Part shown: positions 1 through 27,087 of the stretch, piece by piece
Layout: each line of letters begins with the position of its first letter
How positions within the stretch are numbered: position 1 is the first letter of the stretch
Source: Octopus sinensis
Lineage: Eukaryota
Direction: 5' to 3'
Length of the DNA: 27,087 nt
Assembly: GCF_006345805.1 (NCBI RefSeq)
Contig: NW_021834032.1
Span: 1-27,087 of the forward strand
The notes under the pieces: generated by a model
What the model was told of the DNA's origin: nothing
The model's input: the letters and a program-made list of their open reading frames with translations, nothing else
Databases searched by the model: none
Made by a program: the position numbers and the translations under genes

Positions 1-343
1 TTTACTACTGCTGCTTTCTATTTCACAATGTTTTGAGTTCAAACAAAATCTATTTAAAACCTAAAGTTACTTCAACAGCAATTAAGCGAAACTAATTAAG
101 TAACATCATTGATTAAACGAGAAGCTAATTACCTATTTTAAACATTTAATGAAGTCTGTTTTCTCAATTTTCAACTATTAAATTATTTGTCATTCTTCGT
201 CATTCTATGGTTTATTAAAGTCCAACAATGTTGCTGCGTTTTTATAGAGATGTTACGGTATCACTATAGTATGGCTATAACTTGCGATAGTATCATATCA
301 GTGTCACTATAGTGTTATTTCAATATCTCTATTGTATCTATAT

Positions 344-669
344 GTGAAGGCTCGTGGCTAAGTGGTTATGGCATTCGGCTCACGATTGTAAGTTCGTGAG
401 TTCAGTTCCCGGCAACGCGTTGTGTCCTTGAACAAGACACTTTATTTCACGTTGCTCCAGTCCACTCAGCTGGCAAAAATGAGTTGTACCTGTATTTCAA
501 AGGGCCGGCCTTGTCACACTCTGTGCCATGCTGAATCTCCCTGAGAATTACGTTAAGGGTACACGTGTCTGTGGAGTGCTCAGCCACTTGCTCGTTAATT
601 TCACGAGCAACCTGTTCCGTTGATCGTATCAGCTGGGACCCTCGTCTTCGTAACCGACGGAGTGCTATG
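344..669 (+). mobile_element. tRNA-derived SINE (head A + CORE-like body + tail X), full length
   Basis: tRNA-like A box (TGGCTAAGTGG) and B-box-like GAGTTCAGTTCC; CORE-like TTGTGTCCTTGAACAAGACACTTTA; exact 13-bp TSD ATTGTATCTATAT at 331-343 and 670-682; head shared with 12459-12774, tail shared with 1764-2153. Confidence 0.9.
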
Positions 670-1005
670 ATTGTATCTATATAGCGTCACTACAGTTAAA
701 CATTACTATCGTAAAGTGCTGTCATAATTTCACTAGTGTTGTTATAATGTAATTCGTATCTCTAGCAGTATTCACCATGTTAAAAGAATTCAGACTCTAC
801 CTGCTGTTCTCTTTATCGGCAACGTTATCTAACGTCAGTATGGTGTAACTTACACCTTGCAAGTCGAGCGATTGTGTGAAGGATGTTTACCATTGGTCTT
901 TTCCCGCTCGGGTGTTCAAGCTATGCATTTGCTGCATCAATGCCACTTTTCTGGTAGGACTGCAATGGTCAAAGTCACTGATCTACTTCCTTTGATTAAC
1001 GTACA

Positions 1006-1148
1006 AACACACACAAGCACACGCAGGCAAACACACACACACACACAAACACACACATGCATACATACATATTATTATATATATCATATATATACATATA
1101 TATACATATATACATACATATCTAAATATCTATCTATCTATCTATCTA

Positions 1149-1221
<73 letters not shown>

Positions 1222-1372
1222 CACACACATTTGAGTAAGCACACAATGCAAAACAAGTGGAAAAAAATAGTACACATAAACCGAAAGTAGAGTAATATGT
1301 TTTTATTAAAGCTGAATATGTATATATATTATATATGTATATGTATATATATATAATATACATATATATAAT

Positions 1373-1406
<34 letters not shown>

Positions 1407-1408
1407 AT
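1006..1408. repeat. compound (CA)n/(TATC)n/(TA)n microsatellite with an ~90-bp unique insert at 1231-1318
   Basis: directly visible. Confidence 0.95.
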
Positions 1409-1763
1409 CAAATTTGACCAGAAAAAAATTAACCCTTTTAATACTTTTCTCCTGCTCGCTGCCAAAATGCTTATTTACTTTAATTCTTGTAATCAAAACC
1501 TAAAATTCTGTTTTTTGTTTGTTTGTTTTAATTTATACAGTCTGTGTACCCAGATGACTCTAGGTGAATTAGAAAACACGAAACACATTCTGTGACCTCA
1601 CATCCTGAGTTTAGCTTGATATGTTAAAGGTTGCACTTCCCTATTTCATTAGTTGTGAACACTTCATATTTCAGATTTTTAGTTTCTATATTTCGCGCTT
1701 TTAAATATAAACATTATTATTGTTGCGGAGCATTTATCTACATCTTGTGATACAACAGTGTTA

Positions 1764-2153
1764 GTAGGAGCACTCCGTCGGTTGCGACGATGAGGGTCCC
1801 AGCTGATACGATCAACGGAACAGCTTGCTCGTGATATTAACGTGCAAGTGGCTGAGCACTCCACAGACACGTGTACCCTTAACGTAGTTCTCGAGGAGAT
1901 TCAGCGTGACACACAGAATGTGACAAGGCTGGCCCTTTGAAATACAGGTACAAGAGAAACAGGAAGAAAGAGCGAGAGAAAGTTGTGGTGAAAGAGTACA
2001 GCAGGGCTCACCACCATCCCTGCCGGAGCCTCGTGGAGCTTTAGGTGTTTTCGCTCAATAAACACTCACAATGCTCGGTCTGGGAATCGAAACCGCGATC
2101 TTCCGACCGCGAGTCCGCTGCCCCACTGGGCCACTGGGCCATTGCGTCTCCAC
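1764..2153 (-). mobile_element. tRNA-derived SINE (head B + tail X), full length
   Basis: minus-strand B box GGTTTCGATTCC; ~1769-1952 is the reverse complement of ~485-667; 12-bp TSD ACAACAGTGTTA at 1752-1763 and 2154-2165. Confidence 0.9.
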
Positions 2154-2779
2154 ACAACAGTGTTACGGGGGAAACGATTGAAAGAACCATTTCCTGTGAT
2201 ATTATTTCTAAATCTCCCAGAACTCAACTTTTTATTTCACAAATTTAATATGAAATTGTTAATTACTGAATTCTAATTATTTTCCTTTACACATTTTTTT
2301 TTCTTTTGATAAAAATTAATTGATCTTGATCTGGGGAAATAGGATTTCAGTGCTGTTTTAATATTTTTTATAAAATGCCCCCCCCCCTCACTCTCTCTCT
2401 CTCTCTACTTGGACAATATAAGTCGTGATGGTCATGTCAGTATTGTCTTAGGTTTGCTCGACCACAGCTGGCCCCTAGAGCTAAACAACCAACAGCAGCG
2501 ACAACTGTTAACATGTCCACATCATTCCCATTTCTACCGCACACGCTTACCTGGACAGACACACATACACAGAAACACACAGAAACACATACACACAAAT
2601 GCCCGCCCGCACGCATGCTCAGTAGAGCCAACTTCAACAAACAGACATGCAATTAGGATGATTTCATTGGAATGAAATGAAACGAAATGAAATGAGAAGA
2701 CAACAAACAGAACCTGCAGATGTTTCGTAAGACTCAGTAATGAGACGTTAATTAACAAAACAATTAGCTGCAGCCAAAT

Positions 2780-2832
2780 GCAGCAGCAGCAGCAGTAGCA
2801 ACAGCAGCAGCAGCAGCAGTAGCAGCAGCAGC

Positions 2833-2863
<31 letters not shown>

Positions 2864-2928
2864 ATTGTAGTAGTAGTTGTAGTAGTAGTAGTTGTAGTTG
2901 TAGTTGTAGTAGTAGTAGTAGTAGTAGT

Positions 2929-2963
<35 letters not shown>

Positions 2964-3034
2964 TAGTAGTTGTAGTAGTAGTAGTAGTAGTTGTTGTAGC
3001 AGTAGTGGTAGTAGTAGTTGTAGTAGTAGTAGTT

Positions 3035-3075
<41 letters not shown>

Positions 3076-3105
3076 TGTAGTAGTAGTTAGTAGTAGTAGT
3101 AGTAG
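2780..3105. repeat. (CAG)n/(TAG)n/(TTG)n trinucleotide microsatellite
   Basis: directly visible; accounts for the poly-V ORF 3005..3688. Confidence 0.97.
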
Positions 3106-3196
3106 TTTGTTTTGTAATGGTTTAACATTTGCTGTTATTTTTCTCTTTATTGTTTTCTTTCTTCAAATTTGTTTTTTGCTTTCTTCCTCAGTTACT

Positions 3197-3246
3197 ATTT
3201 GTTTGTTTATTTATTTATTTATTTATTTGTTTATTTATTTATTTGT

Positions 3247-3277
<31 letters not shown>

Positions 3278-3278
3278 T
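3197..3278. repeat. (TTTA)n microsatellite
   Basis: directly visible. Confidence 0.95.
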
Positions 3279-3450
3279 TGCGTAAATTATTCCGGGGCGG
3301 TGCAGCTGCTATGCAAGCAGGCATGCTAGACTGCATCCAAAGAGAGAATATTTCACTGATAAGCATGACGTTGCTCACCATCATACACCACCATCATACA
3401 CCACCCCGTCTTCTATTCCCACCCCCATCTTCTATTCCCCTTCTACTCGC

Positions 3451-3626
3451 CAGTGGTGTAACTAGAGTGTGTACCATCTGGACAGCCCTTGAATTTCCTC
3501 CCACTCCCATCTGGGTCAACGCAGATTATAAAGGTTTATACAACAAACCCAAACGTGCTGCACCCACAAAAGCGTCGCCAGGGGCAGACATCCCTCTACA
3601 ACACCCACACACTCAGTACGCTACTG
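3451..3626. mobile_element. possible old MITE with CAGTGGCGTA-type termini
   Basis: CAGTGGTGTA at 3451-3460 and TACGCTACTG at 3617-3626 are 8/10 inverted; no TSD recognisable. Confidence 0.35.
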
Positions 3627-3640
3627 TCAACTACATAATT

Positions 3641-3792
3641 GGTTTCAAATTTTTGCACAATGCCAGCAATTTCGGGGGGAAGAGTTAAGTCGATTACAAC
3701 GGCTCAAGTGCTCGACTGGTACTTATTTTATCGACAAAATGCCGCTAAGCATTTTGCTTGGCATGCTAACGATTCTGCCAGATCACCGCCTT
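3641..3792 (-). mobile_element. Nin/Deu-domain SINE, internally deleted
   Basis: matches head (CCGCCTT end) and tail (GGTTTCAAATTTTTGCACAA) of other copies in the window. Confidence 0.8.
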
Positions 3793-4063
3793 ACTGCCAG
3801 CTACAATATTACAATGGATTCTACTCCTAGGAACACGTGGTTTCGTTCCACCTCCATTTAGGCACTCTTGACGCATTCGTTTCTCTTGTTCTCATTCAAT
3901 GTATTATTGCGTCTCACTCCTTAAACCCGGCACTAAGCACTACATCCAGTCGTTTCTCTCACAGAAAACCAGCCTTCTGCAATTCCCTCCTTAAACATGT
4001 TTTCCCTTCAATTGCCAACACGTAAATTGTTTAAGGGGAACATCAGCGACATCGATGACGATA

Positions 4064-4296
4064 TATTTCTTTACTACCCACAAGGGGCTAAACACAGAGA
4101 GGACAAACAAGGACAGACAAAGGGATTAAGTCGACTACATCGACCCCAGTGCGTAACTGGTACTTAATTTATCGACCCCGAAAGGATGAAAGGCAAAGTC
4201 GACCTCGGCGGAATTTGAACTCGGAACGTAACGACAGACGAAATACGGCTACGAATTTCGCCCGGCGTGCTAACGTTTCTACCAGCTCGCCGCCTT
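4064..4296 (-). mobile_element. Nin/Deu-domain SINE, tail type 1
   Basis: near reverse complement of 8896-9129; contains GTCGACTTTGCCTTTCATCCTTTCGGGGTCGATAAA on the minus strand. Confidence 0.9.
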
Positions 4297-4440
4297 AACA
4301 TCTAGCTCTTTCTTTCAGAGTAAAAAAAAAACAACAACACAAAAAATAGAAAAGGAAAAAGAAAGAAAATTCAGATTTCATTAAACAACATGGTGACATT
4401 TCAAAAGGTACCATTTATTCTCTTCTGAGGATTGCAATAA

Positions 4441-4669
4441 ATCTTTCTACTATAGACACAAGGACTGAAATTTGGCGGAGGTGAGGGGAGACAGTCGATT
4501 ACATCGACTCCAGTTTTCAACTGGTACTCATTTTATCGACCCCGAAAGGATGAAAGGCAAAATTGACCGGGGCGGGATTTGAACTCAAAACATAAAAAAA
4601 AAAAAAACGGAAGAACTATTGCTATGAATTTCGTCCAGTGTGCTAACGATTATGTCAGCACTGTGCCTT
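4441..4669 (-). mobile_element. Nin/Deu-domain SINE, tail type 2
   Basis: TCGACCCCGAAAGGATGAAAGGCAAA core; diverged head. Confidence 0.85.
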
Positions 4670-4721
4670 TCTGCTGATTGTTATAATAATCACAATTCAG
4701 ATATTATTATTTAACGCCGTT

Positions 4722-5410
4722 AAGGCGGCGTGCTGGTAGAATTGTTAGCACGCCGGGCAAAATGTTATCGGCATTTCGCCCTTCACGTTTTGAGTTTAAA
4801 TTCTGCCGAGGTTGACCTTGTCTTTTATCCTTCAGAGGTCGATAAAATAAGTACTAATCGAGCACTGGAGTCGATGTAATCGACTTACCCCATCCCCCAA
4901 ACTTACGGGCCTTGTGCCAAAATTTGAAACCAATATCTAACACCATTCAGGCAGTCAACAGGCAGAATTGTCAGAATGTCGGAAAACATGCTTTGCAATA
5001 TTTCTTCCGACTCATTACATTTCGAGTTTAAATTCTGCAGAGGTCGAATTTGCCTTATCATTCTTTCGGAATCGATAAAACAAGCACCAGTTGAGCACAA
5101 GAATTGATGAATCGACTTACTCCTTCTTTCAAAATTGTTGGCATTGTGCCAAAATTAGAAAGAAATAATTTAATGCCATTCAGGTGGTGAGCTGGCCAAA
5201 TTGTTAGAGCTTCAGGCAAAAAAAAATGCTTTGCGGTATTTATTCCGGTTCATAATGTTCTGAGTTGTTCTGAGTTCAAATTTCACTGCGGTTGACGTTG
5301 CTTTTCATCATTTCGGAGGCGGTGAAAGAAGTAACAGTCAAAGACTGAAATCGATTTAATCCACTTGTCACTTCCCCTCAAAATTGCTGGCCTTGTGCCA
5401 AAATTTGAAA
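4722..5410 (+). mobile_element. three head-to-tail Nin/Deu SINE copies (4722-4931, 4948-5161, 5181-5410)
   Basis: each has an AGGCGG-like head, GAGTT(T/C)AAATT B-box-like motif, Nin core and TTGTGCCAAAATT(T/A)GAAA tail. Confidence 0.88.
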
Positions 5411-6410
5411 GAATAGTTGATGTAATTTCTCTTCTTGTTATTGTTGTTGCATTCGTCATCGTCGAATCGAAAGAAAAAGAGAAAGTGGGAGTCTTTTGTT
5501 TCCTCTTTAATTTGTATTCGCAAAAGAACAACGGCCATTGGTCCATGGCAAAGGGTAAGACATTAATTCGCATAGCTGTGATAAAAGAAAGACATTACAT
5601 CTTGGATCGTAAAAAGGAAGGGTATTGCTTCGTGGTACGGAGTAGCAGGGAAAAAATATTAATCCATTCGCTCTTGGATGTGGGGTGGCACAAGTCAGAA
5701 ATTATGAGAGAGATTGATGAACATGCTATATGGTACTTCAAAAAGGAGTAGCTAAATTTATTACAGAATATGTAGTAAGCTTGTTACTGTTCAAATGTGC
5801 TTCAGACATATTCGAACATATATGAAAGCCATTCACTGCATTTTGTCACGGAGAAAAATTCTTGCTGTAGGCAAAAAAAAAAAGGTGTAGTAAAGATAGC
5901 AAGTCAGCCCGGAATATATTTTCGAGGAAGGGGTGAAAAAGAGAAAGAAGGAAAGAAAGAAAGAAAAGAAGAGACAGACCGACAGGCAGACAGACAGACA
6001 GACTGATAGAGACAGGGACAAAGATAGAGGAAGATAGAGAGAGAGGAGAGAGACGTATGACGAAGAACCTACCTAAAAGCATAAATAAATAACAAATGTT
6101 TTGTCGTTAATAAGACGTACGAACGAACCATCACCATGCTTACTTAACGCTATGTAATTTGCAAACATTCGAACCAGGTGCTGCATTATTATATCTGATG
6201 TCTCTAAACTATCTTTCTTTTCTGTGAGTTAATTTGATTTGTTGTTTCGTTGGAATTGGCATTATTATGTCTTCCATCGCTATTTCCGCTGCTGTTGCGT
6301 CATACTGTTTCTATCGTATTTCTCTACTTTGGTTGCAGTTTGTTCTAAAAAAAATGCAATTCATTCTGACGTCTGAAACACGATATTCATTACGTACGTA
6401 TGCTCAACGA

Positions 6411-6641
6411 TGTGTATGTATGTATGTATTATGTATGTATGTATGTATGTATGTATGTATGTATGTACGTATGTATGTATGTATGTATGCATGTATGTGC
6501 ATATATGTATGTATGCATGTATGTATGTATGTATGTATGTATGTATGTATGTATGTATGTGCGTGTATGTACATATATATATGTATAATACACAAACACA
6601 TACACATACATCTCTCTCTCAATTTATATATATATATATAT
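6411..6641. repeat. (TATG)n microsatellite with CA/TC/TA tail
   Basis: directly visible. Confidence 0.95.
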
Positions 6642-6856
6642 CGGAAATGTACTTGCATAGCGAGTGACTTGATCTGAGATTGTGTGGTGGAACGAAAACA
6701 ATTGCAGCGTGGAAGGTGTTTATAAGCCATCTAAGAAACACACAAAAACCGTTAGATTCACTTCAACATTTAAATTTAATTTGTCAAAATAAAATTTTGC
6801 AAAATTTTGTGTGTTTCTTAAATGGCTTATAAACACCTTCCACGCTGCAATTGTTT
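6642..6856. mobile_element. fold-back Penelope-like element terminus inserted in (TA)n
   Basis: 52-bp inverted arms 6696-6747 / 6805-6856 (1 mismatch); same family as 21903-22070 and similar to 9440-9505, which follows a PLE ORF remnant. Confidence 0.75.
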
Positions 6857-6881
6857 ATAATAATATATATATATATATATA

Positions 6882-7270
6882 CTAGCAGTATCGCCCGGCG
6901 TTGCTCGGGTTTGTAAGGAAAATAACTATATAAGCCTTTTTAGAGAGTTATAGCCAAAAAATAGCCAAAAAATGCATTCAAAATGGAAAAAAAATGATGG
7001 TAATTTTTTTTTTAAATCGTTGACTCATCGTAGACATTTTTAGAGAGTTACTTCCCTTAGCGAAAAAAATGCATTAAAATGGGAAAAAAATTATGGTAAT
7101 TTTTATTTTTTAATCGTAGACTCATCGTAGACGCGTGCTAATACCCAGAAGGGCTCGATATGACTCACGACTATAAGATACCCGGTTTTGGTTAAACTGC
7201 ACCGCAAAATGTGGGAGTAGATAGGAATCTAAATCGTAGGAGACAGACACCAACTTCTCTTTTATATATA
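6882..7270 (-). mobile_element. non-autonomous Helitron-like element
   Basis: minus-strand 3' end CTAG|T (6882-6885) with GC hairpin CCCG...CGGG at 6894-6909; 5' end runs into TATATATAAAAG; internal ~100-bp tandem duplication (6937-7035 / 7037-7132). Confidence 0.75.
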
Positions 7271-7303
7271 TAATACATATATATATATACATATATATTA
7301 TAT

Positions 7304-7341
<38 letters not shown>

Positions 7342-7379
7342 CATTAATATATATATATATATAATATATATAAATATAG

Positions 7380-7412
<33 letters not shown>

Positions 7413-7463
7413 TATATAATATATATATATATATAATATATACATATATATTATATATATATA
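7264..7463. repeat. degenerate (TA)n microsatellite
   Basis: directly visible. Confidence 0.95.
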
Positions 7464-7504
7464 CAGGTTTAGTGACATAAACAGGAAATATTGAACTCAA
7501 ATCT

Positions 7505-7609
7505 GCAGAAGTTGCAGATTGACCGAAGGGCCGAGAGTTTCGTGTATGATACTTATCAAGGTTTGATAAATGCCAACTCTCGGCACTTGAGTCACTCTGT
7601 GACTTCTGC
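7505..7609 (-). ncRNA. 35-bp imperfect hairpin enclosing a candidate type III hammerhead ribozyme (U3-A8 variant)
   Basis: arms 7505-7539 / 7575-7609 match 29/35; minus strand 7584->7530 reads GCCGAGAG-UU^-GGCAUUUAUCAAACC-UUGAUAA-GUAUCAUACAC-GAAA-CUCUCGGC. Confidence 0.45.
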
Positions 7610-8204
7610 CGTTTATTAATAATGTGCGCGCGTGTGTGTGTGTGTGTGCGTGTGTGTGTGGTGTGTGTAGTGCTGTTTGAGTTTCGAATTGCACCACAAA
7701 TAACCAGTATTTAGAACATATGTATTCTCCTTTCTGTTATTTTACTCCCATCGTTTGGTATGAATCTAGCATTTGGGTATGTCACGGAGTACGTATGGAA
7801 AGTAAATCATAACATGGCTGTTTATCTTACGCACGCTTCTTTAATAGAAAAAAATTATTCCTCATTACATAATGTACATAACATAATCAAAATGATTTGT
7901 CAAATACTCAGAGATATGTAACCTTTACATGTAACATTGTGGTTTGTTGTACTGTTGACAGAAGTAACCAACAATTCAACAGTCGAGTAATGTAAACATA
8001 CATTTGACTATACGTTGTTATTATATGATTTATATTATGTAAGTGATAATCATTATTTTAATGAAACATACATAAGATGGTTTAATATAATGTTATAAAC
8101 AACTTTTGTGCTTTGTTTTATTTCACACACAACCAAACATACACAAACAAACACACCACACACACACACACACACATACACACGATAACAGTTTTACTTA
8201 ACAG

Positions 8205-8820
8205 CTGAAATTATATACTCGAGGTTATTGGTTTTGTGGTATGGTTGATATTCGCCCGAACTCAAATCCAAGATAACTTCTAAGAAATCAGCTTTAGTAT
8301 ATAATCGTGAAGAACATATATTAATTTTGACTCTAACCACCCCAAAATATCACCCAATCTATAGACATTTCGACCTGCATATCTAGACGTTCCGCGAATG
8401 AGATCTTTAGAAACAATGGTGGAATCAGGATATAGGGAGAATAGAAATAGGACCCAGAACCTAGCATTTACGGATAACAGGAATAGTGAAAATAACTGGG
8501 GAAAACCTCCATAAGCGAAAGGTCATCTCTGCTAGCAGCGCTCGGATTAAGTTAATAATGAAAATAATCGAATTATGAATCGGGATAGTAACATAGATAA
8601 TACTGATATAGACAAACGCGAAAGTGCAGTTAAACCCCCTAGCAAAACCGGTAATTTAAGCAATACTGAGACAGGCACAAAAAAATACGAGTACCATCCT
8701 TAAAGGAAGGAATATATCGAGTGATAGTAATATAGACAAGTATTATAACAACAATGCAGACAAATCCCTTCAAAAAACGGATAGTTTTCATAAATATAGG
8801 CCTACTTCCCAAAAGAATAA
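8205..8820 (-). pseudogene. highly decayed Penelope-like reverse transcriptase fragment (inverted 5' part)
   Basis: 8349->8211 translates YFGVVRVKINICSSRLYTKADFLEVILDLSSGEYQPYHKTNNLEYI, resembling the PLE RT motif FLDVTLDLxxGxYxPYxKPN; upstream LYPDS may be the YRDD remnant; extent beyond ~8450 is uncertain. Confidence 0.55.
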
Positions 8821-8847
8821 TGACCCCCCCCCCACACACACACACAC

Positions 8848-9505
8848 AAAAGAATTAATAAATCGAGGACTATACTATATAATGCGGCGAGCTTTAGGCG
8901 GCGAGCTGGCAGAAACGTTAGCACGCCGGGCGAAATGCGTAGCCGTATTTCGTCTGCCGTTACGTTCTGAGTTCAAATTCCACCGAGGTCGACTTTGCCT
9001 TTCATCCTTTCGGGGTCGTTTAAATAAGTACCAGTTACGAAGTGGGGTCGATATAATCGACTTAATCCGTTTGTCTGTCCTCGTTTGTCGTCTCTGTGTT
9101 TAGCCCCTTGTGGGTAGTAAAGAAATAGGTATAATGCGGCATTCGACAGACTAAAAGATACTGACATTTCAGTAAAATTTTTAACAGCTTTGGATAAACA
9201 CTTCCCTAAATTGAGTGAGTACAGTGCGATCTTCAATCGGCGCACGATTAGATGTGCATTGTGTGTGTATGCGTGCGCGGTTTGTTATATTTATTTCTTC
9301 CAAGACGGACTCAGTATCTTGCCGCCTCCATTTTGAAAATCCTAACCATCTCCGTATTTTTCCAGGTCGTCACCTTCCTCAGATAACAAATAATAAATGT
9401 TTTAAGTGAGGTTAACAGTCATTGTATGTTTTTCTATGGCAATCGTTTTGGTTTCAACAAACGATCTCAGGTCAAATCACTTGACTGGCAAGCACACTTC
9501 CGTAA
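8848..9505 (+). pseudogene. decayed Penelope-like element linker/GIY-YIG C-terminus and 3' UTR, interrupted by a SINE
   Basis: removing the SINE and one TSD restores KRINKSRTILYNAAFDRLKDTDISVKFLTALDKHFPKLSEYSAIFNRRTIRCALC (cf. PLE RNIIWFNPPFS...FLxLIDKHFP...KIFNRNTVKISYSC); later INVLSEVNSHC (cf. LNKRSELxSxCRH). Confidence 0.75.
8896..9129 (+). mobile_element. Nin/Deu-domain SINE, tail type 1, full length
   Basis: complete head, core and tail; 11-bp TSD TATAATGCGGC at 8878-8888 and 9130-9140. Confidence 0.92.
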
Positions 9506-9723
9506 CTGGTTCCCAAATTTTATCGAATTACATTTGTACTTCTGGATATCTCTCAGATTCGCTACAAGTTCCATGCGCAATGTTTTCATCCTTCTTATTT
9601 TTTTTTTTTTTTAGAACACACACACTCTCTCTCTCTCTTTACTGTTTTCTTATAGAAGATGACCTTGGTCTTTTAAAATACCGAGTTAACACGTGCTTAG
9701 TATAATGTCGGCGATTACCTCAA

Positions 9724-9724
9724 T

Positions 9725-9787
<63 letters not shown>

Positions 9788-9789
9788 TT
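9724..9789. repeat. (TTTA)n microsatellite
   Basis: directly visible. Confidence 0.95.
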
Positions 9790-9803
9790 CTAAATGGCTT
9801 TGC

Positions 9804-10007
9804 AGGCGACCAGCTGGCAGAAGCGTTAGCAACGCTGAGCAAAATGCTTGGCGATATTTCATCCGTTTCCAAGTTCAAATTCCGTCAAGGTCGATTTTGC
9901 TTTTATCCTTCTGTGGGGTCGATGAATTAAGGACGAGCACTGGGGTTGATGTAATCGACTTACATTCTTCCTCCAAAATTGCTGGCTCTATACCAAAATT
10001 TGAAACC
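9804..10007 (+). mobile_element. Nin/Deu-domain SINE, tail type 2
   Basis: AGCTGGCAGAAGCGTTAGC head to CCAAAATTTGAAACC tail. Confidence 0.85.
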
Positions 10008-10289
10008 ATTATTTTTATCGGTTCTTTTGTTACTATCTCATTTTATTTCCTTTTATTATTCAGCTCCTTTATTTCCATTTAATTTACCGTATTTTATTAT
10101 CACCAGTTCTCTCAGTTCTTTTATTATCATTTCATCGCATTCCATTTAAATCTTTATCAGTCATTTTCCTATCCTTTACTTGTTATCTTAATTATGTTCA
10201 AGTATACAAAGTTCTTGTAACATCAATGCCATCCACGCCGTTCCCATAACCTTTTAACCTGGAAGTGGCCTATGAGTTTTGGTTTGTGC

Positions 10290-10356
<67 letters not shown>

Positions 10357-10552
10357 TATTACATTATATAAAAGGGCTTAGTAAAATAAATTACTTTGCC
10401 GCATACTGAACTCATTAGAAATAGCAGCTAAAAAAAACTTTTTTAAAACTATTTCTAATACTTAAAGAAAACCTCTCTCATATAGTGTTTGCTCAATTCA
10501 ACTCACGCAAATATGGGGGTAGAGACATTAAAAAATCAAGTGCAAGGTTATT

Positions 10553-10604
10553 TGAGAACGTACGTTTCAAGATTAGTCAAGTCGACATTTCTATCATCAG
10601 CTCA
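10553..10604 (-). ncRNA. type I hammerhead ribozyme motif (PLE-type)
   Basis: UGAG-CUGAUGA-[stem II]-GAAA-CGUACG-UU^-CUCA; stem I UGAG/CUCA; palindromic stem III AACGUACGUU. Confidence 0.7.
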
Positions 10605-11502
10605 GACTCCCTGGTTTGGATTTGAAAACACTGAAAGTGGGAGCATACCCTTTCGGCTTCCTCTCGCTTCTGAAGATCTGCTCGTAACTAACAGTGCCAA
10701 CAAACTCAAAAATGCAAGCGAAGAATTTCTGCTCTCCCCTTTCCACCAGCGTGGGTAAAAATCAGTAAACACTATGCTTTTTTTCGGTAAAATCCGCGGC
10801 ATTATATAGAGAGAGATGAATTATAATTTCAACAATTGAGGGTAAAATTAATTAATTAATCAATTTCACCAAGTATTCAGTATGCAAAGGGACCATTATA
10901 AGGCGAATTCAAATTATTACATTATATAAAAGGGCTTAGTAAAATAAATTACTTTGCCGCATACTGAACTCATTAGAATAAGCAGCTAAAAAAAACTTTT
11001 TTAAAACTATTTCTAATACTTAAAGAAAACCTCTCTCATATTTGTGTGAGTTGAATGAGCAAACACTATATGAGAGAGGTTTTCTTTAAGTATTAGAAAT
11101 AGTTTTTTAAAAAAGTTTTTTTTTTGCTGCTATTTCTAATGAGTTCAGTATGCGGCAAAGTAATTTATTTTACTAAGCCCTTTTATATATGTAATAATTT
11201 GAATTCGCCTTAAATGGTCCCTTTGCATACTGAATACTTGGTGAAATTGATTAATTAATTATTTTACCCTCAATTGTTGAAATTATAATTCATCTCTCTC
11301 TATATAATGCCGCGGATTTTACCAAAAAAGCATAGTGTTTACTGATTTTAACCCACGCTGGTGGAAAGGGGAGAGCAGAAATTCTTCGCTTGCATTTTTG
11401 AGTTTGTTGGCACTGTTAGTTACGAGCAGATCTTCAGAAGCGAGAGGAAGCCGAAAGGGTATGCTCCCACTTTCAGTGTTTTCAAATCCAACCAGGGAGT
11501 TC

Positions 11503-11555
11503 TGAGCTGATGATAGAAATGTCGACTTTGACTAATCTTGAAACGTACGTTCTCA
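11503..11555 (+). ncRNA. type I hammerhead ribozyme motif (PLE-type), inverted copy
   Basis: CTGATGA 11507-11513, GAAA 11540-11543, predicted cleavage after GUU at 11551, stem I TGAG (11503-06) / CTCA (11552-55). Confidence 0.7.
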
Positions 11556-11838
11556 AATAACCTTTGCACTTGATTTTTTAATGTCTCTACCCCCATATTT
11601 GCGTGAGTTGAATTGAGCAAACACTATATGAGAGAGGTTTTCTTTAAGTATTAGAAATAGTTTTAAAAAAGTTTTTTTTAGCTGCTATTTCTAATGAGTT
11701 CAGTATGCGGCAAAGTAATTTATTTTACTAAGCCCTTTTATATAATGTAATAATTTGAATTCGCCTTAAATGGTCCCTTTGCATACTGAATACTTGGTGA
11801 AATTGATTAATTAATTAATTTTACCCTCAATTGTTGAA

Positions 11839-11873
<35 letters not shown>

Positions 11874-12221
11874 ATACATACATACATACATACATACGTA
11901 CATACATATATATACATACATACATACACACGTGCACAGACGCGCGCGTGCGCACACACTCACACACGGTTTATAGATGAGAGACAAATATTCCCTGTAT
12001 AGAATACACTTCGTAGTGCTCAAGAGGTTTAAACATGAGCAGGTAGAGGAGTAAATGTAAGGATAAGCAAGTTCGGCAAGTTGATATATAAAAAATATAC
12101 AAGTCGATATACAAAATTTAATATTAAAAAAATGTACATATGTTTACTTATAAAATGGTACTACTTACATAGAATAGAAACGATATCAGTAATTAAAGGG
12201 GTTGCATAAGTGGTTTACGAG

Positions 12222-12312
12222 TCCTACAGCTGTTTCTTGGGGCTTGGTGGTCCAAAATAACGATTGTAACTTGATTCCATCATCGGATAATACGAGCCTC
12301 CGTCTTCAGGGA
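12222..12312 (-). ncRNA. degenerate type I hammerhead candidate with long stem II region
   Basis: minus strand UCC-CUGAAGA-(66 nt)-GAAA-CAGCUG-UA^-GGA; 3-bp stem I, palindromic ACAGCUGU; stem II closure is poor. Confidence 0.35.
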
Positions 12313-12351
12313 AGAAGTTTTACATTTGAGGTGTCAACATTTTATTTATGA

Positions 12352-12406
<55 letters not shown>

Positions 12407-12453
12407 GTTGTTGTTGTTGTTGTTGTTGTTGTTATCATTATTATTATTATTAT
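12352..12453. repeat. (TTA)n/(TTG)n microsatellite
   Basis: directly visible. Confidence 0.95.
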
Positions 12454-12458
12454 AGTTG

Positions 12459-12772
12459 GGACCCCCTTCGGTCATGACTGACCATGGGATTGCACCTAGA
12501 AAGTTACCCTCCCAGGCACAAGTCCGGGCAAGGTTGGTTATGAAAGACCAGCAATCGCCCATGCATACCGGCCTCCCCTCTTCAGTGTTATTCAAGGGAA
12601 AGGCAAAGGCCGATACAGCTTGGCACCAGTGACGTTGCAACTCATTTCTACAGCTGAGTGAACTGGAGCAACGTGAAATAAAGTGTCTTGCTCAAGAACA
12701 CAACACGCAGCCCGGTCCGGGATTCGAACTCACACCCTCACGATCGTAAGCTCGACGCTCTAACCGCTAAGC

Positions 12773-12774
<2 letters not shown>
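12459..12774 (-). mobile_element. tRNA-derived SINE (head A + CORE-like body + tail Y)
   Basis: minus-strand B box GAGTTCGAATCC; ~12637-12770 is homologous to ~355-487, then an unrelated 3' tail; sits inside a (TTA)n tract. Confidence 0.88.
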
Positions 12775-12869
<95 letters not shown>

Positions 12870-12920
12870 GCTGTTGTTGTTGTCGTCGTTGCTGTTGCTG
12901 TTGTTGTTGCTACTACTATT
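12773..12920. repeat. (TTA)n/(TTG)n microsatellite
   Basis: directly visible; accounts for poly-L/poly-N ORFs. Confidence 0.95.
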
Positions 12921-13510
12921 AGTGAACTGGCAGAATCGTAGCACGCCGGGCAAAATGTTTAGCGGCATTTTGCCTGTCTTTACGTTCTGTATTCAAATTC
13001 CGCCGAGGTCAACTTTGCTTTTTATTCTTTCGAGGTCAATAAATTAAGTACCAGTTGCGTACTGGGGTTGATCTAATCGACTGGCTCCATCTCTCAAGAA
13101 TTTCGGGTCGTGTGCCTAGAGTAGAAAAGAATCGTTAGCACGCCGGGCGAAATGCTTAGCGGTATTTCGTCTGCCGCTACGTTCTGAGTTCGAATTTCGT
13201 CGAGGTCGACTTTGCCTTTCATCCTTTCGGGGTCGATTAAATAAGTATCAGTTACGCACTGAGGTCGATATAACCGTCTTAATCCGTTTGTCTGTCCTTG
13301 TTTGTCCTCTCTGTGTTTAGCCCCTTGTGGGTAGTAAAGAAATAGGTATTTCGTCTGTCTTCATGTTCTGAATTCAAATACTGTCGGGGTCGACTTTGCC
13401 TTTCATCTTCTCGGGGTCGATAAATTAAGTACCAGATGAGAACTGGGGTTGATGTAATCGACTAGCCCCCTCCAACAAAATTTCCGGCCTTGTACCTTTA
13501 GTAGAAAGGA
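12921..13510 (+). mobile_element. Nin/Deu SINE trimer (tails 2-1-2; second and third units 5'-truncated)
   Basis: three Nin cores at ~13007, ~13203 and ~13388 joined without spacer. Confidence 0.88.
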
Positions 13511-13514
13511 TTAT

Positions 13515-14790
13515 TGTTTTTCTCTTTATTACAGGTTTTGTTGGAGGTCCTGGAGACTTGCATGCGTAGCGTACTTACTACCTGCTATTCGTTCTTTTCA
13601 GCTATCTAATACTTTCTTGAATATTCCGACCGTGCCAAGGAGGCCAACCTTTTGTAACAGTTCTACTGGGCACTCTATTACAATTTCTTTTATATTCCTC
13701 TTGATGTCTTCTGATACTGTTCCCAGGGACCCAACAATAATTGGCACTATCTTCACCTTCTTCATTTTCCAGAGCCATGCTATTTCGTACTTAAGACAGT
13801 TGTATCTATCTTACCGCTTTCCTTCTCGACTATTAGTGGGTCAAAGGGGCATGCAACATTGACCATATAGCATATATGATGCACCTTGTCCACCACTACT
13901 CGGTTCGGTCTGTTATCCTCTAGCACCTAATCTGTTTGGATTGGGAAATCACAGAGGATTTTGCTAGTTTCCGACTCTGCCACTCACTGCGATTTGTTCT
14001 CATACCACATCTTGCCTCTCTCTAGCTCCCACTTTTCGCACAGTTTCCAAATGTAGCACTTTCGCTACCTGGTCGTGGTTTTGGGCAAGTCTAGGACATT
14101 GGTTCGGGATATGGGCAATGGTTTCATCTACTCTATCGCAGATGCGGCACAGCGAAGACACTTGCTCATTCCCCAGGTCGGCCCTACAGTTCGTGGCCAA
14201 AGTTTGGTCCTGCACCGCCAGTATAGTGCTCTTGGTCTCTTTTTTTAGAGTTCCTTTCATCAGCTATTTTTTCCACCTATTTTTTCCAGCAACTTCTGTT
14301 GTGGCTACATGGAATCGATTGTGTAGTCCCTTCTTGCGTAATTCTTCTTCGTGTCCTTTTTGTACTTCTTCCTTTCTTTTCCCATTTTTTCTCTGCTTTC
14401 AATACTTCATCATTCCTAACTGCCATTAGCATGGTTTCCTTACATTGGGCTAGGTGTCTCATTAAACTCTCGAGTTCGATATGCACGCAGTCTTCCACAC
14501 TTATCAATCCCCATCCTCCATTTGCTCTCTTCATGTATAGGCGATCAGTGCCTTCATGTGGATGATGGGCTCCATGCGTCATTAGGAGCTTTCTTGTCTT
14601 CCTATCTCCTTTAGCTCCTCCTCTGTCCACTTCAGGATTCTAGCGCCGTACCTAACATCTGCGACTGCGCGCGAGTTTATTGCCGAAATTATGTTTCTAG
14701 CATTCAGCTTTGAAGCCAATAATTTTCTCACTCGCCACAGGTACTCTCTTTTTGTCTTTTCCTTCACGTCATGGTGTTTGCTCCATCATT
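13515..14790 (-). mobile_element. 5'-truncated, frameshifted non-LTR retrotransposon with restriction-like endonuclease (R4/Dong-like)
   Basis: peptides EYLWRVRKLLASKLNARN, DRKTRKLL..DRLYMKRANGGWGL, ILAVQDQTLATN, CCHC knuckle CRIC..ETIAHIPNQC, HDQVAKVLH, C-terminal LQKVGLLGTVGIFKKVL*. Confidence 0.88.
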
Positions 14791-15046
14791 ATTTTATGCA
14801 TTTTATTCAATTTTAGAAAAACTGAAGTATGTCTTTTGATAATTCCGGAGCGGTGTTGAACTTATTTTGTGCACGACTTTTGGTCCACCATGTATACACA
14901 CACACACATATATATATAAACAGCCGAAATCTGCGATGAGGAATCAGTTTCTGACTGAAGAACGAAGGCTTTGAATGACCCGTTTGTCTTTTATTTCGTC
15001 CCTTCGTGTATTTCACGTTATTTATTTATGTAAAGGTTTATTATAT

Positions 15047-15111
<65 letters not shown>

Positions 15112-15119
15112 TGTGTATC

Positions 15120-15150
<31 letters not shown>

Positions 15151-15616
15151 GTATGTGTCTGTATATGCGCATTCATAAACAGCTGCGTGGAGTTAATAGC
15201 ACTTATACAAGTACGCTTTTTTACATCTATATTTAACATTTTCCCAATCGTGTTCCACTTGACCTCCAGTAATAGCTATGAAAATACTGTTACCGTCACA
15301 GGAGGTATAGAATGTCTACAAACACGTACATACTTGCACATATATTCACGGACATAAATACATTTACACGCATATACACAAACATAAATTGATATACATA
15401 TATTGCATTTAGGTATAAGTGTTTATATTACATCTATGCATGTATTCATGATTATATTAATACATATGTAACATATAAAGTAACACACACACACTCATAT
15501 ATATATGCATATATATTCGCCACAGAAGCTGCTTCTAATGCTTATAGCTTGTTTGTGTGTGGTGTGTGTGTGTGTGGGGGTGTGTGTGTGTGTTGTGTGT
15601 GTGTGGTGTGTGTGTG

Positions 15617-15660
<44 letters not shown>

Positions 15661-15664
<4 letters not shown>

Positions 15665-16285
15665 GTTGTCCGAAAGTTCGTGCCGATTTCTAGTAGCTAC
15701 CTTTCGACTTATTTTAGAACATGGTTCAGTCCATAAAATAGGATTAGACTACACCTCCATTTAGAGCACAGTTTAAGCTATCTTTTCGTGGAAAAGATTT
15801 ATGTTCCTATAACATGTGTTAATTCTGTAACCCTTTAAAATGGAAGATAAGAAAGTTCATTTTTGACACTTATGCTTTGGGAACCAGACAAAAATTGCTG
15901 CAGCTCGGCTGGGATGTGTTACCCCACCCTCCATATTCACCAGATATTGCTCCTTCGGATTTCCACTTATGTATGTACGTATGTATGTATATGCGCATTC
16001 ATAAACTGCTGCGTGGAGTTAATAGCACTTATACAAGTACGCTTTTTTACATCTATATTTAACATTTTCCCAATTCCTTGGAAGACGTAAAAAGATACCT
16101 TGATGAATTCTTTGCCATGAAACCACCTCAATTCTGGGAAGAGGGTATTTTCAAGTTAAAGGAATGATGGAGACGCATTGTGCAACAAAATGGTTCATAT
16201 TAGGTTGATTAAAAATGTAATGGCAAGTATTTATTGACCTTTTTCTTCCCTTTAAAAATCAGCACGAACTTTCCGGACAACCCAA
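15661..16285 (+). mobile_element. internally deleted mariner transposon with a captured flank insertion
   Basis: ~29-bp TIRs 15661-15689 / 16256-16285, TA on both sides; MEDKKVHF start at 15840; LGWDVLPHPPYSPDIAPSDFHL motif; C-terminal WRRIVQQNGSY. Confidence 0.93.
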
Positions 16286-16442
16286 TATATATTAATGTGT
16301 GTGTATGTACGTGTGCGTGTGTGTGTGTGTGTGTGTGTTTATGTGCGCACACGTGCGTGTGTGCGTGTATAAATATGTGAACTCATATAAGTACATATAT
16401 GTATGTATGCGTGTATGGTATATGTGTATGTATATGTTTATC

Positions 16443-16493
<51 letters not shown>

Positions 16494-16691
16494 ATATATA
16501 TATATATATATAATATATATTATATATATTATATATATATATATGTCTATGGGCAAGTGCGAAACTCTAAATCAATGGTCATATGTTGTACTAAGTGCAC
16601 GATGCATTAAACAAGGAATATATGAGGTGCAAGTGTGTATGTGTGTATGAGTTTGTATGTTTACGTAAACAAAGTAGATTGATACATAGTC

Positions 16692-16721
16692 AGACGGACA
16701 AGCAAACAGATAGATAGATAT

Positions 16722-16777
<56 letters not shown>

Positions 16778-16837
16778 GATAGATGGATGGATGGATGGAT
16801 GGATGGATGGATGGATGGATGGATCGATGGATGGATG

Positions 16838-16896
<59 letters not shown>

Positions 16897-16897
16897 C

Positions 16898-16932
<35 letters not shown>

Positions 16933-16965
16933 GGATGGATGGATGGATGGATGGATGGACGGACG

Positions 16966-17015
<50 letters not shown>

Positions 17016-17058
17016 TAGATAGATAGATAGATACAGACAGACAGACAGACAAACAGAC
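16692..17058. repeat. compound (GATA)n/(GATG)n/(GACG)n/(GACA)n satellite
   Basis: directly visible. Confidence 0.97.
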
Positions 17059-17271
17059 ATTTGTACCTGTCATAATAGATGCATTAGGCTATGTAACTAG
17101 AGATTTGCACAAAACCTATAAGTGTTAAGATTTTATAGGAAAGAGCAAAAGAAACTGACGCGCATCCTGCAAATTCAATTTATTAGCAGCACAGTGAAAA
17201 TTCGTCATCATAAAGATTCTCCTATGTGAGACTCTTTAAATGAATATATTCACATTCTTGATTTTGTGCAA

Positions 17272-17474
17272 ATACTAAGACCTGAAATTTTGGGAGGAAG
17301 GGGACAAATCGAGTACACCGACCCCATTACACGAAGGGTACTTATTTTATCGGCCCCGAAAGGATGGAAGGCAAAGTCGACCTCGGTGGAATTTGAACTC
17401 AGAACGTAAGGACGGATGAAATGCAGCCAAGCGTTTTGCTAAGCGTGCTAGCGATTCTGCCAGCTCACGACCTC
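17272..17474 (-). mobile_element. Nin/Deu-domain SINE, tail type 2
   Basis: CCCCGAAAGGATGGAAGGCAAAGTCGACCTCGGTGGAATTTGAACTC. Confidence 0.87.
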
Positions 17475-17871
17475 TTTGCAAATAGAAATATTGATGCGAA
17501 AAATGTTCTATATTCTACCAAACATGATAACATCAAAATTTAAATTTCATTGTATTCGTCATTATCGATCTCACCCAATTGAAATTCATAAGATATTTAA
17601 TACCTCTGTTGTTTGTCCTCAGTTTAATTCAAATCGACCAGACATATAATTTTTAAAATATTGTACACAGGAGCTATCTTATCTTTTTTTTTTTTTTTCG
17701 AGTACTGAAAAGTATATTAGTTAATGTGTCTTTCAGACATAGTTATATCTAAGACTACATCCTCCAGTGTGTCCTTTAGACAAAAGTGTGTCTAAAACTA
17801 GGTTATTTAATGTTTCCTTTTTTTTTTATAAGGTAATAGTATGTGGTTTGAAGGAGATTTGGCTAATATTA

Positions 17872-18812
17872 TCAGATCATCCCCATAAGTTCTGTCCGAT
17901 TTTACCTTTTTTAAAATTGAATGAAATTTGATAGTATTTTAGAATGTCTAATGGAATTAAAATGTATTTTTATGCATTTGTGTGCATTTAAACTAATTAA
18001 ATATTATTTTACAGAATAATAGAATTTAAATTTCTTTGATTAAAACCCTTTCTAACATGGAAGTATCCAAAGAGCATTTGAGGCACATAATGCTTTATGA
18101 GTACAGCTCTTCTCTCCATTCTCGCGAACTCATTTCACCCTTTTTGGATAGACTTGTGACTGGTGACGAAAAATGGATCTTCTATCGAAATGTTAAACGT
18201 CGTAAACAGTAGCTTGGTAAAAAGGAAAAAGATCAACCACAACCGAGAAGGGAACTTCATAAGAAAAAGGTTCTTTTTTTTTTCTATCTGGTGGGATTGC
18301 AAAGGCGTAATTCACTTTGAATTTTTACCACCTAATGCAACAATCAATGCTCAAGTCTACTGTCAGCAATTAGAGCGTTTGAACCAAGCTTTGAAGAAAA
18401 AATTAACCGCTTTAGCGAATCGAAAAGGAGTGATGTTTCAGCAGGACAATGCGCGACCCCACACTGCAAAGATCACATCACAGAAGATCGAAGAGCTTGG
18501 TTGGGAAAAAATTCCTCATCCACCTTATTCTCCCGACCTTACTCCTTCAGACTACTATTTGTTTCGTAGTTTACAGAATCATTTGAAGGGCATAACTTTC
18601 GCAAGCCAGGAGGAGGTCGAAACATTTCAGAGTTCTTCGCTTTGAAACCAAAAGAGTTTTACATTGATGGGATTAAAAAGCTTGTAAATAGATGGAAGGA
18701 AGTCATAGATAACCAGGGAAAGTACATTGATGATTAAATTTCAATTATATATAACTTTTGATCACTTGTTTTCTTTATTCAAAATTCGGACAGAACTTAT
18801 GGCATGACCTGA
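17872..18812 (+). mobile_element. mariner (DD34D) transposon, internally deleted
   Basis: TIRs TCAGATCATCCCCATAAGTTCTGTCCGA.. / ..TCGGACAGAACTTATGGCATGACCTGA; TA TSD at 17870-71 and 18813-14. Confidence 0.95.
18057..18737 (+). pseudogene. mariner transposase pseudogene lacking most of the DNA-binding domain
   Basis: MEVSKEHLRHIMLYEY then a deletion to FLDRLVTGDEKWIFY, WWDCKG, QDNARPH, HPPYSPDLTPSDYYLF; stop and frameshifts present. Confidence 0.93.
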
Positions 18813-19094
18813 TACATGTGAGTTGAATAACCGAATAAGAGGCATTGTTGTTGACTCAAACGGCTTGTTTTAAAGGCAGGCAGAAAAGACCTTGAAAATC
18901 ATATTGGCTGGCAACGAAGACACTTGCTTTATGTTGAAAATATAAAACGATTGTGTTAAGATAACCGAATTAAATGTACATAGAGCCTACACTTTCCAAC
19001 AAAAATGTTCGTTCTCTTTAATGACCATTAAAGAGATTTTTAATGACGTTGTCCAAATTTATGTGATGGTTAATGGTGTTACAATAACAGTGAC

Positions 19095-20119
19095 CCAACT
19101 AAAATGTTAGAGCGTCGGCAAAAATGCCTTGCGGTATTTTTCTGTCTTTACGTTCAGAGTTCAAATCCTGACGAGGGAAACCTTGCCTTTCATCGTTTCG
19201 GGGTCGATAAAACATAGTACCAATAAAGTATTTGGGTCAATGATGTGGACTAACTCCACCTCTCAAAAACTGCTTATCTTGTACCTGAATTAGAATCTAT
19301 TATTGAAGGTGTAGCTAAAGGTGGTTAACAAAATTAGCAAAGCAGAAGACATCAACCTCAGTGTTCAAATGGTACTTACTTTATCGACCCCGAAAGGACG
19401 GGCGGTCGACTTTACCTTTCATCTTTTTGGAGTCGATAAAATTAGTACCACTTGAGCAACACAATCGACTACTCACCACACCAGCAAAAATTCAGGTTTT
19501 GTGTCTATTGTAGAAAGAGGCATTTACTTAATGTTTCTTCTTTTACATTCTGAGTTCAAATCCCACCATCTTCAACTTTAGCTTTCAATCTCGTGACATC
19601 GATTAAATACTACCAGCCATATACTGTTGTTATTTAAATCAAACCGTATCCCTCTCTACATAACATGAAGCATTTTGCCTATGATAGAAATCATTGTCTG
19701 CATAGTTAAGGCGGCGAGCTGGCAGAATCGTTAGCACATCGGGTGAAATACTTCGCAGCATTTCGTCGTCGCTACGTTCTGAGTTCAAATTCCACCGAGA
19801 TCGACTTTGCCTTTCATCCTTTTGGGGTCGATTAAATAAGTACCAGTTACGCAGTGGAGTCGATGTAATCGACTTAATCCGTTTCTCTATCCTTGTTTGT
19901 CCCCTCTATGTTTAGCCCCTTGTGGGCAATAAAGAAATAAGAGTTGTCAGCACTTCGCAGCATTTCGTCTTCGCTACGTTCTGAGTTCAAATTCCGCCGA
20001 GGTCGACTTTGCTTTCCATCATTTCGGAGTCGATAAAGTACCAGTTGAGCAATGGGGTCGATATAATCGACTTGTCCCCTCCCCCAAAATTTCAGGCCTT
20101 GTGCCTGATGTAGAAAGGA
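19095..20119 (+). mobile_element. cluster of Nin/Deu SINE copies (19095-19296, 19405-19516, ~19535-19692, 19708-19939, 19952-20119; short minus-strand piece ~19350-19400)
   Basis: repeated GAGTTCAAAT and CTTTCATC..GTCGAT motifs; both tail types present. Confidence 0.85.
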
Positions 20120-21683
20120 TTATTATCTTCATAATTATTATTTCCTTCCTTATTGCTAACATAATCGTCGATAGTGTTTCTGTTGTTGCACAAGTCTCTC
20201 TCCTATTCCTCCTGTTTCTGTGGTTGCATTCGTTGATCTTGATAATTACTGTTGCAATTGTCGTTGCTATTGACACTGCTATCTCAGTAATTAGTCATAT
20301 TGTTGTTCTTGTTCATGACACTATAGTGGCTGTTGTAATTAATCACTATAGCTGCTGCTGCTGCTACTACTACTACTACAACTACTACTGCTGCTGCTGC
20401 TGATGATGATCGTAGTGGTGGCGATATTATTGATGCTGGGGTTGTTGTGCATTGCCGATATCCTTAAGCTATTGTTTGGATGTTCTTCTTCAAAGAACAA
20501 TAATCGCACATTCTCATTTCACAATAGATATTAATGGTTGAAGAAGGGAAAGGTGTAAAAAAGAATGTGTGAGGAGGAGGAGGAGGAGTGACTAAACAAC
20601 AGTTGAAGAGAGATAATATACGACAGAGGGAAGACAGAAAACATTGGAGAAAGTAGAAGAGAACGAAGACAAGGTGACAATAAGACTATTGATGAAAAAG
20701 AGGAAGTTGTTGGTTAACCCCGAGTCGATTGTGGGATTAAGCAGGCCGATGATTAAAAAGCGTTCCAGCCATGACAACTTGGACATGGTGTAACCTTAGT
20801 CGACACTATCTAATATATTTCTCATACAAGACGGTAGCGTGTAATATGGGAGAGCAAATATGTAGAAACACTCTCACTGAAGAAGAGGGAGGAGGAGAGA
20901 GACAGAAAGATATGAAGAAAAGGGTAAAATACAGAGAAAAGATAGAGTCGAAGGAAGATTGTAGAGGAGAAAAGAGAATAAGATAATGAAGAGAGAGAAA
21001 GAGAGAGGAGAGAGAGACGGTGAGTGTAAAATTAAAAGAGAATGAGAAAGAATAAAAAGAAGTGTAGAATGAAAATATCTTGAAAAAAACAAAAAAAAAT
21101 TGAATAAAACACGACAGCAAAAAAGAAGTACAATTGTGAGAGAAAAGTAATAAAGAGGGACCGAGTGCGAATAAAAGTTAAAGATTGTATATATATCCTC
21201 AGGCTGTGTACGTCATGTTGGTTCTCACTGCAATAAGAAAACATGATAAGGTGCTTCTCACTATTACAATGGCCACACTAAGTGTTCACTTTGTTCCGTA
21301 GCTAAACTGTTAGCGGATCTTCCACGCTATTGATAAGAACAGTGAAATAGCAACGAGCGAGATCGAAAGATAAGCTCACACTCTCGCATACTGTTTTTAA
21401 AATTTTAAATATCTCCGCCATCTTATTTTGTTATCGGTTTGCATTGTTTTTTCTTTTTCTCTTTTCCTTTCTTTCTGTTTTTAATTATTTATTTTTCTTT
21501 TTTTTTTTTTCAACTTTTGATAATAAATAATAAAAGGCAATGTTGCAGCTGACACGTTTTCACTTGTTTGTCTTTGATCGAAGTCACACCAATGACTCAG
21601 AGACACAGTTTCGAAGAGTCAAACGAACCTTTCATTCCATTTCGAATCCTCATCTCTCATCTACAAAACGTCAGATTTCGCTA

Positions 21684-21684
21684 G

Positions 21685-21716
<32 letters not shown>

Positions 21717-21901
21717 TGTATGTATGTATGTATGTATGTATGTATGTATGTTTGTGCGTATTTATGTATGCATGCATGCATGCATGTATGTATGTATGTA
21801 TGTACTATGTATGTATATGTGAGTGCGTATGTATCTGCTTATATATGAGTGAGCGTACGTACACCGCATATACACACTCACACACACATACACACACATA
21901 T
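21684..21901. repeat. (TATG)n and (CA)n microsatellites
   Basis: directly visible. Confidence 0.93.
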
Positions 21902-21902
21902 A

Positions 21903-22070
21903 TCAAAGCGACAAAAATATTTTGGCAAATTAAATTTAAATGTTGAAGTGAATCTAACGGTTTTTGTGTGTTTCTTAAATGGCTTATAAACACCTTCCAT
22001 TCTCCAATTGTTTTCGTTCCAGTACACGATCTCAGATCAGGTCACTTGCTATGCAAGTACATCTCCGTAA
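21903..22070 (+). mobile_element. Penelope-like element 3' terminal fragment (same family as 6642-6856)
   Basis: reverse complement of 6642-6790; 3' end runs into (TA)n. Confidence 0.75.
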
Positions 22071-22074
22071 ATAT

Positions 22075-22142
<68 letters not shown>

Positions 22143-22148
<6 letters not shown>

Positions 22149-22568
22149 AATAAATCTCTGAGCGAGGTATAAACAGTAACTGCTCGTAATATAAGCGGGA
22201 TCAGCCATCTGAATGTGGCTAGGGACAGGCGGGGTGGTGGGGGTGTACTGATGCATTTAGCCCCAGGCGACTATAGACGTCACTAGAAGAGCCGACACCA
22301 TCACGGTGTCCTTGCTAGCCTGTAAAGGGAGATCAGCCTCCCCGAAGATCGGATGCTACACACGAGAGGCGACTACCTCGAAACCGGTCCGTGTGTAGCA
22401 TCCGTATCTTCGGGGAGGCTGATCTCCCTTTACAGGCTAGCAAGGACACCGTGATGGTGTCGGCTCTTCTAGTGACGTCTATAGTCGCCTGGGGCTAAAT
22501 GCATCAGTAACACCCCCACCACCCCGCCCTGTCCCTAGCCACATTCAGATGGCTGATCCCGCTTATAT
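22143..22568. mobile_element. GC-rich fold-back PLE-type insertion in (TA)n with a truncated hammerhead in the loop
   Basis: arms 22189-22364 / 22390-22568 differ by three 1-nt indels; loop reads A-GAGG-CGACTA-CCTC-GAAA-CCGG-TC. Confidence 0.8.
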
Positions 22569-23107
22569 ATATATATATATATATATATACAAGCTAAATA
22601 TTGTAGCAATTTTACAACCAAAACCACGAAAAGACACTATTCTCATTGTTTGGTCGTCTCCAGAATTCCCCACTAAATTTAAATGACGCATTGCTTAACT
22701 GGTTTTCACAAAAGAAAACAATCAGTCACATTTGGTTTGCTTTTTCGTACTGAAGTGTTTGTTCGTATTACAATGTACTGCATGCATAGAAATTTTGTAA
22801 TTTCTTAAACTTTAGTAATTCCCCGCCATCATAAAAGAAAAAGCAGAATGATAATAATTCAGTACTCAGGTTATCCCATTATGTTAAGTAAGTCAAAAGA
22901 AATATCATAACTAACGATTGAAAAAAGAATAGTAGGAGGGCTAAAGAAGATTGTTATTGTAGTGTCATCTGGATTTGCACTGTTAAAAAATCATAATGAA
23001 TCAATCTGAAAAAATACATGTTGCTTTTTAAAATTCAAGCGGGGAGAAACGCTTTGGAACAAACACGTCCACGCAGTAAATTAAGGAAAAATAAGGAGAA
23101 AATTTTG

Positions 23108-23320
23108 ATTTCAAATTTTGGCACAAAGCCAGCAATTGCGAGGGAGGAGCTAAGTCATTTAAATCGGCCCTAATGCTCAACTGGTACTTATTTTATCGAA
23201 CCTGAAAGGATGAAAAGCAAAGTCGGCCCCGACGGCATTTGAATCCGGAACGTAAAGACAGACAAAATGTCGCAAAGCATTTTACCCTGCGTGCTAACGC
23301 TTCTACCAGCTCGTCGTCTT
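23108..23320 (-). mobile_element. Nin/Deu-domain SINE, tail type 2
   Basis: TTTCAAATTTTGGCACAAAGCCAGCAATT tail, GAAAGGATGAAAAGCAAAGTCG core. Confidence 0.87.
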
Positions 23321-23449
23321 GTACGGAGAAAATATTAAGTGTTTGAGTAGATATGTCACAGTGTCACTCACCAATTATCCCAAGCCATCATCCACCAAAA
23401 AACATTAAATTTGTTTCATTAGTTGAAACAAAAAGTTCAGTAATTTACC

Positions 23450-24350
23450 CAAACATTCGTTGCTTCTCGTGTATGGTAGTTCAAGAAATGATCAAATTTC
23501 TCTAACAGGGGAATCAGAAAGTGCTGACATCCAAGTAGCATCGAAATTTGCAATATAATTGAAGAGAAATCTAGTTTTCAGGTAAACGAATATGTGCTAT
23601 TTTGGGAACGTTTACTTGCTAAAACTTTCAAAGAAGGAAAAGGAACCTGGATATAAAACAGCAAAATATCGTTTCACAATTTTATAAGGAGTAAATGCCA
23701 CTAGAGTGTTGAAACTTAAGCCATTCCTTGTTTATCATTCTGCTGCAAAAGCAATGAAAGATGTCGCCAAATCGCGTTTGGCTGTTATATAGATATCTAA
23801 AAGAAAAGCTTAGGTTTCATAGAATTTAATTACTGAATCATTCGTTGAACATTTCTGCCCTGTTGTCAAACATTACTGCAAGGAGAATAATTTCGAACTG
23901 AATGCAATTCTGCCTTTCGACAGCGCCCCTGGGTATATTTCAAATCTCAATTCACTTCAAATGTTACGTACTTACGTGTTGAAATCGCTTTCATTCCATC
24001 AAACACAACTTTGCTACTACTGGTAAGGGATCAGAATGGTATTTTCGACTGAGCTTTATGTAACTTGATTACGGCGACCGATAATAAATTCAGCAAAGAA
24101 TTCTGGGAAGTTTATAAGATTATGCCAGCATTAAAAATATTTAAGATGACTGGAAAGAAAATAATCATAAATGTTTCAGTGGGAGATTTGACAAAATTGT
24201 TTCCAAACGTTGTTAAGGAAGACCATGGGAGTTAAGGATGAAAGAGCTCCAATCTGCAATAACCTTATAGAAATGGCATAGGAAGTGGGATTTGAAAATG
24301 TTGATACAGGTGATATTCAGCGTGAGTTGGATGCTGATAACGAGATCCTC
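23450..24350 (+). pseudogene. decayed Tigger/pogo-family transposase (CENP-B HTH end + DDE_1 domain)
   Basis: fragments FVASRVW, GESESAD, FQVNEYVLFWERL, PGYKTAKYRFTIL*GVNAT..KLKPFLVYHS, FCPVVKHYCKENN, FDSAPG, FIPSNTT; many stops and frameshifts; no TIRs identified. Confidence 0.8.
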
Positions 24351-24970
24351 TCCTACAAAACCCTAAGGAGTGAACAAAGCCTAAAGTGTCTTGTTCAGTT
24401 AGCAAAGGAGACACAGCTGCACAACAGAGATCTTATCTAAAAGCTTTGGTGAAATTACTGACGCATAAGAGCGACTTTCAGAAATGCTGGATATAGTAAT
24501 CATCAAAAGAGCAGCAAGAACTTTATATAAGTTTTTTTTTTGTTTGTTTTTTTTTGCTATAGATAGAAATGAAACTTGAAGCCATGGATTAGTAAGTCAT
24601 ACAACGACTATAAAATAAGTATTTCACTTTAATATATGCATTGAATACTCTTCCAATTTATTGCACACATACACACACAAACACACGTGTGTGTATGAGT
24701 GTAAGATCAAAATAATCCCACCGAGTACTTCTGTAAATCTTATTATTCCATTAACATCAACTAGTCATTAGGCAGCGGCCATGATAGAGCATAACTGGAA
24801 GTTAATTATCGATTTCGTAAGGACGGTGTCATTTATGACTATACACACTCCTTATCGTTTTCTCTTGATTCGAACTACATATTCTATATGTTTAGTAAAC
24901 TAATATGTTACGGAGTTCTTTTTTTTTCTTCTGAGTACTGCCGGATTACTTGAATCCATATATGAACCTT

Positions 24971-25064
24971 ATATATGTGTATATATATATATATATACAC
25001 ACACACGCACGCACACATATGTATATACAGACATACATACATATATTATATATATATATATTAT

Positions 25065-25110
<46 letters not shown>

Positions 25111-25159
25111 ATATATATATATTATATATTATATATATAAGATATATAATATTATAATG

Positions 25160-25221
<62 letters not shown>

Positions 25222-25392
25222 ATATATATATAATATAATATATATATATGTCTACATATTATATATATATTATATATATAATAAATATATATATATATAT
25301 ATATATATAAATATATATATTCTATATTAAATATATATATATATATAATAATATATAGATATATATATATATATATATATCTATATATATAT

Positions 25393-25423
<31 letters not shown>

Positions 25424-25425
25424 GG

Positions 25426-25453
<28 letters not shown>
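24971..25453. repeat. long degenerate (TA)n microsatellite
   Basis: directly visible. Confidence 0.95.
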
Positions 25454-25456
<3 letters not shown>

Positions 25457-25710
25457 AACACCTAGATATCTATAATACATATCGATTTTTCTAACATTAT
25501 GAACAAGACTTTCGATTGACAAAAAGACATGCGCACACATTCACACACACATTCACACACAGACATACGTACATGTCTGTGTAAAGAGTACACATACATA
25601 AACATATATATATATGTACATACATTCATTCATTTATTCATTCATACACATACATACATGCATGCATACATACATACATACATACATACATACATACATA
25701 CATACATACA

Positions 25711-25738
<28 letters not shown>

Positions 25739-25741
<3 letters not shown>

Positions 25742-25780
25742 TTCTTTACTACCTACAAGGGGCTAAACACAGAGAGGACA
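25739..25780 (-). mobile_element. ~40-bp SINE type 1 tail embedded in (TACA)n (tract ~25650-25834)
   Basis: nearly identical to 4064-4104. Confidence 0.85.
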
Positions 25781-26317
25781 TACATACATACATACATACA
25801 TACATACATACATACATACATACATACATACATAGTAAACATTTACGCAAACGTCAACTTTTCAACGATATATACAGAAAACTTCTGATTGGAAAGTGAA
25901 GGAAATATGTTTACGTGTCGTTCGTATTATCAATTGTGATAGAAACATAAAATAGATAACATATGTATAAAACTGGAAATCAAAAGCAGACCGTGTATTG
26001 AACTGAGTGAGAACACAGCTTAAGTGGATTCATCTCAGGAAACGATAACATGGACAGTTTTGAGTTCAAAGAATCAAGACTTATGTTAGTTACACCAATA
26101 AAAGGCACCAACTTTTCAACAGGTGAACTTTTATCCGTGTGAGTGTATATGTGTGTGTTTATGTCTGAGTAATTGATTGTAGTGGTTGTTTCGGTTTAAA
26201 TCCAGATCTGTCTCGATCGAGTAAACCTATGATCAAAGCCAATCCAGCCGTGACCATCCTATATATACATACATACGTACTTACAATTTATGTGTTTGTG
26301 TGTGTGTGTACATATGG

Positions 26318-26358
<41 letters not shown>

Positions 26359-26409
26359 AAGAGAAAGAGAAAGAGAAGAGGGAGAAAGAGTGAGAGAGAA
26401 AGAGAGAGG

Positions 26410-26485
<76 letters not shown>

Positions 26486-26588
26486 CAGACATATATACAT
26501 ACACACACATACTTACATATATATATATACTTACATACATACATACATACATACATAAATACATACATGCATATATAAAATATAAATC

Positions 26589-26679
<91 letters not shown>

Positions 26680-26686
26680 TATATAG
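26318..26686. repeat. compound (TA)n/(GA)n/(GATA)n/(TACA)n microsatellites
   Basis: directly visible. Confidence 0.93.
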
Positions 26687-26785
26687 TGAGAATTCACAAA
26701 AAAAACAAAAGACGAAGACGGTGTGTAAACAACGAACGGAAGTATTAGTTTAACGCTCAGGAAGTGAGAAAGTCTTTTACATTTC

Positions 26786-26884
26786 ATGCGTGGCACCTTG
26801 GACAAGTGCATTTTGCTATAGCCTCGAGCGGGCCAAAGCCTTGTGAGTGGATTTGGCAGGCGGAAACTGAAAGAAACCCGTCGT
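26786..26884 (+). mobile_element. 5'-truncated CORE-like SINE fragment
   Basis: GCACCTTGGACAAGTG CORE-like motif followed by CCTTGTGAGTGGATTTGG..GGAAACTGAAAGAA; recognised from memory, single copy in the window. Confidence 0.55.
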
Positions 26885-27087
26885 ATATATGCATATATAT
26901 ATATATATATATATCAACAATCAAGGAACGGCCATAATAGGCCATTCACCCACTAGAAATAACAGCCAAAGCTTCAACCGCAATAAGATCAATTCCGTAA
27001 ACAGGAGAACATTTAAAAAAACATTTACCCTGTAATTTCTTGTACGATGCACCGTTTCGTCTGCTGTTTAATGGTAAACTAACCTGA

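What the first reader, a model, noticed from the sequence alone, without database searches (positions are those of the whole stretch)
10353..11844. Non-coding ~557-bp hammerhead-bearing unit inserted as an inverted pair of more-than-unit-length concatemers (retrozyme-like / non-autonomous PLE)
Seen: both arms are tandem, circularly permuted reads of one ~557-bp unit (about 1.2 units on the minus strand at left, about 1.4 units on the plus strand at right). They are joined head-to-head through a 5-bp CATAT microhomology, with both 3' ends running into (TA)n. Each arm has one hammerhead motif and there is no credible ORF. Known: Penelope-like elements carry type I hammerheads in their pseudo-LTRs and form partial-tandem and inverted insertions; metazoan non-LTR retrozymes are non-coding hammerhead repeats that yield circular RNAs and are thought to use PLE machinery. 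Inference: this is a young, possibly undescribed retrozyme-like family whose ~557-nt self-cleaved monomer or circle was copied more than once around by a PLE RT.
Basis: partly seen in the sequence, partly recalled or inferred. Interest (0 to 1): 0.85.

Follow-up and report, generated by a model that had tools for sequence, protein, structure and literature searches.

The report
Head-to-head hammerhead retrozyme-like insertion
A 557-base, protein-free repeat with a predicted self-cutting RNA motif sits in a TA microsatellite as two back-to-back arms, the layout known from Penelope-type jumping genes, so it is likely a small RNA parasite pasted in by their enzyme: a known kind of element, whose ends hint at how the copying would work.

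Summary
Observation confirmed. Two arms of one 557-bp non-coding unit (1.24 units on minus, 1.45 on plus) meet head-to-head at a shared CATAT and end in (TA)n; each holds one type I hammerhead motif of the axolotl HHR_Amex2 build. The unit is an abundant, diverse family: thousands of contigs in runs of three organism labels, read through its own boundary in other copies. The layout is the published Penelope-like (PLE) insertion anatomy: partial tandem, inverted 5'-truncated copy, one-sided tail, (TA)n target. Added here: the arms share 33 of 34 testable family-variable sites (one template), their 3' ends are reverse-complementary 7-mers, and both 5' ends stop 42 and 73 nt past the predicted cut. 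Not shown: cleavage, circular RNA, the partner PLE, independent support for this locus's junction. Each arm has one hammerhead, so this copy is not an 'active' retrozyme by Li 2026. The scan reported this kind before on other DNA, including a ~560-bp head-to-head case in this genome. New member of a known kind; interest 0.4.

The parts
10293..10353 (.). (AT)30.5 microsatellite, left part of the target
10353..11041 (-). left arm, 689 nt = 1.24 units, 5'-truncated, colinear with right arm 11068-11756; 3' end at 10353
10353..10359 (+). AAATTAT, 7-bp direct repeat with 11837-11843; also the last 7 nt of the left arm
10554..10603 (-). type I hammerhead motif of the left arm; predicted cut between 10557 and 10556
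   Evidence: sequence
11037..11041 (.). CATAT microhomology shared by both arms (head-to-head junction); 26-nt spacer 11042-11067 separates the paired arms
11037..11844 (+). right arm, 808 nt = 1.45 units (11037-11287 repeats 11594-11844)
11504..11554 (+). type I hammerhead motif: stem I GAG/CUC, CUGAUGA 11507-11513, stem II with U.U at its base, GAAA 11540-11543, palindromic helix III; predicted cut 11551/11552
11757..11844 (+). 88-nt 3' extension present at the right end only ('tail'-like)
11837..11843 (+). AAATTAT, second copy of the 7-bp repeat; reverse complement of the left arm's RNA 3' end (unit 11750-11756)
11842..11928 (.). (TA)n/(TACA)n microsatellite, right part of the target

Best explanation
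This is one insertion of an abundant 557-bp non-coding repeat with a predicted type I hammerhead, laid head-to-head in a TA microsatellite, and it was likely pasted in one event by a borrowed Penelope-like RT/endonuclease that primed on the element's RNA from both cut DNA ends. Steps: (1, inferred) a tandem source copy is transcribed and the weak hammerhead, which would cut best as a dimer, cuts only some junctions; (2, inferred from PAc biochemistry) the GIY-YIG endonuclease nicks both strands of (TA)n and each 3' end starts reverse transcription inside the RNA, at two sites 88 nt apart (unit 11756 and 11844); (3, shown as sequence) each cDNA runs past one whole unit and one uncut hammerhead; (4, inferred) both stop near the RNA's 5' end at the previous cut, 42 and 73 nt short of it, so I slightly favour a partly cut linear multimer over a circle as template (about 55:45); (5, shown as sequence, route inferred) the two cDNA ends join through the 5-nt CATAT microhomology.
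For: Anatomy matches published PLE insertions point by point: partial tandem, inverted 5'-truncated copy at the 5' end, tail at one end, (TA)n targets (Craig 2021); overlap between inverted and direct repeat, head-to-head most frequent (Arkhipova 2013). Purified PAc cuts and extends both strands of AT-rich DNA and starts RT at two internal RNA sites whose spacing is the tail (Frangieh 2024). Hammerhead build equals axolotl HHR_Amex2 (2-bp helix III with tetraloop, U.U at base of helix II), which cleaves 22% as monomer and much better as dimer; 11542-11551 is a perfect 10-nt palindrome. Family: 10,934, 3,010, 1,957 and 4,268 contigs laid in 4 of 4 large runs of organism labels A, B, C, A, all 30 bins covered in 7 of 8 runs laid and 29 in the eighth. 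Contigs read across the unit boundary in two different phases (11843 to 11288 in X2; 11660-11678 to 11130 in 4 of 4 runs). Two contigs in X10 end at 11287 (= 11844) and go on into TATATATAT. The arms carry the same letter at 33 of 34 testable family-variable sites, including alleles that are a minority in the family (11569, 11598, 11601): one template. Their 3' ends are reverse-complementary 7-mers (chance 0.06% of all end pairs, 0.9% of AT-ended pairs). Loose ends of a diverged subfamily change the motif only in ways it tolerates: N7 U to C, U10.1 to A restoring the A-U pair, A to G wobble in stem I (table 7). Flanks are not mirrored.
Against: This locus's own junction (11625/11594, opposite strands) was not listed in any of 8 runs laid (tables are cut, contigs drop rare forms). 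No listed loose end marks the left arm's end (11200 = 11756), so a second fixed end is not shown for this family; the two X10 contigs could be this very insertion. The 7-bp stem between the two end sites is not favoured in folding (pair probability at most 0.07; 0 in the circle), and A11753T in about 10-40% of depth would break it unless compensated. The 88-nt tail is longer than the 30-40 bp reported. The catalytic fold is not the minimum-energy fold (-9.3 against -13.0 kcal/mol; z +1.15). Absence of listed variants from the 25 core and stem positions is not significant (expected 1.7, P = 0.16; 6 rows hidden). The junction geometry fits self-priming equally (26% of all 5-nt microhomology pairs lie within 40 nt). 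No partner PLE could be sought (no genome). In PAc, hammerhead cleavage was not needed for insertion in vitro.
Confidence: 0.5

Rival explanations
1. Same element and same borrowed PLE enzyme, but one cDNA only: primed at the right (TA)n, it ran 1.45 units, folded back on itself at the CATAT/ATATG hairpin, copied its own first 689 nt and was joined to the left end (self-priming, as proposed by Arkhipova 2013).
For: The last 5 nt of the right arm's cDNA are predicted to pair with CATAT 26 nt upstream (DNA fold); only 32 of 557 stop positions allow such a fold-back within 40 nt. Left arm is exactly colinear with the right arm and shares its alleles. Palindromes at inverted PLE junctions were read as self-priming.
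Against: The left arm does not share the right arm's private indels (11188, 11260, 11489 are minority forms in the family), though these may be sequencing errors. It does not by itself explain why the left end falls on the reverse complement of the right end. PAc extends both strands.
Confidence: 0.3
2. The unit is an orphan PLE pseudo-LTR or DNA-level satellite with a dead or incidental hammerhead; copies arise as truncated by-products of a coding PLE or by local amplification, with no independent RNA life cycle.
For: Li 2026 found retrozyme families homologous to pLTRs, proposed local tandem amplification, and saw cleavage in 1 of 9 elements tested. One X10 contig leaves the unit at 11301 for 255 unrelated letters. 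Each arm here has one hammerhead only.
Against: The unit reads through its own boundary in both phases tested, which a pLTR followed by an ORF would not do; no coding remnant; the motif has full helices I-III rather than the minimal pLTR type; ends in (TA)n with PLE anatomy point to retrotransposition.
Confidence: 0.12
3. The family is real but the inversion at this locus is a fold-back chimera or a misjoin at the (TA)n runs.
For: Junction not listed in 8 of 8 runs laid. Arm differences are mostly single-base indels at homopolymers and are absent from the outer 193 nt, as expected for poorly polished long-read sequence (own knowledge).
Against: Flanks are not mirrored, so two false joins would be needed; both ends fall on complementary 7-mers at TA runs; other opposite-strand joints of the unit exist in short-read contigs (11434/11530 in X1 and X2; 11324/11508 in X10; orientation not given); inverted copies are normal for PLEs.
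Confidence: 0.08

Closest known systems
Metazoan non-LTR retrozymes (coral, Mytilus, axolotl: Cervera and de la Pena 2020, PMC7229834; vertebrate survey: Li, Clavereau and Pollet 2026, 10.64898/2026.07.22.740005)
   Same: Non-coding, GC under 50% (35%), head-to-tail unit with a type I hammerhead; motif build as axolotl HHR_Amex2; unit length inside Li's 51-972 bp range; PLE mobilisation proposed in both papers.
   Different: Unit longer than Cervera's 150-450 bp. This locus has one hammerhead per arm and an inverted pair; 'inverted', 'octopus', 'cephalopod' and 'microsatellite' have 0 hits in Cervera's main text and Li's main text describes no inverted insertions. Circular RNA and cleavage not shown here.
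EN+ Penelope-like element insertions (Penelope/Poseidon, Neptune, Hydra, Naiad; Craig 2021 PMC8557442, Arkhipova 2013 PMC3846280, Frangieh 2024 PMC11167929)
   Same: Partial tandem, adjacent inverted 5'-truncated copy, short overlap at the junction, one-sided 3' extension, (TA)n target, hammerhead in the repeat.
   Different: No RT or GIY-YIG ORF; whole unit is 557 bp; extension is 88 nt, not 30-40; both arms exceed one full unit.
Non-autonomous Chlamys elements such as MRC1 (Craig 2021)
   Same: Non-autonomous PLE derivatives that form pLTRs and multicopy head-to-tail insertions.
   Different: Green algal; most Chlamys lack canonical hammerheads; sharing of a 3' end with an autonomous partner could not be tested here.

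Membership tests
Metazoan non-LTR retrozyme | Type I hammerhead motif in the unit | tested here: met
   Descriptor hit in both arms, 2 of 5000 in random controls; Rfam models did not score it
Metazoan non-LTR retrozyme | No protein coding; GC under 50%; no LTR organisation | tested here: met
   Longest frame 90 codons, 0 of 6 frames reach a Pfam cut-off; GC 0.35
Metazoan non-LTR retrozyme | Head-to-tail repetition of the unit | tested here: met
   1.24 and 1.45 units here; contigs cross the unit boundary in two phases
Metazoan non-LTR retrozyme ('active' element, Li 2026) | [quoted passage not shown] | tested here: not met
   One hammerhead per arm, arms on opposite strands. This copy is not filed as an active source; it fits Li's monomer class. 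Whether the family has full dimers could not be seen in short contigs.
Metazoan non-LTR retrozyme | Multicopy, dispersed family | tested here: met
   Thousands of distinct contigs from over 99% to under 90% identity in runs of three organism labels; no copy number can be derived
Metazoan non-LTR retrozyme | Self-cleavage of the transcript | not testable with these tools
   Needs in vitro transcription of monomer and dimer
Metazoan non-LTR retrozyme | Expression as unit-length linear and circular RNA | not testable with these tools
   Only contigs were available, which show no ends, strand or circles
Autonomous EN+ PLE | ORF with RT and GIY-YIG endonuclease | tested here: not met
PLE-type insertion | Partial tandem with adjacent inverted 5'-truncated copy | tested here: met
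   against Craig 2021
PLE-type insertion | AT-rich or (TA)n target | tested here: met
   two X10 contigs end at the same unit site in (TA)n
PLE-type insertion | 30-40 bp tail at one end | tested here: inconclusive
   One-sided extension present but 88 nt; fixed position of the second end not shown
PLE-type insertion | Target-site duplication | tested here: inconclusive
   7-bp AAATTAT repeat at both ends is also templated by the unit at both ends; the implied empty-site motif has 0 exact matches elsewhere in the window
Non-autonomous PLE | Terminus shared with an autonomous PLE of the same genome | not testable with these tools
   No genome held

The most novel reading that the evidence does not exclude
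A dimeric Penelope-type RT/endonuclease grips one hammerhead-cut retrozyme RNA at two reverse-complementary 7-nt sites 88 nt apart, starts a cDNA from each broken end of a TA microsatellite, and both cDNAs run to the ribozyme-made 5' end before joining. That single rule would explain PLE tails, head-to-head inversions and the role of the hammerhead (setting where copying stops), and would be genomic evidence that PLE enzymes mobilise retrozymes.
Probability: 0.3. Interest if true: 0.7.

Novelty: new member of a known kind. Interest (0 to 1): 0.4.

Why it matters
Which enzyme moves animal retrozymes, and how PLEs make their tandem and inverted insertions, are both stated as open in the papers read. 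A small non-coding unit that carries the full PLE footprint is a compact substrate for testing both: it names two RT start sites, a stop zone next to the ribozyme cut and a target. On its own this locus adds a family and a hypothesis, not proof; the element class and the inverted layout are each already described.

Tried and rejected
Whole-genome search: no genome held. Rfam: no hammerhead family hit; miRNA-type hits over the junction only reflect the long inverted repeat. Expression: no RNA holder listed; the two runs guessed as RNA that I laid (X10, X18; 2 of 7 so marked) cover the unit but may hold DNA, so they are not used as evidence of transcription. Summed contig depth rises towards the unit's 3' part in some runs but is no copy number and was not used. 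A 27-nt motif from the hammerhead found 0 matches in metagenome and 0 in viral contigs. Look-ups of earlier findings by sequence and by relatives gave 0 windows. Circular fold of the unit: -134.7 kcal/mol against -114.4 +/- 9.9 in 30 controls, one of which folded lower: not decisive. RNA stem between the two end sites: not supported by folding. Core conservation: not significant. Pre-existing AAATTAT target motif: 0 exact, 27 one-mismatch matches in the window. The sigma-70 scan is not meaningful for an animal genome. Classic L1-type twin priming on a single linear unit (recalled) was rejected because both arms cover the same full unit. Literature searches for octopus + hammerhead ribozyme, retrozyme + cephalopod (47), retrozyme + head-to-head (50, 0 papers), Penelope + twin priming (55) and Penelope + pLTR + inverted + template switch (25) found no description of this family or of head-to-head retrozyme insertions; the supplement of PMC7229834 could not be read, bioRxiv supplements were not seen, and Repbase/Dfam were not available, so prior annotation is not excluded.

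Full report
Observation. The structure is as described. The left arm (10353-11041, minus, 689 nt) and right arm (11037-11844, plus, 808 nt) are reads of one unit of about 557 nt, 1.24 and 1.45 units long. They share CATAT at 11037-11041 and end in (AT)30.5 and a (TA)/(TACA) run. The flanks 8300-10290 and 11930-13900 share only same-orientation dispersed repeats, no mirror image. The left arm is colinear with right-arm 11068-11756: 16 differing columns of 695, 12 of them gaps, mostly at homopolymers, none in the outer 193 nt. No frame exceeds 90 codons and 0 of 6 frames tested reach a Pfam cut-off.

Ribozyme motif. A type I descriptor of my own hit exactly the two arms in the whole window and 2 of 5000 random 557-mers. 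The motif has stem I GAG/CUC extendable by further pairing, core CUGAUGA, a stem II with U.U at its base, GAAA, and a two-pair helix III with a palindromic loop; 11542-11551 is a perfect 10-nt palindrome that could form the dimeric helix III. This is the build of axolotl HHR_Amex2, which cleaved 22% as a monomer and far better as a dimer (PMC7229834); dimer dependence of such motifs is described in PMC4209133 (passages). Against: Rfam did not score it, the catalytic fold is 3.7 kcal/mol above the minimum, and Li 2026 saw cleavage in 1 of 9 predicted elements. Cleavage is therefore predicted, not shown.

Family. No genome is held. The run index listed 20 runs of 9 studies and three coded organisms, 9 with half the words or more; I laid 8 of them. 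Four large runs gave 10,934, 3,010, 1,957 and 4,268 contigs on the unit, from over 99% to under 90% identity; four small runs gave 750, 141, 83 and 26. Contigs cross the unit boundary in both phases used (11843 to 11288 in X2; 11660-11678 to 11130 in all four small runs; one X8 contig bridges 11287/11288 with 48 and 40 letters), so the unit is read head-to-tail in other copies. Two X10 contigs end at 11287 (= 11844) and continue as TATATATAT; they may be other copies or this insertion. Opposite-strand joints appear at other sites (11434/11530 in X1 and X2; 11324/11508 in X10), orientation not given. This locus's own junction was not listed in any of the 8 runs; the tables are cut and contigs drop rare forms, so this neither confirms nor refutes it. 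Of 38 listed variable sites none falls in the 25 core and stem positions (expected 1.7, P = 0.16, 6 rows hidden), while loose ends of a diverged subfamily show only tolerated changes (N7 to C, U10.1 to A, a G.U wobble). The host is called an octopus in earlier AI notes on this genome; I did not verify it.

One event, one template. At 33 of 34 family-variable sites that map to both arms the arms agree, including alleles that are minority forms in the family. Each arm also has private homopolymer-type differences from the family form, most simply read as residual sequencing errors (own knowledge). The arms' RNA 3' ends (unit 11756 and 11844) are reverse-complementary 7-mers, which shows in the DNA as AAATTAT at both outer ends; chance 0.06% over all end pairs, 0.9% over AT-ended pairs. 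It can be read as element-set start sites or as a 7-bp target duplication that doubled as primer; the implied empty site has no exact match in the window's other microsatellites, and an RNA stem between the sites is not favoured in folding. The arms' 5' ends lie 42 and 73 nt downstream of the predicted cut (8% by chance for one end, 1.8% for two independent ends).

Mechanism. Published PLE insertions show partial tandems, an inverted 5'-truncated copy next to the 5' end, a one-sided tail and (TA)n targets (PMC8557442, passages), with short overlaps at mostly head-to-head junctions (PMC3846280, passages). Purified PAc cuts and extends both strands at AT-rich sites and starts RT at two internal RNA sites whose spacing is the tail (PMC11167929, parts 1-2 of 4). 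My best reading (0.5) is two-ended target priming by a borrowed PLE protein, both cDNAs passing one uncut hammerhead, stopping near the RNA's ribozyme-made 5' end and joining at CATAT. Self-priming fold-back (0.3) fits the junction as well: the cDNA end is predicted to pair back, and 26% of all 5-nt microhomology pairs lie within 40 nt, so geometry does not decide. Both routes need a PLE enzyme (0.8 together). Orphan pLTR or satellite (0.12) and artefact (0.08) remain.

Comparison and novelty. It works like a metazoan non-LTR retrozyme (PMC7229834, parts 2-4 of 6 read; bioRxiv 10.64898/2026.07.22.740005, parts 1-3 of 5 read). Motif, non-coding state, low GC, head-to-tail unit and multicopy family are met; two consecutive hammerheads are not met at this locus, so it is not an active source copy by Li's rule; cleavage and circular RNA are untested, so membership is provisional. 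It is not an autonomous PLE. I found no paper on this family or on head-to-head retrozyme insertions, but one supplement was unreadable, bioRxiv supplements were not seen and repeat databases were not available. Earlier AI notes of this scan report the same kind on other DNA, in this genome (units of 352-602 nt, one of about 560 bp head-to-head, possibly this family) and in others; sequence look-ups found no look-alike. These notes are unchecked and are not counted as support.

Verdict. Real, well-formed example of a known class carrying a known insertion footprint; the complementary ends and the stop zone beside the cut site give testable mechanism. New member of a known kind, interest 0.4; boldest reading probability 0.3, interest 0.7.

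Noticed in passing
window 18160-18645 (+): Tc1/mariner-type transposase fragment, Pfam Transposase_1 E 5.5e-17.
   Followed up: partly
window 14277-14639 (-): 120-codon frame that looks like the C-terminal part of a LINE reverse transcriptase (resemblance recalled); no Pfam hit.
   Followed up: partly
window 8911-9132 and 13128-13349; also 9874-10016, 12924-13082: Dispersed SINE-like repeat, 92% over 222 nt between two copies, several weaker copies in both flanks (short matches also).
   Followed up: no
window 11796-11825 (also 11240-11269, 10841-10870): Near-perfect AT-rich hairpin inside the 88-nt extension, between the two end sites; a candidate protein-recognition element.
   Followed up: no
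unit position 11301, run X10: One contig leaves the unit for 255 unrelated letters; could be a related element or a partner that shares this part.
   Followed up: no
unit positions 11434/11530 (X1, X2) and 11324/11508 (X10): Other opposite-strand joints of the unit; each has one side inside the hammerhead, and this locus's joint lies just downstream of it. n = 3, orientation unknown.
   Followed up: partly
unit 11569, 11598, 11601: The window's alleles are minority forms in the family and most common in run X2 among the four large runs; the T at 11598 completes the CATAT microhomology.
   Followed up: partly
whole window: 46 tandem-repeat rows, nearly all microsatellites; they cause the many spurious miRNA matches in Rfam.
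   Followed up: no

Follow-up and report, generated by a model that had tools for sequence, protein, structure and literature searches.

A head-to-head pair of truncated hammerhead repeats in a TA tract of Octopus sinensis, probably made by Penelope-like machinery from RNA read through the ribozyme

The window, that is the whole stretch of DNA analysed here, is an entire 27-kb unplaced contig (27,087 nucleotides) of the 2.72-Gb Octopus sinensis genome. It contains a fold-back in which the reverse complement of 22189-22364 aligns with 22390-22568 over 176 nt, with 0 substitutions and three 1-nt gaps, all of which fall in the left arm. Both arms derive from one repeat, whose unit we number from the first base past the predicted GUC cut (+1). 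The left arm (22189-22364, minus strand) covers unit +1 to +179, and the right arm (22390-22568, plus strand) covers unit +1 to +179 past the cut site and ends in the short 3' end class; both assignments rest on the arm alignment and the family mapping described below. A one-sided 3' extension, or 'tail', continues the left arm on the minus strand (22144-22188, unit ~+180 to +222/227, from the arm alignment and the family end classes), and with it the left arm overshoots the right arm 3' by ~43-47 nt (unit +222 to ~+227 versus +179). The arms enclose a 25-nt loop (22365-22389), and the DNA fold of the hairpin scores z = -42.8 against 100 shuffles. Alignment and fold score thus confirm the geometry originally predicted for the locus, that is arms of ~176 nt, a 25-nt loop and a one-sided extension of ~45 nt.

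Both insertion ends adjoin (TA)n tracts. The left target flank is an (AT)n microsatellite of 36.5 copies (22071-22142), and the right one is (TA)13 (22564-22589), which overlaps the arm end via TA microhomology and thereby makes the target duplication unreadable. Next to the left tract lies a very high-copy repeat (21903-22067, judged by contig depth). Farther out in the flanking region, 20001-20136 and 23089-23228 form a diverged inverted pair (72-83%) of another interspersed repeat, which may resemble a cephalopod SINE.

As had been predicted, the loop corresponds to the 3' portion of a type I hammerhead. On the plus strand, the 5'-truncated ribozyme (22362-22389; intact in longer copies) runs from the ACGA of CUGACGA through stem II (GAGG, 22366-22369, and CCTC, 22376-22379), GAAA (22380-22383), the palindromic CCGG (22384-22387) and UC (22388-22389, TC in the DNA). 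This copy lacks CUG and the 5' strand of helix I. The trinucleotide ACG at 22362-22364 is shared by both sides of the junction: on the plus strand it belongs to the right-arm core (CUG-ACG-A), and on the minus strand it is unit +1 to +3 of the left arm. In line with this, the best family matches begin at window 22362, and the two arm segments have these 3 nt in common. Because ACG can be counted in the core, CUG alone is certainly lost, rather than the CUGAN that had been thought missing. The same microhomology places the true start of the left arm anywhere from +1 to +4, so that the claim that this arm begins right after the GUC cut holds for its maximal extent, which is exactly +1, and not for a fixed start.

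The window element belongs to a dispersed, non-coding hammerhead repeat with a tandem unit of 360 nt, as seen in natural tandem copies, and is one among several hundred insertions with this head-to-head arrangement. We call this repeat family A. Two variants of one 19-mer have 143 and 96 exact matches in the genome, and mapping of the family upholds the view of the element as a retroposed repeat. In longer copies, the type I hammerhead is complete and consists of the helix I strand, CUGACGA, GAGG/CCUC, GAAA, CCGG and UC; the upstream motif that had been anticipated is present in them as CTGACGA, directly before GAGG..CCTCGAAACCGGTC. Manual annotation of family copies finds the core CUGANGA...GAAA...UH together with helices I-III, in agreement with the published core consensus (PMC7151607), and position 8 is a G in 85 of 111 hammerhead cores. 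Neither the window nor an intact family copy matched a hammerhead model in Rfam; the annotation is therefore manual, and cleavage is predicted. The longest ATG frame in a natural 751-nt two-unit stretch has 43 aa, which marks the unit as non-coding. On these sequence features, the window element belongs to the non-LTR retrozyme type.

A sister family, B, is ~80% identical to family A, has a unit of 362 nt and is represented by 450 exact matches of a 20-mer. The predicted RNA folds of both units lie below those of mononucleotide shuffles (-67.7 versus -46.9 +/- 3.8 kcal/mol for A, -64.6 versus -44.6 +/- 4.7 kcal/mol for B). Around the ribozyme, a predicted rod of ~130 nt extends helix I and is conserved in A and B despite ~20% divergence. 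Family-B cores read UUGAUGA or UUGACGA, with some UUGAUAA, in which the pair is compensated as U3-A8, and CCGACGA. Variants of helix III with a 6-nt palindrome also occur in family B (loci L246, L191-L220 and L227-L266). Two related core-pattern matches (L184:3930-3961 and L185:3941-3972) have the same helix III without a unit match and possibly represent a third family.

Within family A, 26 of the 111 cores, found in 19 insertions, read CUGACAA, that is G8 is changed to A and C3 is unchanged. These insertions are L033, L047, L065, L070, L072 and 14 others, multi-unit arms included. All but four of the CUGACAA cores (22/26) share one linked loop sequence that is absent from canonical cores, and several of the insertions hold two or three such cores. 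The linked loop and the recurrence within single insertions identify CUGACAA as a lineage passed on by inheritance and not as the product of CpG decay in scattered copies. C3 together with A8 is predicted to impair hammerhead cleavage. The anole ribozyme requires the C3-G8 pair for cleavage (Frangieh et al. 2024, PMC11167929), and natural hammerheads may carry the covariant U3-A8 in its place (Cervera and de la Pena 2014, PMC4209133); a partial literature search found no experimental test of the G8A effect. The CUGACAA lineage, with a core change that is predicted to impair cleavage, has nevertheless spread.

We mapped insertions of both families. For family A, we followed 100 of the 143 matches of one 19-mer, together with others where different searches recovered them; 168 fetched loci reduced to 120 distinct insertions and, once two with identical architecture were removed, to 118 (for part of the counts, one further duplicate pair was removed). 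Family-A arms with standard 3' ends were kept (194), and those with non-standard 3' ends were excluded. For family B, the first 100 of 450 matches (contigs C1-C3) gave 70 loci and 57 insertions.

Simple head-to-head pairs account for 75 of the 118 family-A insertions and, among the first 100 of 450 matches, for 41 of the 57 mapped family-B insertions. In 67 of the 75 family-A pairs, the 3' ends fall at +175-183 on one arm and at +219-229 on the opposite arm, and a short arm likewise stands opposite a tailed one in 33 of the 41 family-B pairs from that same sample. The asymmetry thus recurs across the family, so the extension of one arm 45 nt further 3', to which the original prediction had drawn attention, is not specific to the window copy. 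Rather, the ~45-nt overhang is a family-wide rule and a general Penelope-like 'tail', not a mark of cleavage. A TA-rich repeat lies on at least one flank of 151 of the 175 mapped insertions, taken as a raw count. Arms longer than one unit are common to both families, with 62 in A (up to 1034 nt) and 30 in B (up to 1375 nt). This abundance of arms exceeding one unit indicates that the templates are uncleaved multimers or religated circles.

The 5' ends of the arms are scattered and fall off at a roughly constant ~0.4% per nt. The original prediction was that cleavage defines the end of the retrotransposed template, in which case 5' ends or inversion points should pile up at the cleavage site. 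Exact patterns applied genome-wide to both families, with the window copy included, give 3 stops at +1 in 354 passes against 1.3 expected (P=0.15; upper 95% bound, 2.5% of passes), and 2 in 353 when the window copy is left out (P=0.38). The remaining 351 of 354 related copies continue across the cut site without a break, where the pattern test scores any junction followed by a chance G as read-through. By family, 110 copies of A continue past +1, and the other three hits are explained by a substitution, a deletion and a chance 16-mer match; 236 copies of B continue, and the other five are three deletions and two true junctions. The mapped insertions agree: one of 119 family-A passes stops at +1, namely the window copy (0.46 expected), as does one of 69 family-B passes from the first 100 of 450 matches, and in the 3'-ascertained, and hence unbiased, family-A set none of 102 passes stops at the cut. 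The ribozyme is read through in >97% of passes.

The few junctions at the cut are themselves ambiguous. The two in family B have a maximal extent of +1 with microhomologies of 6 and 2 nt, and since all three +1 junctions show microhomology of 2-6 nt, none is fixed at +1. Family-B stops at most 5 nt from the cut number 6 against 2.5 expected (P=0.04, uncorrected, in one of 8 windows). Breakpoints are not concentrated at the cut, contrary to that expectation, and at most ~2.5% of passes stop at +1. Cleavage does not set the template end. Because 351 of 354 copies pass straight through, chance truncation is the most likely reason why the window arm starts at the predicted cut site.

Elsewhere in the unit, family-A 5' ends are enriched at +41..+60 (31 versus 12.2 expected, P=5e-6), in first and second laps alike. 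This interval lies at the 3' base of a predicted long helix (+40..+53), and the excess may reflect a stall of the reverse transcriptase at the modelled structure. The mapped insertions of family B do not repeat it (7 versus 6.5 expected); they show a weak excess at +21..+40 (11 versus 5.8 expected).

The joints between arms are rich in microhomology. At insert-free joints, at least 2 nt are shared in 28 of 56 cases in family A and 17 of 32 in family B, versus ~16% for random joins, so the ACG overlap at the window junction is typical. Opposite arms of one insertion disagree at few subfamily-diagnostic positions (19/998 in A, 8/949 in B), whereas different insertions disagree at 41% (A) and 38% (B). 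This concordance of 98-99% places both arms on one RNA or one source locus. Rare variants common to both arms (11/218 and 9/103) fit one RNA molecule or one source locus as well, and the likeness of successive laps is compatible with circular and linear templates alike. The template model of the original prediction thus survives in one half: the right arm does derive from a template in which the ribozyme was read through, whereas the view of the left arm as a cDNA of the self-cleaved RNA finds no counterpart in a pile-up at +1.

We consider it highly probable that the window insertion is a head-to-head pair of 5'-truncated 360-nt hammerhead repeats in (TA)n, made in trans by Penelope-like machinery from uncleaved or religated RNA, and that its start at the cut is due to chance. 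By analogy with the anole element (PMC11167929), a Penelope-like reverse transcriptase/endonuclease would likely act in trans on an uncleaved or re-ligated, multimeric or circular, hammerhead repeat RNA. The enzyme would nick both strands of AT-rich DNA, here the TA tract, cDNA synthesis would start at two internal sites (+179/181 and +223/228), and each cDNA would stop at random before the two truncated products are joined. In the window copy, ACG of the core would have annealed with CGT at +1..+3. The two end classes, the read-through and the microhomology are seen in the copies themselves; the identity of the enzyme and the order of the steps would come from the analogy. Some observations sit less comfortably with this account: the one autonomous family examined resembles the unit in its 3' end motif and has no significant similarity to it otherwise, the tail of ~45 nt exceeds the 30-40 bp given for Penelope-like elements (Craig et al. 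2021, PMC8557442), and stops at +1 and, in family B, near the cut lie slightly above expectation (3 versus 1.3, and 6 versus 2.5 at P=0.04 uncorrected).

These same small surpluses would be expected if, in the window copy, the reverse transcriptase had run off a self-cleaved RNA at +1 and its product had then been linked with another cDNA, one that broke off within the core. The maximal extent of the arm is exactly +1, and the two family-B junctions likewise reach +1 at most. We nevertheless regard such a run-off as quite unlikely, because the excess at +1 is not significant with or without the window copy, which was itself chosen for its coincidence, all three junctions carry microhomology, and the upper bound leaves room for ~2.5% of passes; moreover, both arms belong to one template lineage, and the partner arm reaches 27 nt into the ribozyme. 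If it were correct, a small minority of insertions would record cleavage. A possible, if doubtful, route is a snap-back, in which a cDNA extending to -27 in the core paired with its own complementary trinucleotide and so served as primer for the second arm; an endonuclease would afterwards have trimmed one arm at +179, so that the other arm keeps the tail. Enriched microhomology and concordant arms agree with such a snap-back, tail formation through endonuclease resolution has been suggested (PMC8557442), and in 22 of 66 family-A pairs, versus 7.5 when permuted, the 5' ends of the two arms, taken modulo the unit, lie at most 15 nt apart. That correlation is absent from the mapped insertions of family B (5/33 versus 3.4), however, many pairs have arm ends hundreds of nt apart, and plain snap-back would need additional trimming to make the second arm the one that reaches further 3'. 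Snap-back differs from our preferred account in how the arms are joined, and it likewise needs no cleavage.

A fold-back artefact of long reads or of the assembly is barely conceivable as the origin of the palindrome. In its favour are the nature of the window, a complete unplaced contig of 27 kb, and several 1-nt deletions in the left arm; yet the sequences flanking the two arms bear no relation to each other, and the arms end exactly where the two 3' end classes of the whole family lie, a match that would not be expected from a sequencing fold-back. The differing flanks and the recurrence of the asymmetry across the family make this origin unlikely.

For the preferred account, in which a Penelope-like enzyme copies the repeat in trans, we looked for an autonomous partner. 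Long open frames with reverse transcriptase and GIY-YIG-like parts are present in the genome. The high-copy Penelope-like family that we examined (L221:2667-5693 and L222-L226) has open frames of 835-1009 aa with a reverse transcriptase, a CxxC linker and a GIY-YIG-like motif, as well as terminal direct repeats and a minimal hammerhead-like motif. Its clade presumably resembles Neptune. Copies of this family end in TA tracts, and their 3' end motif resembles that of family A; at the examined loci, this motif was the only likeness to the unit, with no significant match. The chance 16-mer match, followed as a partner lead, gave a reverse transcriptase fragment without a Pfam hit. None of six further genome matches to the core pattern matches the unit, and the three of them that were scanned for long frames contained none.

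The insertion architecture of Penelope-like elements, the hammerhead and the retrozyme class are all already known, and the single window locus is an ordinary dead insertion. Had the original idea been true, it would have demonstrated that the template end is fixed by cleavage. The role of the hammerhead in Penelope-like elements has been termed unclear (PMC8557442), and in the anole element hammerhead mutants insert normally in vitro and AT-rich DNA is preferred (PMC11167929). The family count against a template end set by cleavage agrees with these in vitro data, and the natural core variants provide ready constructs for cleavage tests.

The ribozyme resembles dimer-dependent type I hammerheads of metazoans (PMC4209133) in its CUGANGA, its 4-bp stem II with G10.1-C11.1, GAAA, the 2-bp palindromic helix III and UC. 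It differs from these by a helix I extended into the predicted rod of ~130 nt and by lineages whose cores read CUGACAA in A and UUGAUGA, UUGAUAA or CCGACGA in B. The units resemble non-LTR retrozymes of metazoans (Cervera and de la Pena 2020, PMC7229834; Li, Clavereau and Pollet, bioRxiv 10.64898/2026.07.22.740005) as short non-coding tandem units with one type I hammerhead each, strong predicted self-pairing and a dispersal as monomers to short multimers, in a genome that also holds Penelope-like elements. Their lengths, 360 and 362 nt, fall within the retrozyme range of ~170-400 nt. The mussel repeats of that class have 350-390 bp. For the class, a figure legend gives a GC content <45% (PMC7229834), compared with 50% in A and 46% in B, a difference in a descriptive rather than mechanistic trait. 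Further differences from the described retrozymes are the short arrays, of at most ~4 units, and the predominance of inverted pairs with a tail, an arrangement that a term search did not find described in either source (PMC7229834; bioRxiv 10.64898/2026.07.22.740005).

It is this arrangement that the units have in common with endonuclease-bearing Penelope-like elements. The latter form an adjacent inverted 5'-truncated copy and a one-sided tail (PMC8557442), and the tail of the anole element spans the interval between two internal reverse transcription start sites, both DNA strands being cut and extended (PMC11167929). Insertions of the two families likewise show an inverted 5'-truncated copy, a one-sided tail, partial tandems and (TA)n targeting with a target duplication that cannot be read, and in them too the hammerhead does not mark where the template ends. 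Unlike Penelope-like elements, the unit has no ORF, its tail measures ~45 nt, and its homology to the one examined autonomous family is not significant. A partial literature search found neither an inversion-plus-tail footprint for retrozymes nor a genome-based tally of arms whose 5' ends fall at the cut. The preprint (bioRxiv 10.64898/2026.07.22.740005) argues by phylogeny that animal retrozymes derive from Penelope-like elements, and the Penelope footprint on retrozymes supports a link previously argued from co-occurrence and phylogeny. We lean, with some reserve, towards reading the Penelope-specific footprint of these two retrozyme families as direct genomic evidence that animal retrozymes use the Penelope enzyme; on this reading, the breakpoints and the spread of the CUGACAA lineage point to copying via intact or religated ribozyme sites, for which self-cleavage may be dispensable.
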